The notes under the pieces were generated by a model. It did no database searches. It was given only the letters and a program-made list of their open reading frames with translations, and was not told the origin of the DNA. Positions 1-64,000 of a stretch of DNA of 64,000 nucleotides are shown here, one piece after another. The position numbers and the translations under genes were made by a program. How positions within the stretch are numbered: position 1 is the first letter of the stretch; every line of letters begins with the position of its first letter. Location: contig CAWKMY010000006.1 of the NCBI GenBank assembly GCA_963851055.1, positions 142,965 through 206,964 on the forward strand. Direction: 5' to 3'. This DNA comes from an uncultured bacterium. GTDB taxonomy: Bacteria > Patescibacteriota > Minisyncoccia > Phycocordibacterales > PALSA-1337.

Positions 1-1
1 A

Positions 2-1972
2 ATCATGTACGATGAGAAAGCTGTGAACGAAAGATTTGGTTTTGGGCCAGAGCTTATTCCTGACTACAAAGGTCTTCGTGGAGATCCGTCGGATAATATT
101 CCTGGAATAAAAGGCATCGGAGAGAAGACGGCTACGACTCTAATCACTTCATTCGGCACGATAGAGAATATGTATAAGGAATTGGAGGGCGCCAAGTCGG
201 TCGATAGAGCTGGTGGCGAAGCGAAATTCGTCAAAGCAGGCCTAAGCCCCAGGATAATCCAGTTATTGAAAGACAATAAAGAAGAGGCTGAATTCAGCAA
301 GATGTTGGCCACCATCCGCCGCGACGTGCCGATAAAATTCACTTTACCGGAAGAGACTTTCAAGGAAGCTTTAGACATGAAAAAAGTCAGTACTTTCTGG
401 AATGAGCTTGAATTTAGGACATTAACTCAAAGATTGGAAGGCGCTATGAGCGGCAAAAAGATAGAAGCCAAGAAGTCGATGATGAAAGGTGATATGAAGC
501 AGACCGTTGAGAAGCCTGGACAAATGTCATTTGCGACGAGTATCCCAAAGTCCGATTTCGAGAAGACAGCTATTGCTTTGTGGTTGGTAAAATCAACGGT
601 TACAAATCCAACTATTGAAGACATTTATGCATTTTCTGGAAAAGAAGACTTCGTTCTAGCTAGCGAAGACATTTTCGCTGAACTCGATAAGAAGGGATTA
701 AGGAAAGTCTATGAAGAGATCGAATTGCCGCTCATCCCTATCATTCACCGCATGGAAGAGCGCGGCATCAAGGTAGATCGGGCGCTTTTGGCGGGTCTTT
801 CCAAGACTTATGGAGCAGAATTAGCCAGCCTAGAAAAAAGAATTTGGAAAGAAGCAGGTATGGAATTCAATATCGCTTCGCCGAAACAATTGGGTGAAGT
901 CCTTTTCGACAAGCTTGGACTGAAAGTTAAAAATGCAAAGAAGACTGGCAGTGGAGCGCGTTCGACCAAGGAATCAGAGCTGGAAAAGATGCGAGATATG
1001 CATCCTGTGGTGCCGATGCTATTCGAGTATCGCGAATTGGCCAAACTTTTAGGCACTTATATAGATGCGATCCCGCCTTTACTCGACGCCAATGATCGTT
1101 TGCATACGCATTTCATCCAATCAGGCTCGACTACAGGACGCATGGCTTCCGAAGCTCCAAATCTGCAGAACATTCCGATAAAGTCTGATCTCGGAAAAAA
1201 GATTCGCGATGCTTTTATTGCAGAGAAAGGTTTTAAGTTGGCAGCTTTCGATTATTCGCAGATAGAGTTGCGTATCGCCGCTTTCTTGTCAGGTGACGAG
1301 AAACTCATGGAGATATTCAAAAAAGGGGAAGACGTGCACACATCGGTGGCGTCGTTTGTTTTCAAAGTTCCTTTATCTCTAGTGACGCCGGAAATGCGCC
1401 GTCGAGCCAAAGTCATCAATTTCGGAATAATTTATGGCATGGGCGTTCTGGCCTTGAAGCAAAACCTCGGCACGAGCAGGGAAGAAGCGCAGAATTTCCT
1501 CAATGATTATTTTTCGACGTTTTCAACTTTGGCTGCGTATCTTGAAAAGGTGAAAGTCGAAACGGCAAAAAAGGGCTTTACAGAGACGTTTTATGGCCGT
1601 CGCCGATATTTCGAAGGTATAAATTCCAAGATTCCTTTTATAAAAGCTTCGGCAGAACGCATGGCCGTGAATGCACCTATCCAAGGTACAGAAGCGGATG
1701 TTATAAAGCTGGCTATGATCCGCGTTGATGAGTATATTCGCAGAGAAGGATTGGAGGCGGATGTTTATCCATTGCTTCAGGTGCATGATGAATTGGTCTA
1801 TGAGATCAAGGAAAGCAATGACGAAGAAAAAGGCCGCGGGAAAAAGTCCATTGAGAATATCGCCGCGGATATCGAAAAGATTATGGAGTCGGTCATGGAT
1901 CCGAAAGATACAAAAGATGTAAATTTGGCGGCGCATGCTTCGGTTGGAGATAACTGGGGGGAATTGAAGTAA
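2..1972 (+). CDS. polA: DNA polymerase I, 5' end truncated by window edge
   Basis: The ORF runs off the window start. It has an H3TH 5'-nuclease motif (GIKGIGEKTA) followed by family-A polymerase motifs (DYSQIELR, QVHDELV). Confidence 0.9.
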   Translation: MMYDEKAVNERFGFGPELIPDYKGLRGDPSDNIPGIKGIGEKTATTLITSFGTIENMYKELEGAKSVDRAGGEAKFVKAGLSPRIIQLLKDNKEEAEFSKMLATIRRDVPIKFTLPEETFKEALDMKKVSTFWNELEFRTLTQRLEGAMSGKKIEAKKSMMKGDMKQTVEKPGQMSFATSIPKSDFEKTAIALWLVKSTVTNPTIEDIYAFSGKEDFVLASEDIFAELDKKGLRKVYEEIELPLIPIIHRMEERGIKVDRALLAGLSKTYGAELASLEKRIWKEAGMEFNIASPKQLGEVLFDKLGLKVKNAKKTGSGARSTKESELEKMRDMHPVVPMLFEYRELAKLLGTYIDAIPPLLDANDRLHTHFIQSGSTTGRMASEAPNLQNIPIKSDLGKKIRDAFIAEKGFKLAAFDYSQIELRIAAFLSGDEKLMEIFKKGEDVHTSVASFVFKVPLSLVTPEMRRRAKVINFGIIYGMGVLALKQNLGTSREEAQNFLNDYFSTFSTLAAYLEKVKVETAKKGFTETFYGRRRYFEGINSKIPFIKASAERMAVNAPIQGTEADVIKLAMIRVDEYIRREGLEADVYPLLQVHDELVYEIKESNDEEKGRGKKSIENIAADIEKIMESVMDPKDTKDVNLAAHASVGDNWGELK

Positions 1973-1990
1973 TTGAGCTATACTTAGTCC

Positions 1991-2626
1991 ATGCTCTACG
2001 TATTTCATGGTTCAGATATATCGAAATCAGCCGAGAAAGCTCGTGCTTTAATTAACTCTCTTTGTGCTAAACGCCCCGACGCCGCTTTTGTGGAAATGAT
2101 AGCTGATCAATGGTCACCGTCTGCTATAGAAGAAAATCTCGGTGGTCAGGGTCTATTTTCGAGCAAGTACATAGTCTTCCTCAACCGTGTTACAGAAAAT
2201 GCTGATGCTAAAGAGTCTTTACCAGACTTGGTCGCCGTCATGAATGAGTCGGCCAATATTTTTATTCTATTGGAAGCAAAGTTGAATGCAGATCTGAAAA
2301 GAGCCGTAGAGAAAGACGCAGAGAAAATCGTTCTTACTGACGTAGTTGAGAAAGTTGGGGCAAAAGAGGAGTTCAATATATTTGCCCTAGGTGATGCTCT
2401 AGAAAAAAGAGATGGAATCAAAGCTTGGAAATTATATCGTGCGGCTATTGATAGCGGCATAGCCCCTGAAAATATCGTCGGTACGCTCTTTTGGCAGGTT
2501 AAGAGGAATTATTCAAAGGCAAAATCAGGAGCACTTCTGAAAGATTTGATCACTCTTTATCATGACGGCCACCGAGGACAGGTCGATATGGAACTTGGAA
2601 TCGAGAGGATGCTTGTGCTACTGTAG
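1991..2626 (+). CDS. DNA polymerase III delta (HolA)-like protein, tentative
   Basis: A 211-aa ORF directly after polA. Its N-terminal pattern resembles short HolA proteins, with no strong motif. Confidence 0.45.
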   Translation: MLYVFHGSDISKSAEKARALINSLCAKRPDAAFVEMIADQWSPSAIEENLGGQGLFSSKYIVFLNRVTENADAKESLPDLVAVMNESANIFILLEAKLNADLKRAVEKDAEKIVLTDVVEKVGAKEEFNIFALGDALEKRDGIKAWKLYRAAIDSGIAPENIVGTLFWQVKRNYSKAKSGALLKDLITLYHDGHRGQVDMELGIERMLVLL

Positions 2627-2766
2627 TTCGTGATTGCATGTAAACGCGCTCATATCTTCGCTACGCTCGATATAGGCGCTGCGTTCGCTCGAATAGCGAA
2701 TGCGAGCATTCGCAATCGAGCTCACTTGCGCCCATAGCTGTTTTGGTAGAATGCAATAGCACACAT

Positions 2767-2839
2767 GCGCCCATAGCTCAGCTGGTAGAGCAACTCCCTT
2801 TTAAGGAGTGGGTCGTTGGTTCGACTCCAACTGGGCGCA
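2767..2839 (+). tRNA. tRNA-Lys (anticodon TTT)
   Basis: Cloverleaf folded by hand. Acceptor GCGCCCA/TGGGCGC, anticodon loop CTTTTAA, T-arm GTTGG-TTCGACT-CCAAC. Confidence 0.9.
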
Positions 2840-2888
2840 CAAAATAATCTTGGTCATAGAGACCAAAACGGCGCACAATTTAGCCTTT

Positions 2889-3263
2889 TTACAGCGGCAG
2901 ATCAAAAGCGAAGAATCCCGCTCCGGTGAAGAGTAGTGAGATCGCCATAATCAAAAGCAGAATATAGTAGTTGATCCCATCCGACAGGAATTTCTTGTCT
3001 CTGGCCTTGAAACCGAGCTTGATGACGAGGATGACAGCATTCAAGAGCGCCGCCAACTGGGTGTAAAGGCCGATCACCAGAAATATGGAGATGAATATCT
3101 CCACCGCGCCATAAAGCTTTGTATTCGATCCGGAACTGGTGCCGTTATTCCTGATCTTCTCATAACCGAAATAAGCCAGAGTGATACCTAGAACGAGGCG
3201 GATCAGGAATGGTCCGAACTGCGAATATGTCAGAAGCGACGGAAAGATTGATACTGGATGCAT
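2889..3263 (-). CDS. DoxX-family membrane protein
   Basis: Four-TM pattern with a typical DoxX N-terminus (FGPFLIRLVLGITLAYFGYEKI). The start was moved to the internal ATG at 3263. Confidence 0.7.
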   Translation of the reverse strand: MHPVSIFPSLLTYSQFGPFLIRLVLGITLAYFGYEKIRNNGTSSGSNTKLYGAVEIFISIFLVIGLYTQLAALLNAVILVIKLGFKARDKKFLSDGINYYILLLIMAISLLFTGAGFFAFDLPL

Positions 3264-3299
3264 GTTGATTGGTCGGTTATGTTCGGTTAATGTATACCT

Positions 3300-3809
3300 A
3301 TGATACCAAAGAAGCAAGATGTCCGCCTACTGCTCGATAATATCCGCAGCGTCCATAATGTCGGCTCCGTATTCCGCACGGCTGAAACGCTCGGTATTTC
3401 CAGGATATATTGCGCCGGCACTACGCCGACGCCACTGGACAGATTTGGTAGAAAAAGGAAAGATTTGGCAAAGGTTGCGCTTGGTGCGGAGGATTCTATT
3501 CGGTGGGAACATGTCGGAGGCGACTCAAAATCTGATTCGATCGAATTGGTAAAACGGTTGAAGAAGGAAGGTTTTCAAGTCATCGCTCTTGAACAGGCCG
3601 AGAACTCGGTCGATTATAAGGCCGTGGACATAAAAAAATCATTACAGGATAAAATTCTGATAATCCTTGGCGCGGAAGTAGACGGTGTCTCGCCGGAATT
3701 ATTAAAGTTGGCAGATGTAATTGCCGAGATACCAATGAGAGGGAAGAAAGAATCCTTGAACGTGTCTGTGGCTGCCGGGGTATTTCTATACCTATTGCTC
3801 GACAAGTAG
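3300..3809 (+). CDS. SpoU/TrmH-family RNA 2'-O-methyltransferase
   Basis: SpoU motifs are present: NVGSVFRTA, LILGAEVDGVS, IPMRGKKESLNVSVAAGVFLY. Confidence 0.8.
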   Translation: MIPKKQDVRLLLDNIRSVHNVGSVFRTAETLGISRIYCAGTTPTPLDRFGRKRKDLAKVALGAEDSIRWEHVGGDSKSDSIELVKRLKKEGFQVIALEQAENSVDYKAVDIKKSLQDKILIILGAEVDGVSPELLKLADVIAEIPMRGKKESLNVSVAAGVFLYLLLDK

Positions 3810-3821
3810 ATTTGCTCACAG

Positions 3822-4757
3822 TCACCTCTTTCCAGAAAATTTCTGATGAACATTGCAAAAGTGCGCGCTCCTACCGCCTACGACTTTGCGTACGATGATT
3901 CCTTTGCATTGCCCCGGCTTATTGTCACGCTGATCACGAATCATCATCGAACACCTTTCTCCAGTTTTTCTGTATGCCTGATGTTGTTCCTGAAATTTAC
4001 CCCTTTTACCGTCTATATTTCTATAATCAGACATAGAATCGCCACCGAAATCAATGCCTTTTTTAAGAACATTTACGCTTGCCGTATATAACTTTTTCAG
4101 CAAAGCATCAGAATTTTTCTGGGCCAATATATTTTTCACTCGCTCTTCAGGATTTATGCCTGCACGCCACAGAGCTTCGTCGCTGTATATATTTCCAATG
4201 CCGGCTATTATAGATTGGTCCATCAGAACACTCTTTATCCTACCAGTCGGTCGTCGGCCAAGCCTTTCTTTGAAAACGCCGAAAGTGAAGCTTTTGTCCA
4301 ATGGGTCAGGACCTATATTCGCTATATGCAGAGATTGCTCCAAACCTTCCTCGAGATTAGCCTCTCTAATGAGCGTCACCTTGGCAAACTTTCTCATATC
4401 CGAAAGTTCCAAAGTTTTTCCATTATTGAAGGTAAATATGAGATGGATAAAGCGATTGAAAGGATCTTTCCTGTCATAATTTCCGTACATTAGGTGGCCA
4501 GTCATCTTCATGTGGATCAGAATCACGGCTTTTTTATCAAGGTGGATAAGGATATTCTTGGCCATGCGTTCCACGCCGATGACTTTCGCCCCGACCACTT
4601 CCTTCCGGAAATACTTGAAATAAACCGGATCTTTTATAGAATCCTTACCTTTGTGGAAAGCACTGTTATAGTCTGTCCAAACGTCGACGATTCTCAAGTC
4701 ACGAACAGTGCGGTTCAAACCATTGACGGTTGTTTGGACTTCTGGTAATTCAGGCAT
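3822..4757 (-). CDS. mutM: Formamidopyrimidine-DNA glycosylase
   Basis: The N-terminus MPELPEVQ carries the catalytic Pro2/Glu3. An H2TH region and a C-terminal Cys-rich zinc finger are present. Confidence 0.85.
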   Translation of the reverse strand: MPELPEVQTTVNGLNRTVRDLRIVDVWTDYNSAFHKGKDSIKDPVYFKYFRKEVVGAKVIGVERMAKNILIHLDKKAVILIHMKMTGHLMYGNYDRKDPFNRFIHLIFTFNNGKTLELSDMRKFAKVTLIREANLEEGLEQSLHIANIGPDPLDKSFTFGVFKERLGRRPTGRIKSVLMDQSIIAGIGNIYSDEALWRAGINPEERVKNILAQKNSDALLKKLYTASVNVLKKGIDFGGDSMSDYRNIDGKRGKFQEQHQAYRKTGERCSMMIRDQRDNKPGQCKGIIVRKVVGGRSAHFCNVHQKFSGKR

Positions 4758-4784
4758 AGTTCAATATTACTGTATAATGTCCCC

Positions 4785-6077
4785 ATGTGGCAAAGCGAAA
4801 TAGCCAAGATATATCTCACGTTCTTTGCGGTATTATTTTTTCTGGGTGTGCCAACTATTATCTTACATTTTCCTGATCAACTCGCTGTCATAGATAATGT
4901 TTTCAGTAATGCAGTAAGTCAACTAGCCGCAGTTATTATGGTTCACAATCCGAAGTCCTTAGCCGATATAGAATCTCATTATAATGATCAGGGTATGAAC
5001 CCCACCATTTCACCGATAAAAGTTCGTGTTCTCATCGTTCCTGGTCATGAACCAAGTTACGGTGGCGCTGAATATGCGGATCTAAAAGAACGCAATATGA
5101 CAGTAGAGTTGGGGGAAGATCTTTATGATTACCTCGCTAGAGATGGTCACTATCAGACATTCATTACCAGAGATACGACTAGTTGGAGTCCCATTTTTTC
5201 TTCCTACTTTGCTTCAGGAATGAGTGCCATAGCCGCTTGGCGTAGTAATTATGAAAATGAAATGTCTCAAATGATAGCTTTGGGTTCTACTACTTTGGCC
5301 AATCCAAAAGTGATACATAATTCTGTACCAGATAATGTCGCTCTTCGTCTTTACGGCATAACCAAATGGGCAAATGAAAATAATATAGATATAACCATTC
5401 ACATACATTTCAATGATGATCCAACTAGGTCTGGTGATAGTCCTGGAAAATTTTCAGGTCTAGCAGTATATGTGCCCGTGGCTCAATACGAGAATAGCAC
5501 CACCACTCACGCTATCGCTGATGCCGTCTTTAAGAGGTTGTCAAAATATAATGCAGTCAGTAATCTCCCGGCAGAATCCGCCGGTGTGGTAGATGATCCG
5601 GAATTGATAGCGGTCGGAGCAAATAATACTGCTGATAGTGCCAGTATGCTCATCGAATACGCGTATATTTACGAACAACAATTCGCTGATCCGGCTACTC
5701 GTAGCCTGGCCATAAAAGATCTGGCTTATCAGACTTATCTTGGTCTTGAAGATTTCTTCAATTCTAGAGATGCTCGAGCACTGGGGCTTACTTATGACAC
5801 TGTAGCTCTGCCATATAATTGGAAAAATCCGATTTCTGTCGCTGGAACGCAAGGGCCAGACGTTTTCGCTTTACAGACTGCTCTTTCCATAGATGGGGAA
5901 TATCCTCCTATAGATAAGAGTAAAAATGATTGTCCGCGTTCAGGCAAACTCGGACCTTGTACCAAAACGGCTATTTCAGCATTTCAGGAAAAATATGGCA
6001 TTACTGGAGAAGATGGCGCCGTTGGATCGAAAACTCTTCAACTCCTAAATCAACATTACGGAACCAAGACGTTGTAA
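4785..6077 (+). CDS. N-acetylmuramoyl-L-alanine amidase with C-terminal peptidoglycan-binding domain
   Basis: N-terminal TM segment and an Amidase_3-like core. The C-terminal PG_binding_1-like repeat reads GPDVFALQTAL...GAVGSKTLQLL. Confidence 0.7.
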   Translation: MWQSEIAKIYLTFFAVLFFLGVPTIILHFPDQLAVIDNVFSNAVSQLAAVIMVHNPKSLADIESHYNDQGMNPTISPIKVRVLIVPGHEPSYGGAEYADLKERNMTVELGEDLYDYLARDGHYQTFITRDTTSWSPIFSSYFASGMSAIAAWRSNYENEMSQMIALGSTTLANPKVIHNSVPDNVALRLYGITKWANENNIDITIHIHFNDDPTRSGDSPGKFSGLAVYVPVAQYENSTTTHAIADAVFKRLSKYNAVSNLPAESAGVVDDPELIAVGANNTADSASMLIEYAYIYEQQFADPATRSLAIKDLAYQTYLGLEDFFNSRDARALGLTYDTVALPYNWKNPISVAGTQGPDVFALQTALSIDGEYPPIDKSKNDCPRSGKLGPCTKTAISAFQEKYGITGEDGAVGSKTLQLLNQHYGTKTL

Positions 6078-7319
6078 CTCTTCTCTCGCAACTTTCGCGT
6101 CACTCCAAGGAGTCTTTGTTCCATTTGGTCCCATGATATATGGATCAGTGCCTTTGCCTGTGATGATGACAGTGTCACCGGTCTGGGCTTGTTTCAGAGC
6201 CTCACGGATAGCCAAGCGGCGATCCATGATGATGGTCGGTGGATGAGACATGCCCTTGGCTACGTCTTCAACTATATGTTTCGGGTCTTCATCGTACGGA
6301 TCTTCATCTGTCAGTATGACTTCGTCACAGTATTCGTCCGCGAGCCTGCCCATCTCACCGCGTTTCCAAGTATCGCGTCCGCCTCCGGTTCCGCCGAGAA
6401 CGCAGATATTTCTGGAAGAAGGAAAGACTTGGTAGAGCTTCTCCAGAGAATCCGGCGTGTGCGCGTAATCGACTATGACGGTAAAATCCTGGCCTGCCTC
6501 TATCTTCTCCACTCTGCCGCGGATGCCGTCGAACTTTTCAACGGCGCGAACGACCACATCATCAGATACGCCCTGACTCTGCGCCACCGTTATGGCAGCT
6601 AATATGTTATATAGATTGAAAAGCCCGGAAAGCCTTGAATGTACGGTTTGTCCCGCGAATGCAAAAGAAAGGCCTTCGCGATTGATCGAATATGGCTCGA
6701 CTGAATGTATACTGTATGGAATCTTCCTATCGGCCTTACATCCCAAGAATCGCGAACCCTCTTTGTCATCAGCGTTGGCAATCAGGGTACGATTTTTCTT
6801 ATGCGACATGCCCAATCTGCGGGCTATATCAAGTTTTGCGTCGATATACTTTTCATATGAACCGTGAGCCTCTATGTGTTCCGGCGAAATATTGGTGAAT
6901 AGAAATGCGTCCAGGTCTATGAAGTAGTGCCTGTAAGTGATGGCGCCCTGCGAAGTCATCTCTATGATGGCGTAGTCGCATTTCTTGTCCACGGCTTTTC
7001 GCAAAAATCTCTGAGTGAAAAAGCGACCGGGCATGCTCATCTTGTAGAGATTGTCGGATGTCAATTCGTCGACCTTGAACCTGATGGTATTGGAAAGGGC
7101 GGTTTTGTATCCGGCTTCTTCCAGTATGGCATTGAGTATTTCTGTGGTGGAGCTTTTGCCCTTTGTCCCAGTCACGGCTATGACCTTGATCTTGCGCGAA
7201 GGGAAGCGATACCAGACGGCTGACGTGAAAGCCAGTATCCAATGATACGCTGGATTGAGGAATTCAAAGACCGGAGTGGGTATAAATCTACGGGTTTTTA
7301 TGAGGAAAGTGTCCAGCAT
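6045..7319 (-). CDS. murE: Mur ligase family protein (MurE-like)
   Basis: P-loop VTGTKGKSST and DYAHTPDSLE motif. Its 3' end overlaps the convergent amidase 3' end by 33 nt. Confidence 0.7.
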   Translation of the reverse strand: MLDTFLIKTRRFIPTPVFEFLNPAYHWILAFTSAVWYRFPSRKIKVIAVTGTKGKSSTTEILNAILEEAGYKTALSNTIRFKVDELTSDNLYKMSMPGRFFTQRFLRKAVDKKCDYAIIEMTSQGAITYRHYFIDLDAFLFTNISPEHIEAHGSYEKYIDAKLDIARRLGMSHKKNRTLIANADDKEGSRFLGCKADRKIPYSIHSVEPYSINREGLSFAFAGQTVHSRLSGLFNLYNILAAITVAQSQGVSDDVVVRAVEKFDGIRGRVEKIEAGQDFTVIVDYAHTPDSLEKLYQVFPSSRNICVLGGTGGGRDTWKRGEMGRLADEYCDEVILTDEDPYDEDPKHIVEDVAKGMSHPPTIIMDRRLAIREALKQAQTGDTVIITGKGTDPYIMGPNGTKTPWSDAKVAREELQRLGSVMLI

Positions 7320-7397
7320 ATTCTCATGCTAGCATATTTGGTAAAAAAAGTGCCGGACCTCGTATGAGAATCCGGCGATGCTGGTAAATTTCGTGTT

Positions 7398-7850
7398 TCA
7401 GGCAGGGTGTGGAACCCCGTGAGCGTCTGTCACTCGGCCTTCCTTCTCCAACTCTTTCGGTTGGGGCCGAGGTTTCGTGCCTTTGATTTCTCGCCAAATA
7501 GCAATCACGGCGAACACGGCCAGACAAATCGCCAACAGGCTGACTGATTTGAGAGCGGATGACAGAGCAGCGTTCCTTTGGGATAATGAAGCAATTTCCA
7601 TCATCCTTGCTTTTTCACGCATTCTCTCCCGCTGCATTAGCGCAACCAAATACGCCGATTTTTTTTCCGCAATATTCGCCGATATGGCAGCGAAATTTGC
7701 TGGATCGGCGAGGTAGGCTTTAACTTGAGCCTGATTAGTGATTTCTGTCGGCAGATTTTGTGCGTAATATGGCGGTATGAACGCCATCGCCGAGATTATT
7801 GATATACACAAAGTGCATATCGCCATAGCAAAAAAGAACATTTTTTTCAT
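7398..7850 (-). CDS. Hypothetical secreted/membrane protein
   Basis: A 150-aa ORF with an N-terminal signal-like segment and a C-terminal TM. No recognisable domain. Confidence 0.4.
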   Translation of the reverse strand: MKKMFFFAMAICTLCISIISAMAFIPPYYAQNLPTEITNQAQVKAYLADPANFAAISANIAEKKSAYLVALMQRERMREKARMMEIASLSQRNAALSSALKSVSLLAICLAVFAVIAIWREIKGTKPRPQPKELEKEGRVTDAHGVPHPA

Positions 7851-7963
7851 AGTTTTTCCTTTTCAAGCTTCTATCAGTTGGAGTTTGGTTTGTTTAATAA
7901 AATGCTACCACGAACAATTGTTTTGTCAATCTTAAAGAATGATTGTACAGCTTAGTACTAAGC

Positions 7964-8545
7964 CTATTTCCCCAACTCTTTCAATGCCGCCTTCACTTTG
8001 GCACCTATATCGAGAATGTTTTTGTCGATTTTCTTCATTGCTTCGCGTGCCTCATCGGCTTCATAACCCAGAGCTTGGAGAGCCATGATGGCGTCCATAT
8101 CACTAGACATGCCGGCTGACATTTCGGCATTATTTTCACCTGTGAATCCTCCAAGTTTATCTTTCAATTCGAGAACAATTTTCTCCGCAGTTTTTCTTCC
8201 AATGCCTGAAACTTTTACCAAATGGGCAACTGAGCCGGTTCTAACTGAACTTGCCAGCGCATCAACTGAAACCAGAGATAATATATTGAGAGCGCTCTTT
8301 GGTCCTATGCCAGATATGGAAATGAGCAATTCGAAGAAATCTCGCTCTTTCTTTGAAAGAAATCCATACAAGTCTTGTGAATCTTCACGTACAGCCATAT
8401 GCGTCCAAAAAGCCGTTTCAGCGCCTATTTTCAATGTATGCGCGGCATCATCAGTGATGAAAACCTTGTATCCGATGCCGCCAACATCCACGACTACATA
8501 TCGATTGCCGAGCTCGGTTATATTTCCTCGTAGAGTAGCTATCAT
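7964..8545 (-). CDS. ruvA: Holliday junction DNA helicase subunit RuvA
   Basis: MIATLRGNI start, the twin HhH region (ISGIGPKSAL, VSGIGRKTAEKI) and a C-terminal domain III. Confidence 0.9.
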   Translation of the reverse strand: MIATLRGNITELGNRYVVVDVGGIGYKVFITDDAAHTLKIGAETAFWTHMAVREDSQDLYGFLSKKERDFFELLISISGIGPKSALNILSLVSVDALASSVRTGSVAHLVKVSGIGRKTAEKIVLELKDKLGGFTGENNAEMSAGMSSDMDAIMALQALGYEADEAREAMKKIDKNILDIGAKVKAALKELGK

Positions 8546-8610
8546 AATGTCAGTATAACATTTTCTTTACATTCTATGAGGTTTGTGATAACTTTCAGTG
8601 ACACAAATCT

Positions 8611-8874
8611 ATGGCCATTACCTCATCAGCCAAGAAAGCACTCCGCGCCGCAAAGAAGAAGCGCGTCTTCAACTTGCGCCGCAAAGCAGATATCGAGAAG
8701 AACATAAAAGCTTTTCGAAAACTCATCACAGCTAAGGACAAGGCCGGCGCCCTCAAACTCATGCCGACCGTCTATCAAGTCCTCGACAAAGCCGTCAAGA
8801 CCGGTTACATCAAGCCGAATGCAGCGAGCCGTAGCAAATCTCGCGCCATGGCGGCTCTAAAGAAACTCGGATAG
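8611..8874 (+). CDS. rpsT: 30S ribosomal protein S20
   Basis: An 87-aa basic protein with the N-terminus MAITSSAKKALRAAKKKRVFN typical of bS20. Confidence 0.9.
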   Translation: MAITSSAKKALRAAKKKRVFNLRRKADIEKNIKAFRKLITAKDKAGALKLMPTVYQVLDKAVKTGYIKPNAASRSKSRAMAALKKLG

Positions 8875-8887
8875 TATAAATTCGTCA

Positions 8888-8962
8888 CGCCCTCGTCGTT
8901 CAACGGATAGGACGCAGGATTGCGGATCCTGCAATAGAGGTTCGATTCCTCTCGGGGGCACC
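8888..8962 (+). tRNA. tRNA-Arg (anticodon GCG), CCA encoded
   Basis: Acceptor GCCCTCG/CGGGGGC, anticodon stem CAGGA/TCCTG with loop TTGCGGA, T-loop GGTTCGATTCC, 3' CCA. Confidence 0.85.
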
Positions 8963-8966
8963 AATA

Positions 8967-8997
8967 CAAAAAACACCTGATAATTTCTGGTGTTTTT
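8967..8997. terminator. Bidirectional intrinsic terminator
   Basis: AAAAAACACC / GGTGTTTTTT forms a 10-bp stem with an A-run and a T-run. It sits between tRNA-Arg (+) and a convergent (-) ORF. Confidence 0.55.
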
Positions 8998-9000
8998 TGT

Positions 9001-9465
9001 TTAGAAACCCAAACCTTCCAGTAGATGTTTCAAGAACGGTTCACGATGTTCAGTCTCGGCTATATACTTGAGCATGATCTCGCGAACTTTTTCAGGGTCG
9101 ACTTCTTCTATGAAGACGACGATGAATGGCATGAAAATTTTGTGGGATTTCAGGATCATTTTTGGCGGCATGGCGTCGTGGGGAATCCAGAAAGATTCGA
9201 GCGTGAGAAATGGATAGAGGACATCGTCTATAAACAAGCCGCGATCATTGATCTCGCAGGAAATGCGATGAGGCGGCCGAGAAGCGTGTAGGACCAGAGC
9301 TACGGCTGCCACGATAACAAATATACCAGTGATAATTTGGCCGAAAATAATGCATACGGCAGTAATGGCAAGAGTTATGATACCCACGGCCCAGTACCAG
9401 TCCTGTCTTTTTTCGACGTAGAAATGCGCTGGAGCGTTCCAGGAGATGAGAGCTTCGGTAGCCAT
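9001..9465 (-). CDS. Hypothetical membrane protein
   Basis: A 154-aa ORF with two central TM helices. No recognised motif. Confidence 0.45.
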   Translation of the reverse strand: MATEALISWNAPAHFYVEKRQDWYWAVGIITLAITAVCIIFGQIITGIFVIVAAVALVLHASRPPHRISCEINDRGLFIDDVLYPFLTLESFWIPHDAMPPKMILKSHKIFMPFIVVFIEEVDPEKVREIMLKYIAETEHREPFLKHLLEGLGF

Positions 9466-9535
9466 GGAGATATTTTATCACCGAACGCACCTGTCGGCTA
9501 TGTGCATAAAGAGCTGGTAATTATTTAAATAGATG

Positions 9536-9622
9536 CGGATGGGGTGAGATTCGAACTCACGGTCCCCTTTCAGGGACAGCAGTTTTCAAGACTGCCGCAT
9601 TAGACCGCTCTGCCACCCATCC
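9536..9622 (-). tRNA. tRNA-Ser (anticodon TGA)
   Basis: The reverse complement folds as a type II tRNA: GGATGGG acceptor, anticodon loop CTTGAAA, long variable arm, T-loop GTTCGAATC. Confidence 0.85.
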
Positions 9623-9705
9623 ATAAAAGCGCTATTGTTAATCGCTTATCGCCATCATAGAGGAAAAATTATGGCTTCGCAATGATTATGTGTTATCGTT
9701 TGGCC

Positions 9706-10107
9706 ATGCGACTCCTCGGCATAGACTATGGAACAAAGAGAGTAGGCATCGCCATTTCTGATGAAGCGGCGCAATTTGCCATGCCTTTTAGCGTTATTGC
9801 CAATAGCCAATCTCTCATGCGCGAGCTCGCGGATGAGATCGGGAAGATCGCCATTGCAAATGAGGTGAGAGATATCGTCATGGGCGAGTCGAAAGATTAT
9901 AAAGGCGAGCCAAATAAGATCATGTCCGGTAGCCTTGAATTGAAGAAACAATTAGAGAGCAAAGGATTCATCGTTCACCTCCAACCGGAATTTATGACCA
10001 GCGTCCAAGCGGAAAGATTCCAAGGAAAAACAGATAAGTCTGACGCTTCAGCGGCGGCGCTCATTTTGCAGGCGTATTTGGATAAGGAAAAAACGTCGCA
10101 AGAATAA
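9706..10107 (+). CDS. ruvX: YqgF/RuvX putative Holliday junction resolvase / pre-16S rRNA nuclease
   Basis: N-terminus MRLLGIDYGTKRVGIAISDE. The start was moved to the internal ATG at 9706. Confidence 0.8.
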   Translation: MRLLGIDYGTKRVGIAISDEAAQFAMPFSVIANSQSLMRELADEIGKIAIANEVRDIVMGESKDYKGEPNKIMSGSLELKKQLESKGFIVHLQPEFMTSVQAERFQGKTDKSDASAAALILQAYLDKEKTSQE

Positions 10108-10126
10108 TCTTCCGGTATAAATTTCA

Positions 10127-10735
10127 ATGTCTTCATTACTCTCAATCATAAATCCCCACGTCATCATTGCCACAGTCGGCGTTTTTGGCGTCATCGCCAT
10201 TATTTTCGCCGAAACGGGACTGTTTTTCGGCTTCTTCTTTCCGGGTGATTCTCTGCTTTTCACCGCCGGCTTTTTGGCTTCACAACATCAACTTTCACTG
10301 GGCTGGCTCCTCGTCGGTGCTTTCATTGCGGCGGTCATTGGAGACAGTGTCGGATATGCTTTTGGCAAGAAAGTCGGCCCTGCAATATTCACCAAAGAAG
10401 GCTCACTCTTTTTTGATAAGAAGCACATAGCCAGAGCGCAACATTTTTATGAGAAATATGGAAAAAAGACTATCATCTTGGCCCGTTTTATTCCCATTGT
10501 TCGCACTTTTGCGCCCATAGTGGCCGGAGTAGGGAATATGACCTACAAAACTTTCATCAGTTTCAATGTGATCGGCGGATTCCTCTGGACATGGGCCATG
10601 CTCTGGCTCGGTTATGGTTTTGGCGCGATGATTCCGGATCCTGACCGTTACGTCATACCGGCGGTTATTATAATAATCGTCATATCGGCATTACCTGCGT
10701 TGCGGGAGGTATTCAACAAGATTACTGTTTACTGA
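10127..10735 (+). CDS. DedA-family membrane protein
   Basis: Typical DedA pattern: FFPGDSLLFTAGFLA, YEKYGKKTIILARFIPIVRTF. Confidence 0.8.
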   Translation: MSSLLSIINPHVIIATVGVFGVIAIIFAETGLFFGFFFPGDSLLFTAGFLASQHQLSLGWLLVGAFIAAVIGDSVGYAFGKKVGPAIFTKEGSLFFDKKHIARAQHFYEKYGKKTIILARFIPIVRTFAPIVAGVGNMTYKTFISFNVIGGFLWTWAMLWLGYGFGAMIPDPDRYVIPAVIIIIVISALPALREVFNKITVY

Positions 10736-10830
10736 TTACCTGCTATAATCGCTTCGCTCATATATCGCCTGCGTTCGGACTTCGTGTAAACGAGCTTCCA
10801 CAAGTCCTCACTTGACGATATAATATCCCC

Positions 10831-11781
10831 GTGCACACGTCTATCTTTTTCAAGTTGTTCCCGCCGCCGAAATTTCTAAGCATATCTCATGCGGGTTTGG
10901 ATATATCCGATGACGCCATCCGTTTCATTCAGTACGACCGGCACGGCGGTTCTCTCGCTATATCGAAATATGGCCATGTCGATCTGCCCCCAGGCTTGGT
11001 CGATGGCGGCGAAATCAAAGATGAGAAGAAATTCATCGACATCCTTTCGAGCTTGGTCCGAGATAACGCTCTGTCATACGCCAAGATCTCTATTCCGGAG
11101 GAGAAAGCTTATCTGTTCGAGACCGAGGTACCTTCAGCTGATAACAGGTCCATCAGTCAGAGCATAGAGTTCAAGCTCGAAGAGAATATACCTCTCTCCG
11201 CGGCTGACGCGGTCTTCGCCTTCGACCTGCTTACGAGAGAGGCGGGCAAACCCATGCGCGCCAGCGTTTCCGCGGTCCCAAAGAGCTATATAGAGAGAAT
11301 GATAAGACTCCTCCGAGATGCGGGTATAATGCCGATCTCTTTTGAGACTGTTCCGAGGGCCATTGCTCGAATCATTTCCGAAGGCGCGCCCGGCGCTTCT
11401 ATGGTCATACATTGTATGGCTCGCAAGACCGGCGTCGACGTGGTATCTCTACGCGCGGTCGGATTCACTTCCACCATAAATGACGGAGAAACGGAGTCTG
11501 AAATTTCCGTTTATGTTGATGCTCTGGCCGCCGAAGTTCGCAGGGTCTATGCGTATTGGCTGTCTAGGGGCGACATCGTCGGCGCTTCCATAAAGCGAGT
11601 CATTGTAGCCGGGGCTGATGGGGAACGCGTCGCCGGATTGTTACGTCAGAAAGTGGTCGATCTTGTAGAGGTCGAGACGGCGGATATCTGGCGTGCGGTT
11701 TTCGATACTAGTAGCTACGTTCCGCCTATAGAGAGGAAAGATTCGCCTGAATATATCTCCGCCGCCGGCCTGGCTTTGTGA
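10831..11781 (+). CDS. pilM: Type IV pilus assembly protein PilM-like (GTG start)
   Basis: A 316-aa actin-like ATPase pattern (GLDISDDAIRFIQ...). It is followed by two single-TM proteins, as in pilMNO operons. Confidence 0.5.
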   Translation: MHTSIFFKLFPPPKFLSISHAGLDISDDAIRFIQYDRHGGSLAISKYGHVDLPPGLVDGGEIKDEKKFIDILSSLVRDNALSYAKISIPEEKAYLFETEVPSADNRSISQSIEFKLEENIPLSAADAVFAFDLLTREAGKPMRASVSAVPKSYIERMIRLLRDAGIMPISFETVPRAIARIISEGAPGASMVIHCMARKTGVDVVSLRAVGFTSTINDGETESEISVYVDALAAEVRRVYAYWLSRGDIVGASIKRVIVAGADGERVAGLLRQKVVDLVEVETADIWRAVFDTSSYVPPIERKDSPEYISAAGLAL

Positions 11782-11801
11782 TCTGAAACACCGTTTATAA
11801 A

Positions 11802-12341
11802 ATGGACTACACTTTTCTACCATATACCGAGGAAAAAGATCTCAAGCGGAAATATCGCATCCGCGCGTCCATCGTCCTTCTTTTTTTCCTATCGGTCTCC
11901 GGTGTTATCGGTATCGGATCGCTCTTCCCGGCCTATATACACGCTTCCCTCGAGGAGAGCGTTCATTTGCGTGACATAGCCGCGCTAAAGGAGGGTGGCA
12001 TCGATACTCTGAAGACCACAGAGCAAGACCTATCGGCGAGCACGGCCCTTATGTCAGACTTAGCAGGATCGATCACACCGGGTCCTTTCTCTGGCGTTGT
12101 TGCTAGTATCGCTTCGGCTCGAGGCAATGTACAAATAAACTCATTCTCGCTTTCGCGCGTTACACCGGCGTCTATTTCCATAGCTATCCAAGGATTAGCG
12201 CCCACTCGTTCCTCCTTGCTCTCGTTCAAGAGCCGTCTAGACGCGCTCGCCCCCGGCATTTCAGTCACTTTGCCGGTATCAGAGCTCGCCCACGATACGG
12301 ATATCCAGTTTTCAATAGAGATAACGGAACCAATGCCATGA
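11802..12341 (+). CDS. PilN-like pilus assembly protein
   Basis: Basic N-terminus, a single TM, then a periplasmic domain. The call rests on its position after the pilM-like gene. Confidence 0.4.
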   Translation: MDYTFLPYTEEKDLKRKYRIRASIVLLFFLSVSGVIGIGSLFPAYIHASLEESVHLRDIAALKEGGIDTLKTTEQDLSASTALMSDLAGSITPGPFSGVVASIASARGNVQINSFSLSRVTPASISIAIQGLAPTRSSLLSFKSRLDALAPGISVTLPVSELAHDTDIQFSIEITEPMP

Positions 12342-12898
12342 ATCATCCACACAACCATTTTGCCACACTGATCCTGGCCGCCGCCGTTACGCTGGTGATC
12401 GGCGTGCTTTACATATATATGTTCTATGCCACCAACGCTTCCGTCAATCAGGCTGATCTGGCTCGCGACATAGTCCGTGTGGAGATGTCCGACCAGTCCC
12501 AATCCAAGTCCCTCTCTCAACTCGCGTCTTCCACTGCCGCATCCCGTGCTCACCTGAATTCGTTCTTCGTTCCGGCTGACGACGTAGTAACTTTCATCAC
12601 CTCATTGGAATCTATAGGCGGAGAGTCTGGTAGTTCTCTGTCTCTAGCCTCGATAGACGCCGACTCTCTGGATGGCAAACCCGCGGGGACCATAGGCACC
12701 GTACGCGCCCACATAGATGCCGATGGCTCGTGGTCGTCAGTCATGAGGGCTTTAGCCATAGCTGAAAATATGCCGTATGCCGTTTCCATCGACCAGGTTC
12801 AGTTGAACGCCTCCACTGGTCAGAACGGACGCAGTACCTGGAACTTATCTTTCGATATACAGGCTGCTATGATAGTGCTCGCGCCCGCTTCAAAATAA
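12338..12898 (+). CDS. PilO-like pilus assembly protein
   Basis: Single N-terminal TM with a 4-nt overlap on the upstream gene. The assignment is by context only. Confidence 0.3.
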   Translation: MNHPHNHFATLILAAAVTLVIGVLYIYMFYATNASVNQADLARDIVRVEMSDQSQSKSLSQLASSTAASRAHLNSFFVPADDVVTFITSLESIGGESGSSLSLASIDADSLDGKPAGTIGTVRAHIDADGSWSSVMRALAIAENMPYAVSIDQVQLNASTGQNGRSTWNLSFDIQAAMIVLAPASK

Positions 12899-12902
12899 GC
12901 AC

Positions 12903-13202
12903 ATGAAAAAATTCTCACATTTACGATATATGATAGGCAACGACCCCTTCGTCGATTGGGCCTTGATCTTCGCGTCATCGGTCTTCGTAGCTATCGTAGC
13001 CGTCATTGTCGGAGTATATGTCTATGCAGGCGGCGCCGCGTCTCTCGCGTCCACTCCGCCCATCGCGGAGAGCGAAAACCAAGCCGCGCATTTTGACGCG
13101 GCGGAGCTCACTACCATAACGGCGGCATTTGACGCCCGTGCGGCAGAGAGAGTACTCTTGACCAGAGGCTATTCAGGGCCGTCCGATCCATCCCTCCCGT
13201 AG
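12903..13202 (+). CDS. Hypothetical single-TM protein in pilus block
   Basis: A 99-aa ORF with one TM. Its last 10 nt overlap tRNA-Arg(TCT). Confidence 0.35.
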   Translation: MKKFSHLRYMIGNDPFVDWALIFASSVFVAIVAVIVGVYVYAGGAASLASTPPIAESENQAAHFDAAELTTITAAFDARAAERVLLTRGYSGPSDPSLP

Positions 13203-13264
13203 TTCAATGGATAGAACAGGAGACTTCTAAGCTCTTGATGAGGGTTCGATTCCCCCCGGGAGGA
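13193..13264 (+). tRNA. tRNA-Arg (anticodon TCT), with stem irregularities
   Basis: Perfect acceptor CCTCCCG/CGGGAGG and anticodon loop CTTCTAA. One A-G mismatch closes the anticodon stem and the T stem has one A-C mismatch. Confidence 0.6.
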
Positions 13265-13373
13265 CAAAAAGCTAGTTTACAAGCTGTGAATTACTTGACT
13301 TGCGTGAGCTATTATCGTGGTACAATTATGGAGGTCATCTATTTATCAATTAGTAACAGTTAATTTACGTAAT

Positions 13374-13604
13374 ATGAAAGCACTACATTGTATAGCGTTC
13401 ATTCTCGTCATCATCGGCGGATTGAACTGGGGTCTCATCGGCATCAATCCTAGCTGGAATGTCGTCGGCATGATCTTCGGTGGAGTAGGCTGGCTTCTAG
13501 CCTTGGTCTACATTCTAGTCGGCCTGTCAGCCCTCTATCTCGTCTTCACACACAAGAAGACTTGCAAGAATTGCGACAAGGGCGCCACAGCTCCGCAGAT
13601 GTAA
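13374..13604 (+). CDS. DUF378-family small membrane protein
   Basis: MKALHCIAFILVIIGGLNWGLIG pattern. The start was moved to the internal ATG. A hairpin terminator follows. Confidence 0.65.
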   Translation: MKALHCIAFILVIIGGLNWGLIGINPSWNVVGMIFGGVGWLLALVYILVGLSALYLVFTHKKTCKNCDKGATAPQM

Positions 13605-13806
13605 TTTTAGAGCCTGCGCCACTTGCGCGGCTCTTGGGAGATCGCCTCTTTAACGGGGCGATTTTTCGTTCTATCGGCTTGGCCTAGTTTTTCTTAAAAA
13701 GACTATTTCACTTATTATTACTAATTTTGGGTATTATCCCTGATTTTTAGTTCCATAATATAATTATATCAAGTAAATAGATTTTTTAGTTTGTCTGACT
13801 AAAAGG

Positions 13807-13879
13807 TGCGCGATGCAGGACTCGAACCTGCGACCTGCCCGATGTAAACGGGATGCTCTACCAACTGAGCTAATCGCGC
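13807..13879 (-). tRNA. tRNA-Val (anticodon TAC)
   Basis: Reverse complement: acceptor GCGCGAT, D-arm AGCTCAGTTGGTAGAGC, anticodon loop TTTACAT, T-loop GGTTCGAGTCC. Confidence 0.85.
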
Positions 13880-13965
13880 GAGTCTGCGTACTATAGACCA
13901 AAAACCGTCCATTTTCAATGACCAAGTATTGACTTATTGTATGATAGCGATATAAAATATAACTC

Positions 13966-14625
13966 ATGAAGTCAAAGATGAAACAAAAATCCATAGAAAT
14001 GAGAAAAGCAGGATATTCTGTAAAAGAGATATCGGAAGCATTATCTGTTGCCAAAGGAAGTGTTAGTACGTGGGTTAAGGAAGTTATTTTGACTCCCAAG
14101 CAAAAACTTCATCTGAAAAATAAGACTCATTCTCCTGAAGTTATAGAAAAAAGGAGGCAGAGCCGATTACATAATGAGGCAAATAAAAAAGTCTTTGCTA
14201 TAGAGGTGGCCTCTAAAGAGATTAGGAAAATCGATCAGGATATGCTTAAAATGATAGGAATTGGGCTGTATTGGGGAGAAGGCTCCAAAAGAAAAAAGGG
14301 GATGGCTCGTATAAGCAATAGTGACCCTGATTTGATAAAGATGGGCATGAGATTTTTTCGGGAGGTCTGTGAGGTCAAAGAAGACAGGTTTCGTGCACAT
14401 ATTCATATCCACTCGCATAATGCAGTTAAGAAAGCCGAAAGATACTGGTCTAATGTTACAGGCGTACCGACTTCACAGTTTTTCAAGACGTATGCAATTA
14501 AAAGTAAGAGTTCAAAAAATCTGAGACAAACATTGCCATATGGGACAATAGACGTTGGAGTAGGTGATACTAAGCTCTTGCTAAAGGTATTAGGATGGAT
14601 TGAAGGAGTTAAAAAACAATTATGA
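13966..14625 (+). CDS. HTH plus single-motif LAGLIDADG-like endonuclease family protein
   Basis: N-terminal HTH (AGYSVKEISEALSVAKGSVSTWV) and one LAGLIDADG-like motif (GIGLYWGEGSK). Divergent from tRNA-Val. Confidence 0.45.
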   Translation: MKSKMKQKSIEMRKAGYSVKEISEALSVAKGSVSTWVKEVILTPKQKLHLKNKTHSPEVIEKRRQSRLHNEANKKVFAIEVASKEIRKIDQDMLKMIGIGLYWGEGSKRKKGMARISNSDPDLIKMGMRFFREVCEVKEDRFRAHIHIHSHNAVKKAERYWSNVTGVPTSQFFKTYAIKSKSSKNLRQTLPYGTIDVGVGDTKLLLKVLGWIEGVKKQL

Positions 14626-15380
14626 CTAAAGATATAGACATTCCAATTCTCTACGAAGACGCCGATATAGTTGCGATCAATAAGCCATCAGGCCTGATGG
14701 TGCATCCTGATGGCAGATCAGAAGGTCCTTTTCTAACGGATTGGGTTTTGGATAAATTTCCAAAAACAGCCGACGTTGGTGAACCTACTCGCGCTCCAGA
14801 TGGAACAGAAATAGCTAGGCCGGGAATAGTTCATCGCCTCGATAGGGAAACGTCCGGCGTTCTTCTCATAGCAAAGACTGTGGCCGGACACGCATGCCTG
14901 AAACAGCAATTTAAAGATAGAACTATAAAGAAGAAATACGTTGCTTTCGTTTGGGGCGATCTTGAAGAAGAGTTCGGAACAATTGACCGACCCATAGGCC
15001 GTAGCAGCGGAGACTTCCGCAAATGGTCCGCCCAGCGCGGCGCCCGTGGCGACAAGCGCGATGCCGAGACTTATTGGACCAAGCTAGGCTATGCCGCTCT
15101 CGGCGAGGCCAAGGATCAACAATCATTTACTCTTATGGAGGCAGAGCCGAAGACAGGTAGGACTCATCAAATAAGGGTGCATTTTGCTGCCATCCAGCAC
15201 CCAGTTGTCGGTGACACTTTATATGCGCCGAATAGGCCCAAGGCTCTGGGTTTTGAGCGCACGGCTCTGCATGCGCGTTCTATTGAGTTTGATAATGTTG
15301 CAGGGAAGCATGTACGCGTTGAAGCGCCTTTGCCGGAGGATTTCGTGAAGGCGTGTGAGGTGACGGGGATAAAGATTTAA
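14622..15380 (+). CDS. RluA-family pseudouridine synthase (RluD-like)
   Basis: Catalytic motif HRLDRETSGVLLIAK and the C-terminal GRTHQIRVH. Confidence 0.85.
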   Translation: MTKDIDIPILYEDADIVAINKPSGLMVHPDGRSEGPFLTDWVLDKFPKTADVGEPTRAPDGTEIARPGIVHRLDRETSGVLLIAKTVAGHACLKQQFKDRTIKKKYVAFVWGDLEEEFGTIDRPIGRSSGDFRKWSAQRGARGDKRDAETYWTKLGYAALGEAKDQQSFTLMEAEPKTGRTHQIRVHFAAIQHPVVGDTLYAPNRPKALGFERTALHARSIEFDNVAGKHVRVEAPLPEDFVKACEVTGIKI

Positions 15381-15385
15381 GGGTA

Positions 15386-15419
15386 TTGACAGCAAATAAC
15401 CGTTGTATATACTACGGTT
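15386..15419 (+). promoter_or_regulatory. Promoter with embedded inverted repeat (likely antitoxin operator)
   Basis: TTGACA, a 16-nt spacer, then TATACT, ending 6 nt before the ATG. The inverted repeat AACCGT...ACGGTT brackets the -10. Confidence 0.45.
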
Positions 15420-15695
15420 ATGAAAACAGTCATAAACATAAAAGCGGATAGTGACGTAAAGGAGCAAGCCTTCGCTGTTGCTCGCGATATGGGTGTGCCT
15501 TTGAGTACCATCATCAATGCTTTCCTGAAGCGCTTTATTTTCGATAGAAGTATTACACTCGATGCTCCTTTGAGACCGTCGAAGTATCTTGAGAAAGTAT
15601 TGAAGCAGGCAGACAAAGACATAAAGGCAGGCAAGAATCTTTCGCCGATGTTTTTTGATACAAAGAAAGAAGATGCATACCTAGCCCGATTATGA
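15420..15695 (+). CDS. RelB/DinJ-family antitoxin
   Basis: Ribbon-helix-helix-like N-terminus (VINIKADSDVKEQAFAVARDMGVPLSTIINAFLKRF). It overlaps the downstream toxin gene by 4 nt. Confidence 0.65.
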   Translation: MKTVINIKADSDVKEQAFAVARDMGVPLSTIINAFLKRFIFDRSITLDAPLRPSKYLEKVLKQADKDIKAGKNLSPMFFDTKKEDAYLARL

Positions 15696-15961
15696 GAAGA
15701 ATTGTCAATCGCATATATCATAGGACTTTCCAGAAATCGTATGCGAAACAGACGAAGGAAATTAAAGATGCTTTTAGAGAAAGGAGAAACTTGTTAATGA
15801 TCGACTCGGAGCATCCGTTACTGAATAACCATCCTCTGCATGGTAAGTGGAAAGGGTGTTGGAGTATCAACGTGACCGGCGATATTCGCGCGATCTATAA
15901 AATGGAGGGATTTATCGCTATCTTTTTGGATATCGGAAGCCATGGGCAGTTGTATAGGTAA
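15692..15961 (+). CDS. YafQ/RelE-family mRNA interferase toxin
   Basis: Motif block HPLHGKWKGCWSINVTGDIRAIY...IGSHGQLY. Confidence 0.7.
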   Translation: MRRIVNRIYHRTFQKSYAKQTKEIKDAFRERRNLLMIDSEHPLLNNHPLHGKWKGCWSINVTGDIRAIYKMEGFIAIFLDIGSHGQLYR

Positions 15962-16025
15962 TTTTTATGTTTGGTAATATCAAATAGGGAGTGTTCAGAA
16001 CTTATAGGTGTGATAGTATAATTCT

Positions 16026-16367
16026 ATGGAAAATTCTCTCACAGCTTTCGTCGCAGTATTATTTTTTTCTGTATGTATAGGATATTGTCTGATGACTTTA
16101 TTTACCGGTAAGTTTCCCGTAACAGGAGGTCTTTGGCGTAATAGTGTTCTCTTCGGAAATGGCAGTGTCAACCCAAGATTGCTCACCGGGGGTCGTGCCC
16201 GTGTCTTTTCAGTGTTGGTACTAATTTTATTCGTTATGTTTACACTAGTTTTATCTGGGCAAAATAGCTTCATCATTAACAACATACTTTACAGTAATTT
16301 AATTTCTGTAATACCCGGATTATTTATTGGCAGTGTTTTATACAAGATTGCCTTAAAATCTGTTTAA
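16026..16367 (+). CDS. Hypothetical membrane protein
   Basis: A 113-aa ORF with about 3 TM segments and no known motif. Confidence 0.35.
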   Translation: MENSLTAFVAVLFFSVCIGYCLMTLFTGKFPVTGGLWRNSVLFGNGSVNPRLLTGGRARVFSVLVLILFVMFTLVLSGQNSFIINNILYSNLISVIPGLFIGSVLYKIALKSV

Positions 16368-16445
16368 CCAAATTTCTTTACATTCCCCCGAAAAAATGCT
16401 TAAATAACCCCCTACGACGCGGCCGACTGCCGCGCCAAAACATTC

Positions 16446-18275
16446 ATGGAAAAGCAACAGATCCGCAACATTGCCATCATAGCCCACGTGGACCATGGCA
16501 AGACCACCTTGACTGACGCCATCATGACCCAATGCGGTCACGGTGACGAAGGCTCCATGGACTCGAACGCCCTTGAACAGGAGCGCGGTATTACCATATA
16601 CGCCAAGAATACCTCCATCCAGTACAAGGGAACCAAGATCAATATTGTCGACACTCCAGGCCACGCCGACTTCGGCTCCGAGGTTGAGCGCGTCCTTCGT
16701 GCCATCGATACCGTTCTTCTGGTCGTTGATGCCCAGGAAGGTCCGATGCCGCAGACTCGCTTCGTTCTCAAAAAGTCTCTCGAGCTTGGTCTCAAGCCTA
16801 TAGTAGTCATCAACAAGATAGACAAAGCCGCCGCCAATCCCGCACGCACCCATGATGAAGTCCTGGAGCTCTTCATTGAGCTCGGCGCCCACGATTCACA
16901 GATAGATTTTCCGACCATATATGCCATAGGTCGCCAGGGCGTGGCCAAGAAGTCCTTGACTGACGAGTTCAAAGACATAACTCCTCTTTTGGATACCATC
17001 ATCGAACATGTGCCGCCAGCCAACAGAGATTCAAGCGCGCCCCTGACAGCTCAAGTCTTCAACTTAAGCTACGACAATTTTCTCGGCCGTTTGGCTGTAG
17101 CACGTATTTACGATGGGACAATCAAAGATGGCCAAAATGTCTGGGTCAAGAGCCATCCATCGACAGGGGAAGCCAAGTCTTTTACCGGAAAAATAACCAA
17201 ACTCTTCACTTTTGACGGTAAGAAGCGCACCGAGGTAGCGCAAGCCGAATCAGGTGACATCGTCACCATCGCCGGTATTCCGGACATATATATTGGTGAG
17301 ACTATCACCGACAATGAAGCTACCGCCGCAATGCCAGCTATCAAAGTGGATGAGCCGACTATCAACCTGCAATTCTTGGTTAACAATTCTCCATTTGCCG
17401 GACGCGAAGGCACTTTCGTCACTGGCCGTCAAATCCGTGAGCGCCTCGAGCGCGAGCTAGAGACGAATGTCGGCTTGAAAGTTGATTTCTCTGCCAATGA
17501 TTATATGACTGTATACGGCCGTGGTGAGCTACACATCGCCATTCTCATAGAAAATATGCGTCGCGAAGGATATGAGCTCCAGGTTTCCCAGCCGAAAGTT
17601 ATCATCAAAGAAGAGGCTGACGCTAACGGAAAGATGCAGAAACTCGAGCCGTTTGAGGAAGTCATAATAGACTGTCCGCAGGAATATTCCGGCATCATCA
17701 TAGAGACTCTGGGCAAGAGGAAGGGCATCATGAATGATATGAAGACGCACGGCAATCAGGTGCGCATGGTATTCGAGATGCCAACTCGTGGCCTTCTCGG
17801 CTATAGGAATGCTTTCACCATCGACACAAAAGGCGAAGGTATCATGTCCAGTCGTGTCATCGGTTTCAAGCCGCATGCAGGTGATATTGAGAAGCGCGAG
17901 ACCGGCTCGATGACTTCCATGGCCTCTGGCAAATCCCTAGGCTTCTCTCTTTGGAATCTCCAAGACCGTGGCCGTCTCTTCATCGCTCCGGCCGTCGAAG
18001 TCTATCAAGGCATGGTCATCGGTGACACCGCCAAAGGCGACGATTTGGACGTCAATCCGACCAAGGGCAAAGCTCTCTCCAATATGCGCTCATCCGGCAA
18101 GGACGAAGCTCTCATGCTCGTGCCGCCTTATGAATTGTCTATCGAGCGTGGTCTTGAGCTCATGCGCGAAGATGAATATCTGGAGATCACACCGAAGTCA
18201 GTCCGTCTGCGCAAGAAGTTTTTGACTGAACTTGATCGTGCCAAGTCGAAGAGGAAGGATGGGACTCTGGTCTAA
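16446..18275 (+). CDS. typA: Translational GTPase TypA/BipA
   Basis: GTPase motifs [21 protein letters not shown], with full-length BipA architecture (609 aa). Confidence 0.95.
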
Positions 18276-18361
18276 TGTAGGCGTCAAATATTGGGATAAA
18301 AAATTCCCCAAGCCGCAAAGCGAGGGGGATTTTGAGATTAGTCTGATAGAGTAGTTGTTTG

Positions 18362-18730
18362 CTATCCAGATGATAATTTATTACGACGCACGAGGAGTTC
18401 GCGAACCATTGCAAAGTTCAATGGCGTTTGAAGACCGCTAGTGACGATTTTCAGATAATCGATATCCTCGGTCGTTACCAGAATCTCTTGATCGTGGATG
18501 GCTCGCTCTGGCAATTCAGTAAAGCCAAGCCATTGCCCGAGTTGTTCAGGTGCAACTTGGTATGCTTGTGCGTATTGGCGCACCCGAGGAAGGGTAATCC
18601 CAGATGTTCCGTTCTCAATCCGCATAATCGTAGTGCGATTACAATAGGCCCTGATGCCCATTTCAATCGGCGAGAATCCGATCTCTTCCCGGCGTTGTCT
18701 TAAAAGCCGTCCGACTTCTTTTTTGTCCAT
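18362..18730 (-). CDS. XRE-family helix-turn-helix transcriptional regulator
   Basis: N-terminal HTH_3 pattern (LLRQRREEIGFSPIEMGIRAYCNRTTIMRIENG). Divergent from hicBA. Confidence 0.7.
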   Translation of the reverse strand: MDKKEVGRLLRQRREEIGFSPIEMGIRAYCNRTTIMRIENGTSGITLPRVRQYAQAYQVAPEQLGQWLGFTELPERAIHDQEILVTTEDIDYLKIVTSGLQTPLNFAMVRELLVRRNKLSSG

Positions 18731-18874
18731 AACTAAGTATAAGTTGTTCCTCTAATTCAATAGAGTCGCCTTTTTCAAAGGGCATTGTTATTGTTTTTAC
18801 CGCTAAAAACAAACTAGCATAAAATATAAATTTGTCAAGTACCACCCATCATTATTAATTGCTATCATTCACTC

Positions 18875-19123
18875 ATGATTCAAAACTACATTTCAACATA
18901 TTTGAATAAAGCATCATATGAACTCATTGATGGGGGCAAGAAATTCTATGGAGAGATTAAGGCTCTTCGTGGTGTTTGGGCAGTCGGCAGAACACTTGAA
19001 GAATGTCGTGCGAACTTGCTCACAACCATCGAAGGTTGGATGATATTTCGCCTGAAGAAAAATCTTCCGATTCCAAATTTCAAAATTCCAAGCTACCGAT
19101 TGTCCGCCAAAAGATATGCCTAA
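18875..19123 (+). CDS. hicB: HicB-family antitoxin
   Basis: An 82-aa HicB-like fold signature (GEIKALRGVWAVGRTLEECRANLLTTIEGW). It overlaps hicA by 8 nt. Confidence 0.6.
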   Translation: MIQNYISTYLNKASYELIDGGKKFYGEIKALRGVWAVGRTLEECRANLLTTIEGWMIFRLKKNLPIPNFKIPSYRLSAKRYA

Positions 19124-19334
19124 ACTGTCTCCGATCTCATGGAGTGCTTTCGTCCGCAAGATGAAAGCACTCGGTTTCGGCGGACCTTTCCAAGAAGGTA
19201 AGCATCCATATATGGTCAAGGGAAACTTATCCATCACAATACCCAATCCTCATAAAGAGGGCGTAAACGTCGATTTATTGATCAGAATCTTAAGACAGGC
19301 AATGGTTTCTAGACAGGATTGGTTGAAGAAATAA
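19116..19334 (+). CDS. hicA: HicA-family mRNA interferase toxin
   Basis: A 72-aa YcfA/HicA pattern (FVRKMKALGF...GKHPYMVKG...ITIPNPH). Confidence 0.7.
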   Translation: MPKLSPISWSAFVRKMKALGFGGPFQEGKHPYMVKGNLSITIPNPHKEGVNVDLLIRILRQAMVSRQDWLKK

Positions 19335-20109
19335 CCCTTGTTCTCTTTATAGTTAATGCAAACGCCCCAGTTCTCATATCCTTACCTATTCTGTCAGCCA
19401 GCGACCTCATATAAGTGCCGCTAGAGCATTTAACGAGGATTTTTACGGCCTTGAATTCTTGGCTAGGTTTGTCTAGAACTTCTTTCCAGTGTCGCTTAAT
19501 CATCTCCTGTCTGAAGTCACCTTTAACCAAATCAATTGATTTAAATGTCTGTTCTTTTAATTCAGCGGCGCTTATAACTCTTTGACCCAACAAATCTATC
19601 GAATAAATCTCCACTTCTTTTGTCGGCATTTCTTCAGGTAATTCGCCTTTGCGAGCTAGAGAATGTAATTGCTCGCCCCTGAAAGTCTTCGAAGAATAAG
19701 CCGGATAATCTTGTTCGAATTTGCCCACATATTTTTTTAATCCCACTTCAGTTAACTGAAGTGCCTCAGAATTCAAATCACCGACTTCTTCTGTCAGTGT
19801 GTCGGCGCCAGTCAATAAGCCCTTGCTTAACTGAGCCATTCCCAATGCATCATAAGTGTCTGTGCTAATCCCAAATACGATTTCCACCTCATATTCTTTG
19901 TCTAAACCTAGATATTTTTCCTTATTTTTACATTCATCGCCGACCAAAATGATCATCACTCCTTCAGCCATAGGGTCGAGCCTACCGGCATAAGTCATTG
20001 GCATATTTGCAGAAATTCCGCTTTCAGTGCGCACGCGCCCCAAACATTCAAGCGGAGTCTCACCGACTTTTTTGTACGCAATCATTTTGCCATCATTTTT
20101 ACTTTCCAT
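19309..20109 (-). CDS. truB: tRNA pseudouridine(55) synthase TruB
   Basis: Catalytic Asp motif GRLDPMAEGVMIILVG, plus the TruB core. Confidence 0.85.
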   Translation of the reverse strand: MESKNDGKMIAYKKVGETPLECLGRVRTESGISANMPMTYAGRLDPMAEGVMIILVGDECKNKEKYLGLDKEYEVEIVFGISTDTYDALGMAQLSKGLLTGADTLTEEVGDLNSEALQLTEVGLKKYVGKFEQDYPAYSSKTFRGEQLHSLARKGELPEEMPTKEVEIYSIDLLGQRVISAAELKEQTFKSIDLVKGDFRQEMIKRHWKEVLDKPSQEFKAVKILVKCSSGTYMRSLADRIGKDMRTGAFALTIKRTRVISSTNPV

Positions 20110-20124
20110 TTATTCTTTTCTATC

Positions 20125-21099
20125 TTATTTCCAGTGCGTATTTATGTATTCTTGGGCTTCGCTCATGGAAAAAGGTTGCGTCGAATTGCCTACGCGCACG
20201 AAGAATTCTTCTTTTTTATCTGCGCCTTGTAGGTATGCCGGCTTATGACTTTCTCTGACATTGACCACACAGACATCCCTGTCATCTATCTTCTCGAAAT
20301 TGACGCTAACATATTTTGCAAAAGGTAATCCGATAGTGGTTTTTATAAGCATGCTCAAATGATTTTCGAAACCATCACGATTCTTTTTCGGTAAAGCCTT
20401 ATAGTCTTTATCCAATCCGGTTATGGTGCCATTGTCGCCTACCCCTATTAGCAGAGTTCCTCCATCTGAATTAAGGAAACCGACTATAGTCTTCAGAACC
20501 ATACGTTCCATCTCGCGGCTGACCTCGCCTTTACGTACGTCATAGCGCAATGTCTCTTTGAATTCTACGAACAATCCCTCGCCTTGCTCTATGAGCGCAT
20601 GGGCGTCGTGAGTGATCAGTCGGCCTGATGCTCCATGCACTGATTGTTTGATGATATGCAGATATTCCTCGAAGTTGCCGACATTCTTTATCTTCGTCGT
20701 GCGGCCATCCGCGTGTTCCAGGATTATTGTGGCGTGATAGATCATCCTTGAAAGGGGTGATTGGTATAATTCCACTGACGTTACGTCAGCCAAGCTGACG
20801 GATTTGCGTCGGCGGAACATGAGCCCCGATTTTCTGATGATCTCTTTTTCATCTATCTCATAATGCGAGAAATACCAGTCGATGAATAGGAGGAGGATAT
20901 ATACCAACTGGAATAGAGAGAAAATCAGTATTAAGAACACGTGGAAAGTCAGATATCTCTGTAATATCCAAGAATTGTAAAGCTCCTCGTAATTTTCCGC
21001 GAATTTAGCGAAATATACTAGGACGGCGGCCACAGCTTCCATAATGAGAACGTTCCTGATGAATACAAGAGGCCCTTCTTTGACTATAATACGTCGCAT
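20125..21099 (-). CDS. Membrane bPH(YdbT-like)-AlbA_2/Schlafen-like domain fusion protein
   Basis: The track ORF over-extends across rplS, so the start is set at ATG 21099 (MRRIIVKEG). The N-terminus has 2 TM plus a bPH-like block. The C-terminus has AlbA_2 signatures (FVEFKETL..., GFLNSDGGTLLIGVGDNG). Confidence 0.6.
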   Translation of the reverse strand: MRRIIVKEGPLVFIRNVLIMEAVAAVLVYFAKFAENYEELYNSWILQRYLTFHVFLILIFSLFQLVYILLLFIDWYFSHYEIDEKEIIRKSGLMFRRRKSVSLADVTSVELYQSPLSRMIYHATIILEHADGRTTKIKNVGNFEEYLHIIKQSVHGASGRLITHDAHALIEQGEGLFVEFKETLRYDVRKGEVSREMERMVLKTIVGFLNSDGGTLLIGVGDNGTITGLDKDYKALPKKNRDGFENHLSMLIKTTIGLPFAKYVSVNFEKIDDRDVCVVNVRESHKPAYLQGADKKEEFFVRVGNSTQPFSMSEAQEYINTHWK

Positions 21100-21160
21100 G
21101 TGCCTATAATACCACGCTGTTCTTGATTCTTGGTGCCCTCTATGATAAGCTCCTTTCACT

Positions 21161-21619
21161 ATGGCAACCAAAGTGGTCTCAACAGCTAACGTAAAGCATC
21201 GCTCCGAACTGGACGTCCGTCCGGGCGACACCGTGCGTGTCTGGCAGAAGATCGAGGAAGATAAGGGCAAGTTCCGCCTACAGGCTTTCGAAGGCATTAT
21301 TCTTGCACGTAAACACGGCAAAGAAGCCGGCGGTACTTTCACTGTTCGTAAAGTCATCGACGGCATCGGCGTTGAGCGCATTTTCCCATTGTATTCTCCT
21401 ATGATAGATGAGATCGAACTAGTCCGTCGCTCCAAGGTTCGCCGCGCCAAACTCTACTTCGTCCGTGAAAAGGCCGCCAAGGAGATCCGTCGTCAAATGC
21501 GTCGCATCATGGCGGCAAAGTATGAAGAGGAAGTTGTGCCAGCAGCAGTTGCTCCAGTAGCCGAGGCCGCTAAGGAAGCCGTAGCTGAAGCTCCAAAGAA
21601 AGAAGCTACGAAAAAATAA
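21161..21619 (+). CDS. rplS: 50S ribosomal protein L19 with Ala/Glu/Lys-rich C-terminal extension
   Basis: bL19 core ([14 protein letters not shown]...[18 protein letters not shown]) followed by about 35 extra residues. Confidence 0.9.
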
Positions 21620-21716
21620 AATTTAATCCAGCCTACTCAAAGATACGGCCACTCGGCCTATTTTTGTTAAAATTAATTGGTAGACGCTATTACCTTGAGG
21701 CTGATATAATGCATTA

Positions 21717-22499
21717 ATGGGAAAAAGAGGTCCAAAACCAAAAGGGAAGGTCAAGATCAAGTGGTCGGCTAATTTCGCTTATGCTATAGGGCTTATAGCC
21801 ACTGATGGGTGTGTCTCTGGTAATGGTCGCACAGTCGCCTTTGTCTCCAAAGATCTCGAGCAGATCAAGAATTTTATGGCATGTCTGAAGATCAAAAACA
21901 AGATCGGTAAGACCTTTTCTGGTTACAAGGGAAGTGTGGCTTACAGGGTCCAGTTTGGAGGTATTGATTTTGTGGAATTTCTGGAAAGCATAGGCATAGG
22001 GCCGGCCAAATCATTGACGATCGGCCCATTGAACATTCCAGACAAGTATTTCTTCGACTTCTTGAGGGGATGTTTTGATGGGGACGGTTACACCCATAGT
22101 TATTGGGATAAACGTTGGAAGTCTAGCTTCATGTTTTATCTAGGGTTCGTCTCAGCGAGCCCATCATTCATATATTGGTTGAAAAGAAAGATACGAGAAC
22201 TAGCTAATATTGAAGGACATATCACCCGAGCATACAAAAAGCGTATGTGTTTTCAATTAAAATATTCAAAATATGACGCCGCGAGACTGGTAGGGAAAAT
22301 GTATGCTCGACTAGGCTGCGTTTGCCTTGGCCGTAAAAGGTTGAAAATAAAGGCTACTTTAGCTATGATGATACAATCCCCTAGTGAAGCTCGTTATTTG
22401 ACCGTTGAAAGGCGCAGGTGGCGGAACTGGTATACGCGTGCGTTTGAGGGGCGCATGCCGAAAGGCTTGGGGGTTCAACTCCCCCCCTGCGCACATTAA
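21717..22499 (+). CDS. Double-motif LAGLIDADG homing endonuclease
   Basis: Two LAGLIDADG motifs (AIGLIATDGCV and FLRGCFDGDGY). The ORF only terminates after reading through tRNA-Leu. Confidence 0.75.
   Translation: MGKRGPKPKGKVKIKWSANFAYAIGLIATDGCVSGNGRTVAFVSKDLEQIKNFMACLKIKNKIGKTFSGYKGSVAYRVQFGGIDFVEFLESIGIGPAKSLTIGPLNIPDKYFFDFLRGCFDGDGYTHSYWDKRWKSSFMFYLGFVSASPSFIYWLKRKIRELANIEGHITRAYKKRMCFQLKYSKYDAARLVGKMYARLGCVCLGRKRLKIKATLAMMIQSPSEARYLTVERRRWRNWYTRAFEGRMPKGLGVQLPPCAH
22412..22493 (+). tRNA. tRNA-Leu (anticodon GAG)
   Basis: Type II tRNA with acceptor GCGCAGG/CCTGCGC, a 3-bp D stem, anticodon loop TTGAGGG, a long variable arm, and T-arm GGGGG-TTCAACT-CCCCC. Confidence 0.8.
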
Positions 22500-22516
22500 A
22501 AATTATCTAGAGGTGC

Positions 22517-22588
22517 GCTCCCGTAGTTTAATGGATAGAACACGAGCCTCCGAAGTTCGTGGTCCAGGTTCGATTCCTGGTGGGAGCA
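22517..22588 (+). tRNA. tRNA-Arg (anticodon CCG)
   Basis: Acceptor GCTCCCG/TGGGAGC, anticodon loop CTCCGAA, T-loop GGTTCGATTCC. Confidence 0.85.
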
Positions 22589-22614
22589 CAAATTCGCGAA
22601 AAAGTCGTTGTTCT

Positions 22615-22959
22615 CTATGACTGGACGATGGTGCTCATAGCTTTCCAGTGCTTTTTGATATCTTGCGCCAGTGAATCTATCTCTGTCTGGCCGGCCATCT
22701 TTCTTTTCTTGTATGCCATGGCAACGGTGTCGACGATCTTATTATAAGCAGACTCGCTAACTTCCTGCACACCCTCTAGCTTCTCCACCACATCACCCTT
22801 CATCTTGATAGCCCAAGCCTTTGTTTGTTTCTGATGCTTTTTTCCTTTTGGTCCCAAGAAGAAGTAAGCTGCAGCCAGACCGGCAAGACTTGCCCCTATG
22901 ATGCCGGCTCGTGCCATATTCGAACCACTTTTCTTTGTGCTATTTGTTTTGTTTTTCAT
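22615..22959 (-). CDS. YtxH-domain protein
   Basis: N-terminal TM (GIIGASLAGLAAAYFFLGPKGKK) then a helical region. The start was moved to ATG 22959. Confidence 0.55.
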   Translation of the reverse strand: MKNKTNSTKKSGSNMARAGIIGASLAGLAAAYFFLGPKGKKHQKQTKAWAIKMKGDVVEKLEGVQEVSESAYNKIVDTVAMAYKKRKMAGQTEIDSLAQDIKKHWKAMSTIVQS

Positions 22960-23221
22960 TGTTTTTATGATTATTATGATTATTGGTTCTAAATGGTGGA
23001 AAGAACAGCCGGAAAATGACATTATGTTCCAGGCGCTCTTTTAGTTCCGCTATGAATTCACCCGATTCTCTGTATCCATCTTTCAGAGCTTCGGAAAGCT
23101 TATAAAGATTTCTGCTAGCTTTGATGAGATATACGAGGAGTATAGAGAGTAGGATTCCAAGCACTACTGTGGCTACGGAAGATATGAAAAAGAATATGTC
23201 GGCCTTCATAAATGTTTCCAT
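22940..23221 (-). CDS. DUF948-like small membrane protein
   Basis: Single N-terminal TM plus a helical tail. Pairing with a YtxH gene is a common arrangement. Confidence 0.4.
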   Translation of the reverse strand: METFMKADIFFFISSVATVVLGILLSILLVYLIKASRNLYKLSEALKDGYRESGEFIAELKERLEHNVIFRLFFPPFRTNNHNNHKNNEKQNK

Positions 23222-23271
23222 ATACGTTTAGCCGAGCGGAACATCTTCTCATTACGGGTTATACTTAAACG

Positions 23272-23829
23272 ATGCTATATACCCGCAAAGGCGATACTGG
23301 TACGACCAAGGATTTTCGGTCAAGTCCCGGCCAGCGCAAGTCAAAGTCGTCCTGCCAGACCGAGTCTCTCGGGGCATTGGACGAGCTCAATTCATTTCTT
23401 GGTCTAGTCAAAGTGAAGTCCGATGGTGTTGATTGGAAAGTAAACAGTAAATCATTCGTCGATATCGTTCACTGGACTCAGAATTGTCTGTTTTCAGTCC
23501 AGGCTGAAGTGGCAGGCGCGAATAAGCGGACCGGTGAAGAGAAGGTCAAAGAGATGGAAGACCTGATAGATGCCATGGAAAAGGAGATGCCACCTATAAA
23601 GACTTTCTTCATCTCCGGTGGCACTGAGCTCGCGGCCCTATTCGATATATCTCGCACTCTTGCCCGCAAAGCAGAGCGCCGGGCCGTGGCAGCCGTTGAA
23701 GCGGAGGAGATAGTTCTAGGTCCTGTTACACTCGCTTTTCTCAACCGTCTATCATCGCTCATGTATGCTCTCGCTAGACTAAGCAACCATAAATCTGGTA
23801 TAACTGAGCGACCGCCTACTTACGAGTAG
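23272..23829 (+). CDS. ATP:cob(I)alamin adenosyltransferase, PduO type
   Basis: The N-terminal motif YTRKGDTGTT and the helical-bundle remainder. Confidence 0.8.
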   Translation: MLYTRKGDTGTTKDFRSSPGQRKSKSSCQTESLGALDELNSFLGLVKVKSDGVDWKVNSKSFVDIVHWTQNCLFSVQAEVAGANKRTGEEKVKEMEDLIDAMEKEMPPIKTFFISGGTELAALFDISRTLARKAERRAVAAVEAEEIVLGPVTLAFLNRLSSLMYALARLSNHKSGITERPPTYE

Positions 23830-23843
23830 AACGGTTACAACAT

Positions 23844-23916
23844 GGTGCCTATGGTGTAATGGTTAGCACTAGAGCTTGTGGAGCTTTCAGTTCGGGTTCG
23901 AATCCCGATAGGCACC
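23844..23916 (+). tRNA. tRNA-His (anticodon GTG) with encoded G-1
   Basis: An extra 5' G precedes acceptor GTGCCTA/TAGGCAC. Anticodon loop TTGTGGA, T-loop GGTTCGAATCC. Confidence 0.85.
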
Positions 23917-23991
23917 CACTAAAAGAATAAGAGACCGGAAGGGGATGGAGAAGGTGTTAATTTGAACTAATTTCAATTATGCGTATTCTAA

Positions 23992-24873
23992 TCAATAGCT
24001 TGGAATCACTTTGTCAATAAATTGACTTGGCGTTTTCAAATTTAAGCCGAAGTGAAGGCGTTTTTCGTTGTAATACGGAATGTATACTTTTAACGCTTTG
24101 TTGAGTGCATAGACAGTCTTCTCTACTTTGTCCACACATTCCTCCTGCACTGTGCGATTGAATCGTTCGATATGCGCATTGTCATTTGGTTTACCGATGC
24201 GGGTATATCGATGATTCTTTTTGACTTGTTCAACAAACCAATCACCGAATTCTGGTCCATGATCTGATTGCAACATTTGAAACTGGAATGATGCGTGTAT
24301 CTGTGCCTCTCTCACAAACTTCAAACTATTCCTACCTCCGATTTTTTCATATGCTTTTGCATACACCCATCTCGAATACACATCGATGAGAACGTATATG
24401 TATATTCTTCTCTTGCCATCAACCATGAGGTGTATGGTGTCGATCTGCACCAAATCGCCTGGTTTAAGGGGTATTGGACGATCCTGGTGAGGATGGAATC
24501 GTTTGTACGGACTGCGCTTCTTCAGGAGTCCCATGCGATCAAGCGTACGCTTTACTGAAGCAAGAGATACTCCGGTCCCTTCATTCTTGAGCTCTTGACG
24601 AACCACTTCAGCACTTCGTCTGATGAGCAGTCTCTTGTGGAAGATCTTCCAGATCAAATCATCATTTAATTGTCTGGGGTGATGCTTTGGTCTTGATGAG
24701 AGAGTTGGTATGGGGTGGATTCCATACGTCACCGCTTTCTTCGACCACTTAACAATGACGCTTTGACTGAATCCAAAGTGACGAGCAACCTTTCTTGTTG
24801 ACCATCCTCTTCTGACAAGCTCTGCAGCATCTCTCCTGATGCGAGGCATGTGTTTGTTTGATGTATATGGCAT
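23992..24873 (-). CDS. IS481-family DDE transposase (HTH + rve)
   Basis: N-terminal HTH and rve-core residues (VQIDTIHL, IDVYSRW, LQSDHGPEF, NAHIERFNRTVQEE). Confidence 0.8.
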   Translation of the reverse strand: MPYTSNKHMPRIRRDAAELVRRGWSTRKVARHFGFSQSVIVKWSKKAVTYGIHPIPTLSSRPKHHPRQLNDDLIWKIFHKRLLIRRSAEVVRQELKNEGTGVSLASVKRTLDRMGLLKKRSPYKRFHPHQDRPIPLKPGDLVQIDTIHLMVDGKRRIYIYVLIDVYSRWVYAKAYEKIGGRNSLKFVREAQIHASFQFQMLQSDHGPEFGDWFVEQVKKNHRYTRIGKPNDNAHIERFNRTVQEECVDKVEKTVYALNKALKVYIPYYNEKRLHFGLNLKTPSQFIDKVIPSY

Positions 24874-24924
24874 ATGGAATCATCCTACGACCTGGGGTGA
24901 TTCCAAGCTATTGAACCATTACGA
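23992..24924 (-). mobile_element. IS481-like insertion sequence with perfect 18-bp terminal inverted repeats
   Basis: TCAATAGCTTGGAATCAC at 23992-24009 is the exact reverse complement of 24907-24924. The repeats bracket one DDE transposase ORF. No clear target-site duplication was seen. Confidence 0.7.
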
Positions 24925-25086
24925 TTATGTTGACATTTGTCATAATTACTGTATAGTTTGAAAAGAAATTGAGTCCCAACATACTTATGTTTTACGGTAG
25001 TATTCTGTCTATTTATTGTAGATAGAGTACTGCTGTAAGAGCAGAACGGATGCATGAAGCACCGTTAACCTGAAAGAGGTAATAGT

Positions 25087-25554
25087 ATGTTCGGAAAAAT
25101 AAAAAACACAGCCAGCAAAACAGATAACTACTTATTGGAAATGGCCAGGGCAATGCTTGAAGAGACCCTCAAACATGAAGTCCTCATACTCCAGTCAAAA
25201 TTAGTTTACGAGAAACCGTTCGATCCTTATAAGGATAAAAGTCAGTGGATTATCGCCGCAAGGAAGTTTTCATCGGAGGCGCGAGATGTGAGACTTGATC
25301 TCCTTTATCGGTCGAGCGAACCTACTGGAGGTGAGAAATCGGTAGTTATCGAGTTCACTTTGGCCAAGGAGACGACCAGTTATAGCTGGGATATCTTACG
25401 GGCATTTTTGCACTTTCCTGAAAGTCCTGGAGTTGAAGGGAAACGCGTTGGTTATTTTTTTGGTATCGACGCCGGAGCAGATAATGCATCTGATAAAATT
25501 AAAGGCCTTTCCTTAATCCTTCGGGGCATGGCAAGGTTTGTGCAGATTAAATAG
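25087..25554 (+). CDS. Hypothetical protein
   Basis: A 155-aa ORF in the AT-rich patch. No recognised motif. Confidence 0.4.
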   Translation: MFGKIKNTASKTDNYLLEMARAMLEETLKHEVLILQSKLVYEKPFDPYKDKSQWIIAARKFSSEARDVRLDLLYRSSEPTGGEKSVVIEFTLAKETTSYSWDILRAFLHFPESPGVEGKRVGYFFGIDAGADNASDKIKGLSLILRGMARFVQIK

Positions 25555-25601
25555 CCGAAGTAAATTTCAAGTCGTATCGTAAGCAATTGCGATACGATTT
25601 T

Positions 25602-26030
25602 TTATTTGTAATTAACAATAAACCCAACCTTCTCCTCCACCTCCTCCATATAATCCCAATCTACCAAAAGAGAAATAAGAGGCCGAAAGGGACCCAATTT
25701 AGGGTTTATTATAAAGTCAGAAGATACGTTGTTATCAATGGGTTTTTCAGATTCGTGAGTTTTGTAAGTTACGGCTTTTTCTTGCATCAGTCCTTCAAAT
25801 AAAGGAGTGTAACAATATTTTATTATAATCCCGTCTTTCACCTCAAAACGGTCGAAAAAGAAGCTGATAAACTTTTTCTGAAGTCGCTCATCAGCTCGCA
25901 TATACACATTGTAAATATCTTTCGTGAAGCTAAGAATCTCGCTCACTATATCAATGTTCACTTCCTTTGTTTTATCCAATGTGGCAATCTGAGCATTAAC
26001 ACTAGCCAGAGAGCGTTTGTTAATGCTCAT
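25602..26030 (-). pseudogene. Possible C-terminal remnant of a large serine recombinase
   Basis: Its tail (QKKFISFFFDRFEVKDGIIIKYCYTPLFEGL) resembles the conserved C-terminal end of large serine recombinases. No catalytic resolvase domain lies upstream. Confidence 0.3.
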
Positions 26031-26203
26031 ATATAGTGCATCACAGAAAAAGCACGTCGGAATATAGATACTTGGACCATGCAATATGGAAATGAAGAGT
26101 TTATGAAATTTAAGGCGGAAGAATTGTTTGCGGGCGAAGCTCTTGACATTGTGTTTTCATACATGGGGAGGTAAAATTGAATAGTAGTTAGGGTTAACAT
26201 TTT

Positions 26204-26689
26204 ATGCAAATAGCACCTATTCCTGAAAATGAAATAGAGAGATTGGAAGTTGTTCATAAAATGGCTATTTTGGATTCAAAACCAGAACCAAGGTTTGATG
26301 CCTTAACAAGAGAAGCTGTAGAAAAATTGAAAGTCCCAATGTCTATGATTAGTATACTGGATAAAGATAGGGAATGGTTTAAATCATGTATTGGTTTAGA
26401 CCAGAAGGAAGGTGACAGATCTGTATCGTTTTGTGGGCATGCATTACTTACCAAAGATATTTTTATTATTGAGGATACCTTGAAAGATGAGCGTTTTGCG
26501 GATAATCCTATGGTTACTGGTTTCCCATTTATTAGATTTTATGCAGGTATAGCTCTTCTAGAAAATAAAACGAGCCAAGCTATTGGAGTTTTTTGTGTAA
26601 AAGATACAAAACCAAGAAAACTTAGCATGGAAGAGACTTCTATTCTTATTGACTTAGCAGAACGTGCAGAAAAAGAGCTTAATAAATAA
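26204..26689 (+). CDS. Stand-alone GAF-domain protein
   Basis: GAF pattern: ERLEVVHKMAILDSKPEPRFDALT..., FCGHALL, FYAGIAL, IGVFCVKD. Confidence 0.75.
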   Translation: MQIAPIPENEIERLEVVHKMAILDSKPEPRFDALTREAVEKLKVPMSMISILDKDREWFKSCIGLDQKEGDRSVSFCGHALLTKDIFIIEDTLKDERFADNPMVTGFPFIRFYAGIALLENKTSQAIGVFCVKDTKPRKLSMEETSILIDLAERAEKELNK

Positions 26690-26708
26690 ATTGAAGATTT
26701 TGACAATT

Positions 26709-26906
26709 ATGAATAAAACAAAAAGACAATTTGAATGGGCTATCAGTTTCTGGATAGGAGTCGCTTTGATGTGCTTGATAAATGTTTGGAAAATTACTCA
26801 AAATCAGCATGCGATTTCATACTCTTGGATTGAGTTTGGGGTTTCTATAGTTTTTATAATCATTTGCCTCATCGTAATCGGTATAAAAGGAAAGAAAGAA
26901 ATTTAG
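26709..26906 (+). CDS. Small hypothetical membrane protein
   Basis: Two predicted TM helices. The start was chosen at the internal ATG. Weak support. Confidence 0.3.
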   Translation: MNKTKRQFEWAISFWIGVALMCLINVWKITQNQHAISYSWIEFGVSIVFIIICLIVIGIKGKKEI

Positions 26907-26953
26907 GTCACAACGTTAGGAAATGATTCAGTCCCTCGCTCGGCTGTAGTAAC

Positions 26954-27613
26954 ATGGAAGAAAGCAAAGTAAAGAGGAGAAATCGCATCGAATGGCCGCA
27001 GGAGAGGATCCTGGGTTTTACTGATGGGGTTTTTGCTTTCGCCATCACCCTACTCGTCCTGAACTTGATCGCTCTGCCTGTACCGGCCGGCAATCGGTCG
27101 CTCATACCTCTTTTCCGCGAAAGCTTGCCGGCGCTCATCAGCTTCGGCCTGACATTCTTCATCATCGCCCGTTTCTGGATGTCGCATACCAGACTTTTCG
27201 CCATCATAAAGAAGTACGACAGCACCACGGTTAAACTGAACAATACCTTATTATTCTTGGTCACCACCTTTCCATTCGTTGCCTCTGTCTTCGGTACTCA
27301 TATAGGCGACACGGACGCCGTCGTCATGTACGCGAGCTGTTTCGCGGCCATAGGTATCCTCCAGTATCTGATCGGCCGGCATGCGCATAAGAAGCAGTTG
27401 TTCATAAGCGACAATTTCAATGATAATTTTCTGAAGATATTCACTTTCTTCAGCCTAAGCACGCCTATAGTGTTCATAGTATCCATTCCGGCAGCTTTCA
27501 TATCGCCATTCTTTGCCGAAGGCCTATGGGCGTTGCTCCTCTTTCTCCGTATCGGGTTTAGATACTATTACAGAAATAATTCTGCGGATGAGATAGAGAT
27601 AGATGAATTGTAA
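26954..27613 (+). CDS. TMEM175/DUF1211-family potassium channel
   Basis: Signature RILGFTDGVFAFAITLLVLNL (the RxxxFSD-type helix 1) and six TM segments. Confidence 0.75.
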   Translation: MEESKVKRRNRIEWPQERILGFTDGVFAFAITLLVLNLIALPVPAGNRSLIPLFRESLPALISFGLTFFIIARFWMSHTRLFAIIKKYDSTTVKLNNTLLFLVTTFPFVASVFGTHIGDTDAVVMYASCFAAIGILQYLIGRHAHKKQLFISDNFNDNFLKIFTFFSLSTPIVFIVSIPAAFISPFFAEGLWALLLFLRIGFRYYYRNNSADEIEIDEL

Positions 27614-27654
27614 TCTCGGATTTAGATTTTGCTATTTTGCTATACTTACTCCGT

Positions 27655-28344
27655 ATGCAATTCATCCACGCCACCGATTCCAAAGAGGGAACTCATGCCC
27701 TAGCAGACAAGGTCATCTCCTTTTTGAATAGCGGGGAGAATGTCCTGTGGCTCATTCCAGGCGGCTCTAATATACCGATATCGGTTGAAGCCATGAACAT
27801 TATTTGCGAGAAAGTCAGGACAGATTCATTTCAAAAATCTTACGATCACTTTGACAGATGAACGTTATGGAGAAATTGGTCACAAGGATTCAAATTGGAA
27901 ACAACTTGCCGTCGCCGGCATGGATTTTGATAATCTGAACAAGTCGGGCGTTCAGATGATTCCAGTTCTAGACGGATCATCTCTAAATGATACTGTTGCA
28001 AGGTTCGGCTATGAAGTCGAAAAAGCTGTGAAGTCCGCTGATGACATCGTCGGCCAGTTCGGCATCGGATCTGACGGGCATATTGCCGGCATATTGCCGC
28101 ATTCGTCGGCTGTATCAGAAACCTCATCAACGTGCGGCTATGAAAGCGGAACTTTCACCAGGATCACTCTGACGCCACCCATTCTCAAGCAGATCGATGT
28201 CGCCTACTCTTTTGTCTCCGGTGCCTCAAAAAAGGCCGCAGTTGAGACTTGCGTGATAGTGTTTTGCCTTTAGATGAACAGCCTGCCCAAATCCTAAAAA
28301 GCATTCCTGAAGCTTATCTGTATACGGATCAAATGGTATTCTGA
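27655..28344 (+). pseudogene. pgl: 6-phosphogluconolactonase / glucosamine-6-P isomerase family gene with two frame breaks
   Basis: Family motifs are spread over three frames: LIPGGSNIP (frame A), KNLTITLTDERYG...GSDGHIAG (frame B), and the C-terminal LPLDEQPAQIL... (frame C). The breaks lie near 27826-27840 and 28245-28260. Confidence 0.6.
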
Positions 28345-28411
28345 TTCAGAAGATTCTCTGCTATAATGTCTCCCATATCAATTAAGGTCGCAAGACCGCA
28401 AATTTAATATC

Positions 28412-28624
28412 ATGGATACAAACAATACCAATGCTCCAGCGACATGCTCATGCAAGCATCACAAGATCTTTCCCTGGATCCTCATCCTTATAGGTTTAGA
28501 TTTCCTTCTAGGCTCGCTCAACATTCTGACGTGGAGCGCGGTCGGTATCATTTGGCCGATACTTCTCATCGTCATCGGCGTCATGAAGCTTTCCAAGGGT
28601 AAGTGTGGTTGTTGCAAGAAGTAG
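28412..28624 (+). CDS. DUF5668/LiaF-N-like small Cys-rich membrane protein
   Basis: A 70-aa protein with two TM helices and a C-terminal KGKCGCCKK. Confidence 0.5.
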   Translation: MDTNNTNAPATCSCKHHKIFPWILILIGLDFLLGSLNILTWSAVGIIWPILLIVIGVMKLSKGKCGCCKK

Positions 28625-28676
28625 CTTCTCGCTACGTAATACTATCCCCATGATAGCCGTAGGCGTCAGAGAGAAT

Positions 28677-29273
28677 ATGGGCAGAAAGACATTCCTCCTT
28701 TTGCTGTCCAGGAAGACGACGGTTGCTGTAGTTCTGCTTCTCATCTCCATTATCCTTTTTTCTGTCAACGGTTCCTTGGCTTTCGGCATAGCCGGCATAA
28801 TGGCGATGGGAGGTACGGTTTCGGTGGCGACAGCCTCGTCTATAGATGGGGTCATCGCGTATATAAGCCTGCTTTTATTTCTGGGTGCCGTGATCGCTTT
28901 TTTCCTAGGCCTGATCGTCACTCTTCTCCAATATCGTAACTACGCTTTCACTTTGGACGAGTTCGGCGTAAAGATGCACCGGGGTATATTGAGTCAGAGG
29001 GAGATATCGGTGCCTTACCGCCAGATTCAGGATGTGGACATCATCAGGAACATCCCACACCGACTTTTCGGCGTGAGCAAACTGGTGATGATGACGGCCG
29101 GACACGCGGATAAGGGTCAGGAGAACGACGGTACGGACACGGTCTTTGACCCTATAGACAAAGACTTGGCCGAAGAGATGAGAGCCTTCTTGGAACGTAA
29201 AATCGGAGTTCAGGTCATCGAAGGCACGGTTCAGGCGGACACGGAAGAAAAAGTCGAGGAAAAAATTGCTTAA
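28677..29273 (+). CDS. Bacterial PH-domain (bPH_2, YdbT/YdbS-like) membrane protein
   Basis: TM pairs followed by YRNYAFTLDEFGVKMHRGILSQREISVPYRQIQDVDI. The start was moved to ATG 28677. Confidence 0.65.
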   Translation: MGRKTFLLLLSRKTTVAVVLLLISIILFSVNGSLAFGIAGIMAMGGTVSVATASSIDGVIAYISLLLFLGAVIAFFLGLIVTLLQYRNYAFTLDEFGVKMHRGILSQREISVPYRQIQDVDIIRNIPHRLFGVSKLVMMTAGHADKGQENDGTDTVFDPIDKDLAEEMRAFLERKIGVQVIEGTVQADTEEKVEEKIA

Positions 29274-29308
29274 ATGCGGGGGAGCCTATATAATCAAGCC
29301 CACGCCAT

Positions 29309-29962
29309 ATGAATACAAAACGCATCATATTTTGGGTGATTTTCGTCGTCGTTCTCGGTCTTATCGTCTGGGGTTTGGGTGTTGCAATGAATAAACCGGC
29401 GGCAAGCTCGAATTTAGCCGCTCCAGCACCCGTTACCTCGGCTGATCACATCATCGGTGCGGCCAGTGCCCCCGTCACCATGATCGAATACGGTGATTTT
29501 GAATGTCCAGCCTGCGGCGTATATGCCCCGATAGTCGAGAGGCTCGTCGCTACTGACGCTTCCACCACTCTTCGCCTAGTCTTCCGTCATTTTCCTCTGC
29601 CACAGCACGCAAACGCTCCTCTAGCCGCCCAAGCTTCCGAAGCCGCGGCCATGCAGGGAAAGTTCTGGGATATGTACCGCCTGCTTTACGCCAATCAAGC
29701 GGATTGGGTAAACCTTTCCGATCCGCATTCTATTTTTGACGGGTATGCAGAGCAGGTCGGTCTCGACATGACCAAGTTCAAGGCTGACATAGACAGCACC
29801 GCCGCCAAAGCTGCTGTTGTAGCCGACCAAACGGAAGGTGAGCATATAGGCATAGACCAGACTCCGACCTTCTTTGTTAACGGCAAAGCCGTAATAAATC
29901 CCCAAAGCTATGAAGCATTTCAAGCACTTATTGAAGCGGCCGCTTCAGGAAGTTCCAATTAA
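29309..29962 (+). CDS. DsbA-family thiol:disulfide oxidoreductase
   Basis: N-terminal TM and the thioredoxin CxxC motif (FECPAC) in a DsbA-like context. Confidence 0.8.
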   Translation: MNTKRIIFWVIFVVVLGLIVWGLGVAMNKPAASSNLAAPAPVTSADHIIGAASAPVTMIEYGDFECPACGVYAPIVERLVATDASTTLRLVFRHFPLPQHANAPLAAQASEAAAMQGKFWDMYRLLYANQADWVNLSDPHSIFDGYAEQVGLDMTKFKADIDSTAAKAAVVADQTEGEHIGIDQTPTFFVNGKAVINPQSYEAFQALIEAAASGSSN

Positions 29963-30386
29963 AGCAGTCGCCCTTCTTCTCGTCTTGGCGCTTATCGGTT
30001 TTGCCGACGCCTCATTCCTTTCCATAGAGCATTTCAGAAATGCCATACCACCATGCACTGTTGGCAGCTGCGAAGCGGTCTTGTCGAGCGCTTACTCGAC
30101 TATTTTCGGCGTACCGGTAGCTCTTTTCGGTGTAATATATTATTTGATGATCTCCATCGGCCTTTTTACTCATCTGGAAGGCAAACATGAGCCGCCTTTG
30201 CGCTGGGTTCTTCTTTTGACTGTCTGCGGCTTTCTGATGTCGCTATGGTTCGTTTTCGTTCAGGCATTTTTACTCCATCAGTATTGTCTTTACTGTCTCG
30301 GTTCAGCGACTATTTCCACCATTCTATTCATTTCGGCAATGGTTGTGTTCAAAAAATACCAGAGCGCGGCGGATATGAACGGCTAG
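29910..30386 (+). CDS. Vitamin K epoxide reductase (VKOR) family protein
   Basis: Four TM segments, loop cysteines (PPCTVGSC) and the active-site CLYC. The start is uncertain, since the ORF overlaps dsbA by 53 nt. Confidence 0.7.
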   Translation: MKHFKHLLKRPLQEVPIKAVALLLVLALIGFADASFLSIEHFRNAIPPCTVGSCEAVLSSAYSTIFGVPVALFGVIYYLMISIGLFTHLEGKHEPPLRWVLLLTVCGFLMSLWFVFVQAFLLHQYCLYCLGSATISTILFISAMVVFKKYQSAADMNG

Positions 30387-30404
30387 AACCGTTTTCTATA
30401 CACC

Positions 30405-31445
30405 ATGAAACATTCAGATATCCTTATAACTAAGCCTTGCGCCGACTATGAACTTATCGATTCCGGTGAAGGTGAGAAATTAGAACGCTTTGGCAAAGTG
30501 ATTCTCGCTAGGCCGGATCCGCAGGCTTTGTGGCCAAAGCGCCTTTCCGCCGCCGAATGGAAAAAAGCCGACGGGACTTTCGGCAGAGTAAGCAGTTCCA
30601 AAAAAGGAGAAGGTGAGAAAGGAGAAAGGGGTGATTGGTCGCTGGATAAAAAAGCCCAGGAGCCCTGGGTCATTGATTTTGCCAATCTGAAGCTGCGTAT
30701 AAAGCCGACGGCTTTCAAGCATGTCGGGCTTTTTCCGGAGCAGGCGATGAATTGGGAGTGGTTAAGGAATTTGATTAATCGCGAAGCGACACTGCAGGGT
30801 GAAGGGACCTTGCGAGCGCGTCGGCGCGAGCACGAGGAATTTTCCAGCAGGAAAATATCCGTGTCCCTGAATCCTGTGGTGACGCGGAGCGATGATATTG
30901 AAGTCCTCAACCTTTTCGGCTATACCGGCGGCGCCACTCTAGCTTGCGCTCAAGCCGGTGCCAAAGTCGTGCACATAGATGGGTCAAAGACCGCCGTGAC
31001 TTGGGCTAGGGAAAATGCTGAATTGTCTGGTCTCAAAGATAAGCCTATACGCTGGATTGTCGAAGATGCAAGAGCCTTTGTTGAACGAGAGTTGAAGCGT
31101 GGCAAGTCTTATGACGGTATTATCATGGATCCACCAGCATTCGGTCATGGTCCGGAAAATGAATTGTGGAAGATAGAGGAACATTTTCTGAAACTTATAG
31201 AGGATTGTAAAAAGCTTTTGAAGCCAAAACCACTTTTCTTTCTCATCAACGGATATTCAGCGGGATATTCAGCGGTAGCTTATGAAAATAATCTCCTACC
31301 TTTAAAGGAAAAGTTTGGCGGAAATATTGAAACAGGGGAATTGGCTATAGAAGAGAGTAGAAAGAAGCAAGGAGAAGGAATTAAGGAGGAAAACGCGGCG
31401 CGCCTTCTGCCATGCGGCATTTTTGCCAGGTGGGCGTTAAAATAG
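30405..31445 (+). CDS. Class I SAM-dependent (RlmI/RlmK-like) methyltransferase
   Basis: SAM-binding block VLNLFGYTGGATLACAQAGAKVVHIDGS and DGIIMDPPAFG. Confidence 0.7.
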   Translation: MKHSDILITKPCADYELIDSGEGEKLERFGKVILARPDPQALWPKRLSAAEWKKADGTFGRVSSSKKGEGEKGERGDWSLDKKAQEPWVIDFANLKLRIKPTAFKHVGLFPEQAMNWEWLRNLINREATLQGEGTLRARRREHEEFSSRKISVSLNPVVTRSDDIEVLNLFGYTGGATLACAQAGAKVVHIDGSKTAVTWARENAELSGLKDKPIRWIVEDARAFVERELKRGKSYDGIIMDPPAFGHGPENELWKIEEHFLKLIEDCKKLLKPKPLFFLINGYSAGYSAVAYENNLLPLKEKFGGNIETGELAIEESRKKQGEGIKEENAARLLPCGIFARWALK

Positions 31446-31476
31446 GCCTGTAAATAGGGCTTTTGCAGATAATCTA

Positions 31477-31506
31477 TTGACAAATAGGTATATTTGGGTG
31501 TATAAT
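31477..31506 (+). promoter_or_regulatory. Near-consensus sigma70-type promoter upstream of the DGR target gene
   Basis: TTGACA, an 18-nt spacer, then TATAAT, read directly from the sequence. Confidence 0.6.
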
Positions 31507-31742
31507 ATCGTCAAGACTTCTAATTGCACCTGAACTCGATCTCAGCTTCGCTGTTGCGGAGATGTGAGAAAGAGACGGCACCATGATGAAGTGAACATGA
31601 ACTATGAAAATTCAAACTCCTCCGCCAGTTATCCTGGCAGGTCCTGATTCCATCTTTTCCGTGGCCGCCAGTTTTGCGTCCCGGATGAACTCGCTCAAGC
31701 TTTCGCAAGAGCGGGTCGAATGAGATCAAGGATGGCGATCCT

Positions 31743-32351
31743 GTGTTCTGGTCGAAGTTTGATTTGGCACTTATGCCGGATCAGACTGAAACCGCGCGCG
31801 AATACGGCGCTATCCTCCATGACTGGTCGAAATTCTACAAGAAGTATTTCGGCATCGTCGCCGACTTCTCGACCATCCGTATCCCCGCCAAGGTTGTCGG
31901 TTTCGACAGGCTCATCATCGTCGCCGAAGGCCTCTCCATCAATCAGGTCTATGAAACCGGAAAGAAAAATTTCGGTTCGTGGAAATGGTGCAGTGGCGAC
32001 ATCGAGTCGAATATGCGCGTCGAAGAGCGTGGCTCGGTCAAGGTGTCCTATGCTATCTGGGTTCGTAATGGTCAAGAAGCCGATGAAGACCTCAAAAACC
32101 TCTCGGCCGAAATGGTTGACCGACCGCAAGACACCGAGAACTTGCTCGAACGTCTTATCCATGGATTCAAGTTCTGGAGCGAGACCAAAGAGCATCTCGA
32201 TATCGAGACCGTCACACTCTGCGCGTCCTCGCGCTATGCCGACGGCGGTGTTCCGGGCGTGCTTCGCAGCGACGTTGGCGGTGTGGGCGTGGACAGGTAT
32301 GGCCGGCGGCTTGCCATTTCGTGCTTGCGTGCTCGCCGGGCAGTCCGGTAA
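31743..32351 (+). CDS. DGR target (variable) protein, uncharacterised family
   Basis: A protein-like 202-codon ORF starting at GTG. The true start may be elsewhere. The variable C-terminus reads ...TLCASSRYADGGVPGVLRSDVGGVGVDRYGRRLAISCLRARRAVR. Confidence 0.65.
   Translation: MFWSKFDLALMPDQTETAREYGAILHDWSKFYKKYFGIVADFSTIRIPAKVVGFDRLIIVAEGLSINQVYETGKKNFGSWKWCSGDIESNMRVEERGSVKVSYAIWVRNGQEADEDLKNLSAEMVDRPQDTENLLERLIHGFKFWSETKEHLDIETVTLCASSRYADGGVPGVLRSDVGGVGVDRYGRRLAISCLRARRAVR
32220..32348 (+). other. Candidate DGR variable region (VR)
   Basis: Hand count: 9 A in 128 nt (32221-32348) versus 33 A in the preceding 120 nt. All three forward frames are open. 18 of the last 43 codons are NNC. Confidence 0.65.
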
Positions 32352-32381
32352 CCTTAATCTTGTTCCTCCTCATTCACTTAC

Positions 32382-32409
32382 CCCCGAGCAAACGAAAGTT
32401 TGCTCGGGG
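32382..32409 (+). promoter_or_regulatory. Perfect 12-bp hairpin with GAAA tetraloop downstream of VR (DGR target-recognition-type hairpin/cruciform)
   Basis: CCCCGAGCAAAC-GAAA-GTTTGCTCGGGG, starting 30 nt after the target stop codon. Confidence 0.75.
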
Positions 32410-32536
32410 TGTATCTTTTATGCCATTATTATCGTGGTTGTTAAATTGGTCTACCTCGCCATTCGCCAGCTGGTGAAGGCGGAGCAGATAACAATTTGCC
32501 ATATAAAGAAACTGCCTGTCTCTTTTTATACTATGC

Positions 32537-33406
32537 TTGGCCAATGGAACATGGAAACCGGATCCGTATACCATTTCAATCATTCAAGATCCAAAGAAAC
32601 GCACTATTCATGCCGCCAGTGTCCGCGATCGAGTCTTATATCAAGCAGTATATCGGTCATTATATCCTATTTTCGATACCTCATTCATCCATGATGTCTA
32701 TTCTTCTCGCGATTTCAAGGGGACTCATACTGGGGTGAATCGGCTTGAAGTATTTGCTCGAAAGGCTTCACGCAATTATACCAGACCGGCTTTCGCTCTC
32801 AAATGCGACATCAGAAAATTCTTTGATTCGGTGGATCATAATATTTTGTTCGAGTTAATTTCAAAGAAGATTTTTGATAAAAAGCTGCTCGATTTTATTC
32901 TCGCCATCATAGATTCATTTCATCATAGACCCGGCAAAGGCTTACCTCTCGGAAATGTCACCAGCCAATTATTTGCGAATATCTATATGGATGAATTCGA
33001 TCAATTCACCAAACATCGGCTCAAGGCGAAATACTATATTCGTTATTGCGATGATTTCGTCATTCTGGATGATTCACGAGAGACTCTCGAGAGGATTATT
33101 CAACCGATAAGTGAATTCTTGTATGAAAAATTGGTTTTGGAGATCCATCCGCGAAAATTGGAGATCCGTAAACTCCGGCAGGGAGTTGATTTTCTGGGTT
33201 ATGTATCATTGCCTCATTACAAAGTCTTAAGAACGAGTACCAAGAAGAGGATGTTGAGAAAAATAGAGGAGGCTAAGGCATTATTTCAAACAGACACTAT
33301 TTCCAAAAACAAACTCCGTAGCATAGTCGCTTCTTATTTAGGTATGTTGAGCCACTGTGAAAGTTGGGGTGTCAGAAACAAAATTCATGCTATGCTTTCC
33401 GGTATC
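32537..33406 (+). CDS. DGR-clade reverse transcriptase, N-terminally short, no own stop codon
   Basis: RT motifs are present: RTIHAASVRDRV, SRDFKGTH, DIRKFFDSVDH, GLPLGNVTSQLFANIYMDEFD, IRYCDDFVIL, GVDFLGY, SYLGMLSH. The ORF starts at TTG 32537 and runs in frame into folD. Confidence 0.8.
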
Positions 33407-34354
33407 ATGTATGCCAAACTCCTCGACGGCCGTATCGCCAGGACCGAACTGAAAAAGAAGCTTGCTGACAGGGTTTCTGCATTCAAGGCAGAGCAGGGCT
33501 TTTCTCCTACTCTCGCTATTATCCAAGTTGGAGACAGACCTGATACGGCTTCATATATAAAAGCAAAGAAGTCATTTGGATCCGAGATCGGAGTTGAAGT
33601 AAGACACATACATTTGAATGAGAATGTTTCTAAAGAAGAGATTATTTCAGAGATTGATGAATTGAATGGCGATAAGACTATTGGCGGTATAATTCTTCAG
33701 TTACCCTTGCCTGAAGCGCTGAATATCAACAGAAAAGAAATTATTGACTCTATCGATCCTCTCAAAGATACCGACGGTTTGACTTCTTCGAATGTAAATG
33801 GATGGAATTTGGCGACTGAAAATCCGATGTTTGATTCAGTTGGTAAAACCGGTATAATTTGGCCAGCCACTGCCAGAGGAGTGCTTGAACTACTATATTT
33901 TTATAAGATTTTCGTGAAAGACAAAAGAGTTTGTATTGTCGGTCGTTCTGAATTAGTTGGTACACCTATAGCAGCTATGTGCCGAAATCAAGGCGCCATC
34001 GTAATAGTTTGTCATTCTAAGACCATCGATTTGGTGAAAGAAACTCGTGCTTCAGACGTCATCATAACTGCCGTGGGAAGGCCGAACCTTATAACAGCTG
34101 GACATGTGCATTCAGGCCAAGCGGTTATCGATGTCGGTATCAACGAAGTCGCAGCCGATAAATCAAATGCCGCTGGTGTCGAGAAGCTGGAAGAAGAGAT
34201 TCCCAAAAGGAAATTGGTTGGCGATGTCGATTTTGAGGCCGTCAAATCAGTGATCGGCAATTCAGGTGCCATCACTCCAGTTCCGGGAGGCGTCGGACCC
34301 ATGACAGTTCTGGCTCTTTTCGAGAATTTGATGGATTTGTGTGGTAAAATATAA
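33407..34354 (+). CDS. folD: Bifunctional methylenetetrahydrofolate dehydrogenase/cyclohydrolase FolD
   Basis: A complete FolD pattern begins at the internal ATG (MYAKLLDGRIA..., LAIIQVGDRPDTASYIKAKKK, GIILQLPLP, DGL, VVGRSELVGTP, PVPGGVGPMT). Confidence 0.85.
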   Translation: MYAKLLDGRIARTELKKKLADRVSAFKAEQGFSPTLAIIQVGDRPDTASYIKAKKSFGSEIGVEVRHIHLNENVSKEEIISEIDELNGDKTIGGIILQLPLPEALNINRKEIIDSIDPLKDTDGLTSSNVNGWNLATENPMFDSVGKTGIIWPATARGVLELLYFYKIFVKDKRVCIVGRSELVGTPIAAMCRNQGAIVIVCHSKTIDLVKETRASDVIITAVGRPNLITAGHVHSGQAVIDVGINEVAADKSNAAGVEKLEEEIPKRKLVGDVDFEAVKSVIGNSGAITPVPGGVGPMTVLALFENLMDLCGKI

Positions 34355-34393
34355 GCACTAACAATCAGCATATTCGTAAATTCGTATTATATC

Positions 34394-35281
34394 ATGCCTA
34401 TACAACAAAAAGTCTGGAAAATCGGTGCTTTCGTCGGAATAGTGTTAGGCCTATACCTGGTTGCTCTTACATTGGGACAGTTAAAGTCGATCTCATACAT
34501 AGGCTCCGGCATCCAGCCGACCAATACCATCTCCGTCGACGGAACAGGCGATGCTTATGCCATTCCTGACATAGCCACATTCTCATTCACAGTGACCGAA
34601 ACAGCCAAGACGGTGACTGCGGCGCAGACAGCGGCTACTACCAAAGCGAACGCCGCCCTTGCCGCAGTCAAAGCCGCCGGCGTAGCCGACAAGGACATCC
34701 AGACTACTTCGTATAATATCAATCCGGATTATGAGTATCAGAATGCGGTTTGTCCGATGGGTACCTACAATAGCGTTGCTCCAGTGTCCGCGCCGGATGT
34801 TTCCAATGGCTCTTCCGGTGGTTCATCTGGCGTAGTTTCTTCGAATGCAATAATCGCCACTCCTATATATTGTCCTTCGGGCAAATCTGTCTTGACCGGC
34901 TATGATGTGTCGGAAACCATTACCGTGAAGGTACGCAACCTCGATAATGCCGGCACGATATTCGCTTCCATAGGCTCTCTGGGCGTAGAGAATGTTAATG
35001 GTCTTGATTTCTCTGTGGATAATCCTGGTGCCGTCCAAGCTCAAGCTCGTGCCACAGCCATTGCTGACGCGCAATCAAAGGCCAAACTTCTAGCCAAACA
35101 ACTCGGCGTAAATCTTGTACGCATAGTCAGTTTTACCGAGGATAACGGCACTGTACCGCAACCCTTGGTGTATGCCATGAATGCTTCGACAGGCGCAGTC
35201 CCGAAAGCCGCGACTCCAACCATAGCCACCGGTCAAGAGAAAGTCACCGACAATGTGACGATAACTTACGAGATAGAGTAG
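34394..35281 (+). CDS. SIMPL/DUF541-domain periplasmic protein
   Basis: N-terminal TM, then a SIMPL pattern (ISVDGTGDAYAIPDIATFSFTV... TSYNINPDYEY ... IATGQEKVTDNVTITYEI). Confidence 0.75.
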   Translation: MPIQQKVWKIGAFVGIVLGLYLVALTLGQLKSISYIGSGIQPTNTISVDGTGDAYAIPDIATFSFTVTETAKTVTAAQTAATTKANAALAAVKAAGVADKDIQTTSYNINPDYEYQNAVCPMGTYNSVAPVSAPDVSNGSSGGSSGVVSSNAIIATPIYCPSGKSVLTGYDVSETITVKVRNLDNAGTIFASIGSLGVENVNGLDFSVDNPGAVQAQARATAIADAQSKAKLLAKQLGVNLVRIVSFTEDNGTVPQPLVYAMNASTGAVPKAATPTIATGQEKVTDNVTITYEIE

Positions 35282-35400
35282 TAGGTACTATTATTTGAAG
35301 GGATTGACTTTGGTCGTTCGAGGGTTTACTATACACAGGTAATCCCCCGCGGGGTTTTTTAGTAAAAAAACCTTGCCAGATATACACTAAATATACACAC

Positions 35401-35580
35401 ATGAGCCGCATCACCGAATATGTCAAAGCCACACGCGCCGAAATGAGCCATGTCAATTGGCCTAGCCGCCAGCAGACGATCAGGTTCACCGTGCTCGTAA
35501 TATTGGTTTCCCTCTGTACCGCAACTCTTCTAGGTATCTCCGATTTTGTATTCTCAAGGCTTCTGACACTTCTCTTTTAA
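35401..35580 (+). CDS. secE: Preprotein translocase subunit SecE
   Basis: A 59-codon ORF that is not in the track. It reads MSRITEYVKATRAEMSHVNWPSRQQ followed by one TM, and sits immediately upstream of nusG. Confidence 0.7.
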   Translation: MSRITEYVKATRAEMSHVNWPSRQQTIRFTVLVILVSLCTATLLGISDFVFSRLLTLLF

Positions 35581-35582
35581 TT

Positions 35583-36129
35583 ATGGCAAAACAATTCACA
35601 ACAGGAGAGCGATCATGGTACGCCATACACACGTATGCCGGCTATGAGAACGCGGTTGCCCGTAATCTAAAGCAGCGTATAGAATCTCTCGGCATGGAGG
35701 ACAAGATATTCAGTGTTGTTGTCCCGACCGAAAAGAAGATCAAGGTAAAGTCCGGCAAGCGCGTCGAAGAGGAAGAGAAGATATATCCAGGATATGTCTT
35801 GGTGGAGATGATCGTCACCGAAGATTCATGGTATGTAGTGCGCAATACGCCTCGTGTGACCGGCTTCGTCGGTTCCGGCGTCAACCCTGTGCCATTGGAT
35901 CCAAAGGAAGTCGAGACTCTTGTTCAGCCGCATGTCTGCTAGCCAGACCGAGCATGCTATAGACCTCTCCGAAGGCGACTTGGTCAAGGTCTCAGATGGC
36001 CCATTCAAAGACTTCGAAGGCAAGGTTGCCGAGGTTGATACCCAGCGCGGCAAGATCAAAGTGCTCGTATCCATGTTCGGCCGCGAGACTCCTGTTGAGT
36101 TGGATTTCTTGCAAGTAAAGAAGGTTTAA
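35583..36129 (+). CDS. nusG: Transcription antiterminator NusG, interrupted by one frameshift near 35915-35925
   Basis: The NGN domain is in ORF 35583..35942 and the KOW domain ([22 protein letters not shown]) in ORF 35920..36129. Joining them needs a 1-nt correction. Confidence 0.8.
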
Positions 36130-36156
36130 GGTAAGGTGTAGCTTCATTTAACTCAT

Positions 36157-36579
36157 ATGGCCAAAAAAGTAATCAAAAAAGTAAAAGTTATAGCCCCAGC
36201 CGGCAAGGCCACTCCAGCGCCTCCACTCGGTCCTACTTCGGTCAGGCTGGCGTCAATATCGGCGATTTCACCAAGAAATTTAATGAGGCTACAAAGGGCA
36301 TGATGGGAGACATGATACCTGTCGTCATCTCTGTGTACGAAGATCGTTCTTATGATTTCGTCCTCAAGACTCCACCTACTTCCAGTTTGATTTTGAAGGT
36401 TTTGAAGAAAGAGAAGGGTTCGGGTAAGCCGAACCTCGAGAAGATCGGTACTCTCACAAAGGCTCAGTTAAAAGAGATTGCTGAAAAGAAGATGCCTGAT
36501 CTCAATGCGGGAAATGTAGAAGCTGCTATGAAAGGTTGTAGCGGGTACTGCTAGTCAGATGGGAGTGGATGTGAAGTAG
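36157..36579 (+). CDS. rplK: 50S ribosomal protein L11, interrupted by two frame breaks (near 36229-36240 and 36531-36536)
   Basis: [27 protein letters not shown] is in one frame. [37 protein letters not shown]...AAMK is in a second. [14 protein letters not shown] returns to the first. Confidence 0.8.
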
Positions 36580-36586
36580 AGGCTTC

Positions 36587-36700
36587 GAAAAACATCACTC
36601 TCGAGGAAACGTTCGGAGGTCTGCAGACCTCCTCACTCGGTTCTCGACGATTTCCTTGCTAGGAAATCGCCTGCGAATGTTCCTCGATAGTATGTTTTTC
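36587..36700. repeat. Compound palindromic element, copy A (long outer stem enclosing two hairpins)
   Basis: The outer arms are GAAAAACATCACTCTCGAGGAAACGTTCG and CGAATGTTCCTCGATAGTATGTTTTTC. Inner hairpins are GGAGGTC-TGCA-GACCTCC and CGATTTCC-TTGCTA-GGAAATCG. It lies between convergent genes. Confidence 0.6.
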
Positions 36701-36708
36701 TTCACCCA

Positions 36709-37224
36709 TCATTTCACCGGAAGATCCACTTCATATTCCAAGAGTAATGCACCATCCTCCGATTTGGTTGAATCAATAAGTTTCAATTTGTAGTTCAAAC
36801 TTTCCTTGAAAAGCCTTATCCCATCACCGAATATTACCGGTTCAACAGTCAAATAAAGCTTATTTACCAAGCCTGATTTCATGAACATGGTATAGACCAT
36901 AGAGCCGCCGCAGATGGCGACTTCTTTGAAACCACGACTCTCTATCTCGGCTAATAATTCGGATGGACTTTTCGTAGTGGTCTCCACACTCTCTGGCATG
37001 TCAGCCAGCCTCTCCGGTGAATAGACGATATTCACGCGATCCTTCAAAGCCCTCCCGCCGAAGGTCTTCCATGTATTCTGGCCCATGACTACTACACCGG
37101 CGCGCTTGGATATCTCCACGAAACGCTTTTTATCAGCTTTACTGGTCCACGCCGTTGACGGCGCGGATGAGTCGCGAGCTATGTAACCATCTGCGGACAG
37201 AGCGGCGATGATGAAACATTGCAT
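36709..37224 (-). CDS. Dihydrofolate reductase family protein (RibD C-terminal-like)
   Basis: FIIAALSADGYIA..., VVVMGQNTWKTF, VNIVYS, ICGGSMVY pattern. Confidence 0.7.
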   Translation of the reverse strand: MQCFIIAALSADGYIARDSSAPSTAWTSKADKKRFVEISKRAGVVVMGQNTWKTFGGRALKDRVNIVYSPERLADMPESVETTTKSPSELLAEIESRGFKEVAICGGSMVYTMFMKSGLVNKLYLTVEPVIFGDGIRLFKESLNYKLKLIDSTKSEDGALLLEYEVDLPVK

Positions 37225-37258
37225 GGTATTGAAAGATTAAAAATTGAAGATTGAAAGA

Positions 37259-37891
37259 TCACTGCACGGGAAATTTTTCCTTGAGAGTCTTCATGTCTCC
37301 CGCGGCGATGAGATCGGCTTCTTCGCGCTTTTCCATGATGACGCCCTCGATGATGTCTTTCTGGTGATACTTGCTCTCTCGAGGTGTGACCTCGGTTTTG
37401 AGCTCTTCGAAAGCCACTTGGCAGAGGCGCTCGCCGGGATATAGGCGTATGGCCTGTGAACGAGTGTTATTACGGATAGGTAAGACTAGTTGACCGTCAT
37501 AGCCAGCGTCGATAAGGCCTGTTAGATCCAATGATAGACCCTTACGATTAGTTGATGAACGAGGATAGAGGACGCCCATTAGGTCGGTCGGCATTTTCAG
37601 TGATTCCAAAGTGGACACTAGGATGTATTCCCCAGGCAAAAGCTCGAAATATTGGCCTTGTTCTAGCTCTATGACTTCAAAATATTCGTTGTTGCGCTTG
37701 TCAAAATGAGTTATATCCAAAGATTCGCGGCCTTTCGGCGTCATATGCCACATCTTGGGTATCATGAAGGTGTAGCCGAGGCGCAAGTCTACCGAATGGG
37801 CTTGAAGCTGGAAGATGTCTAGTCCCGGCTTGAAGGAAAGCTTTCCTGATTTCACACGGTCGACGATTTCTTTCTTGGTGAGGATGGACAT
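37259..37891 (-). CDS. dcd: dCTP deaminase
   Basis: SVDLRLG, GLIDAGYDGQLVLPIRNN, and LYPGERLCQVAF. Confidence 0.8.
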   Translation of the reverse strand: MSILTKKEIVDRVKSGKLSFKPGLDIFQLQAHSVDLRLGYTFMIPKMWHMTPKGRESLDITHFDKRNNEYFEVIELEQGQYFELLPGEYILVSTLESLKMPTDLMGVLYPRSSTNRKGLSLDLTGLIDAGYDGQLVLPIRNNTRSQAIRLYPGERLCQVAFEELKTEVTPRESKYHQKDIIEGVIMEKREEADLIAAGDMKTLKEKFPVQ

Positions 37892-37921
37892 GGGGGGAAT
37901 TATAGACCAAAAGCCTAATGA

Positions 37922-38782
37922 TTAATAGGGGACGATTTTGATTCCGGTAATATGGTCAGATGGATGATATTGCGCAGTCAAATTTTCTATGATTGCATCT
38001 ACCACGGTGCGATTTCTCTTCTCTATTTCTTTAAGAGAATTGTCCGGAAGCTTCAGAACTATTTTTTCGTGGTCATTTTTTCTTTTCATCAGCTCTTTGG
38101 CTCCATCGAAATGAGAATCATATATGTGCGCATTGGAAATAGAATGGCTATATACTCCGGGCCTGACCCCGAGCTCTTGAGCCAGGAGACATTGCAGCAA
38201 TGCGAAACCCATCACATCGAATGGAACTCCGAGGATGGCGTCATTCGATCGCACGATATTATGCAGATGCAGTCTGCCGCCGATGATATTTACTGTGAAT
38301 GTATATGGACAGGGCACATTTTTCCTTTTTACCAGGGAAAGGCCGTCTTGAGCCGGATCCCAGGTCACAACTACTCCATGTCTTGAGCCGGGCTCATTTT
38401 TCAGAAGGTCTATCAAAAGACCGAGCTGATCACGCCCAAAATGCTTGCGCCAACGGTATCCATAGGCCACAGTGACTACGTCTCCCGGGTTGGTGAATGC
38501 GTCCCAGATCTTTGTATACTCTCTCAAGAAGTCTTCTGGCTTCCTCGATCCCATTATGAACCATGCTTGTTCTGCCACTGGGGCCTTGATAGGTATCTTT
38601 CGCAAAGTCAGGATAGGAAAACCATCCTTCTCTATGTCGGTAGAGAAATGCATTCCCGGTATGGCCCTGGTTATGTATGTTGCTCGCTCGCTTCCAGCTT
38701 GTTTGCTCTTGTTCACCTCATCTTCTCCTTCGGTCATGATCCGTTTGATCATGTTCTGGTATATTTCGTCAAACTTGGTCAT
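37922..38782 (-). CDS. thyA: Thymidylate synthase ThyA-family protein
   Basis: ThyA-family blocks are present: GYRWR, the catalytic-Cys region NVPCPYTF, and RSNDAILGVPFDVMGFALLQ. Substrate specificity cannot be judged by eye. Confidence 0.75.
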   Translation of the reverse strand: MTKFDEIYQNMIKRIMTEGEDEVNKSKQAGSERATYITRAIPGMHFSTDIEKDGFPILTLRKIPIKAPVAEQAWFIMGSRKPEDFLREYTKIWDAFTNPGDVVTVAYGYRWRKHFGRDQLGLLIDLLKNEPGSRHGVVVTWDPAQDGLSLVKRKNVPCPYTFTVNIIGGRLHLHNIVRSNDAILGVPFDVMGFALLQCLLAQELGVRPGVYSHSISNAHIYDSHFDGAKELMKRKNDHEKIVLKLPDNSLKEIEKRNRTVVDAIIENLTAQYHPSDHITGIKIVPY

Positions 38783-38819
38783 AAGGGTTTAATTATATAT
38801 AATTGCTAGCACATTTCCT

Positions 38820-39296
38820 ATGACCCACAACTACCCATACTTGCCTGAAGGAAAGTCCATCGGATATGTTCCGGTGGACAATCAATTTATGCGTGAGGCA
38901 AAGAGGTTGCGCGATGAGGAGTCGACAGAAAGAAATCATCCAACCGGCGCGGTTGTTGTATATGGTAATGAAATTATCGGCAGGGGAATGAATAGAGCGC
39001 CGATCAAAAACAAAAGATTGCAGGACATGCACAAGAATGGTTTGTGCATCCGCAGATTATTGAAAGTACCCTCCGGCCAGAAATACTGGTTATGCCCTGG
39101 TTGTGCAAAAAGCAAGTTTCATGCTGAAACGTCCGCTACCAAAAACGCCTTGAAAAATAAGGCTGAAATCAAAGGAGCCGACCTTTATCTCTATGGCCAT
39201 TGGTGGTGTTGCAAGCCTTGCTGGGACTCCATGATCGTCGCCGGTATCGATAAGGTATACTTGGTCGAAGGGGCCACAGAGCTATTCAAGAGATAA
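38820..39296 (+). CDS. Deoxycytidylate (dCMP) deaminase
   Basis: Zinc-binding HAE (FHAETSA) and PCxxC-type (CCKPCWDSM) motifs of the cytidine/deoxycytidylate deaminase family. Confidence 0.75.
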   Translation: MTHNYPYLPEGKSIGYVPVDNQFMREAKRLRDEESTERNHPTGAVVVYGNEIIGRGMNRAPIKNKRLQDMHKNGLCIRRLLKVPSGQKYWLCPGCAKSKFHAETSATKNALKNKAEIKGADLYLYGHWWCCKPCWDSMIVAGIDKVYLVEGATELFKR

Positions 39297-39299
39297 AAC

Positions 39300-39893
39300 G
39301 TGAAAAAATCACTCAAACTCATAATTGGCGTAGATTTCGATGATGTTATTTTTGATTTCAACAACGCTCTTCACTCTTATCACAACAAGAAGCATGGTTT
39401 TTCAGTCGCTCGGGAAGATATAACCACTTATCAGCTCGAGGAAGTCTGGGATTGTACTTCGGAAGAAGTGGGTAAGAGGTTGACTGAATTTTTCTTGACA
39501 CCAGACCATGACGCAACCATTCCAGTTCCCGGCGCTACAGAAGCCATCGCTTCGCTAAGCAAGGAGAACGAGCTCCATATAATAAGCTCTCGCGCAGATC
39601 GAATCGCCGACCTGACACATCATTGGATTGACAGCAACTTTCCCATGCATTTCAAATCAGTCAATTTTACGAATCAATCGCTTGGAGCGCCCGGGAAAGC
39701 CCGTTCTAAGGCCGATGTATGCAGAGAGTTAAAAATTGACGTGATGATCGAAGATTCTCTATCCCAAGCCAAAGAGATTGCCACGGTTGTCTCAAGAGTA
39801 TTCCTCCTCGATTGCCCGTGGAATCAAGGAGAATTACCGAAGAATATCGTGCGCGTCAAGTCTTGGAGTGACATAATGAAACAACTCAAATGA
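39300..39893 (+). CDS. HAD-family 5'(3')-deoxyribonucleotidase-like protein (GTG start)
   Basis: The N-terminal DxDxV motif (IGVDFDDVIFDF) and an NT5C-like layout. Confidence 0.6.
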   Translation: MKKSLKLIIGVDFDDVIFDFNNALHSYHNKKHGFSVAREDITTYQLEEVWDCTSEEVGKRLTEFFLTPDHDATIPVPGATEAIASLSKENELHIISSRADRIADLTHHWIDSNFPMHFKSVNFTNQSLGAPGKARSKADVCRELKIDVMIEDSLSQAKEIATVVSRVFLLDCPWNQGELPKNIVRVKSWSDIMKQLK

Positions 39894-40312
39894 AACTCAA
39901 GATCCTCAAACTGAATCCTCAAGCAAAATTGCCGTCCTACGCCCATCCTGGCGATATCGGCATGGATATGTATTCACTAGAAGATAAAATGCTCAAGCCG
40001 GGAGAGCGCCACATCTTCTTTGTTGGTTTTGCTCTGGAATTTCCGGAAGGATATGGAGCTATTGTCAAAGACAAGGGAAGTCTGCCGAAAAATGCCGGCA
40101 TACACACCATGGGTGGAGTCTATGATACCGGTTATCGCGGCGAATACAATGTGAACCTCATCAACCTTGGCAAAGAACCGTATCAGATCCATATTGGCGA
40201 TAAGATAGCTCAGCTCCTAATCATTCCCGTTGAGATAGCACAGTTTGAAGAGGTCAAGAAACTTTCAGAGACGTCCAGAGGTCATGGTAGGTTCGGTAGC
40301 ACTGGCAGATAA
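39890..40312 (+). CDS. dut: dUTP diphosphatase
   Basis: dUTPase motifs AHPGDIGMD, GVYDTGYRGE, and RGHGRFGSTG. Confidence 0.9.
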   Translation: MKLKILKLNPQAKLPSYAHPGDIGMDMYSLEDKMLKPGERHIFFVGFALEFPEGYGAIVKDKGSLPKNAGIHTMGGVYDTGYRGEYNVNLINLGKEPYQIHIGDKIAQLLIIPVEIAQFEEVKKLSETSRGHGRFGSTGR

Positions 40313-40338
40313 TTTCTTGCAAGTCTAAATAAATTTAT

Positions 40339-41013
40339 ATGTCAAAGCCAAAATCACAATCAAACAAACCCAAATTCATAGTCATCGAAGGTGGTGAAGG
40401 ATCTGGTAAGTCTACCCTCATGATAGCCCTCAAAGAGCTCATGGGAGAAGCTATAATGACGACGCGTGAGCCAGGGGGCTCGCCGTATGCCGAGGTTATT
40501 CGTGAAGCCACTTTGAAGAACCCTTTGGCCAAGACAGCGCCTGCGGAAACTACTCTCTGTCTGATGTTCGCCGCCCGCTTCGATAATACCCAAAATTCCA
40601 TTTTGCCGGCTATCAAAAAAGGCCTGCCAGTAATAGCCGACCGCTTCGACGGCTCATCCTATGCCTACCAGATATGCGCCCAGTCCAATGGCCAACTGGA
40701 AGATATTTTTTGGTCTCTGCGTGGACGCTTGGCTATAATTCCGGATCTGTATATATTCGTAGATGTCACTCCGGAGGAAGGAGTTCGTCGAGCCAATAGG
40801 CGCAATCAATCATTGCTCAAAGGAAAACAGTACGATCATTTCGACGACAGGGAGATTGCATTTCATAAAAAGGTCAGAGACGGATATTTGATATTTTTCG
40901 AGAAAATCAAAGCCATGGGCACGCCGTATGTCGTCATAAATGCCAATAAGTCGCTTGAAGAGGTGAAGAAAGACTTTATCGGAGAGGTAAAGAAACAATT
41001 GGACATTTTGTAG
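40339..41013 (+). CDS. tmk: Thymidylate kinase
   Basis: P-loop FIVIEGGEGSGKST, the DRF motif (IADRFDGSSYAYQ) and a LID region. Confidence 0.9.
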   Translation: MSKPKSQSNKPKFIVIEGGEGSGKSTLMIALKELMGEAIMTTREPGGSPYAEVIREATLKNPLAKTAPAETTLCLMFAARFDNTQNSILPAIKKGLPVIADRFDGSSYAYQICAQSNGQLEDIFWSLRGRLAIIPDLYIFVDVTPEEGVRRANRRNQSLLKGKQYDHFDDREIAFHKKVRDGYLIFFEKIKAMGTPYVVINANKSLEEVKKDFIGEVKKQLDIL

Positions 41014-41014
41014 A

Positions 41015-41045
41015 AGTGGATAAGCCGTGGATAGACTGTGGACAA
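41015..41045 (+). promoter_or_regulatory. Three direct DnaA-box-like 9-mers phased at exactly 11 bp
   Basis: The three 9-mers are AGTGGATAA (41015), CGTGGATAG (41026) and TGTGGACAA (41037). Against TGTGGATAA they match at 8/9, 7/9 and 8/9. Confidence 0.45.
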
Positions 41046-41525
41046 CCCATTGACAATATTTTCAATAGGAGTAGTCTGCTCTCCGGACCGGGGGCCTAAC
41101 ACGTCACCTGGAACGCACAGTATCATGAGGGCACGAGACGCTCCGTTTACGAGTTAGTCTTTCTAAGCTCTCTACAGTATGTAGAGCACAAGGAACCCTT
41201 CTCCAGGGTTGTCGGTGGCAGGTTGATTGACGACCAGTCTGAAGAACCCAAGCGCGATGCTCACCCCCAAAAATAATTAATTGTCGTCGGGTTTACACTC
41301 GCGACGTATACATTAAGGGTGCTGGTTCAGAGTAAGCTGTTCAACGAGATCCTCCCATCTACCAAACGGGACACTGGCGCTTTGAAAAGGATTTGAAAAG
41401 GATGAGACTTAAACCATTTCAACTGGTCTTTTCCCGAGTATTATCTCAAGTATTTGCCGCCAGGTCCCCAATTTATGTTCGCGTGAGCCCCCTTGGTTCC
41501 TCCAGGATCTCACGTGAACGTTCTG

Positions 41526-41561
41526 CCCCCATCCGCAGTCGGATGGGGGTGCTTCATTTTT
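41526..41561 (+). terminator. Rho-independent terminator at the end of the 0.58-kb non-coding region
   Basis: CCCCCATCCG-CAGT-CGGATGGGGG (10-bp stem) followed by TGCTTCATTTTT. Confidence 0.65.
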
Positions 41562-41562
41562 A

Positions 41563-41571
41563 TGCTACAAT
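41563..41571 (+). promoter_or_regulatory. Extended -10 promoter element TGCTACAAT upstream of glyA
   Basis: TGnTAnAAT lies 24 nt before the glyA ATG. The identical 9-mer precedes argS. Confidence 0.4.
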
Positions 41572-41595
41572 TATTTTTGTTGCTAATACTATTTT

Positions 41596-42810
41596 ATGAA
41601 AGACACTCAAGTAAAGAAGCTTATAGATGCCGAAAAGAAACGCCAAAAGAAGGTGATAAATCTTATCGCTTCGGAGAATTATGTCTCAAATGATGTTCTC
41701 GAAGCTCTTGGATCCGAATTGACCAACAAATACGCCGAGGGTTATCCAGGCAAGCGCTATTACGGCGGCAATGAGATAGTGGACAAGATAGAGAACCTTT
41801 GTAAAGAGCGCGCTTTGGCATTATTCAAGCTTGACCCGAAAGAATGGCATGTAAATGTCCAACCGCTTTCCGGTTCGCCGGCAAATCTGGCTGTTTACAC
41901 GGCACTTTTGCCGTTGCCAAAAGATGGCGCTGCTCCGGCCAAGATCATGGGCATGTCACTGGACCATGGAGGTCATCTCACTCATGGCCACAAGGTTTCG
42001 GCTACAGGAAAATTCTGGCAACAAATACCTTACGGTCTCGACGCCACGACCGAAGTCATTAATTATGATCAACTTCGCGAATTGGCTTTGAAGGAGAAGC
42101 CGGCAATTATTGTTTCAGGTTACACAGCGTATCCACGCATCATAGACTGGGCCAAAATGCGCGAGATTGCCGAAGGTGCCAATGCATTACTCATGGTGGA
42201 CATGTCACACATAGCCGGTCTAGTCGCCGGAGAAGTTTATCCGTCACCTTTTCCGTATGCTGATATCGTCACCACAACTACTCACAAAACTCTGCGCGGT
42301 CCGCGTTCAGCTCTTATTTTTGTGAAAAAAGATTCACGCGAGCTCGACAAGAAGATAGATAAGGCAGTTTTTCCGGGGCTTCAAGGGGGCCCGCATGAAA
42401 ATCAGATCGCGGCTGTGGCTGTTGCATTGAAGGAGGCGGCTACTCCGGCTTTCAAGAAATATGCGGAGCAAGTAGTCAAGAATGCCGCGGTTTTAGCTGC
42501 CGAGCTTCATGATCGTGGTTGGAGGCTCATAAGCGGTGGCACTGATTCGCATCTCATCCTCATAGACACTTGGAATGATGGCAAGAAAAATGAAAAAGGT
42601 GCGGGGGGCATATCTGGTAAAGAAGCCGGGGATAGGTTAGAAAAAGTCGGCATTATCGTCAATAAGAATGCGATACCGTTCGACACTCGCCCGCCAGCTG
42701 ATCCGTCAGGTATTCGTTTAGGCACTGCCGCGGAGACGACTAGAGGCAGGAAAGAAAAAGATTTCAAGGCTATAGCAAAGAAAATAGATGAGGTATTGAG
42801 GGGGAAGTAG
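41596..42810 (+). CDS. glyA: Serine hydroxymethyltransferase
   Basis: Full-length SHMT, including the PLP-lysine region TTTTHKTLRGPR. Confidence 0.95.
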   Translation: MKDTQVKKLIDAEKKRQKKVINLIASENYVSNDVLEALGSELTNKYAEGYPGKRYYGGNEIVDKIENLCKERALALFKLDPKEWHVNVQPLSGSPANLAVYTALLPLPKDGAAPAKIMGMSLDHGGHLTHGHKVSATGKFWQQIPYGLDATTEVINYDQLRELALKEKPAIIVSGYTAYPRIIDWAKMREIAEGANALLMVDMSHIAGLVAGEVYPSPFPYADIVTTTTHKTLRGPRSALIFVKKDSRELDKKIDKAVFPGLQGGPHENQIAAVAVALKEAATPAFKKYAEQVVKNAAVLAAELHDRGWRLISGGTDSHLILIDTWNDGKKNEKGAGGISGKEAGDRLEKVGIIVNKNAIPFDTRPPADPSGIRLGTAAETTRGRKEKDFKAIAKKIDEVLRGK

Positions 42811-42854
42811 TTAGCAAGAGTTGATTGTTTTAAAAGGTATTTCTTAAAAGAGGA

Positions 42855-42885
42855 AAAGCGCGGATCCGAGTGGGATTCGCGCTTT
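42855..42885 (+). terminator. Stem-loop after glyA (possible terminator)
   Basis: AAAGCGCGGATCC / GGATTCGCGCTTT forms a 13-bp stem including one G-U pair. The U-tract is short. Confidence 0.4.
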
Positions 42886-43178
42886 GAAATTGAACGACCT
42901 TATCCATCTAAATTGGTTGAGGAATGAGTGATGGACAAGGTAGAGACATGATGGGGTGATCTTGGTTATATCGCGCGGCGGCGTTATAAGTGCTTCTGGG
43001 GCAAATGATCAAGCCATTGCAGGGAGAAAACTCCGTGCACATGCAAGGAAGGACTATCCATTTTTATCTAGCAACAGTCCTCGTTGTCTCTTTTATTTAG
43101 TTTGACCTTGCTACATCCGGCCTGCATCCTAATGCATTTTTTTCTGATTGTCAAATCAAGGCGCTGTAAGGCGCTTTT

Positions 43179-43187
43179 TGCTACAAT
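43179..43187 (+). promoter_or_regulatory. Extended -10 promoter element TGCTACAAT, 6 nt before the argS ATG (leaderless-type)
   Basis: The same 9-mer as upstream of glyA. The spacing implies a transcription start at or next to the start codon. Confidence 0.4.
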
Positions 43188-43193
43188 AACTCT

Positions 43194-44978
43194 ATGAAAC
43201 AAGAGCTTTTAGAGCATGTTAAAAAAGCGGCTTCGGGCCTAGGAATAGATCCCGCTTCAGTTGCCATTGATTATCCTGAAAACCCAGACCATGGCGGTTT
43301 CTCGACCAACGTTGCTTTGGCTAATGCGAAAGCGCTGAAAATAAATCCGCGTGCTTTGGCGGAGAAGATTGTAGCTGAATTGAAGTCGGCCGGATCAAAA
43401 AAGGCCATGCCGGAATTCATAGAGTCGGTTGAGATAGCCGGAGCAGGGTTCATTAACTTCAAAGTGAAAGATGCTGAGATTGCCAAAGCGGCCATAGGTC
43501 CGACCTCCACAGGTCCGACCTCCGCAAAAGGCGATATCCTCATCGAATACACCGACCCGAATATCTTCAAAGTCTTCCATATCGGCCATCTCATGTCGAA
43601 TGCCATAGGGGAATCCTTGTCTCGTCTCATCGAGTCATCGGGCTCGAAAGTCATACGACTCTGTTATCCGTCTGACATAGGCTTACACATTGCCAAGTCT
43701 ATTTGGGCTATGCAAAAACATGCGGATGAGATTCCGCCTGATAACACTTCCATCCAAAAAAAGACTGATTTCCTCGGGAGAATGTATGTAGAGGGCGTTC
43801 AGGCTTACGAATCCAATCAATTGATCAATCCCGGGGTCACGGCGAGAGACGATATAGATGCCTTGAATGAGATCATTTATGAGAAGACAAGCCCGGCTGT
43901 AAACGCGTTTTACGAGAAGGGTAAACAATGGAGCTTGGAGCACTTTGGTTTGCTTTATGAGCGTCTAGGCACGAAATTTGAAGCCACTATATTCGAGAGC
44001 GATATGGCACCGATCGGCCTCGCTATCGTCCGTGACTTTGCCGGCAAAAGCGGTGAAAGCGAAAGTGCCATATTCGAAGAGAGCGAGGGAGCTATCGTTT
44101 TCAAAGGAGAAAAATATGGACTGCATACGCGCGTCTTCATAAACTCGCATGGTCTTCCTACTTATGAAGCCAAAGAAATGGGATTGAACACCACTAAGTT
44201 TAAAAAATATCCTGATACGAGCAAGTCTATCGTCGTAACTGCCAATGAGCAGAATGAATATTTCAAAGTGGTCATCAAAGCTCTTTCGCTCATAGACGAT
44301 AATGTCGGTGCAAAGACCATGCATATCGGCCACGGAATGATGAGATTTCAGTCCGGCAAAATGTCATCGCGCACAGGAAATGTTATAACGGCAGAGGCGC
44401 TCATTGATGATATGAAGAAGCTTGTCATCGAAAAGATTTCCAGTCATGATGTTTCAGCAAAGGTATTTTCTCCAGAGGAAATAAATGAAATATCCGACCA
44501 GGTCGCTATTGCCGCCATCAAATATACGATCTTGCGCCAGGCTGTCGGTGGTGATGTCATATTCGATTCGGCTAAATCAATTTCATTCGAAGGGGATTCA
44601 GGTCCGTATCTGCAATATTCTGCGGTGCGCGCGGCGGCGGTGTTGGAGAAGGCGAAGAAAGAGGGGATTGGGAATAAGAAGCAGGAAGCAGGAAGCAAGG
44701 AGAAAATCGTATTGCCGGAAAAAGTCGGTCTTCTCGAGAAACTTCTTATCAGATTTCCGGATATCGTCGCTCGCGCCAGGGCAGAATATGCTCCACAGCA
44801 TGTGGCCACTTATCTCATCAATCTCGCCGGCGCTTTCAATAGCTTCTACGGCAATGAGACCATCGTGGACGCCAAAGATCCTATGTCGCCATATCGTTTG
44901 GCGTTGACGCGCGCTTTTCTTGAGACCATGACTAGTGGATTGTGGCTACTCGGGATAAAGGTGCCGGAGAAGATGTGA
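43194..44978 (+). CDS. argS: Arginine--tRNA ligase
   Basis: A class I HIGH-type motif (FHIGHLMSN), the MSSR-type loop (GKMSSRTGN) and the anticodon-binding C-terminus. Confidence 0.95.
   Translation: MKQELLEHVKKAASGLGIDPASVAIDYPENPDHGGFSTNVALANAKALKINPRALAEKIVAELKSAGSKKAMPEFIESVEIAGAGFINFKVKDAEIAKAAIGPTSTGPTSAKGDILIEYTDPNIFKVFHIGHLMSNAIGESLSRLIESSGSKVIRLCYPSDIGLHIAKSIWAMQKHADEIPPDNTSIQKKTDFLGRMYVEGVQAYESNQLINPGVTARDDIDALNEIIYEKTSPAVNAFYEKGKQWSLEHFGLLYERLGTKFEATIFESDMAPIGLAIVRDFAGKSGESESAIFEESEGAIVFKGEKYGLHTRVFINSHGLPTYEAKEMGLNTTKFKKYPDTSKSIVVTANEQNEYFKVVIKALSLIDDNVGAKTMHIGHGMMRFQSGKMSSRTGNVITAEALIDDMKKLVIEKISSHDVSAKVFSPEEINEISDQVAIAAIKYTILRQAVGGDVIFDSAKSISFEGDSGPYLQYSAVRAAAVLEKAKKEGIGNKKQEAGSKEKIVLPEKVGLLEKLLIRFPDIVARARAEYAPQHVATYLINLAGAFNSFYGNETIVDAKDPMSPYRLALTRAFLETMTSGLWLLGIKVPEKM
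43497..43526 (+). repeat. 15-nt in-frame tandem duplication inside argS
   Basis: GGTCCGACCTCCACA and GGTCCGACCTCCGCA sit back to back, encoding GPTST-GPTSA. Confidence 0.8.
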
Positions 44979-45067
44979 TCGGGTACAATCACCTACTGGG
45001 TAGGGTTGACAAATATCATACCTTTGTTAGTATAACGGTATTAATCGTCATATAACCTTTTATCATC

Positions 45068-45340
45068 ATGGACACTACTCTAACTATCAAAACTAATGGC
45101 ACTTTGCGCCGAGAAGCCAAGGATCTCGCCGGTGAATTGGGCGTCACCCTGACGGCTGTCGTGAATGCCTTTCTCAGACAATTCGTGCGCGAGAGGAAAT
45201 TCTCGGTCTCCGCGGAATCGATGCCGACAAAGAGGAAGATGGCTATTCTAGAAAAGATAAGCCGTGAGATGGATGAAGGAAAAAATTCCTCAAAAGCCTT
45301 TTCCGACCTCGATAGTCTCTTTACCCATCTCAAGATCTGA
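45068..45340 (+). CDS. RelB/DinJ-family antitoxin (paralog of 15420..15695)
   Basis: MDTTLTIKTNGTLRREAKDLAGELGVTLTAVVNAFLRQF shows the same pattern as the other two DinJ-like genes. Confidence 0.65.
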   Translation: MDTTLTIKTNGTLRREAKDLAGELGVTLTAVVNAFLRQFVRERKFSVSAESMPTKRKMAILEKISREMDEGKNSSKAFSDLDSLFTHLKI

Positions 45341-45342
45341 AT

Positions 45343-45606
45343 ATGGTCATCGTCACCAGTCGCAATTTCGATAAGGAGACGGCAAGATTGCCGTTGAAGA
45401 TCAAGAGCCCTCTTCGCGAGCGGTTGGAAATATTCAAGGTTGACCCTTATGCTAGGGTACTTAATAATCATCGGTTGCACGGATCGCTCCGGCATTATAG
45501 GAGCATAAAAATAACCGGCGATTATCGTCTGATATACGAAGAATATGATGAGGCGACAGTGCGTCTAATCGATATAGGCAGACACGGACGGATTTATGGA
45601 AAGTGA
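45343..45606 (+). CDS. YafQ/RelE-family toxin
   Basis: NNHRLHGSLRHYRSIKITGDYRLIY...IGRHGRIY. Confidence 0.7.
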   Translation: MVIVTSRNFDKETARLPLKIKSPLRERLEIFKVDPYARVLNNHRLHGSLRHYRSIKITGDYRLIYEEYDEATVRLIDIGRHGRIYGK

Positions 45607-45631
45607 CGGAAAATGCTAGAATAGCTCCATT

Positions 45632-48600
45632 ATGGAAGAGAATAAGCCTCTCAAGAGCCCACATGCTATACGCGAAGAGCGCATTTTGGCTTTCTGGAAG
45701 GAGAAGGATATCTTCAATAAAAGCCTCAATAAAGCCTCGACAAAGGGAGAATTTGTCTTTTACGAAGGCCCGCCTACGGCCAATGGTCGTCCAGGCATAC
45801 ATCACATCGAGCCTCGCGCTTTCAAGGATGCTATCCCGCGCTATCGGACGATGCGTGGCTATCATGTTCGCCGCAAAGGAGGCTGGGACACTCACGGTCT
45901 GCCAGTCGAACTTCAAGTTGAAAAACAACTTGGTCTAAAATCGAAAAAGGAAATAGATACTTATGGCATAGAGAAATTCAATGAGAAATGCAAAGAGAGC
46001 GTCTGGACATATGTCCATGAGTGGGAGGATTTTACTAACCGCATGGGATATTGGGTGGATCTTAAAGATCCCTATATCACTTATAAGCCCGATTATATGG
46101 AATCGGTTTGGAATGTTATCAAGACCGCTGACGAGAAAGGTTTGCTCTACAAGGATTACAAAGTAGTGCCGTGGTGTCCGCGATGTGGTACGGGCCTTTC
46201 TTCACATGAATTGGCGCAGGGATATGAGGATGTGAAGGATCTTTCCGTTTACGTGAAGTTCAAGGTGAAGTCTGGCCAAAAAATCGGTGATTTTGTCACG
46301 GATGACAAGACTTTTTTTCTGGCGTGGACAACTACTCCGTGGACTTTGCCTGGGAATGTCGGGTTGGCGGTGGGTAAACAAATCGATTACTGCACAGTAA
46401 GGCCAGCAGATGGTGGCGACACCTTGATACTTGCAAAGCAACGTTTGCAATACATGCCAATCGATAAACCGCAGGGCGTACATGATACTTTTAAAGGCTC
46501 CGACTTGGTCGGCCTCTTATACGAACCTCTCTATCCATTTGAAAAAGATAATATTACTGGTGCCGAAAAAGAAAAGCTCACCAATGCTTTCAAAGTCTAT
46601 GTCGCTGATTTCGTCACGACCGCCGATGGAACGGGTATCGTCCACATCGCACCTATGTACGGTCAGGATGACTTCGAGCTTGGCACCAAAGTTGGTTTGC
46701 CGAAATATCACCTAGTCAATGACGATGGCACTTTCAAGAAAGAGACAGACTTCCTGGCTGGCAAATTTGTGAAAGATGAAGCCACTGATGTTGAGATCAT
46801 CAAAGACCTCGCGCATCGCGGTTTGCTTTTCCATAAGGAGAAATACGCCCACAGCTATCCTCATTGCTGGCGATGCCACACACCACTCATTTATTTCGCT
46901 CGCGATTCCTGGTATATACGCATGTCGGAGTTGAGACATAAGCTGGTCAAAGAGAATGAAGGCATCAATTGGGAACCTGCTCATATAAAAGAAGGCCGTT
47001 TCGGCGAATGGCTCCGAGAAGCCAAGGATTGGGCCATTTCCCGCGAGCGATATTGGGGTACGCCTCTGCCGGTGTGGATATGCGAGAAGTGTGGGGAGAA
47101 GAAAGTGGTTGGATCGGTAGCGGATGTCTCAAAGAAGCCGAGAAATACTTATTATGTCATGCGGCATGGGGAGGCCGAAAGCAATATCAGCGATGTATGG
47201 AGTGGTAACCCAAAGTCGTCTAATCATCTAACTGAAAAGGGTAGGAAACAGGTCAGCGAATCCGCGAAGTCATTTAAGGGCTCTAAGCCTGATCTTATAT
47301 TCACGTCTCCTTTTATCCGCACAAAGGAAACTGCGGGGATTGTGAAGTCATCCCCTGGATTTGAAGGCGCGAAGATAGTCGAATATTCTAGTTTAGGGGA
47401 AATGGGTGTTGGGAGATACGACGGAATGAAAGGATCAGAATTCACCAAAATTTTTCCTCTGCAGAATCGCTTTGGGAAAGCTCCCGAAGGAGTAGAAAAC
47501 TATTTCGACATAAAGAAAAGATTGGCTAGCTTACTCGATGAATTGGAATCTACTTATTCGGATAAGACGATATTTCTTGTTACTCATGGCGCTCCAGCCA
47601 TGCTTCTTGAGGCGATTTGTAAAAAATTTGAACAAGAGCAATTTCTAAAATATGAAGAGAGTTCATACATAAACAATGCAGAAATTCGTAAACTCGACCT
47701 TTGCATAATTCCTCACAATCATTTATACGAACTCGACTTGCATCGTCCATTCATAGATGAGGTCAGATTGCCGTGCGCCTGTGGGGGTGAGATGAAGCGC
47801 GTAAAGGAGGTTATGGACGTCTGGTTCGACTCTGGCGCTATGCCGTTCGCGGAGGATCATTATCCTTTTGAGAATAAAAAGCTGATTGACAACAGTCTGT
47901 TCAGAAAAGCTAAGGGTTATCCGGCTGATTTTATTTCCGAAGCTATCGATCAGACTCGCGGCTGGTTCTACACATTGCACGCCATTGGCACCATCATGGG
48001 CAAAGGTAAGGCCTTTAAGAATGTTATTTGTCTAGGGCATATTCTGGACAGCCAAGGAAAGAAGATGTCCAAGTCTATCGGCAATGTTGTCGATCCGTGG
48101 ATCATGATGGATAAATATGGCGCCGACGCTCTGCGTTTCTGGATGTATTCGGTCAATCAGCCCGGAGATTCAAAGAATTTCGATGAGAAGACCGTTGATG
48201 AGATTATCAAAAAAGTTTTCAATCTGGCGGCCAATGTGGCGTCGTTCTACCGGATGTACGCGGGAGAAAGAGCTAGGATTTGGGAGTTGGAAGTTGGAAG
48301 AGAATCGCAAAATATTCTAGACCGTTGGATCATCGCCAGGCTGAATCAGTTGGTCGCTAATGTCACCGTAAATCTCGACGATTTCGTTCTGCTCGAGCCG
48401 ACTCGCGCTATACGCGACTTTATTGCCGATCTTTCGCAATGGTATCTTCGACGTTCGCGCGACAGGTTCAAAGAAGATGATAGTGGCGCATTGAAATCTG
48501 CGGACCTGCCTGCCGGCAGGCACGGTAAACAGGCAGCATTGGCTACGACAAAATATGTATTGCTCACTTTGGCCAAAGTTATGGCACCATTTACGCCGTT

Positions 48601-49129
48601 CTTCGCCGAAGAATTATATCTGGATGTTGGTGGCGAGAAAGAGAGCGTGCATCTGGAAGATTGGCCGACTGGTGGAAAAGTCGATAGCCGGCTTTTGAAA
48701 GACATGGAATCCGTGCGGACGCTTTCCTCAAAAGGCCTTGAAGCTCGCATGGCTGCCAAATTGAATGTCCGCCAGCCTCTATCGAAACTGTCGGTAAACA
48801 AATCATTTACCGGAACGTTGTCAGGTGAACTTATTGATTTGATCAAGGATGAAGTTAATGTCAAAGGAGTCGTATTCAACGCTTCTATAGAAAAAGAAGT
48901 GGAGCTGGATACTTCTATAACCGCTGCCCTCAAAGAAGAAGGCGACTTGCGCGAACTTCTCCGCAAGATTCAGGATTTGCGCAAGGAAAAAGGATTGAAT
49001 GTCGGCGATAAAACTTCACTCATTGTGCCCGCTGAATTGAAATCGCTCACAGATAAATACGTTGTTGAAATAAAAAAAGCCACTAGTCTTACAGGTATTG
49101 AAATTGGCGATACCTTGAAGCTCATATGA
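45632..49129 (+). CDS. ileS: Isoleucine--tRNA ligase (type 2) carrying an inserted domain
   Basis: HIGH-type motif PPTANGRPGIHH, KMSKS, a CP1 editing domain, and split zinc knuckles CEKCG / CACGG. At 1165 aa it is unusually long. Confidence 0.95.
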   Translation: MEENKPLKSPHAIREERILAFWKEKDIFNKSLNKASTKGEFVFYEGPPTANGRPGIHHIEPRAFKDAIPRYRTMRGYHVRRKGGWDTHGLPVELQVEKQLGLKSKKEIDTYGIEKFNEKCKESVWTYVHEWEDFTNRMGYWVDLKDPYITYKPDYMESVWNVIKTADEKGLLYKDYKVVPWCPRCGTGLSSHELAQGYEDVKDLSVYVKFKVKSGQKIGDFVTDDKTFFLAWTTTPWTLPGNVGLAVGKQIDYCTVRPADGGDTLILAKQRLQYMPIDKPQGVHDTFKGSDLVGLLYEPLYPFEKDNITGAEKEKLTNAFKVYVADFVTTADGTGIVHIAPMYGQDDFELGTKVGLPKYHLVNDDGTFKKETDFLAGKFVKDEATDVEIIKDLAHRGLLFHKEKYAHSYPHCWRCHTPLIYFARDSWYIRMSELRHKLVKENEGINWEPAHIKEGRFGEWLREAKDWAISRERYWGTPLPVWICEKCGEKKVVGSVADVSKKPRNTYYVMRHGEAESNISDVWSGNPKSSNHLTEKGRKQVSESAKSFKGSKPDLIFTSPFIRTKETAGIVKSSPGFEGAKIVEYSSLGEMGVGRYDGMKGSEFTKIFPLQNRFGKAPEGVENYFDIKKRLASLLDELESTYSDKTIFLVTHGAPAMLLEAICKKFEQEQFLKYEESSYINNAEIRKLDLCIIPHNHLYELDLHRPFIDEVRLPCACGGEMKRVKEVMDVWFDSGAMPFAEDHYPFENKKLIDNSLFRKAKGYPADFISEAIDQTRGWFYTLHAIGTIMGKGKAFKNVICLGHILDSQGKKMSKSIGNVVDPWIMMDKYGADALRFWMYSVNQPGDSKNFDEKTVDEIIKKVFNLAANVASFYRMYAGERARIWELEVGRESQNILDRWIIARLNQLVANVTVNLDDFVLLEPTRAIRDFIADLSQWYLRRSRDRFKEDDSGALKSADLPAGRHGKQAALATTKYVLLTLAKVMAPFTPFFAEELYLDVGGEKESVHLEDWPTGGKVDSRLLKDMESVRTLSSKGLEARMAAKLNVRQPLSKLSVNKSFTGTLSGELIDLIKDEVNVKGVVFNASIEKEVELDTSITAALKEEGDLRELLRKIQDLRKEKGLNVGDKTSLIVPAELKSLTDKYVVEIKKATSLTGIEIGDTLKLI
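47141..47734 (+). other. Histidine-phosphatase (PGAM-like) domain embedded in-frame within IleRS
   Basis: The ordered landmarks are RHGEAESN, LTEKGRKQ, SPFIRTKETA, GEMGVGRYDGMKGSEF and LVTHGAP. They lie between the two halves of the IleRS zinc-binding region. Confidence 0.7.
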
Positions 49130-49134
49130 TGGTT

Positions 49135-49181
49135 CTCCCACACTCCCAACTCCCAACTCCCAACTTCTAACTCCTAACTCT
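49135..49181 (+). repeat. Heptanucleotide tandem repeat (CTCCCAA-type, about 6.5 units) filling the ileS-recO spacer
   Basis: The run reads CTCCCAC-A, then CTCCCAA x3, CTTCTAA, CTCCTAA, CTCT, ending directly at the recO ATG. Confidence 0.8.
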
Positions 49182-49790
49182 ATGCACGCCATCTATACCA
49201 CTCCCGGCTTCATCATCGGCTCGCGCCCGTCCGGAGAGGCGGGGAAACTCATTTCTGTCTTCACCAGAGATCTCGGTCTAGTTTTTGCTTCTGCCCAAGG
49301 CATACGATTCGAAAAGTCCAAGCTGCGCCCATTCACGCAGGACTATTCATTCGGACAATTCTCTTTCGTCAGAGGCAAAGAGTATTGGCGGTTGACGAGT
49401 GCAAATGATAATACAAATAGAGATAATCCGAATCTGCAAATATATCCGAATTCTACAAATGAAAAACAGGTGCTAATAGCGCGTGTCGCTTCATTGCTTG
49501 AGCGTCTGCTACACGGCGAAGAGGCGAACCCTGGATTATTCGATTGTATTGAAAATGTGAATAGATTCTTGAAAGATCCAGTGAATTTGAATCCCGAGGA
49601 ACTCCAAATATTAGAATCATTGGTCGTTACCCGTATATTGAACAAGCTTGGCTATATCGGGGATGTGGCAGAATTGAATTATAGCATTCAATCGGCCGAA
49701 TTATCTGTCGACTTGCTGAATAATCTGAAAGGAAAGCGTATGATCATAAATCAGCACATAAACAAAGCCCTGAAAGAATCGCATCTATAG
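49182..49790 (+). CDS. recO: DNA repair protein RecO
   Basis: The N-terminal OB-fold pattern (TPGFIIGSRPSGEAGKLISVFTRDLGLV) and a helical C-terminus. Confidence 0.7.
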   Translation: MHAIYTTPGFIIGSRPSGEAGKLISVFTRDLGLVFASAQGIRFEKSKLRPFTQDYSFGQFSFVRGKEYWRLTSANDNTNRDNPNLQIYPNSTNEKQVLIARVASLLERLLHGEEANPGLFDCIENVNRFLKDPVNLNPEELQILESLVVTRILNKLGYIGDVAELNYSIQSAELSVDLLNNLKGKRMIINQHINKALKESHL

Positions 49791-49841
49791 CGGATATCCG
49801 ACTATCTATAGCGCTTACGCGGTGAGACATTTCATTGTAGA

Positions 49842-51795
49842 ATGATAGGGATGCCACCAGATGACGATAAAAATCGCCTTGAAGAATTGAAAAAGTCGCT
49901 CTATTCCCGGAGCGCTCCTGATGTTCGGACAAGGCGCAAATTGCGCTTCTCGGAAGCACCGACAGGAGATGTCAAAAGTGCTTGGGAAGAGCCGAAAGAA
50001 ACAGAAAATCAACCGCATTTGAACGACGCGTACGAAGATCATTCAATGTCATTTTTCACCAAACTCCTCATAGCGTCGGTGATCTTTTGCGTCATAGCGG
50101 TTGGCATCGGGGCTTACCTTTTTCTGAACGGGTCAAACCTCGTTTCGGGCAACAACATAGACATATCGATAAGCGGCCCGGTCTCAATACCAGGCGGGGA
50201 ACCGGTCTCATTCGGCATCAAGGTGACCAACAATAACAATGTCGGTCTCCAATTAGTCGACATGTCCGTAGCTTTTCCGGCTGGTGCCACAGATCCCAAT
50301 GATTCGACCAAAGCCCTAAGCACCCATGAACAGCTTCTAGGAGACATGCCGTCCGGAGCAGCTACGTCCACTTCTGTCTCCGCCATCATATTCGGTGAGG
50401 AGAATACACAAAAGGAGATCACGGTGACTTTGACTTATTCGATCAACGGCTCGTCGGCGGTATTCACAAAACAGCAGACTTACGACGTCTTGATTAATTC
50501 TTCGCCGATCACCGTATCCGTATCTTCATTCTCCTCCATCACCTCCGGGCAATCTTTCGACATGACGGTAAATTTGAAGTCCAATTCCCAGGATACTTTG
50601 AAGAACGTCATCCTCAAAGCCCAATATCCATTCGGTTACACCTTCACTTCATCAAATCTTACCTCCATTGTCTGATAATGCCACTTGGAAGATAGGGGAT
50701 ATACCGCCAGGCGGATCGCAGTCGATAATTATTCACGGCACTTTGCTGGGCGAAGACACCGATGTTCGGGCTTTCCATTTCTCTGTTGGGGCCGAGAGCT
50801 CCGGCAACGCGGCCATTATAGGAACCGAATACGGCATGGTCGAGCAGGATATGACCATAGAGAAGCCTTTTATAAGCCTGGGATTGGTCATCGACGGAGA
50901 TTCCAATACCGGAGCCCACGTGGGGGCTTTCAATCAAGCAGAAAGGGTGACGGTCACATGGTTCAACAATCTGCCGACCGCGGTATCCGATGTCATCATC
51001 ACTGCCAAGTTGTCCGGTTCCGCTTATGACAAGACCAAAGTCCAGCCGGATGGCAGCTACTTCGATTCGGCCAACGACCAAATCATATGGAATCCGCAGA
51101 CAAATCCGGAACTCGCCTCGGTCATGGCCGGTGGTAGCGGCACTTTGTCATTCATCATAACGCCGGCAGACCTCGGCACGTCGGCTAGTCCTATCATTAA
51201 CCCGGTCATATCCGTTTCCGCCAACGTATCGGCTAATCGTACGCAGGAGTCAGGAGTCTCCGGCATTTTGTCGGCGGCACAGAGCCGTACTATCGAGGTG
51301 GCCTCGAACTTGGCTCTTTCAGGACGTCTGGTCCATTCGGTCGGTCCGTTCACCAATACCGGTCCTATACCGCCAAAAGTCGAGCAGAAGACTACTTATA
51401 CGGTGATCTGGACGATAGGCAATACTTCCAATGTTGCCGACAACGCGGAGGTCACGGCCACATTGCCTCCGTACGTCTCATGGCTCGGCAATGTCAGTCC
51501 TTCCACGGAGAATATAACTTATGACAAGAATAGCGGTACGGTAACCTGGAGCGCCGGTACGGTCAGCGCCGGTACGTCGGCCAATTCCGCTAACCGCCGC
51601 GAAGTAGATTTCCAGATAGCCATCGACCCGAGCATAAACCAAGTCGGTACCGTACCGACCATGGTCAATTCCGCGACATTGAACGCAACCGATGATTTCA
51701 CCGGTTCGACTCTACAGAGCACCCAGGACTATCTTACGACGAGCTACAGCACCGACCCCGGCTTCGTAGCGGGTGATGAGACCGTGGTTCAGTAA
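49842..51795 (+). CDS. Large membrane-anchored surface protein with Ig-like (DUF11/CARDB-type) repeats, one frame break near 50660-50668
   Basis: ORFs 49842..50675 and 50668..51795 share repeat architecture. Together they read as one protein (...FTSSNLTS|LSDNATWKIGDIPPG...) after a 1-nt correction. Confidence 0.55.
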
Positions 51796-51815
51796 AGTTG
51801 TGCTAGAATGTCTCC

Positions 51816-53195
51816 ATGGAAAATCTTATCTCTCTATGCAAGCGCCGCGGTTTTATATACCAAGGGTCGGAGATTTATGGCGGTCTGGCCGGAACATGGG
51901 ATTATGGGCCATACGGCGTGGCTCTGAAGAATAATATAAAAGCACTTTGGTGGAAGCGTTTCGTGGAAGCTCGGGAAGATATGTATGGGGTGGACGCGGC
52001 TATTCTCATGAATCAGAGGACATGGGAAGCGTCAGGACACGTCGGCGGTTTTGCCGATCCATTGGTAGAGTGTTCTAAATGCAAGCATCGTTTTCGCGCC
52101 GATCAGCTCGATGCCGAAGCGACCAAGAATAAAAAATGTCCGGATTGCGGAGGCAAGCTAGGCGAGACCAAGCAATTTAATATGATGTTCAAGACGCATG
52201 TGGGTGCCGGGGAAGATACGGCCTCTGTCTCATACCTGCGTCCGGAGACTGCCCAAGGCATGTTCGTCAATTTCAAGAATATAGTCGATAGCTTCCATCC
52301 GAAGCTGCCTTTCGGCATGGCTCAGATAGGCAAGGCTTTCAGGAATGAGATAGCTCCACGCGATTTCCTTTTCCGTGCGCGCGAGTTCGAGCAGATGGAG
52401 ATAGAGTACCTGATTCGTCCACCGAAAGATGCCAAGGATACCGCATGGAAAGATACTTTCGAACATTTCGTCGGCGAGGTCCACGCATTCATCGCCGATG
52501 TTGGTCTCGATGCCGGAAAAGTCCATGAATTGGAAGTGCCTGACGGCGAGCGCGCTCATTACTCCAAGCGCACTATAGATTTCGAATTTGATTTTCCTTT
52601 CGGCAAAAAAGAATTGTATGGCCTAGCATATCGCACTGATTTTGACCTGAGACAGCATTCTGAATTCAGCAAGGTGGATCTGTCGTATTTCGACGAGGAG
52701 ACTAAAGAGAGGTTTATTCCGCATTGCATAGAGCCCTCTTTTGGCTTGGATAGGACCGTTCTGGCTGTTCTCTGCGACGCGTATAACGAAGATGATATGG
52801 GTGGCGAGAAAGGAGCAGATGATTCGGCCTCTAATGAAGCAAAGAAAGAAAAGCGCGTCTTCCTGAAATTGTCGCCGGCCGTCGCGCCGGTCAAAGTGGC
52901 GGTCTTCCCTCTGCTCAAAAATAAGCCCGAGCTGGTAAAGAAAGCTCGTGAGGTTTATGCCATGCTCAAGAAAGAGCTCGGTGTTAGCGGAGGGGCGGTG
53001 GAATTTGACGACAACGGTAACATCGGCAAGCGCTATCGCCGCCAGGACGAGATCGGCACGCCGTATTGTGTGACGGTGGATTTCGATACTATCGAAAAAG
53101 GTGCGGGTGTTACTGTGCGTGATAGGGATACTGGGAAGCAGGAGAGGGTGGGGGAGAAGGGGTTGTTAGAGTATTTGATGGAGAAAGTGAAATAA
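51816..53195 (+). CDS. glyQS: Glycine--tRNA ligase (alpha2 type)
   Basis: N-terminus RRGFIYQGSEIYGGLAGTWDYGPYG, class II motifs and the anticodon-binding domain. Confidence 0.95.
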   Translation: MENLISLCKRRGFIYQGSEIYGGLAGTWDYGPYGVALKNNIKALWWKRFVEAREDMYGVDAAILMNQRTWEASGHVGGFADPLVECSKCKHRFRADQLDAEATKNKKCPDCGGKLGETKQFNMMFKTHVGAGEDTASVSYLRPETAQGMFVNFKNIVDSFHPKLPFGMAQIGKAFRNEIAPRDFLFRAREFEQMEIEYLIRPPKDAKDTAWKDTFEHFVGEVHAFIADVGLDAGKVHELEVPDGERAHYSKRTIDFEFDFPFGKKELYGLAYRTDFDLRQHSEFSKVDLSYFDEETKERFIPHCIEPSFGLDRTVLAVLCDAYNEDDMGGEKGADDSASNEAKKEKRVFLKLSPAVAPVKVAVFPLLKNKPELVKKAREVYAMLKKELGVSGGAVEFDDNGNIGKRYRRQDEIGTPYCVTVDFDTIEKGAGVTVRDRDTGKQERVGEKGLLEYLMEKVK

Positions 53196-53270
53196 GTAGG
53201 CGGGAGAAGGGATGCAATGGGTGCAAGAAGTGGCACAAGAAGCGCGAGAGTTTATGTCTGTATGGGGGGG

Positions 53271-53326
53271 TGACGAAAATATTTCGTCAATGGCTCAAAA
53301 TAAGGGATGACGAAAAAAGTTCGTCA
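53271..53326. promoter_or_regulatory. Twin 19-bp palindromes TGACGAA-N5-TTCGTCA flanked by a G-run and a C-run
   Basis: TGACGAAAATATTTCGTCA is at 53271-53289 and TGACGAAAAAAGTTCGTCA at 53308-53326. G7 lies upstream and C5 downstream. Confidence 0.4.
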
Positions 53327-53486
53327 CCCCCTAACGATGGGAAAGGCACGTTCCCCCCGAGTACCTATTAAAAGTGACCTGCCTGTCCGGCAGGTATGCA
53401 AGAAGATTGACACTTTGGTGGAGTGACAGAAAAGACCTCCCCAGTTTCTCTCTGACAAAGTACAGTCAATCAGGTATCATATCCTC

Positions 53487-54137
53487 ATGCGCATCCACAA
53501 ACTAAAACACTGCTGCCTCGTCATCGACCTGAAATCCAAAGACGGCAAAGCACGCCGTATCCTTGTTGATCCTGGCATATACAGCGTCGAAGAGCACGAT
53601 CGGATAAAGCACGCGGACATAGTCCTCATCACTCATGAGCATGCCGACCATTTCCATATTGAGTCTCTGAAAGCATTGGTCAAACGCGCGCCGGATGCGT
53701 CTATCGTAACTGACTTAGGCGTCGGCGCTATTTTAGCCAAAGAGGGCATAGAGCATCATGTTATGGAGCATGGCAATTCTATCGATTTGAAAGGCGTACA
53801 CATCGAAGCTTTTGGAAAAGATCATGCCATTCTGCACAAATCTCTGCCGATGATGTCGAATATCGGTTTCTTTATTGAAAATAAACTATTTTTTCCTGGC
53901 GATGCTTTCACCGATCCGAAAAAATCCATAGATGTTCTAGCTCTGCCGGTTGCCGGGCCGTGGATGAAGATATCTGAAGCTATAGATTATGCTCTAGAAT
54001 TAAAGCCGAGGGTTGCTTTCCCTGTACATGATGCCGGCCGCGGCGCATCCACGCATCGTATTCCGGATATGATTTTGAACAAGAACGGCATCGAATTCAT
54101 CAAACTCGAAGAAGGAGGGGAATTAGAATTGACCTAA
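53487..54137 (+). CDS. MBL-fold metallo-hydrolase
   Basis: HxHxDH motif (THEHADHF) and downstream metal ligands. Confidence 0.8.
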   Translation: MRIHKLKHCCLVIDLKSKDGKARRILVDPGIYSVEEHDRIKHADIVLITHEHADHFHIESLKALVKRAPDASIVTDLGVGAILAKEGIEHHVMEHGNSIDLKGVHIEAFGKDHAILHKSLPMMSNIGFFIENKLFFPGDAFTDPKKSIDVLALPVAGPWMKISEAIDYALELKPRVAFPVHDAGRGASTHRIPDMILNKNGIEFIKLEEGGELELT

Positions 54138-54188
54138 TTTATAATTATATAATTAGGTCAATTAGAAATTTTCTGTTACATTTACCAC

Positions 54189-55457
54189 ATGACTTTCAAG
54201 AAAACAGTCCTTACCAATGGCTTGCGCATCATCACTGTTCCTATGCCTGACAATCCTGCCGTGACGGTTCTCGTCATGGTTGAAGCCGGATCGAAATATG
54301 AGACCAAAGAGCAAGGAGGACTTTCGCACTTCATAGAGCATATGCTCTTCAAAGGCACCCCTACAAGGCCCAAAGCTACGGATATATCGCGCGAGCTCGA
54401 CGGGCTTGGCGCGCAGTCGAATGCTTTCACTTCGCATGAATTTACAGGCTATTACGCAAAAGCCGATGCCAAACACCTGAATGCCATAATAGACGTATTG
54501 GCTGACATGTATTCCAACCCATTGTTCGATGAGGCGGAGATGAAGAAGGAAAAAGGGGTGATAGTGGAGGAGATAAAGATGTATCAGGATTTGCCGCAGG
54601 CGCACGTACAGCATCTTTTCATGGAACTCATGTATGGTGATCAGCCGGTCGGCCGCAATCTCGCCGGTACGGAGGAGACCGTGAGATCTTTCACTCGGAA
54701 ACAGGCTATAGATTATCGTGCGGAGCATTATGTGAGCGGCGCTACCGCCGTCATAGTCGGCGGATCATTCGATGAAAAAAGTGTCATAAAAAAGATCGAG
54801 GCGGCATTTTCGAAACTGCCTTCTTCCGCGAAGAAAGGCAAACCTCCGGTCAGAGAGTCTCAGCAGTCACCGGCCATAACGACCTTATACAAAGAATCGG
54901 ACCAGACGCATCTCGTAATAGGGGTGCGCACATTTCCGGTGAATGACCCCCGCGACGCGACTATGTCCGTTCTCGCGACCATTCTAGGTAAAGGCATGAG
55001 CTCGCGACTCTTCTCCAAGATGCGCGATGAGCTCGGCATATGCTATTACATAAGGACAAATCCAGACTCCTTTACTGATCATGGAAATCTCACCATTTCC
55101 GCCGGTGTGGACAATTCTCGCGTAGAGGAAGGCGTAAGAGGAATCCTCGGAGAATGTAAGCGTTTGAAAGACGAGCTCGTTCCGGAATCAGAGATGAAAA
55201 AAGCCAAAGACTACATAGCCGGCACTACTATGCTCGAGCTCGAGACTTCCGATGCCAGAGCTGAATTTTGCGGTGGTCAAGAGGTCCTGAAAGGAAAGAT
55301 AGAACACCCCGATGAAATGATAAAGAAAATCAATGCCGTCTCTGCCGCCGATGTGCAGAAATTGGCTAGGGATATTTTTGTCGATGGAAGCCTTAATATG
55401 GCCATAGTAGGGAGATTCAAGGACAGTTCCACATTCAAAGACTACTTCAAATTCTAG
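54189..55457 (+). CDS. M16-family (pitrilysin-like) zinc peptidase
   Basis: The inverted zinc motif HxxEH (HFIEHMLFKGT) and the M16 C-terminal half. Confidence 0.85.
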   Translation: MTFKKTVLTNGLRIITVPMPDNPAVTVLVMVEAGSKYETKEQGGLSHFIEHMLFKGTPTRPKATDISRELDGLGAQSNAFTSHEFTGYYAKADAKHLNAIIDVLADMYSNPLFDEAEMKKEKGVIVEEIKMYQDLPQAHVQHLFMELMYGDQPVGRNLAGTEETVRSFTRKQAIDYRAEHYVSGATAVIVGGSFDEKSVIKKIEAAFSKLPSSAKKGKPPVRESQQSPAITTLYKESDQTHLVIGVRTFPVNDPRDATMSVLATILGKGMSSRLFSKMRDELGICYYIRTNPDSFTDHGNLTISAGVDNSRVEEGVRGILGECKRLKDELVPESEMKKAKDYIAGTTMLELETSDARAEFCGGQEVLKGKIEHPDEMIKKINAVSAADVQKLARDIFVDGSLNMAIVGRFKDSSTFKDYFKF

Positions 55458-55494
55458 GCTTCAAATCCAGTCCTTCTGGTGCTATACTCTCGAC

Positions 55495-56568
55495 ATGCCT
55501 AGCATTCCCAGCGGTTTCACTTCCATATCTACGGGCACTATCGTCCGCTTTTTCCTCGTGGTTATAGTTATCGCAGCTCTCTATTATCTGCGCGACGTTC
55601 TCTTGGTAGTCGTGGCCGCCGTGGTCATCGCATCCGCATTGGAGCCTTTGGTGCGTCGCATGGGTCGTTATCACATACATAGAGTTATAGCGGCGGTTCT
55701 CATCTATATCCTCCTCGCCGCTTTCATCGCCGCGATATTGGTCTTTTTCATGCCACTTCTCATAAATGACACGGTATCATTCTTGTCATCTCTTCCGCGT
55801 ACGGTATCTCTGGACGACGTCTGGAATCCTATCCGTGATGTCGGTATAAATATCGTTCCATCATCGGTCAGCTCCACTCAGAACATCTCCGTGGCAGATC
55901 TGGTCAATGGTCTGCAGTCGGCCATAGCCGGCACTACAGCCGGTGCTTTCAAGACAGCCAGCTTTATATTCGGTGGAGTGCTGTCGTTCTTCCTCATAGT
56001 GATCCTGTCTTTCTACCTCGTCGTACAAGAAGACGGAGTGGAAAATTTCATCCGTTTGATCACTCCTTCTGCTAGACACGACTACGCAGTCAATCTATGG
56101 GGTCGGGCCAGGAGAAAGATAGGTTCTTGGCTACAAGGCCAGATCCTGTTAGGGATCATCGTCGGAGTGCTAGTCTATCTGATCTTGGCCGTTGTCGGCA
56201 TACCGCACGCCTTGGTCCTGGCGGTTCTAGCCGCCGCCTTTGAGCTCATACCCGTCTTTGGTCCGGTTATTTCATCCGTTCCGGCCATTCTTATCGCTTT
56301 CTCCGATAAAGGCATAGGCACCGGTTTTCTTCTCATAGGTCTCTATCTCATCATCTATCAATTCGAGAGTCAGCTCTTTTATCCGTTGGTGGTCAAGAAA
56401 ATTGTCGGCATATCGCCCATCATTGTTATCATTGCCCTAGTGGTCGGTGCCAAGCTCGCCGGCATCCTAGGAGCTTTGATAGCTGTGCCTCTGTCAGCCG
56501 CTCTCATGGAATATGTTCATGATGTTGAGAAGCGCAAGAAAGGGGAGCATCCGACTGCGGCCATCTAG
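55495..56568 (+). CDS. AI-2E family transporter (PerM/UPF0118)
   Basis: Eight-TM pattern with typical blocks (GQILLGIIVG, ELIPVFGPVIS). Confidence 0.8.
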   Translation: MPSIPSGFTSISTGTIVRFFLVVIVIAALYYLRDVLLVVVAAVVIASALEPLVRRMGRYHIHRVIAAVLIYILLAAFIAAILVFFMPLLINDTVSFLSSLPRTVSLDDVWNPIRDVGINIVPSSVSSTQNISVADLVNGLQSAIAGTTAGAFKTASFIFGGVLSFFLIVILSFYLVVQEDGVENFIRLITPSARHDYAVNLWGRARRKIGSWLQGQILLGIIVGVLVYLILAVVGIPHALVLAVLAAAFELIPVFGPVISSVPAILIAFSDKGIGTGFLLIGLYLIIYQFESQLFYPLVVKKIVGISPIIVIIALVVGAKLAGILGALIAVPLSAALMEYVHDVEKRKKGEHPTAAI

Positions 56569-56595
56569 ACCTTATCCACGGTCGCCTAAAAACCC

Positions 56596-58062
56596 ATGTC
56601 TAAAAAGCCTTTTTATATAACGACAACCTTGCCGTATGTGAATGCCGAGCCTCACATAGGCCATGCCATGGAATTCATACGCGCCGATGCTATAGCTAGG
56701 GCAAAAAGTCTCGCCGGTAATGACGTTTTTTTCAATACCGGAACGGATGAGCATGGCATAAAAGTCTATCAGAAAGCAAAGCAGCTCGGTTTAGAGCCGC
56801 AAGGATATGTAGATCAAGCATCGGGCAAGTTCAAGGATATTTTGACAGCGCTCGGCATCGCCACGAATGAACCAGATATAAAGTTCAATTTCATACGCAC
56901 AACAGACCCAGACCACGTTAAGGCGGCTCAGGCTTTTTGGAAATTAGTGGACAAGAACGGCTATATCTATAAGAAGAATTATTCCATAAAGTATTGCATC
57001 GGCTGCGAGCTGGAGAAGACTGATTCCGAGCTGGTCGACGGTAAGTGTCCGCTACATCCGCTCATGGCTATAGAGATCATTAATGAGGAGAATTATTTCT
57101 TTAAGTTCAGCGCTTTCCAAAAACCTTTGCTAGAGCTATATGAGAAAAATCCAGCCTTAGTCATCCCGGATTTCCGTTTCAATGAGATAAAAGCATTCGT
57201 TGGGCGCGGTTTGGAAGATTTCAGCATATCGCGTTTGGCTAGCAAGATGCCATGGGGCATACCGGTGCCAGGGGACGAGGGCCAGGTCATGTATGTATGG
57301 TTCGACGCCTTGGTCAATTACATTTCAGCCGTTGGTTGGCCAGATGATACCGCCTCGTACCAAAAGTGGTGCGGCATCGGCGCGGGTAAAAGCGGCGGCA
57401 TGGTCCAATATTGCGGCAAAGACAATCTCCGCCAGCAGTCAGCCATGTGGCAGGCCATGCTCATGGCCGCAGGGCTTCCGCCTTCAAAGACCATAGTCAT
57501 CGACGGCTTCATCACAGGCGAAGGTGGCATCAAGATGTCCAAGTCTCTCGGCAACACCGTTGATCCGTTAGACATAGTCAAACAATACGGCACTGATGCT
57601 TTGCGTTATTATGTAGCTCGAGAGATTTCGCCTTTCGAAGATTCGCCTTTCACCATGGAGCGATTCAAGGAATCTTATAATGCCAGTCTGGCCAATGGGG
57701 TAGGGAATTTAACTAGTAGAATAATGAAAATGTCGGAGGCGAATATCGATGCGGTTTCTGTAGAAACCGACGCGTACCCAAGTGAATATACGAAAGCAAT
57801 AGAGTCATATGACTTGAAGACGGCTATGGATATTATTTGGTCAAGGATCTCAGGGCTTGATGGAATCATTCAAAAAGAACAGCCGTTCAAACTGATAAAG
57901 GAAGACAAGAAAAAAGGCCAAGAAGTCATAACAAAGATGGTTAAAGAGCTTTTCCAGATAGCAAAACTCCTGGAACCATTCCTGCCATCCACTTCTTTGA
58001 AGATCCAAGAATGTGTGAAGACAAATAAGATGCCATCGGAACCGCTCTTTATGAGGAAATAA
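56596..58062 (+). CDS. metG: Methionine--tRNA ligase
   Basis: HIGH-type motif (YVNAEPHIGHA), KMSKS, and a zinc knuckle CIGCE...CPLH. Confidence 0.95.
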   Translation: MSKKPFYITTTLPYVNAEPHIGHAMEFIRADAIARAKSLAGNDVFFNTGTDEHGIKVYQKAKQLGLEPQGYVDQASGKFKDILTALGIATNEPDIKFNFIRTTDPDHVKAAQAFWKLVDKNGYIYKKNYSIKYCIGCELEKTDSELVDGKCPLHPLMAIEIINEENYFFKFSAFQKPLLELYEKNPALVIPDFRFNEIKAFVGRGLEDFSISRLASKMPWGIPVPGDEGQVMYVWFDALVNYISAVGWPDDTASYQKWCGIGAGKSGGMVQYCGKDNLRQQSAMWQAMLMAAGLPPSKTIVIDGFITGEGGIKMSKSLGNTVDPLDIVKQYGTDALRYYVAREISPFEDSPFTMERFKESYNASLANGVGNLTSRIMKMSEANIDAVSVETDAYPSEYTKAIESYDLKTAMDIIWSRISGLDGIIQKEQPFKLIKEDKKKGQEVITKMVKELFQIAKLLEPFLPSTSLKIQECVKTNKMPSEPLFMRK

Positions 58063-58088
58063 TAAAACTTCCTCATCGTTCAATCATA

Positions 58089-58928
58089 ATGCCCAGAAAT
58101 TTTGATTACATCGATATTCACGGCCATCTCAACTTCGTTGCATATGATCCTGACAGGGAGGAAGTCATAAAGCGCGCCCAAGATGCCGGTGTCGGCATGA
58201 TCACGGTAGGTACGCAGATGGACACTTCGAAGAAAGCTGTTGAATTAGCAGAGGCGCACGAGAATATGTGGGCGGTTATAGGCTTGCATCCTATTCATAC
58301 CTCTAAATCACACCACGATGAAAAAGAGCTCGGTGAAGGCGGCAAAGAATTCACTTCGCGGGGCGAGATTCTCGATATGGATGCATATAGGAAGCTGGCA
58401 AATCATCCGAAGACTGTGGCTATAGGCGAATGCGGGCTTGATTACTATCGACTAGAAGAAGATTCGCGAGACAAACAGGTGAAGATATTTGAATCAATGA
58501 TCGATTTGGCCAACGAAGTCGGAAAACCACTAATGCTCCATATCAGGAATGGTTCAGGGCGTTCCGCATATAATGATGCTTACGAAATATTGAAAAGTCG
58601 CGCAAAGGTGAAAGGTGACTTACACTTCTTCGCGGGAAGCATTGAGGAAGCAAAACCATTCCTAGATCTGGGTTTCTCTTTTTCATTCACAGGTGTTGTA
58701 ACTTTCACAAAAGACTATGATGAGATTGTGAAATATTTGCCTCTAGAAAGAATAATGTCAGAGACGGATTGCCCTTATGTCACGCCGAAACCAAATAGGG
58801 GAAAGAGGAATGAGCCAGCTTATGTCATCGAAACGGTCAAAGCTATAGCTCGTATTCGCGGTGAAGATGAAGCAAAAGTTGCAGCCCAATTGCTTGAAAA
58901 TGCTAGGAAATTCTTCTCTTTAATCTGA
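58089..58928 (+). CDS. TatD-family metal-dependent hydrolase
   Basis: IDIHGHL, GECGLDY, LHIR, and ETDCPY motifs. Confidence 0.85.
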   Translation: MPRNFDYIDIHGHLNFVAYDPDREEVIKRAQDAGVGMITVGTQMDTSKKAVELAEAHENMWAVIGLHPIHTSKSHHDEKELGEGGKEFTSRGEILDMDAYRKLANHPKTVAIGECGLDYYRLEEDSRDKQVKIFESMIDLANEVGKPLMLHIRNGSGRSAYNDAYEILKSRAKVKGDLHFFAGSIEEAKPFLDLGFSFSFTGVVTFTKDYDEIVKYLPLERIMSETDCPYVTPKPNRGKRNEPAYVIETVKAIARIRGEDEAKVAAQLLENARKFFSLI

Positions 58929-59239
58929 ATTTCACCGATTTACGCAGGTTTCGGGCTTTTTATTTATGTTTCGATCATTTCTTAGGCGAATTTTTATCAA
59001 AAATTAGGCGTTTTTTGATTTCTTTTTGAGCGTTTCTTTATCGTCTCTCTGATAGAGTGGAATAGCCTCAAATCCGCCGTATAAAGCGGACCATTGCGAG
59101 GCTGGGGACTTCATGGTAGTCTCATGTCATTACAAGTTAATCGCAATTAGTCCCTGACCATCTATATTTGCCCATCGGTGAAAATATATGGAAAGGGTTC
59201 CGCGAAGATCATTCCGAGCGGATCACTGGTTGCAAAAAT

Positions 59240-59776
59240 ATGACTGAAACTATGAATGAAGGCCGCACGTCGGTCTATGAGATAGGATACCTCATCACCC
59301 CGTCTATACCGGAGGAGAAAGTTCCGGCTGAAGTCGATGGGATGAAAAAGGTTATCGCAGATGCAGGCGCATCCGTGATTGCTGAAGAGGCGCCGCACCG
59401 GATGAAGCTTGCGTATGAGATACGCAGGAAGACCATGGCTGGATCGTATGACAAATTCAATGAGGCTTATTTCGGCTGGATCAAGTTCGAAGCCGAATCG
59501 AGCGCCATCGAAGCCGCCAAGAAGGCCATAGAAATCCTTCCGTCAGTTCTCCGCATGTTGCTCATCACTACTACGCGCGAGAATACTTATCTAGGCAAGC
59601 ACGCCCCTGCTATCGCCGCGGAGATCGGCGGTAGAAAGGCTGTTACGGCGGAGAAAGCTGCGGGTAAATCTTTTGAGGCCAAGGTTGGAACCAAGATCGA
59701 CGCTAAGGCCGATGTAGCGCCAGCTTCCATAGAAGAGATGGACAAGTCTATAGACGCAATGGTCAAAGAGGCATAA
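59240..59776 (+). CDS. rpsF: 30S ribosomal protein S6 with long C-terminal extension
   Basis: bS6 core (YEIGYLITP...) taken from ATG 59240. The track start at 59168 is an unlikely alternative start. Confidence 0.8.
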   Translation: MTETMNEGRTSVYEIGYLITPSIPEEKVPAEVDGMKKVIADAGASVIAEEAPHRMKLAYEIRRKTMAGSYDKFNEAYFGWIKFEAESSAIEAAKKAIEILPSVLRMLLITTTRENTYLGKHAPAIAAEIGGRKAVTAEKAAGKSFEAKVGTKIDAKADVAPASIEEMDKSIDAMVKEA

Positions 59777-59822
59777 TTAGCAAATGTTCAAAGACCAAGT
59801 TACAATAACCAAATAACGCAAC

Positions 59823-60311
59823 ATGTATCTAAACAAAGCATTCATAATAGGTAATCTGACCCGAGATCCGGAGATCAAAGCTATGCCATCAGGCACCAAG
59901 GTCTGCACTTTCGGTCTAGCTACCAACCGCAATTTCAAAGACAAGGATGGCAATCGTCAGGAATCAGTCGAGTTCCATAATATCGTGGTCTTCGGCCGCA
60001 CAGCAGAGCTCGTGGCTCAATATCTAAAGAAAGGTTCGCAAGCATGCATCGAGGGTCGCCTGCAGACGCGTTCCTGGGATGACAAGCAGACAGGTACCAA
60101 GAAATATCGCACTGAGATCGTGGCTGAGACCGTCCAGTTCGGCAATCGTCCAGGAGCAGGAGGAGCGTCATCTGGTAGCGCCGGTTCAACGGGAGACAAA
60201 GGTTCTGAAACGCCGGATTCTGTATCCGGGGACGCAGATCCAGCAGGCGAAAAAGGCGAGAAGATAGAATATCCACAGGAAGAGATAAACCCAGACGACA
60301 TACCATTTTAA
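59823..60311 (+). CDS. ssb: Single-stranded DNA-binding protein
   Basis: OB fold (MYLNKAFIIGNLTRDPE...), a Gly/Ser-rich linker and the acidic tail DDIPF. Confidence 0.9.
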   Translation: MYLNKAFIIGNLTRDPEIKAMPSGTKVCTFGLATNRNFKDKDGNRQESVEFHNIVVFGRTAELVAQYLKKGSQACIEGRLQTRSWDDKQTGTKKYRTEIVAETVQFGNRPGAGGASSGSAGSTGDKGSETPDSVSGDADPAGEKGEKIEYPQEEINPDDIPF

Positions 60312-60340
60312 TCTGCTCATCCTAAATCAAAACAACCATC

Positions 60341-60544
60341 ATGAAAAAACAGTGTTATTTCTCACAACATAATATAAAGCATATCGATTACAAGGACACA
60401 GAAGTCCTGAAGAAGTTCATCAACCCGCACGGCCGCATGATAGCCAGGAAGCGTACCGGTATCAGCGCCAAGTATCAGCGCCAGTTGGCTGCGGCTATAA
60501 AGAGGGCTAGGTTTATGGGGCTTCTGCCGTATGTTGCAAGCTAG
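60341..60544 (+). CDS. rpsR: 30S ribosomal protein S18
   Basis: [50 protein letters not shown]. Confidence 0.9.
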
Positions 60545-60551
60545 TGATTAG

Positions 60552-60673
60552 AGGAGAACAAGAAACAGCACATCGGAAACTCGAAAGACCCCTGCAGGGG
60601 TCTTTCTGTCCTCGGAGATTTCCTGCTGAAAATCTCCTGCGGATGTTTCCTCAATGTTGTTTCCTGTTCTCCT
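60552..60673. repeat. Compound palindromic element, copy B (same architecture as 36587-36700)
   Basis: The outer arms are AGGAGAACAAGAAACAGCACATCGGAAAC and GTTTCCTCAATGTTGTTTCCTGTTCTCCT. Inner hairpins are GAAAGACCCC-TGCA-GGGGTCTTTC and GGAGATTT...AAATCTCC. It lies between the convergent rpsR and efp. Confidence 0.6.
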
Positions 60674-61244
60674 ACTTACCAACTCTCTCGCGATACTCGC
60701 CGGTTTCTGTGTTGATCCTAATGACGTCGCCTTCATTGACGAAAAGGGGAACGTTGATTTCGGTACCGGTCTCGAGCTTTACTGTTTTTGAACCACCGGT
60801 CACAGTGTCGCCCTTAACTGCTGGTTGTGCTTCGGTTACCTTTAGGTCAGCGGTAATAGGCATACGGAATCCCATAGGCTGTTCATTGAAAAGGAATTGG
60901 CCGACGACTGTATTTGGCTTGAGGAATTTACCTTGAGGTCCGACTTGTTCCTCGGTTACTTTGAAACGTTTTGAAGAGTTCTCGGCTTCGCTGAACCACC
61001 ATTCGCCGCGATTGTTATAGAGATACTTGACCTCGCGCTCTTCTATCTCCGCTTCCTCAACCTTGTCTGATACGTGGAATGAGTACTCTGTGACTTTACC
61101 TGTCATGAGGTTTTTGAGCTTTGTGGCGTTGACCGGTTTGCGCTGTTGCTTGCGGAAGACGTGGGCAGAAATGACCTCGTATGGAGTGCCGTCCATGACG
61201 ATGTATTTCTTTTCGGTTATATCGCTGTATTCGAGGAGGGACAT
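60672..61244 (-). CDS. efp: Elongation factor P
   Basis: A 190-aa EF-P with three OB/KOW-like domains (VMDGTPYEVISAHVFRKQQRKPV...). Confidence 0.9.
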   Translation of the reverse strand: MSLLEYSDITEKKYIVMDGTPYEVISAHVFRKQQRKPVNATKLKNLMTGKVTEYSFHVSDKVEEAEIEEREVKYLYNNRGEWWFSEAENSSKRFKVTEEQVGPQGKFLKPNTVVGQFLFNEQPMGFRMPITADLKVTEAQPAVKGDTVTGGSKTVKLETGTEINVPLFVNEGDVIRINTETGEYRERVGK

Positions 61245-61362
61245 GGGGAGTAGGGATTAAACTTGTTAATTAAAGGATTGGCCTAGTCTAGCCGTTTTCT
61301 AGGGAAAAAGCAAAACCCCGCTTTGTGAGCGGGGAAGTGCTTGCTATTGTTTGAGTTGATCT

Positions 61363-61608
61363 TCAATCATACGCCTTGTCTCTAGGATCAATCTCGATTA
61401 TTTTCGCCTCGTGATTTTCAATGACAAATTTCAGGCGATGCTTGCCAACTCGGAATCTATAGCATTTCTTTATGGCTATATATTTGGCGAAAACAAAGAT
61501 ATTTCCTTGTTTCATAAAGAACCGTACTTTGTCTCGTATCCGTACCTGTGTGCCAAAGGGAAGCTCGCCGAGCTGGTCTTCGGCTTGATAAGAGAAGTAA
61601 ATATTCAT
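61363..61608 (-). CDS. RelE/ParE-family toxin
   Basis: YRFRVGKHRLKFVIENHEAKIIEIDPRDKAY. It lies downstream of an antitoxin gene with a 4-nt gap. Confidence 0.7.
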   Translation of the reverse strand: MNIYFSYQAEDQLGELPFGTQVRIRDKVRFFMKQGNIFVFAKYIAIKKCYRFRVGKHRLKFVIENHEAKIIEIDPRDKAYD

Positions 61609-61612
61609 GTGA

Positions 61613-61849
61613 TTAGAGGCCTAGCCTTTTAAATACCTCTTCAGCCGGTCTAATCCTGCCTGCGCGGATATCCGCCATTCCTTGCTCGAAATTCCTATCT
61701 GAGGCGCTTATCTTCAACCTATTCTCGACATAAGCTCGAGTTGCAAAATTGAGGACGACGCTCAAATTCATGCCTTCCTTTCGGGCTTTTTTCATAGCCT
61801 CTTTCTTTAGAGTTGTGTCCATATTCATTATGACTTTAGAAGTTTTCAT
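61613..61849 (-). CDS. RelB/DinJ-like antitoxin (third paralog)
   Basis: MNMDTTLKKEAMKKARKEGMNLSVVLNFATRAY. The start is uncertain, at 61849 or 61828. Confidence 0.6.
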   Translation of the reverse strand: MKTSKVIMNMDTTLKKEAMKKARKEGMNLSVVLNFATRAYVENRLKISASDRNFEQGMADIRAGRIRPAEEVFKRLGL

Positions 61850-61946
61850 GTAATAACAGTATATATCTGGTATATACGCTGTCAAGATGCCAAACAAACC
61901 CCATTCTGCGACTACAGAACAAGGTTTGTGGGCGTCTTATTGATTT

Positions 61947-63065
61947 TTACACTTCCTTCAGCTTCGCCTTTATCAACTTCAATATCTCATTCCTGACAGA
62001 GGCATTATCCTTGAGGAATTGTCGTGTAGCGTCATATCCTCGGCCGAGCTTCACTTCGCCGCCTGCCTGTCCGGCAGGCAGGAATGAATACGAAGAGCCT
62101 GACTTCTGGAGTATCTCGTACTTCTCGCCGAGGGCGATGATCTCGCCTTCCTGACTGATGCCTTCATTATACATGAGGTCGAATTCTGTCTGACGAAATG
62201 GTGCGGCTACTTTATTCTTGACCACTTTTACGCGCACACGGCCACCCATGACCTCTTCACCTTTCTTTATCTGGGCTATGCGGCGGATGTCGAGACGGAC
62301 AGAGGCGTAGAATTTCAGAGCCTTGCCGCCCGGGGTAGTCTCCGGATTGCCGAACATGACACCTATCTGCATGCGGATCTGGTTGATGAATATGACGATG
62401 GTCTTGGACTTGGCGACTATAGCTGTGAGCTTGCGCAATGCTTGCGACATTAGACGGGCTTGTGTGCCAACGTGGAATGCACCCATGTCTCCTTCGATTT
62501 CTGCGCGTGGTGTGAGGGCGGCTACGGAGTCGATGACGACCACATCCATCTTTCCGGTCCTTATGAGGCTGTCTACAATCTCGAGTGCTTGTTCGCCAGC
62601 ATCTGGCTGGGAAATGAGGAGCTCATCTACTTTCACGCCGAGACGCTTGGCATATTCAGGATCCATTGCGTGTTCAGCGTCTATATACGCACAAACACCG
62701 CCGAGCTTTTGGGCTTCAGCGACAACATGTAAGGCGAGGGTAGTCTTGCCGGATGATTCAGGACCGAATATCTCTATGATGCGTCCGCGAGGCATACCAC
62801 CGATACCGAGGGCGGCATCGAGGCCGAGCGAGCCTGTTGGTATTGCGTCAACGCCGACTTTCGGCTTGTCGCCGAGTTTCATGATGGACTCGTCGCCGAA
62901 CTTGGTGCGGATGGCATCCAATGCGTCGGCTATGCCGCCGCCGGTGCCTTTCATTTTGGCCGCGGCGCGGTCGGCGTTGCCGGCAACTTCAGCCGCTTCT
63001 TCTTTTTCTCGATTCTCTTTCTCCTCTTCTAAGCGAGGATTTTTTACTTTCTTGTTAATAGACAT
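61947..63065 (-). CDS. recA: Recombinase RecA with about 45-aa charged N-terminal extension
   Basis: Walker [11 protein letters not shown]1/L2 loops, and the full RecA core. Confidence 0.95.
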
Positions 63066-63169
63066 GTTTTCTATCTTTTGGTGATGATAATTGGGCAGTG
63101 GGGGTATTGTAGCATGAAAAAAGAGAAATTTTATCTGGATTTTATCTCGCTGTGATATAATGCCCAGCT

Positions 63170-63814
63170 ATGGAAAATCAATATGTCATAAAACTAAAGG
63201 AGGTCATCAAAGAAAGGACCATTGTCTACATTGATGCCGCTAACCTTGAGCAATCGGTTAAGGGGATGAAGGTAAATACTGAAGACGTTGCGGCTGATTT
63301 TGTCGACATTCCTATTGAGGATTTGCGCTGGTCAGTAGACTATCGGAAATTAAAGGGGTTCTTCTCATCTTTAGGCATGCATCAAGGCGTACGATTCTAC
63401 ACAGCTGACTTCGGCTCCGATTCGCACAGAAAGTTCTGCTATTTCTTGGACAAAGGATTGGAGTTCAAACTGGTAACAAAGCCACTCAAAGAATATAGTG
63501 ACCATAGACCTGAAGCGCCTCATCGCAAGGCGAATTTTGACGTTGAGATTGCCGTCGATTCGACATTCTCGCTGAATGATTTTGATACGCTTATCCTCTT
63601 CTCCGGAGATTGTGATTTTGAATATTTGATCAAATTCCTACGTGGTCAAGGCAAAGTCGTCATCGGATTTTCTCGTAGTGGCAATATTGCTAAGGAGATC
63701 CCACCAGCTCTTAGCTATTATTTTGACATTGTTGACTTCCGCAAGGAATTTCTGCGGATCGACAGTCGGAAAGCGAAGAATCCCGAACCTTTCGGCTCGG
63801 GACCCCGCTGTTGA
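63170..63814 (+). CDS. NYN/LabA-like domain protein (predicted RNase)
   Basis: VYIDAANL..., NFDVEIAVD, and FDTLILFSGDCDFEYLIKFLRGQGKVV. Confidence 0.7.
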   Translation: MENQYVIKLKEVIKERTIVYIDAANLEQSVKGMKVNTEDVAADFVDIPIEDLRWSVDYRKLKGFFSSLGMHQGVRFYTADFGSDSHRKFCYFLDKGLEFKLVTKPLKEYSDHRPEAPHRKANFDVEIAVDSTFSLNDFDTLILFSGDCDFEYLIKFLRGQGKVVIGFSRSGNIAKEIPPALSYYFDIVDFRKEFLRIDSRKAKNPEPFGSGPRC

Positions 63815-64000
63815 TGTCATATGGCACTGCTACCAAATGTAAGGGTATGGTAGCAAATAAATATCAGGTGCGCAATAGTCTTGTAAACAACACTCCGCCC
63901 GTGAGGGCGGAGGTATAAATACAATCCCAATTTTCCTGATGGGCGAGGGTAGCTTGCGCTACGCTTATGATAATAGCATGGCGTGTGAATAGTGCAAGGC

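Follow-up and report, generated by a model that had tools for sequence, protein, structure and literature searches.

In Bordetella phage BPP-1, whose diversity-generating retroelement (DGR) is the prototype, the components are co-directional and follow the order avd, template repeat (TR), brt. The variable repeat (VR) of a DGR target usually lies in a C-terminal ligand-binding fold, usually a C-type lectin. The reverse transcriptase (RT) of the Bordetella phage, bRT, bears an N-terminal extension that contacts Avd extensively and the template:primer duplex as well, and a conserved Lys on an Avd-braced loop contacts a template phosphate (bioRxiv 10.1101/2023.10.23.563531); in the same work the analysis of the RNA requirements of the DGR reached only 40 nt upstream of the TR. 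The hairpin described downstream of the VR has a GC-rich stem of 7-10 bp and a GRNA loop, and lies 4-34 bp after the VR (Guo et al., PMC3240598). The cellular DGRs of the Patescibacteria, or CPR, constitute DGR clade 2 (Roux et al. 2021, PMC8144416). Neither a leader RNA of CPR DGRs nor truncated DGR RTs are described in the literature that we searched.

Here we studied an RT locus in a 64 kb stretch of DNA (hereafter the window), which is very probably the remnant of a chromosomal Patescibacteria DGR truncated by a deletion. The locus shares with the CPR DGRs L006, L005, L002 and L003 an RT that is 57-71% identical to RTs found beside perfect TR/VR pairs, as well as the same target family with a C-terminal VR, a post-VR hairpin and a leader, and its flanking genes match those of L006, L005 and the P0002 contig. 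Unlike these DGRs, it lacks the TR, avd, RT residues 1-58 and the RT stop codon, and its target gene is frameshifted. With the BPP-1 DGR it has in common the RT motifs LGxxxSQ (motif 4) and YxDD and a GC-rich post-VR hairpin capped by a GAAA loop (PMC3240598), and the GKR-containing N-terminal extension of its intact relatives is the equivalent of the Avd-binding extension of bRT. It differs from BPP-1 in that the avd of CPR DGRs is antisense, between the TR and the RT gene, and overlaps the 5′ end of the latter, in that a structured leader lies ~70-130 nt upstream of the TR of CPR DGRs, and in that the N-terminal extension, Avd and the TR have been deleted from the window.

Results

The RT open reading frame and its missing N-terminus

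The RT lies in an open reading frame (ORF) of 605 aa (32537..34354) that starts at TTG 32537, reads ANGTWKPDPYTISIIQDPKKRTIHAASVRDRV... and contains RVT_1 at residues 20-222 (Pfam, E 9.7e-23). Both catalytic motifs reported intact in the original prediction, LGNVTSQ and YCDD, are present, and they agree with the motif 4 ([LIV]GxxxSQ) and YxDD signature of DGR-clade RTs. The RT part of the ORF is the following:

32537..33391, + strand: RT without its N-terminal extension, equivalent to residues 59-327 of the L006 RT; catalytic motifs intact, no stop codon of its own

This remnant is 72% identical to residues 62-348 of the homolog P0001, and our conservation test found 1 of 84 near-invariant positions altered, which equals the homolog median.

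Three stop codons precede the ORF in the same frame (TGA 32474, TAA 32489 and TAA 32504) and TTG 32537 is the first start codon after them, just as predicted; read through, the frame gives ...MPLLSWLLNWSTSPFASW*RRSR*QFAI*RNCLSLFILCLANGTWKPDPY... We estimated from the base composition (~43% G+C) that 39-61 non-coding codons would hold 2-3.5 stops by chance, so that three are about what chance gives. Reassignment of stop codons, by which the frame might have been read through, was rejected because it would have to cover TGA as well as TAA and because this stretch is a non-coding leader. An ATG at 32420 is also in the RT frame, with 39 codons between it and 32537, and the next ATG within the ORF comes at about residue 151. 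TTG 32537 corresponds to a conserved Leu five codons ahead of a Trp, from which the homolog P0005 is also called; its standing as the only 5′ start was created by the deletion junction described below. An argument against this start based on the absence of a Shine-Dalgarno sequence was dropped, since seven confident genes of the window also lack one. These genes start at 29309, 29910, 30405, 34394, 35401, 35583 and 36157, and in several of them (MTase, SIMPL, SecE) a TATA-like box lies just 2-6 nt before the ATG; such starts may belong to leaderless mRNAs in this genome.

To place the first residue of the window RT, we compared it with its homologs. A search of a protein collection returned Patescibacteria RTs by the thousand, with identities of up to 71% and lengths of mostly 340-360 aa, which share the N-terminus ..GGGxHSCDFxDVISxxNLFxAWxEFxxGKRSxxDVAxFELxLExNLFxLHxxLxxGTWKPDPY. 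The number of residues ahead of the first one of the window RT is 58 in the RT of the syntenic locus L006, which has an ATG start, and 59 in the median of 67 full-length homologs. The RT is therefore N-terminally short, as had been proposed, but by 58 residues relative to L006 rather than by 40-50, and the window holds no complete RT with the Avd-binding extension. Some homologs are called short (288-296 aa), among them P0004 (L001) and P0005 (L086). In both of these the frame stays open ahead of the called start and encodes the conserved N-terminus, without a canonical start codon; the two short calls are gene-call artefacts, and RTs of this clade do not begin at the equivalent of ANGTWKP, the outcome named beforehand as speaking against a truncation. 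The RT call P0002, on the syntenic contig ERZ1426829, begins at the same Leu as the window RT, and by analogy with P0005 this short start may likewise be an artefact. In many RTs of the clade the conserved N-terminus has no ATG, GTG or TTG nearby (L001 4160-4344 and L086 330-509, for example). Gene callers therefore place the start of such RTs 50-60 codons late, as in P0004 and P0005 and probably in P0002, P0014 and P0023.

The original prediction also held that the frame upstream of TTG 32537 faintly retains the N-terminal pattern. We built a profile HMM from 67 full-length RT N-termini and scored the upstream RT frame against it, with the stops masked in the window query. The frame scored 1.1 bits, and -1.8 bits once the 8 RT codons of the overlap were left out, which is noise: for shuffled sequence (best of six frames) the median score was -0.9 bits and the 95th percentile lay at 2.0 bits, while the N-termini of L001 and L086, used as positive controls, scored 114 and 116 bits. 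The profile found no match in a six-frame translation of the whole 64 kb. The pattern is thus not there, and the DNA in question is homologous to a non-coding leader.

The putative deletion junction

Pairwise and four-way DNA alignments with L001, L002, L003 and L006 placed a single clean gap over the TR, avd and RT codons 1-58, and located the following junction in the window:

32536..32537, + strand: putative deletion junction, ...TATACTATGC / TTGGCCAATGGAACATGG... (RT codon 59)

When aligned with L001, the window matches the end of the target gene, including the VR, at 32180-32350, and at 32480-32536 a block whose L001 counterpart follows the VR at ~100-150 nt and precedes the template repeat by ~85 nt; after a gap of ~800 nt the alignment resumes at GGAACATGGAAACC, encoding GTWKP. 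The distance between the anchors AGAAAYTGC and TGGAAACC is 45 nt in the window vs 770-852 nt in L006, L005, L015, L002 and L003, which means that 725-807 nt are missing from the window. A single deletion of ~0.73-0.81 kb would have brought RT codon 59 right up against the end of the leader, and the same deletion would have taken the template repeat, the antisense avd and the N-terminal extension of the RT. Judging by these alignments, the RT N-terminus appears to have been deleted rather than decayed by point mutation. The proposal of a degraded 5′ end was thus right in that the 5′ truncation is a true one and wrong in placing a decayed N-terminus at the site.

We infer that the deletion was a single event, real rather than an assembly error, and recent, and that the leader left in place now serves to transcribe the RT remnant and folD. 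Our searches revealed no genome of a close relative, the best FolD match being 72% identical and the best RT match 71%. That the remaining 285 RT codons are undecayed suggests a recent deletion, and continued selection fits this as well.

A conserved leader upstream of the junction

By homology, the sequence just upstream of the junction, at 32394-32536, is a conserved non-coding leader that related Patescibacteria DGRs carry between the VR and the TR. The leader was located as follows:

Window, 32394-32544: conserved leader
L006, 5159-5283: conserved leader
L002, 5087-5216: conserved leader
L015, 5103-5249: conserved leader
20 further loci: conserved leader

With blastn, window positions 32487-32536 had matches in 13 intact loci, located 720-860 nt ahead of the corresponding RT position; in L018 33 of 33 bases are identical though the RT is only 51% identical. 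The leader block was found in 23 loci with nhmmer and in 24 with a covariance model, always as one copy, on the + strand and 750-900 nt upstream of the RT anchor, and also in L099. The DNA of the leader is better conserved than the RT gene. Its elements in the window are the following:

32424..32431, + strand: TATAAT-like box CATTATTA, conserved among relatives (TATAAT or TACAAT) and followed after 5-10 nt by the leader hairpin (alignments)
32436..32500, + strand: DGR leader hairpin, GGY-UGUU-AAAUUGGU...variable apical stem...GAUAACAAUUUGCC (covariation)
32507..32536, + strand: single-stranded leader motif AGAAACTGCCTG...TTTATACTATGC (blastn and nhmmer matches in 13-23 DGR loci)

The minimum-free-energy fold of the window copy gave the same hairpin, extended to 32434-32502. 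Across 17 loci 96.5% of the cells are paired and compensatory changes occur in 12 of the 17 pairs (RNAalifold and pair counts); none of 500 shuffles was as good, and slid controls were 29-52% paired. The G-U pairs indicate a structure of the + strand, which is thus probably formed in RNA. As RNA, the conserved stretch after the hairpin reads AGAAACUGCNUG...UUUAUACUAUGC. A second -10-like box, TATACT, lies within the 32507..32536 motif. The sequences of the two TATA-like boxes suggest a promoter role; a sigma-70 scan called no + strand promoter in the leader.

The in-frame stops fall within these elements: the hairpin holds TGA 32474 in its apical stem and TAA 32489 in a conserved GAUAAC bulge, and TAA 32504 falls in the linker, just before the 32507..32536 motif. 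Given these positions, the three stops are ordinary features of the leader.

We searched window positions 31000-34500 against Rfam 15 at E <= 1 and obtained no match to the leader hairpin, to a retron or to any other relevant family; the sole match was a chance SNORD50 elsewhere, with an E of 0.18. The hairpin is a modest by-product of this analysis, and a structured leader upstream of the TR is not covered by the work on the RNA requirements of DGRs.

Target gene, VR and the loss of TR and avd

Upstream of the leader lie the two parts of a target gene, the VR and a further hairpin:

31604..31720, + strand: N-terminal fragment of the DGR target gene (MKIQTPPPVILAGPDSIFSVAASFASRMNSLKLSQERV...), from three-frame translation against the L083 and L006 targets
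31743..32351, + strand: rest of the DGR target gene, a 202-aa ORF from GTG with 60% identity to the L006 target and synteny with L006, L083 and L099
32232..32345, + strand: variable repeat (VR), from comparison with orthologous TRs
32382..32409, + strand: GC-rich hairpin of 12 bp with a GAAA loop, then a T-run (terminator scan)

The target gene is not intact: relative to L083, a +1 frameshift near 31717 (GGGTC-G-AATGAG) splits it, and congruently a tblastn search with the L006 target matched the window in two frames, at 31628-31720 and 31725-32300. No Pfam domain was found in the 31743..32351 ORF. The target gene with its VR (31600-32350) has a G+C content of 52-59% vs 37-43% in the RT remnant (32540-33400).

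Compared with the TRs of L006, L003, L002 and L083, the VR of the window differs at 69-75% of the TR-adenine positions and at 21-29% of the others; in the intact controls L006 and L002 the VR differs from its TR at 59-72% of the adenine positions and at 0% of the other positions. The adenine bias of these differences means that the element was once active in this lineage, and from its sequence the VR seems to be frozen in a diversified state.

The hairpin at 32382..32409 follows the VR by ~31-37 nt. It is GC-rich and has a GRNA tetraloop, and so fits the post-VR hairpin of DGR targets; with its T-run it also looks like an intrinsic terminator. Analogous post-VR hairpins are present in L002, L003, L006 and L099.

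Repeat search, blastn and an adenine-tolerant scan of the 64 kb revealed the VR as a sole copy, with no TR/VR pair, and the TRs of relatives matched nothing there but the VR. Neither avd nor a second RT was found in the 64 kb, and tblastn with five Avd proteins of relatives gave noise. A TR could lie elsewhere in the genome, beyond the 64 kb. The 58 deleted RT residues include the GKR motif, which belongs to the equivalent of the N-terminal extension of bRT. With no template, no Avd, the RT subdomain for Avd binding and template:primer positioning lost, the target frameshifted and the RT stop lost, the element is unable to diversify its target. It is a dead DGR remnant of a known kind, and its decay is ordinary.

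The locus in relatives

In relatives the conserved order is DsbA, VKOR, SAM-methyltransferase (MTase), the DGR (target/VR, leader, TR, antisense avd, RT), folD and SIMPL. The fully syntenic and intact reference is L006, which is organized as follows:

4384-5118: target gene, with the VR at 4992-5111
5159-5283: leader
5354-5473: TR, with 0% non-adenine and 59% adenine mismatches to the VR
5493-5834, - strand: avd, 113 aa (PF22296, E 2.8e-8, 34.6 bits, full model length)
5827-6810: RT, 327 aa, ATG start, followed by folD from 6810 and then SIMPL

The 34.6 bits of the L006 Avd lie below the curated PF22296 cut-off of 40. An avd in antisense between the TR and the RT gene, with overlapping avd and RT 5′ ends, is seen in L006, L002, L003, L005 and L015; in the overlap a G-run encodes GGGG in the RT and PPP in Avd.

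At the MTase-folD locus the DGR is intact in L006 and L005, and probably in the P0002 contig. Other relatives have lost it to different extents. L099 retains the target, the leader hairpin and, ahead of folD, ~30 codons from the 3′ end of the RT gene, and represents an independent deletion. L083 has a VR/TR-recombinant target, and of its RT the 116 C-terminal residues remain, in frame with folD; 13 RT codons are left in L085, and in L082 and L101 there is nothing between MTase and folD. Such varied stages of decay mean that real deletions are common at this locus. The target of L083 ends at 4568-4801 in a hybrid of VR (5′) and TR (3′) followed by the TR 3′ flank, and its "VR" consequently reads like an unmutated TR (...VNRNNDGDVNINRYDPSNRNPNLRARREVS). 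This arrangement indicates a homologous recombination between VR and TR that would have removed the hairpin and the leader.

The RT-folD junction

Immediately downstream of the RT remnant lies the next gene:

33392..34354, + strand: folD (methylene-THF dehydrogenase/cyclohydrolase; Pfam THF_DHG_CYH and THF_DHG_CYH_C)

The likely start of folD is ATG 33392 (MLSGIM...) or ATG 33407 (MYAKLLDG); FolD calls of relatives begin with MLSGIM, and the window is colinear with the start of the L006 FolD. As the RT stop has been lost, the RT reads ...AMLSGIM... in frame into a complete FolD (33380-33412). The RT stop of L006 shares one base with the folD ATG, an arrangement in which a change of 1 nt could fuse RT and folD. 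In-frame RT-folD arrangements were also found in the nearer relatives P0123/L100 and P0130/L083, where the peptide is AMLSGIM, and independently in the more distant P0201.

Discussion

The reading according to which the 40-50 N-terminal codons are still present at 32402-32536, decayed by point mutations that include three nonsense mutations, deserves practically no credence, and in-situ decay of this kind is refuted. It could appeal to the faint likeness, by eye, of LLSW..RRSR..F...N.L to NLF.AW..GKRS..F.L..NLF and to the ATG at 32420 in the RT frame. However, the upstream frame scores at noise level against the N-terminal profile, and the upstream DNA is 80-100% identical to the non-coding leader of other loci, which lies upstream of the TR. 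Moreover, from ATG 32420 to 32537 there is room for only 39 codons when 58 are needed, and the undecayed state of the rest of the RT is hard to square with a heavy decay limited to 117 nt. It is also improbable that the genome is intact and that an assembly artefact misjoined the leader to RT codon 59, the frameshift at 31717 being a sequencing error. DGR loci are heterogeneous in populations and often badly assembled, which counts for an artefact, and we found no second assembly with the same junction: a search of JGI metagenomes for the exact junction gave 0 matches, and a degenerate leader-to-WKP pattern gave 11, all due to chance and with no RT or FolD nearby. Against an artefact, the junction lies outside the VR/TR repeat, where a collapse would be expected, and a true VR/TR recombinant looks like L083; L099, L083 and L085, which come from other samples, bear different, independent deletions at this locus, so that real deletions are common here; and the 31717 frameshift is not in a long homopolymer.

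A further reading, that the truncated RT has been kept for a function, either as an RT-FolD fusion or as a domesticated RT independent of TR and Avd, seems to us most improbable, though somewhat less so than decay in place. It would fit the intact remnant ORF, with 1 of 84 conserved positions altered, the RT remnants in frame with folD here and in L083/P0130, L100/P0123 and P0201, and the junction peptide AMLSGIM kept among relatives. It is opposed by the absence of the N-terminal extension, Avd and the TR, by a 5′ start limited to the junction-made TTG 32537, the next ATG being at about residue 151, and by the alignment of the L006 FolD from the Met of MLSGIM, which gives folD its own start. 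In addition, the RT is wholly lost in L082 and L101 and reduced to 13-30 codons with stops upstream in L085 and L099, with folD intact. Since relatives dispense with the RT and yet keep folD, a retained function of the RT or of the fusion is unlikely. A bolder and rather improbable possibility is that the leader (-10-like box, hairpin and AGAAACUGCNUG...UAUACU) acts in CPR DGRs as a functional RNA and promoter module not described before, which selection would keep after the death of the DGR to drive the folD operon; in its strongest version the in-frame RT remnant would be translated as a part of FolD. The deletions of the window and of L099, which are independent, both spare the leader and fuse it to the remaining RT-folD.

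On the preferred reading, that of a CPR DGR truncated by deletion, the locus is comparable with 5′-truncated retroelement copies, which also present an RT ORF without its 5′ end or partner RNA and with intact catalytic motifs. It differs from them in that the truncation is a genomic deletion in a non-mobile cassette and not the result of incomplete reverse transcription. A retron, suggested by the name "retron-type reverse transcriptase" that JGI gives to several homologs, was rejected: the Rfam 15 search of 31000-34500 gave no msr/msd RNA, and the homologs have TR/VR pairs.

For annotation, the RT at 32537 is best labelled a pseudogene fragment left by a dead DGR; the 605-aa "RT-FolD" ORF is not to be mistaken for a new fusion enzyme, and the VR of the target is best read as a frozen variant. 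Together with its relatives, the locus provides a natural series of the loss of cellular DGRs in streamlined CPR genomes, which includes VR/TR recombination, internal deletions and complete excision.

Finally, two sets of repeats unrelated to the DGR were observed in the window. One consists of tRNA-gene-like repeats at 8890-8964, 13194-13268 and 22518-22592; the other is a KMSKS-type block common to two aminoacyl-tRNA-synthetase-like genes, at 48062-48137 and 57532-57607.

Follow-up and report, generated by a model that had tools for sequence, protein, structure and literature searches.

A decayed diversity-generating retroelement whose reverse-transcriptase frame runs without a stop codon into folD: a probable relic frame with an independent FolD start

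A single 605-aa open reading frame, extending in the ORF listing from TTG 32537 to 34354, leads from a reverse-transcriptase (RT) frame into folD, and we consider it probable that this frame is the relic of a decayed chromosomal diversity-generating retroelement (DGR) with a stop-less RT, and that FolD is expressed alone from its ATG at 33407. The window is the whole stretch of DNA that was analysed, 64,000 nucleotides in length, and related loci are given L numbers. DGRs are, to our knowledge, the only natural machines for targeted protein hypermutation; their prototype is that of Bordetella phage BPP-1 (bRT, Avd, TR, and VR in mtd), and DGR RTs have so far been treated as stand-alone proteins that partner Avd. 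Here the ORF of a DGR RT continues into an essential metabolic gene, a link that is preserved across relatives whose FolD is only about 50% identical. In order of position, the locus comprises:

31477 to 31506, plus strand: sigma-70-type promoter upstream of the target gene (TTGACA, 18 nt, TATAAT), a 12/12 match to the consensus
31520 to 31605, plus strand: conserved untranslated leader ahead of the target gene, with high DNA conservation with L005 and L001
31606 to 32351, plus strand: DGR target (variable-protein) gene, now a pseudogene, whose orthologues are single ORFs of 244-271 aa
32228 to 32344, plus strand: variable region (VR) at the 3' end of the target gene, from a 117-nt alignment to the L001 template repeat (TR)
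32382 to 32409, plus strand: GC-rich hairpin with a 12-bp stem and GAAA loop followed by a T-rich run, resembling a DGR target-site hairpin/cruciform
32499 to 32539, plus strand: conserved block CCATATAAAGAAACTGCCTGTCTCTTTTTATACTATGCTTG, identical to L001 throughout and containing the -10 box TATACT (32527-32532)
32539 to 32541, no strand: deletion junction, with about 730 bp missing in the alignment to L001
32540 to 33406, plus strand: DGR RT remnant of 289 codons (288 aligned to the L001 RT), with LPLGNVTSQLFANIYM and YCDD intact and the N-terminus missing
33388 to 33396, plus strand: extended -10 promoter-like motif TGcTATGCT lying in the final RT codons, 10 nt ahead of the folD ATG
33407 to 34354, plus strand: folD, complete, 315 aa, the bifunctional methylene-THF dehydrogenase/methenyl-THF cyclohydrolase by domain profiles and homologues

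The RT of the window is a DGR RT. Its ORF carries LPLGNVTSQLFANIYM, which fits the motif-4 signature (I/L)GxxxSQ of the DGR clade, together with YCDD, and its closest counterpart is bRT; the full-length L001 RT finds bRT as its best PDB match (8ub7_A, E = 1.8e-37, residues 13-322 aligned to 11-304 of 328). A defence or CRISPR RT fusion (Abi, UG/DRT, RT-Cas1) was considered and rejected, the RT being closest to bRT and its partner being the housekeeping FolD. Drt2, Drt3 and Cas6-RT-Cas1 structures match the L001 RT at E = 1e-6 to 1e-10, compared to 1e-37 for bRT, the weak matches to Drt2 and Drt3 lying at 1e-6 to 1e-7. The cellular DGRs of Patescibacteria/CPR constitute the 'DGR clade 2' of Roux et al. 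2021 (PMC8144416).

Other parts of a DGR lie upstream of the RT. The VR occupies the 3' end of a target ORF that ends at 32351, and 22 of its 30 mismatches to the L001 TR over 117 nt fall at TR adenines. About 31 nt past the target-gene stop codon, and 37 nt past the aligned VR, stands the GC-rich hairpin, and both the VR position and the hairpin agree with the description of the DGR target site as a GC-rich stem, 4-34 bp beyond the VR, that carries a GRNA loop of 4 nt (PMC3240598). The untranslated leader at 31520 to 31605 matched no Rfam family, and an Rfam scan of 31300-33500 returned one chance snoRNA match (E = 0.7). In relatives the conserved block lies about 70 nt upstream of the TR (in L001 the block ends at about 1055 and the TR starts at 1123), and for this reason it is probably the promoter of the TR RNA.

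Judged by its remaining parts, the DGR of the window is a dead, broken relic. The missing segment of about 730 bp corresponds to L001 positions of about 1056-1785 and holds the TR, avd (on the minus strand), the RT start and the first approximately 55 RT codons. There is no TR-like repeat in the whole 64-kb window (repeat search of 28-38 kb; blastn at word size 7 of 31400-32600 against the 64 kb) and hence no TR/VR pair, the TR lying in the deleted segment; avd is likewise absent between 32352 and 32537. Compared to L005 and L001, the target gene is split by a 1-nt insertion, an extra G near 31717, into 31606-31722 and the frame of the ORF 31743-32351; the window has neither a complete translatable RT nor an intact target gene. 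A TAA at 32504-32506 precedes the RT part, and the homologues are longer by about 55 N-terminal residues. Deletion and frameshift might each be a variant or a metagenome-assembly error. Between the window and L001 the RT part has a dN/dS of about 0.04, a value to be read with the saturation of dS (pS 0.6-0.8), which is why dN and a relative-rate comparison were used for the selection analysis. The RT dN to the outgroup L002 is equal for the two, 0.127 against 0.128; the remnant has thus not yet drifted, which indicates that the deletion is recent.

The sequence-only reading had reported that the RT frame enters folD without a stop at ATG 33407, and the sequence, the ORF listing and the Pfam domains all bear this out. 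The junction reads AGT TGG GGT GTC AGA AAC AAA ATT CAT GCT ATG CTT TCC GGT ATC ATG(33407) TAT GCC AAA CTC CTC GAC GGC, and no stop, spacer or purine-rich Shine-Dalgarno (SD) sequence separates the RT tail from the FolD ATG. Within the 605-aa ORF, Pfam places RVT_1 at residues 20-222 (81 bits), THF_DHG_CYH at 296-413 (profile 1-115 of 115) and THF_DHG_CYH_C at 439-600, each above its gathering score. An open frame of 290 codons 5' of folD is not due to chance, since it is RT coding sequence with 87% protein identity to the L001 RT. The FolD itself is complete in its catalytic and NAD(P)-binding domains at curated thresholds, with PF00763 at 104.6 bits (cut-off 32.8, profile 1-115 of 115) and PF02882 at 161.5 bits (cut-off 27). 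It scores 239 bits, below the NCBIfam equivalog cut-off of 333, because it is divergent. ATG 33407 gives MYAKLLDGR, the canonical FolD start (M-x-x-x-L-L-D-G-R), and this Met is kept in all fused and unfused relatives except L003, where the Met lies 18 codons further upstream.

How FolD is started has to be read against the gene starts of this genome. That a ribosome-binding site is missing before folD, as had been remarked, is correct, yet its absence carries no information, because SD-like motifs are rare (6/61 genes). A generic sigma-70 scan, which demands a -35 element, flagged no promoter before folD, and genome-specific start statistics were therefore built. A -10 box (at least 5/6 positions) lies 3-12 nt upstream of 31% of gene starts, most often at 6 nt, compared to 3.5% of internal ATGs, and the extended -10 motif class is 15-fold enriched at the gene starts of the window (11/65, where about 1% is expected); TGnTAnnnT has a background rate of 0.0009 per nt. 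From these figures we infer that the organism makes mostly leaderless mRNAs. In the window TGnTAnnnT stands 3-10 nt ahead of the folD ATG, and the same holds for 18 of the 19 other loci scanned, L010 being the exception. These include the RT-free loci L007-L009, L013, L015 and L022, as well as L018-L021, which keep just 13-16 or so RT codons, and in L030 the motif sits in a different RT reading frame. As the motif accompanies folD whether or not an RT is there, independent synthesis of FolD is probable. The conserved motif and ATG thus speak for the proposed internal initiation of FolD, and TGcTATGCT at 33388-33396 is a good candidate for a folD promoter inside the RT 3' end. A leaderless-type start is expected to have a -10 or extended -10 box that ends some 3-11 nt ahead of the ATG and recurs in orthologues, and the folD start shows this, although the 10-nt spacing in the window group, compared to the genomic mode of 6, counts against it. 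Most likely FolD has a promoter of its own and is initiated at ATG 33407.

Among the relatives, RT and FolD lie in one tblastn frame, with the same in-frame junction, in L001/L017, L002, L003/L004, L029, L005, L030/L031 and L032; independent assemblies from ENA, JGI, NCBI and Logan repeat the junction with FolD 50-75% identical to that of the window, and the fused loci keep the synteny DsbA-VKOR-MTase-[DGR]-folD-SIMPL-secE-nusG-rplK (Patescibacteria). L006/L023 alone is unfused, with a TAATG stop/start overlap, so that the comparison of junctions in related genomes gives in-frame, stop-less junctions in at least 8 assemblies and this one departure. Four relatives hold complete cassettes of a target gene with VR, TR, Avd and RT::FolD, and nearly all of their TR-to-VR mismatches lie at adenines; counts for TR/VR pairs of relatives are 19/19, 21/22 and 23/26 mismatches at TR adenines, and TR/VR pairs are further present in L029, L030 and L006. 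The avd gene is on the minus strand in L001, where its product matches NF033474 below the cut-off (E = 1.8e-8), and likewise in L002 and L029 (PF22296). L001 and the window share 87% protein identity in the RT and 71% in FolD, and the L018 FolD is 89% identical to that of L001. A truncation of the L029 RT by about 190 aa was rejected, as tblastn and translation show a full-length RT, its conserved ATG being out of frame owing to an 11-G tract. L030 has an in-frame stop within the RT. From the SHC motif to the FolD Met the linker measures 16, 13 or 11 codons by lineage and stays in frame; about 3 linker indels are in frame compared to 1 out of frame, a count (roughly P = 0.1) that is subject to ascertainment bias.

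Of the other ways to account for the 605-codon frame, an indel error that hid the RT stop, leaving RT and folD as separate, non-overlapping genes, is effectively refuted. Indels do occur in metagenome assemblies and L006/L023 does have a stop, in its TAATG overlap, but the stop-less in-frame junction is found in more than 8 independently assembled contigs from different samples and pipelines, and the junction nucleotides are conserved (ATGnTATGCTTTC..ATCATG). It is also unlikely that FolD has no start of its own and depends on ribosomes arriving from the RT frame, whether in an obligatory fusion or through coupling. Such a dependence would explain why the frame is kept open, why linkers of different length nevertheless remain in frame, and why long open RT remnants are kept in decayed loci. 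However, L018-L022 and L007-L015 have little or no RT upstream and the same TGnTAnnnT and ATG, which means that the lineage does possess an independent folD start; in L006 a stop precedes folD, and the in-frame count is not significant. Open RT remnants of 100-290 codons persist in the independently decayed window, L005 and L030, and translation through them could still matter.

We regard as very unlikely that the 605-aa ORF of the window is translated into a functional bifunctional protein, for instance from TTG 32537 by the former TR promoter, with the truncated RT domain still of some use to FolD or to the cell. The frame is indeed open over 290 codons with all RT palm motifs intact, the RT part is better conserved than FolD, there is no excess of nonsynonymous change on the window branch, and the -10 box TATACT lies 4 nt before the TTG. 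This spacing is off the genomic mode, however, and TTG is a poor start for a leaderless mRNA. Furthermore, without TR and avd and with a frameshifted target gene there is no DGR role left, the missing 55 or so N-terminal residues are kept in all homologues and align to bRT residues 11-60, a recent deletion explains the RT conservation equally well, and L030 already has a stop inside its RT.

In the explanation we favour, the locus is what remains of a chromosomal DGR that a Patescibacteria lineage carries between a methyltransferase gene and folD, with an RT gene that lacks a stop and a frame that enters folD. The folD promoter TGcTATGCT and the folD ATG would lie within or just past the last RT codons, and FolD would be transcribed and translated alone from ATG 33407, as such an arrangement in an organism of mostly leaderless mRNAs suggests. 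In intact relatives, ribosomes from the RT start codon should have to read through, giving a predicted RT::FolD polypeptide; its RT is the only RT of these DGRs, for which ORF continuity and adenine-specific mismatches are shown. The window has recently lost about 730 bp holding the TR, avd and the start of the RT with some 55 of its codons, and its target gene carries a frameshift. Deletion and frameshift together make mutagenic retrohoming impossible and the 605-codon ORF a relic rather than a working fusion gene, whose only functional product is most likely FolD. The genuine RT-FolD fusion considered in the sequence-only reading is thus plausible for relatives with an intact DGR, where alone a true RT::FolD polypeptide is expected, and doubtful in the window, because the RT has lost its start and first codons along with TR and avd. 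That reading had seen the RT, and had recognised neither its DGR membership, nor the decay of the DGR, nor the scarcity of ribosome-binding sites.

Its remark that a link of RT and FolD is undescribed holds, as we found no published description of such a fusion, and none of a DGR RT fusion in Wu 2018, Roux 2021 (PMC8144416), a 2021 FEMS review or full-text searches. An exhaustive search revealed other RT fusions among 50%-identity representatives; full RT-FolD fusions are not cluster representatives and are therefore missing from that listing, from which no fusion count is taken. It is conceivable, if rather improbable, that active, vertically inherited DGRs of Patescibacteria have their RT made as one selected polypeptide with an essential housekeeping enzyme, FolD or, in sister elements, HolA (DNA polymerase III delta). 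Under such selection the fusion could tie the retroelement to an indispensable gene, or couple mutagenic retrohoming to nucleotide/one-carbon metabolism or replication, and the window would then be a snapshot of an element shortly after breaking. Should the protein exist, bRT-type enzymes would tolerate a C-terminal partner of 300 residues, a property useful for engineering. As a natural series, the loci also pass from intact elements to unfused, truncated and vestigial ones and so show the loss of chromosomal DGRs. In a leaderless-mRNA genome the promoter and start of a downstream gene can sit in the last codons of the upstream gene, and gene callers merge or mis-start the two; an annotation of the window should begin folD at ATG 33407 and mark the RT part as the remnant of a DGR pseudogene.

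The system resembles known DGRs in an RT homologous to bRT over its whole length with the LGNxxSQ motif, in a VR at the target gene 3' end followed by the GAAA-loop hairpin, and in relatives with TR, Avd and adenine-specific TR-to-VR differences. It differs from them in that the RT ORF of the lineage is stop-less and continues in frame into a housekeeping gene, that the TR is apparently a separate small transcription unit, and that avd is on the opposite strand; the window further differs from working DGRs by its lost TR, avd and RT N-terminus and its frameshifted target gene. AbiA/AbiK, UG/DRT and RT-Cas1 are RTs with C-terminally fused domains, namely dedicated effector or integrase modules. 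The RT domain here is likewise followed by another domain in a single ORF, but it belongs to another RT clade and is joined to an unrelated housekeeping enzyme, whose gene retains a start codon and a putative promoter of its own. The window FolD has both Pfam domains at full length and SYIKAKK, QLPLP, KDTDG and PGGVGPMT, as known FolD proteins do, and its gene occupies the same genomic place as in RT-free relatives; unlike known FolD, it is divergent, has a lineage-specific insertion (LATENPMFDSVGKTGI) and has RT sequence in frame ahead of it. Actinobacteria and Deinococcus are rich in leaderless mRNAs, with stop/start overlaps (TAATG/ATGA) and promoters embedded in the upstream gene. Like such bacteria, the window genome has a -10 box some 6 nt ahead of many of its ATGs, and the folD ATG too is preceded by a -10 box; L006 with its TAATG resembles their overlapping gene pairs. 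In the window and its fused relatives, unlike in such pairs, the upstream stop is wholly lost and the read-through ORF persists across deep divergence.

The reverse transcriptase (RT) frame of the window runs into folD with no stop codon, spacer or purine-rich ribosome-binding site between them, and on this claim of the sequence-only reading the sequence, the ORF list, Pfam and NCBIfam all agree. Positions 33380-33430 read AAA ATT CAT GCT ATG CTT TCC GGT ATC ATG TAT GCC AAA CTC CTC GAC GGC, and a mechanical ORF list gives a single frame of 605 aa from TTG 32537 to a stop ending at 34354. Pfam places RVT_1 at aa 20-222 and the FolD domains, as full profiles, at aa 296-413 and 439-600, all above gathering scores, and positions 1-2 of the NCBIfam FolD models align at ORF residues 291-293; the FolD is an ordinary but divergent one. 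The RT part, which carries LPLGNVTSQLFANIYM and YCDD, is without the ~55 N-terminal residues found in all homologues.

Features of the window around the RT-folD ORF
31477-31506, perfect sigma-70 promoter
31520-31605, stretch of ~90 nt before the target gene ATG
31606-31722 and the frame of 31743-32351, divided target gene
32228-32344, VR
32382-32409, GC-rich hairpin with GAAA loop, ~31 nt past the target gene stop codon
32499-32539, 41-nt block with TATACT
32504-32506, TAA upstream of the RT part
33388-33396, TGcTATGCT, 10 nt upstream of the folD ATG
33407-33409, folD ATG

Searching for homologues of the 605-aa ORF gave further proteins with RVT_1 and both FolD domains.

Homologous proteins
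P0002, 643 aa, 77% identical, ENA
P0003, 623 aa, 69% identical, JGI
P0004, 651 aa, 50% identical, JGI and Logan
P0005, from a 6.3-kb JGI contig
P0006, P0009, P0010 and P0014, FolD proteins with an RT C-terminal region at their start

Gene order in the relatives' contigs follows that of the window (DsbA, VKOR, SAM-methyltransferase, [retroelement], folD, SIMPL, secE, nusG, rplK, DHFR). When the junction was compared in these related genomes by local tblastn, as the sequence-only reading had proposed, RT and FolD shared one frame in L001/L017, L002, L003/L004, L005, L029, L030/L031 and L032, all loci from other assemblies, and the frames differed only in L006/L023, where the RT end and the folD start coincide at 6210 in a TAATG overlap. 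The fact that FolD identity is only 50-75% across these lineages (the 89% of L018 is to L001, not to the window) shows that the stop-less junction is old and was assembled independently many times, which excludes the suggestion that an indel error had hidden the RT stop.

The RT of L006 stops at a TAA that lies within TATAATG and overlaps the folD ATG; the fused lineages have at the corresponding site a -10 box without a stop triplet (TATGCT), and ~13 extra nt, by comparison with L006, bring their RT and folD frames into line. The simplest origin of the fusion would be loss of an RT stop that belonged to the downstream promoter. Linkers of 16, 13 and 11 codons are all in frame, a small count with ascertainment bias. 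A specific RT-FolD partnership is the less favoured reading of these junctions, as RTs of the same clade are also joined in frame to several other downstream proteins: DNA polymerase III delta (P0128 and P0147, two representatives less than 50% identical) and transglutaminase-like, MATCAP-like and HTH_40 proteins (P0153, P0238, P0197). The RT::HolA locus of P0128 (L033, 2794-4779) is a complete diversity-generating retroelement (DGR) with avd on the minus strand, mismatches between template repeat (TR) and VR that are A-specific in 14 of 14 cases within the repeat, and an RT that enters holA at a conserved Met. Fusions with several other genes therefore speak rather for RT genes of this clade being generally prone to read on into whatever gene lies downstream.

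The absence of a ribosome-binding site before folD, correctly noted by the sequence-only reading, is uninformative as evidence, since an SD-like motif is found in only 6 of 61 window ORFs. For 31% of gene starts, as against 3.5% of internal ATGs, a -10 box with five or more of its six positions matching is found 3-12 nt upstream; TATAAT/TATACT-like boxes, often with an upstream TG, stand ~6 nt before the ATG in about a third of window ORFs (for example at starts 1991, 4785, 10831, 23272, 37891 on the minus strand, 51816, 55495 and 63170), and an extended TGnTAnnnT precedes 11 of 65 window gene starts against ~1% expected. Boxes placed directly before start codons are the layout of leaderless mRNAs, and these counts point to a predominantly leaderless architecture in the window. 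Only two papers in the literature searched mention both leaderless and Patescibacteria, and in one of them the word concerns the ribosome factor YchF, not gene starts.

A candidate for the folD promoter that the sequence-only reading had proposed to test for inside the RT 3' end is TGcTATGCT. Of 19 other loci scanned, 18 (all except L010) share with the window a TGnTAnnnT at a distance of 3-10 nt from the folD ATG; the 20 loci include fused, unfused, decayed and RT-free ones, and the chance expectation is <1% per locus. The same motif encodes V-C-S in L030 and A-M-L in the window, so that what is conserved is the nucleotide sequence rather than the RT residues. The FolD Met is conserved in all but L003, whose Met lies 18 codons upstream, 6 nt (the canonical spacing) after TGCTATATT, and is the first residue of a linker rich in Pro, Ser and Thr. 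Together, these comparisons argue strongly that the RT 3' end contains a promoter and a start belonging to folD itself, in which case a real RT::FolD would arise only from translation initiated at the RT start. Such a protein is possible in the intact relatives. The RT start is lost in the window, and TTG 32537, 4 nt past a -10 box that probably drives the TR RNA in relatives, is an unlikely initiator.

Aligned with L001, the window is near-identical from the VR across the hairpin and the 41-nt block, and after 32539 skips straight to RT codon ~56 of L001, leaving ~730 bp with TR, avd and the RT 5' end absent; repeat searches across the window found no TR-like repeat. The target gene is divided by one G near 31717 that L005 and L001 do not have. 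At 22 of 30 mismatches with the L001 TR the position is an A, and the window VR looks adenine-diversified. The RT remnant is 87% identical to L001 RT (FolD 71%), with dN/dS ~0.04 and dS saturated, and its nonsynonymous distance to the outgroup L002 is 0.127, L001 RT giving 0.128. Judged from its sequence, the element is dead, because ~730 bp including the TR are lost and the target gene is split, and its death is recent. Three DGR features (TR, Avd, complete RT) are missing, and the window copy is therefore a DGR remnant. Between promoter and target gene, the 31520-31605 stretch is closer to its L005 and L001 counterparts than is the coding sequence downstream. It matches no Rfam family and may serve as a regulatory leader, which would be unusual for a genome of leaderless genes.

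Other lineages are at different stages of decay. L005 (876-kb chromosome, OY969557.1) has lost avd and two thirds of RT, of which the last ~110 codons are left; its target gene ends in an Asn-codon-rich, TR-like stretch (5780-5954) followed by the usual TR-downstream sequence, and the presence of the repeat in one copy only suggests VR-TR recombination or assembly collapse. The RT of L030 has an internal deletion and an in-frame stop, that of L018-L021 is reduced to its last 13-16 codons before folD, and L022 has no RT sequence left. A ~20-nt unit (GATATAGAAACGATGAAGAT) is directly duplicated at L018 ~3950-4010 (also in L020 and L021), just upstream of the vestigial RT tail that precedes folD, and where the DGR lost by these relatives once stood there is now an unrelated minus-strand ORF of 138 aa.

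Full-text searches pairing DGR with methylenetetrahydrofolate dehydrogenase, and THF_DHG_CYH with reverse transcriptase, found no DGR RT-enzyme fusion, and the passages reached by term searches in two DGR surveys (PMC5758913, PMC8144416) and a 2021 prokaryotic RT review (PMC8632793) do not mention one. P0003 and P0004 already bear both functions in the automatic annotation of JGI. A natural RT::FolD read-through in Patescibacteria DGRs, of which the window copy is a recently broken relic, is well supported.

Four relatives have complete DGR cassettes, in the order target gene (244-271 aa, 3' VR), TR 354-385 nt downstream, avd on the other strand (recognised by Pfam bAvd in L002 and L029, by NF033474 in L001) and RT. 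TR-to-VR mismatches fall at TR adenines in 19/19 (L001), 21/22 (L002) and 23/26 (L003) cases, whereas 29 of 33 differences between the L001 and L002 TRs are at non-A positions and each VR tracks its own lineage's TR, so that retrohoming postdates the lineage split. Given the junction sequence common to these lineages, we infer that retrohoming took place with RT already joined to folD. The TR is directly followed by a GC-rich hairpin and T-run (GAGGCCTTAGGGCCTCTTTT; L001 1240-1265, L030 2857-2885), and a conserved TATACT block lies ~70 nt upstream of the TR; with these flanks the TR RNA looks like a separate small transcription unit, not part of an avd-TR-RT transcript. Near its 5' end the RT gene has a run of 9-11 G that encodes a conserved S-G-G-G.

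Poly-G tracts
L001, 1624-1633
L002, 5877-5886
L003, 6060-6068
L029, 4217-4227
L006, 5244-5253
L033, 2817-2826

The tract is pure G in all intact DGRs of the clade despite saturated synonymous divergence, and its region is deleted in the window. The 11 G of L029 shift the conserved ATG out of the RT frame, and slipped-strand changes in the tract may turn RT expression on and off.

The window hairpin fits the DGR target-site hairpin of PMC3240598, which reports that replacing GAAA by CTTT abolished homing in BPP-1. Its 12-bp stems are identical to those of L001 (~895-922), and where its loop has GAAA, L001 has the reverse complement TTTC, which looks like an inversion of the loop. Full-length L001 RT matches the Bordetella phage BPP-1 DGR RT (bRT, 8ub7_A) with E = 1.8e-37 along nearly the whole protein (13-322 to 11-304 of 328); matches to group II intron, retron and DRT enzymes are far weaker. 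bRT has 24 residues past the last aligned one and the fused RT 22, and stand-alone RT homologues end where the fused RT part ends; FolD therefore begins exactly at the usual RT stop. The relatives' elements have all the defining features of a DGR, and the element works like one.

Follow-up and report, generated by a model that had tools for sequence, protein, structure and literature searches.

This locus raises the question of what kind of element fills the whole spacer between two convergent genes, rplK and a DHFR-like gene, with a similar element standing between rpsR and efp. Both copies, A and B, lie in the 64,000-nt stretch of DNA that was analysed here (the window, G+C 46%), which comes from an uncultured, Candidatus Taylorbacteria-like member (Paceibacteria) of the Patescibacteria (CPR), a group with tiny genomes for which next to nothing is known on repeats, non-coding RNAs and transcript-end signals. 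A sequence-only reading of the window had proposed that A and B belong to a dispersed family of structured elements and had left three options, an elaborate bidirectional terminator, a REP/MITE-like element or a small RNA. Based on folding, covariance-model searches and comparison of orthologous spacers we found that the REP/MITE-like option gave the best fit, that elaborate termination is at most a secondary role, and that no positive evidence speaks for a free-standing small RNA. We give about even odds (0.5) to the reading that A, B and a degenerate copy C represent a low-copy compound palindromic repeat family of Paceibacteria/Taylorbacteria-like genomes, a form of non-autonomous selfish DNA like MITEs, REPINs and Rickettsia RPEs. 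The family appears to be previously undescribed, judging from the absence of a match in Rfam, in phage/plasmid collections and in the literature searched.

Table 1. Copies A, B and C with their parts and neighbouring genes in the window, followed by family members at other loci. The minus strand given for A and B is the reference sense of the family (CAT.C.CAGG-H2-CGAGRAC-H1), which for these two copies is the reverse complement of the plus strand of the window.
Feature	Position	Strand	Basis or context
Copy A, whole compound palindrome	36587..36700	-	Fold and covariance-model match
Copy A outer stem, rplK-proximal arm GAAAAACATCACTCTCGAGGAAAC	36587..36610		Pairs with 36679-36700
Copy A hairpin H1 (P3), GGAGGTC-TGCA-GACCTCC	36615..36632		Sequence and fold
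Copy A hairpin H2 (P2), 11-bp stem with GATTT/AAATC, GATTTCC included	36646..36671		Loop AGCA in reference sense
Copy A outer stem, DHFR-proximal arm	36679..36700		Fold
Copy B, whole compound palindrome	60552..60673	-	Fold, inverted-repeat listing and covariance-model match
Copy B outer arms	60552..60580 and 60645..60673
Copy B hairpin H1, GAAAGACCCC-TGCA-GGGGTCTTTC	60583..60606		Sequence and fold
Copy B hairpin H2, GGAGATTTCC-TGCT-GAAAATCTCC	60614..60637		Sequence and fold
Copy C, divergent intragenic variant	30786..30885	+	Fold scan and covariance-model match (20 bits)
rplK (L11), upstream neighbour of copy A	36157..36579	+	Reading frame and comparison with L030 L11 protein
DHFR/RibD_C-like gene, convergent neighbour of copy A	36709..37224	-	PF00186, PF01872
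rpsR (S18), upstream neighbour of copy B	60341..60544	+	Synteny S6-SSB-S18
efp, convergent neighbour of copy B	60672..61244	-
SAM-dependent methyltransferase gene hosting copy C	30405..31445	+	PF10672
L007/L008			rpsR/efp spacer; EF-P of this relative is 88% identical
L025, first copy			Patescibacteria MAG, between co-directional exonuclease-like and DsbA-like genes
L030			rplK/DHFR spacer, syntenic with A
L031			Downstream of rplJ-rplL
L029/L032			Spacer flanked by glycosyltransferase-4 and ATP-grasp genes
L033			Spacer flanked by a LOG-like gene and a convergent RRM-protein gene

Annotation bore out the convergent setting of both copies. Copy A fills the spacer between the stop codons of rplK (36577-36579) and the DHFR-like gene (36709-36711); the true stop of rplK, whose frame is broken twice by 1-nt indels, lies 7 nt before it. 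Copy B fills the rpsR/efp spacer and overlaps the efp stop codon with its final 2 nt. Minimum free energy folding of each copy, on either strand, returned the long outer stem enclosing two hairpins that had been drawn on paper, with z-scores of -6.9 to -7.3 for A and -8.4 to -8.8 for B, and 0 of 200 shuffles folded as well in either case. In a sliding scan of all 64 kb, A and B were both within the top three most structured 130-nt segments. The shared details read from the letters held as well, namely a TGCA loop on different H1 stems, GATTTCC in hairpin 2, GGAAAC before hairpin 1 and CCTGCG(A/G)ATGTT(T)CCTC entering the 3' arm. A shared 17-mer was found in the window only within A and B at 0-1 mismatch, and in the reference sense the two align across their whole interior. 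With A and B at roughly 65%, the few copies within this genome are divergent. An inverted repeat at 50397-50536 was considered as a further copy and rejected, being coding sequence.

We used a covariance model built from eight members, which themselves score 60-84 bits, to look for further copies, and these were found. The model gave 76.3 bits for copy A (36598-36690, minus strand) and 66.5 bits for copy B, against a best control score of 15.6 bits in 171 kb of unrelated DNA. Together with nhmmer it gave matches in independent assemblies that reach E = 1e-15 to 1e-23, and it added two divergent members, copy C and a second copy in L025 (7223-7333, 30 bits). The family is thus dispersed, with homologous copies at other loci, in other Patescibacteria genomes and in metagenomes, and has at least ten members in about seven Patescibacteria contigs: A, B, C, L007 (= L008), L025 (two), L029 (= L032), L030, L031 and L033. 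A pattern scan of a genome collection gave one true match and a scan of metagenomes gave five true loci out of 12; both scans demanded GATTT...AAATC, so that GC-rich variants such as the second L025 copy were missed, and with ten members the statistics on diversity and context are biased. For the viral collection, a first pattern, GGAAN{0,1}CATYCRCAGGNGATTT, was too loose (10 of 10 viral matches were a phage gene) and a specific pattern gave chance matches only. Blastn against phage and plasmid collections gave no match, and spurious ORFs crossing the element, used as a concatenated six-frame protein query, gave nothing at E<=10. The sequence-only reading had matched no known family. Rfam (release 15) at gathering thresholds returned 8 tRNAs only for the whole window, and for L030 and L033 at E<=5 only sub-threshold chance matches to unrelated leaders and sRNAs. 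In the searchable literature we found no paper describing palindromic or MITE elements from CPR.

According to manual structural alignments in the reference sense, the unit spans about 110-150 nt and forms a three-way junction of an outer stem (P1), hairpin H2 (P2) and hairpin H1 (P3). Of P1, the inner 15-25 bp move together with the element and the outer part is specific to each locus. The 5' arm of P1 ends in (C/T)TC-GA-GG(A/T)A(A)C and is followed by the junction strand ATYCGCA, and CAT.C.CAGG is invariant in the eight canonical members. H2 is conserved in sequence, with a 10-11-bp stem of GG-N-GATTTyy / rrAAATC-N-CC and the loop AGCA; after it come the junction strand GAG(G/A)AC and a short linker. 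H1 has a 7-11-bp stem and the loop TGCA, and its stem sequence differs among most members with the pairing always kept. The junction strand after H1 measures 0-7 nt (2-5 nt in most members), and the 3' arm of P1 reads G(T)TTCC-GA-GGG... The junction strands CAT.C.CAGG and CGAGRAC are near-invariant and non-palindromic. In seven of ten members P1 holds an internal loop with 5'-GA-3' opposite 5'-GA-3', because CGAGG stands as a direct repeat in the two arms, and a third time in the central junction, and this asymmetry persists in L031, where the outer stem otherwise consists of 45 perfect Watson-Crick pairs.

The compensatory changes claimed for A and B proved abundant in all three helices of the family. 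In an alignment of nine members, 98.5% of 262 counted stem cells were standard pairs and both-side changes occurred in 22 of 35 base pairs, counts that come from an alignment hand-built around the structure and from a signal that a DNA palindrome gives equally on both strands. In helix 3 (H1) 9 of 11 informative pairs were changed on both sides, and helix 2 (H2) was 100% paired. None of 500 shuffles reached any of five pairing measures, and when the partners were slid by one column the pairing fell to 52-63%. It is plausible that selection on structure maintains the family, as had been suggested; DNA-level homogenisation of the palindrome could give the same pattern.

The orthologous spacers of relatives were compared for presence of the element. 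In the closest relatives (L001-L005, EF-P 93% identical) the rpsR/efp spacer is 39 nt long and carries a textbook simple bidirectional terminator and no element; where EF-P identity is 85-86%, the spacer contains another gene along with simple terminators, again with no element, and among the relatives compared only L007/L008 carry it. The rplK/DHFR spacer has no element in L038 (15 nt, on the same contig as L007), in L049 (5 nt), in L045 (61 nt with a simple terminator) or in L040-42 and L047 (extra genes). In L050, the closest relative by DHFR (89%), a simple hairpin begins after the stop codon and the element is apparently absent. Among the loci compared, the window and the distant L030 (DHFR 62% identical) were the only ones with the element at rplK/DHFR. 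Such presence/absence polymorphism at orthologous sites is a criterion by which MITEs are recognised. The core occurs together with the arm GGAGGAAAACATnnnnTCGAGGAAC both in the exonuclease/DsbA spacer of L025 and in the rplK/DHFR spacer of L030 and A, and a unit of about 125 nt was therefore copied from locus to locus. The inner arm ACATnnnnTCGAGGNAC is common within subfamilies and across non-syntenic loci (L025 vs L030 and A), and the outer 10-30 bp are locus-specific. No direct target-site duplication was recognisable at the ends of A, B, L025 and L030, where the flanks continue as inverted repeats.

In both syntenic pairs, B with L007 and A with L030, the core was found to be inverted relative to the flanking genes, the two orientations at one locus being seen between genomes only. 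Read from the sequences, the rplK-proximal arms of A and L030 are position-homologous; the outer portions of the arms keep their places in both copies (rplK side CATC(A)CTCTCGAGG, DHFR side CATAC), and the GGAAC/GGAAAC asymmetry flips with the core. Arms in place and an asymmetry moving with the core point to flipping by recombination between the arms, and not to two insertions. The outer arms of B and L007 are unalignable, yet complementary within each pair. Third-codon identity of the flanking genes was 0.46-0.51 between the window and L007 and 0.38 between the window and L030, so low that synonymous sites are saturated, and the cores are by eye about 88-90% identical across these comparisons. 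Core identity this high at saturated synonymous divergence may reflect constraint or recent spread. Gene annotation at 25-45 kb and 53-64 kb of the window showed no transposase, no RAYT or other partner gene was seen in the annotated window parts, and no recombinase adjoins the element at any locus examined.

Additionally, two members were found inside genes, and in both the mRNA strand reads in the reference sense. The linker of a methyltransferase harbours copy C in frame; the copy is made up of an outer stem that carries the GA/GA loop, one further GC hairpin and a hairpin resembling H2 (GGAATTTTCC-AGCA-GGAAAATATCC), with no H1. It was the fourth most structured 130-nt segment in the 64-kb scan, and folding favours its sense strand over the antisense strand by 11 kcal/mol. 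The orthologous methyltransferase of L038 (64% identical overall) is without 18 aa at the position of copy C, within a surrounding linker that is unalignable. The second L025 copy is GC-rich and in frame inside a Toprim/DnaG-like ORF; the comparison with an orthologue free of the insertion covers copy C only. With these copies the family gives an example, outside Rickettsia, of essential-type genes that tolerate palindromic DNA.

Patchy presence, movement between loci, in-frame copies, passive inversion and the lack of an adjacent mobility gene together amount to the behaviour of a selfish palindromic repeat. Low copy number and divergent copies within the genome, unlike a recently amplified MITE, count against selfish DNA, as does the absence of a recognisable target-site duplication and, in the annotated window parts, of a transposase, RAYT or other partner. 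The strand-asymmetric junctions and GA/GA loop, which fit RNA or single-strand selection better, count against a purely double-stranded DNA parasite. We propose that the repeat would spread by a trans-acting function that reads the conserved asymmetric core, and that gene 3' ends, the places of simple bidirectional terminators in relatives, may be its preferred sites. The inverted arms on either side would let the core flip by recombination and would keep themselves complementary, and in the two window spacers the repeat would probably double as a bidirectional transcript-end structure. As a searchable motif, for which a covariance model is now built, the family marks genome plasticity between close relatives. 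A partner, if found, could reveal how elements move in organisms with few classical transposons.

Among known systems the Rickettsia RPEs come close. The element resembles them in size (about 100-150 nt), palindromic build, stable hairpin-like fold, low to moderate copy number in a reduced genome and lack of a linked transposase. RPEs, attributed to Ogata et al. 2000, reportedly occur intergenically and in frame inside genes at positions that the protein tolerates, and the element was likewise found both between genes and in frame, a likeness of behaviour, not of homology. It differs in belonging to another phylum with no known sequence relationship, and in its branched core with an invariant asymmetric junction, its locus-specific outer arms and its location mostly at gene 3' ends. 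With REP, BIME and REPIN elements it shares the position of an extragenic palindrome at gene 3' ends, often between convergent genes, compensatory conservation of structure, long persistence of recognisable sequence and proposed roles in mRNA 3'-end stabilisation or termination. In contrast to REPs and REPINs it has no GTAG-type 5' motif, its H1 and H2 are unrelated and therefore not an inverted doublet of one palindrome, its copy number is low, intragenic copies exist, and there is no RAYT in the annotated window parts. The MITEs Correia/NEMIS, ERIC and RUP, whose RNA forms long hairpins, are co-transcribed with neighbour genes and can act as terminators or RNase III targets. These resemble the element in length (about 100-150 nt), terminal inverted repeats, presence/absence polymorphism and occurrence in both orientations; the element differs in having no recognisable target-site duplication, in copies that diverge within the genome, and in outermost arms that vary by locus, the conserved part being the asymmetric interior and not the termini. 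Since it works like an RPE, MITE or REPIN but fails the defining features of REPs and classical MITEs, we file it as a dispersed bacterial palindromic repeat.

The invariant asymmetric junction suggests that some factor, a protein or RNA partner, reads the core on one strand, as RNA or as single-stranded DNA. It is conceivable, and we hold it to be a doubtful proposition, that an undescribed Patescibacteria system has the asymmetric three-way-junction core, GA/GA loop included, as its recognition module, this system being either a new structured-RNA class or a new kind of mobile element which is recognised as a single strand, builds or targets long palindromes and is able to live in frame in genes.

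Rather unlikely, in our estimate, is a structured RNA that a conserved protein or ribonuclease would recognise, be it a small RNA or an element acting in cis in the 3' UTR, with the copies as paralogous RNA genes or modules. Its case draws on the compensated and almost fully paired helices, on core conservation of about 90% across saturated synonymous divergence, on the tandem GA/GA loop kept even within a 45-bp otherwise perfect stem, and on three contexts that are ribosomal-protein operon ends (rplK, rpsR, rplL). In each of the 10 members the reference sense also gave the more stable fold, by 0.4-11.3 kcal/mol, and the reference sense of both intragenic copies is that of the mRNA. In the nine-member alignment the reference sense has 11 G.U and 4 unpaired cells, and the opposite strand 2 G.U and 13 unpaired, counts that are not independent since several G.U cells derive from one inherited motif beside the GA/GA loop. 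This asymmetry hints at selection on one strand. However, the orientation relative to flanking transcription units is inconsistent: of five informative copies, L029 and the two intragenic ones are sense and L025 and L031 antisense, copies between convergent genes being uninformative. The inversion of the core at both syntenic pairs also speaks against an RNA, as does its absence from close relatives, which means that it is not essential. The element fills its spacers and so leaves no room for a promoter, and none was predicted in them. Near-perfect Watson-Crick outer stems of 35-45 bp resemble DNA-level inverted repeats, and Rfam holds no match.

Several known RNA types were considered and rejected. 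A hammerhead or other small ribozyme was rejected by eye, with a junction lacking CUGANGA/GAAA and with no Rfam match, and a K-turn was rejected with a GA/GA loop that is symmetric and has no 3-nt bulge. A mimic of the 23S GTPase centre that binds L11/L10 was rejected as well: the element has in common with it GGAUGUU, which we take to be a 7-mer of that centre, one 7-mer only, many copies are unrelated to r-protein genes, and the orientation is inconsistent. The box C/D fold likewise contains tandem G.A pairs. The TIGR-Tas systems of CPR bacteria and phages consist of tandem stem-loop arrays with box C/D motifs beside Tas genes, and they share with the element their occurrence in Patescibacteria and variable, consistently palindromic stems around conserved short motifs (PMC12045711). 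A guide unit of this TIGR-Tas or box C/D-like kind was rejected, the element being solitary, with no conserved RUGAUGA or CUGA and no 3-nt bulge, and no Tas/Nop-domain gene was found near it in the annotated window parts.

An improbable alternative is that the element is a DNA-level site for a recombinase or single-strand-DNA enzyme, either an inverton with a core that flips between the long inverted arms or a site at which an HUH/tyrosine enzyme recognises a hairpin. Both core orientations at the same locus in related genomes, with the arms in place, would fit such a site, and CGAG(G/A), which occurs three times in direct orientation, each time beside a hairpin or arm, recalls strand-specific end recognition. 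However, passive inversion is possible between any inverted repeats, and the core has neither promoter nor ORF and lies between gene 3' ends, where flipping would have no obvious consequence. No recombinase adjoins any of the loci, and its unconserved sequence rules H1 out as another copy of a protein-specific hairpin. PATE/IS200-like ends were rejected, H1 not being a conserved hairpin, and so was an integron attC site (RYYYAAC ... GTTRRRY), with arms (GGAAAC ... GTTTCC) that misfit YYY/RRR and no cassette array or integrase at any locus.

That A and B are unrelated terminator palindromes, elaborated independently and alike by chance or convergence, is hardly credible and already contradicted: both do stand between convergent genes where relatives have terminators, and B-type H1 has a layout of A-run, GC stem and T-run, but long non-palindromic junction motifs are common to A, B and eight more members, covariance scores of 60-84 bits compare with no more than 15.6 bits in controls, copies also occur in co-directional spacers and inside ORFs, and no canonical terminator was detected.

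A role in transcript ending may nevertheless come on top of repeat behaviour. A consensus terminator scan found no canonical terminator inside A or B and no other terminator in either window spacer. As the element is the only structure available in both, it probably ends or stabilises the convergent transcripts, and a role as terminator or 3'-end stabiliser, at most secondary, would be a reasonable, if unproven, inference. The element occupies the exact spacers where relatives carry canonical bidirectional terminators, with their simple A-tract, GC hairpin and T-tract. The outer stem of A ends in T5 (by eye), the copy as a whole ending in ATGTTTTTC in both directions, and its type of H1 has no U-tract; H1 of B is weakly terminator-like both ways, unflagged by the consensus scan, and by eye H1 of B, L007 and L031 is flanked by A3-4/T3-4. 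In contrast to a bidirectional intrinsic terminator, the element is branched, about 115 nt long and also present between co-directional genes and in ORFs. A position at the 3' end of transcription units holds for A, B, L007, L030, L033 and L031, and not for the two intragenic copies; inside genes a terminator function would be harmful. A partner, if found, could also show how transcripts end at convergent genes that have no spare spacer. Elsewhere in the window there are short bidirectional intrinsic terminators, for example near 8960-9000 and 13640, and the organism thus uses the standard signal.

In relatives with 85-86% EF-P identity to the window (loci L019-L024), rpsR and efp are separated by an inserted PF05635 gene, which encodes a 23S-rRNA-intervening-sequence-type protein and lies at the site that copy B of the palindromic repeat occupies in the window. 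The element-bearing locus L032 (= L029), between a glycosyltransferase-4 gene and an ATP-grasp gene, has about 770 nt adjoining the element (L032 3290-4060, = L029 240-1010) without a convincing ORF; a non-coding gene may lie there, or the remains of a gene that has decayed.

Two further structured segments were noted in the window. The first is a very stable compound structure, joint most structured in the window, whose 3' limit is the start codon of the gene that begins at 25087. Its outer stem surrounds three hairpins, two of them small and one with a 19-bp stem. Its sequence is unrelated to that of the repeat. The second, a compound palindrome, is located inside a 291-nt spacer 3' of a class II aminoacyl-tRNA synthetase gene.

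Other features of the window.
Feature	Position	Details
Compound structure	24971-25100	-55 kcal/mol at 38% G+C
Strong GC hairpin	32379-32410	directly upstream of the RT-FolD ORF
RT-FolD ORF, 605 aa	32537-34354 (also L038 12728-14599)	RVT_1 domain, aa 20-222, and complete FolD
nusG	35583-35942 and 35920-36129	two overlapping ORFs; reading frame split
Isoleucyl-tRNA synthetase-like protein, 1165 aa	45632-49129	His_Phos_1 at aa 508-675
Compound palindrome	53266-53331	GGGGG-[TGACGAAA..TTTCGTCA]-18 nt-[TGACGAAA..TTCGTCA]-CCCCC
Pair of adjacent small ORFs (81 aa; 94 aa)	61363-61897	between efp and recA

The FolD part of the reverse transcriptase (RT) fusion corresponds to a complete THF dehydrogenase/cyclohydrolase. 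The same fusion was found with an adjoining bAvd gene in the genome of the relative that carries L007 and L038, and FolD occurs alone, without the RT, at L047. The ORF looks like the RT of a diversity-generating retroelement that is read through into folD. The rplK frame, at 36157-36579, contains two 1-nt indels, near codon 27 and at about 36532, and for both nusG and rplK assembly indel errors in homopolymers seem more likely than true pseudogenisation of these essential genes.

In the isoleucyl-tRNA synthetase-like protein the histidine-phosphatase domain is an insertion inside the catalytic domain, and two loci of relatives (L040 and L045) are listed with the same architecture. The small ORFs between efp and recA gave no Pfam match; the position of the pair is kept in L001-L008, and its layout is toxin-antitoxin-like.
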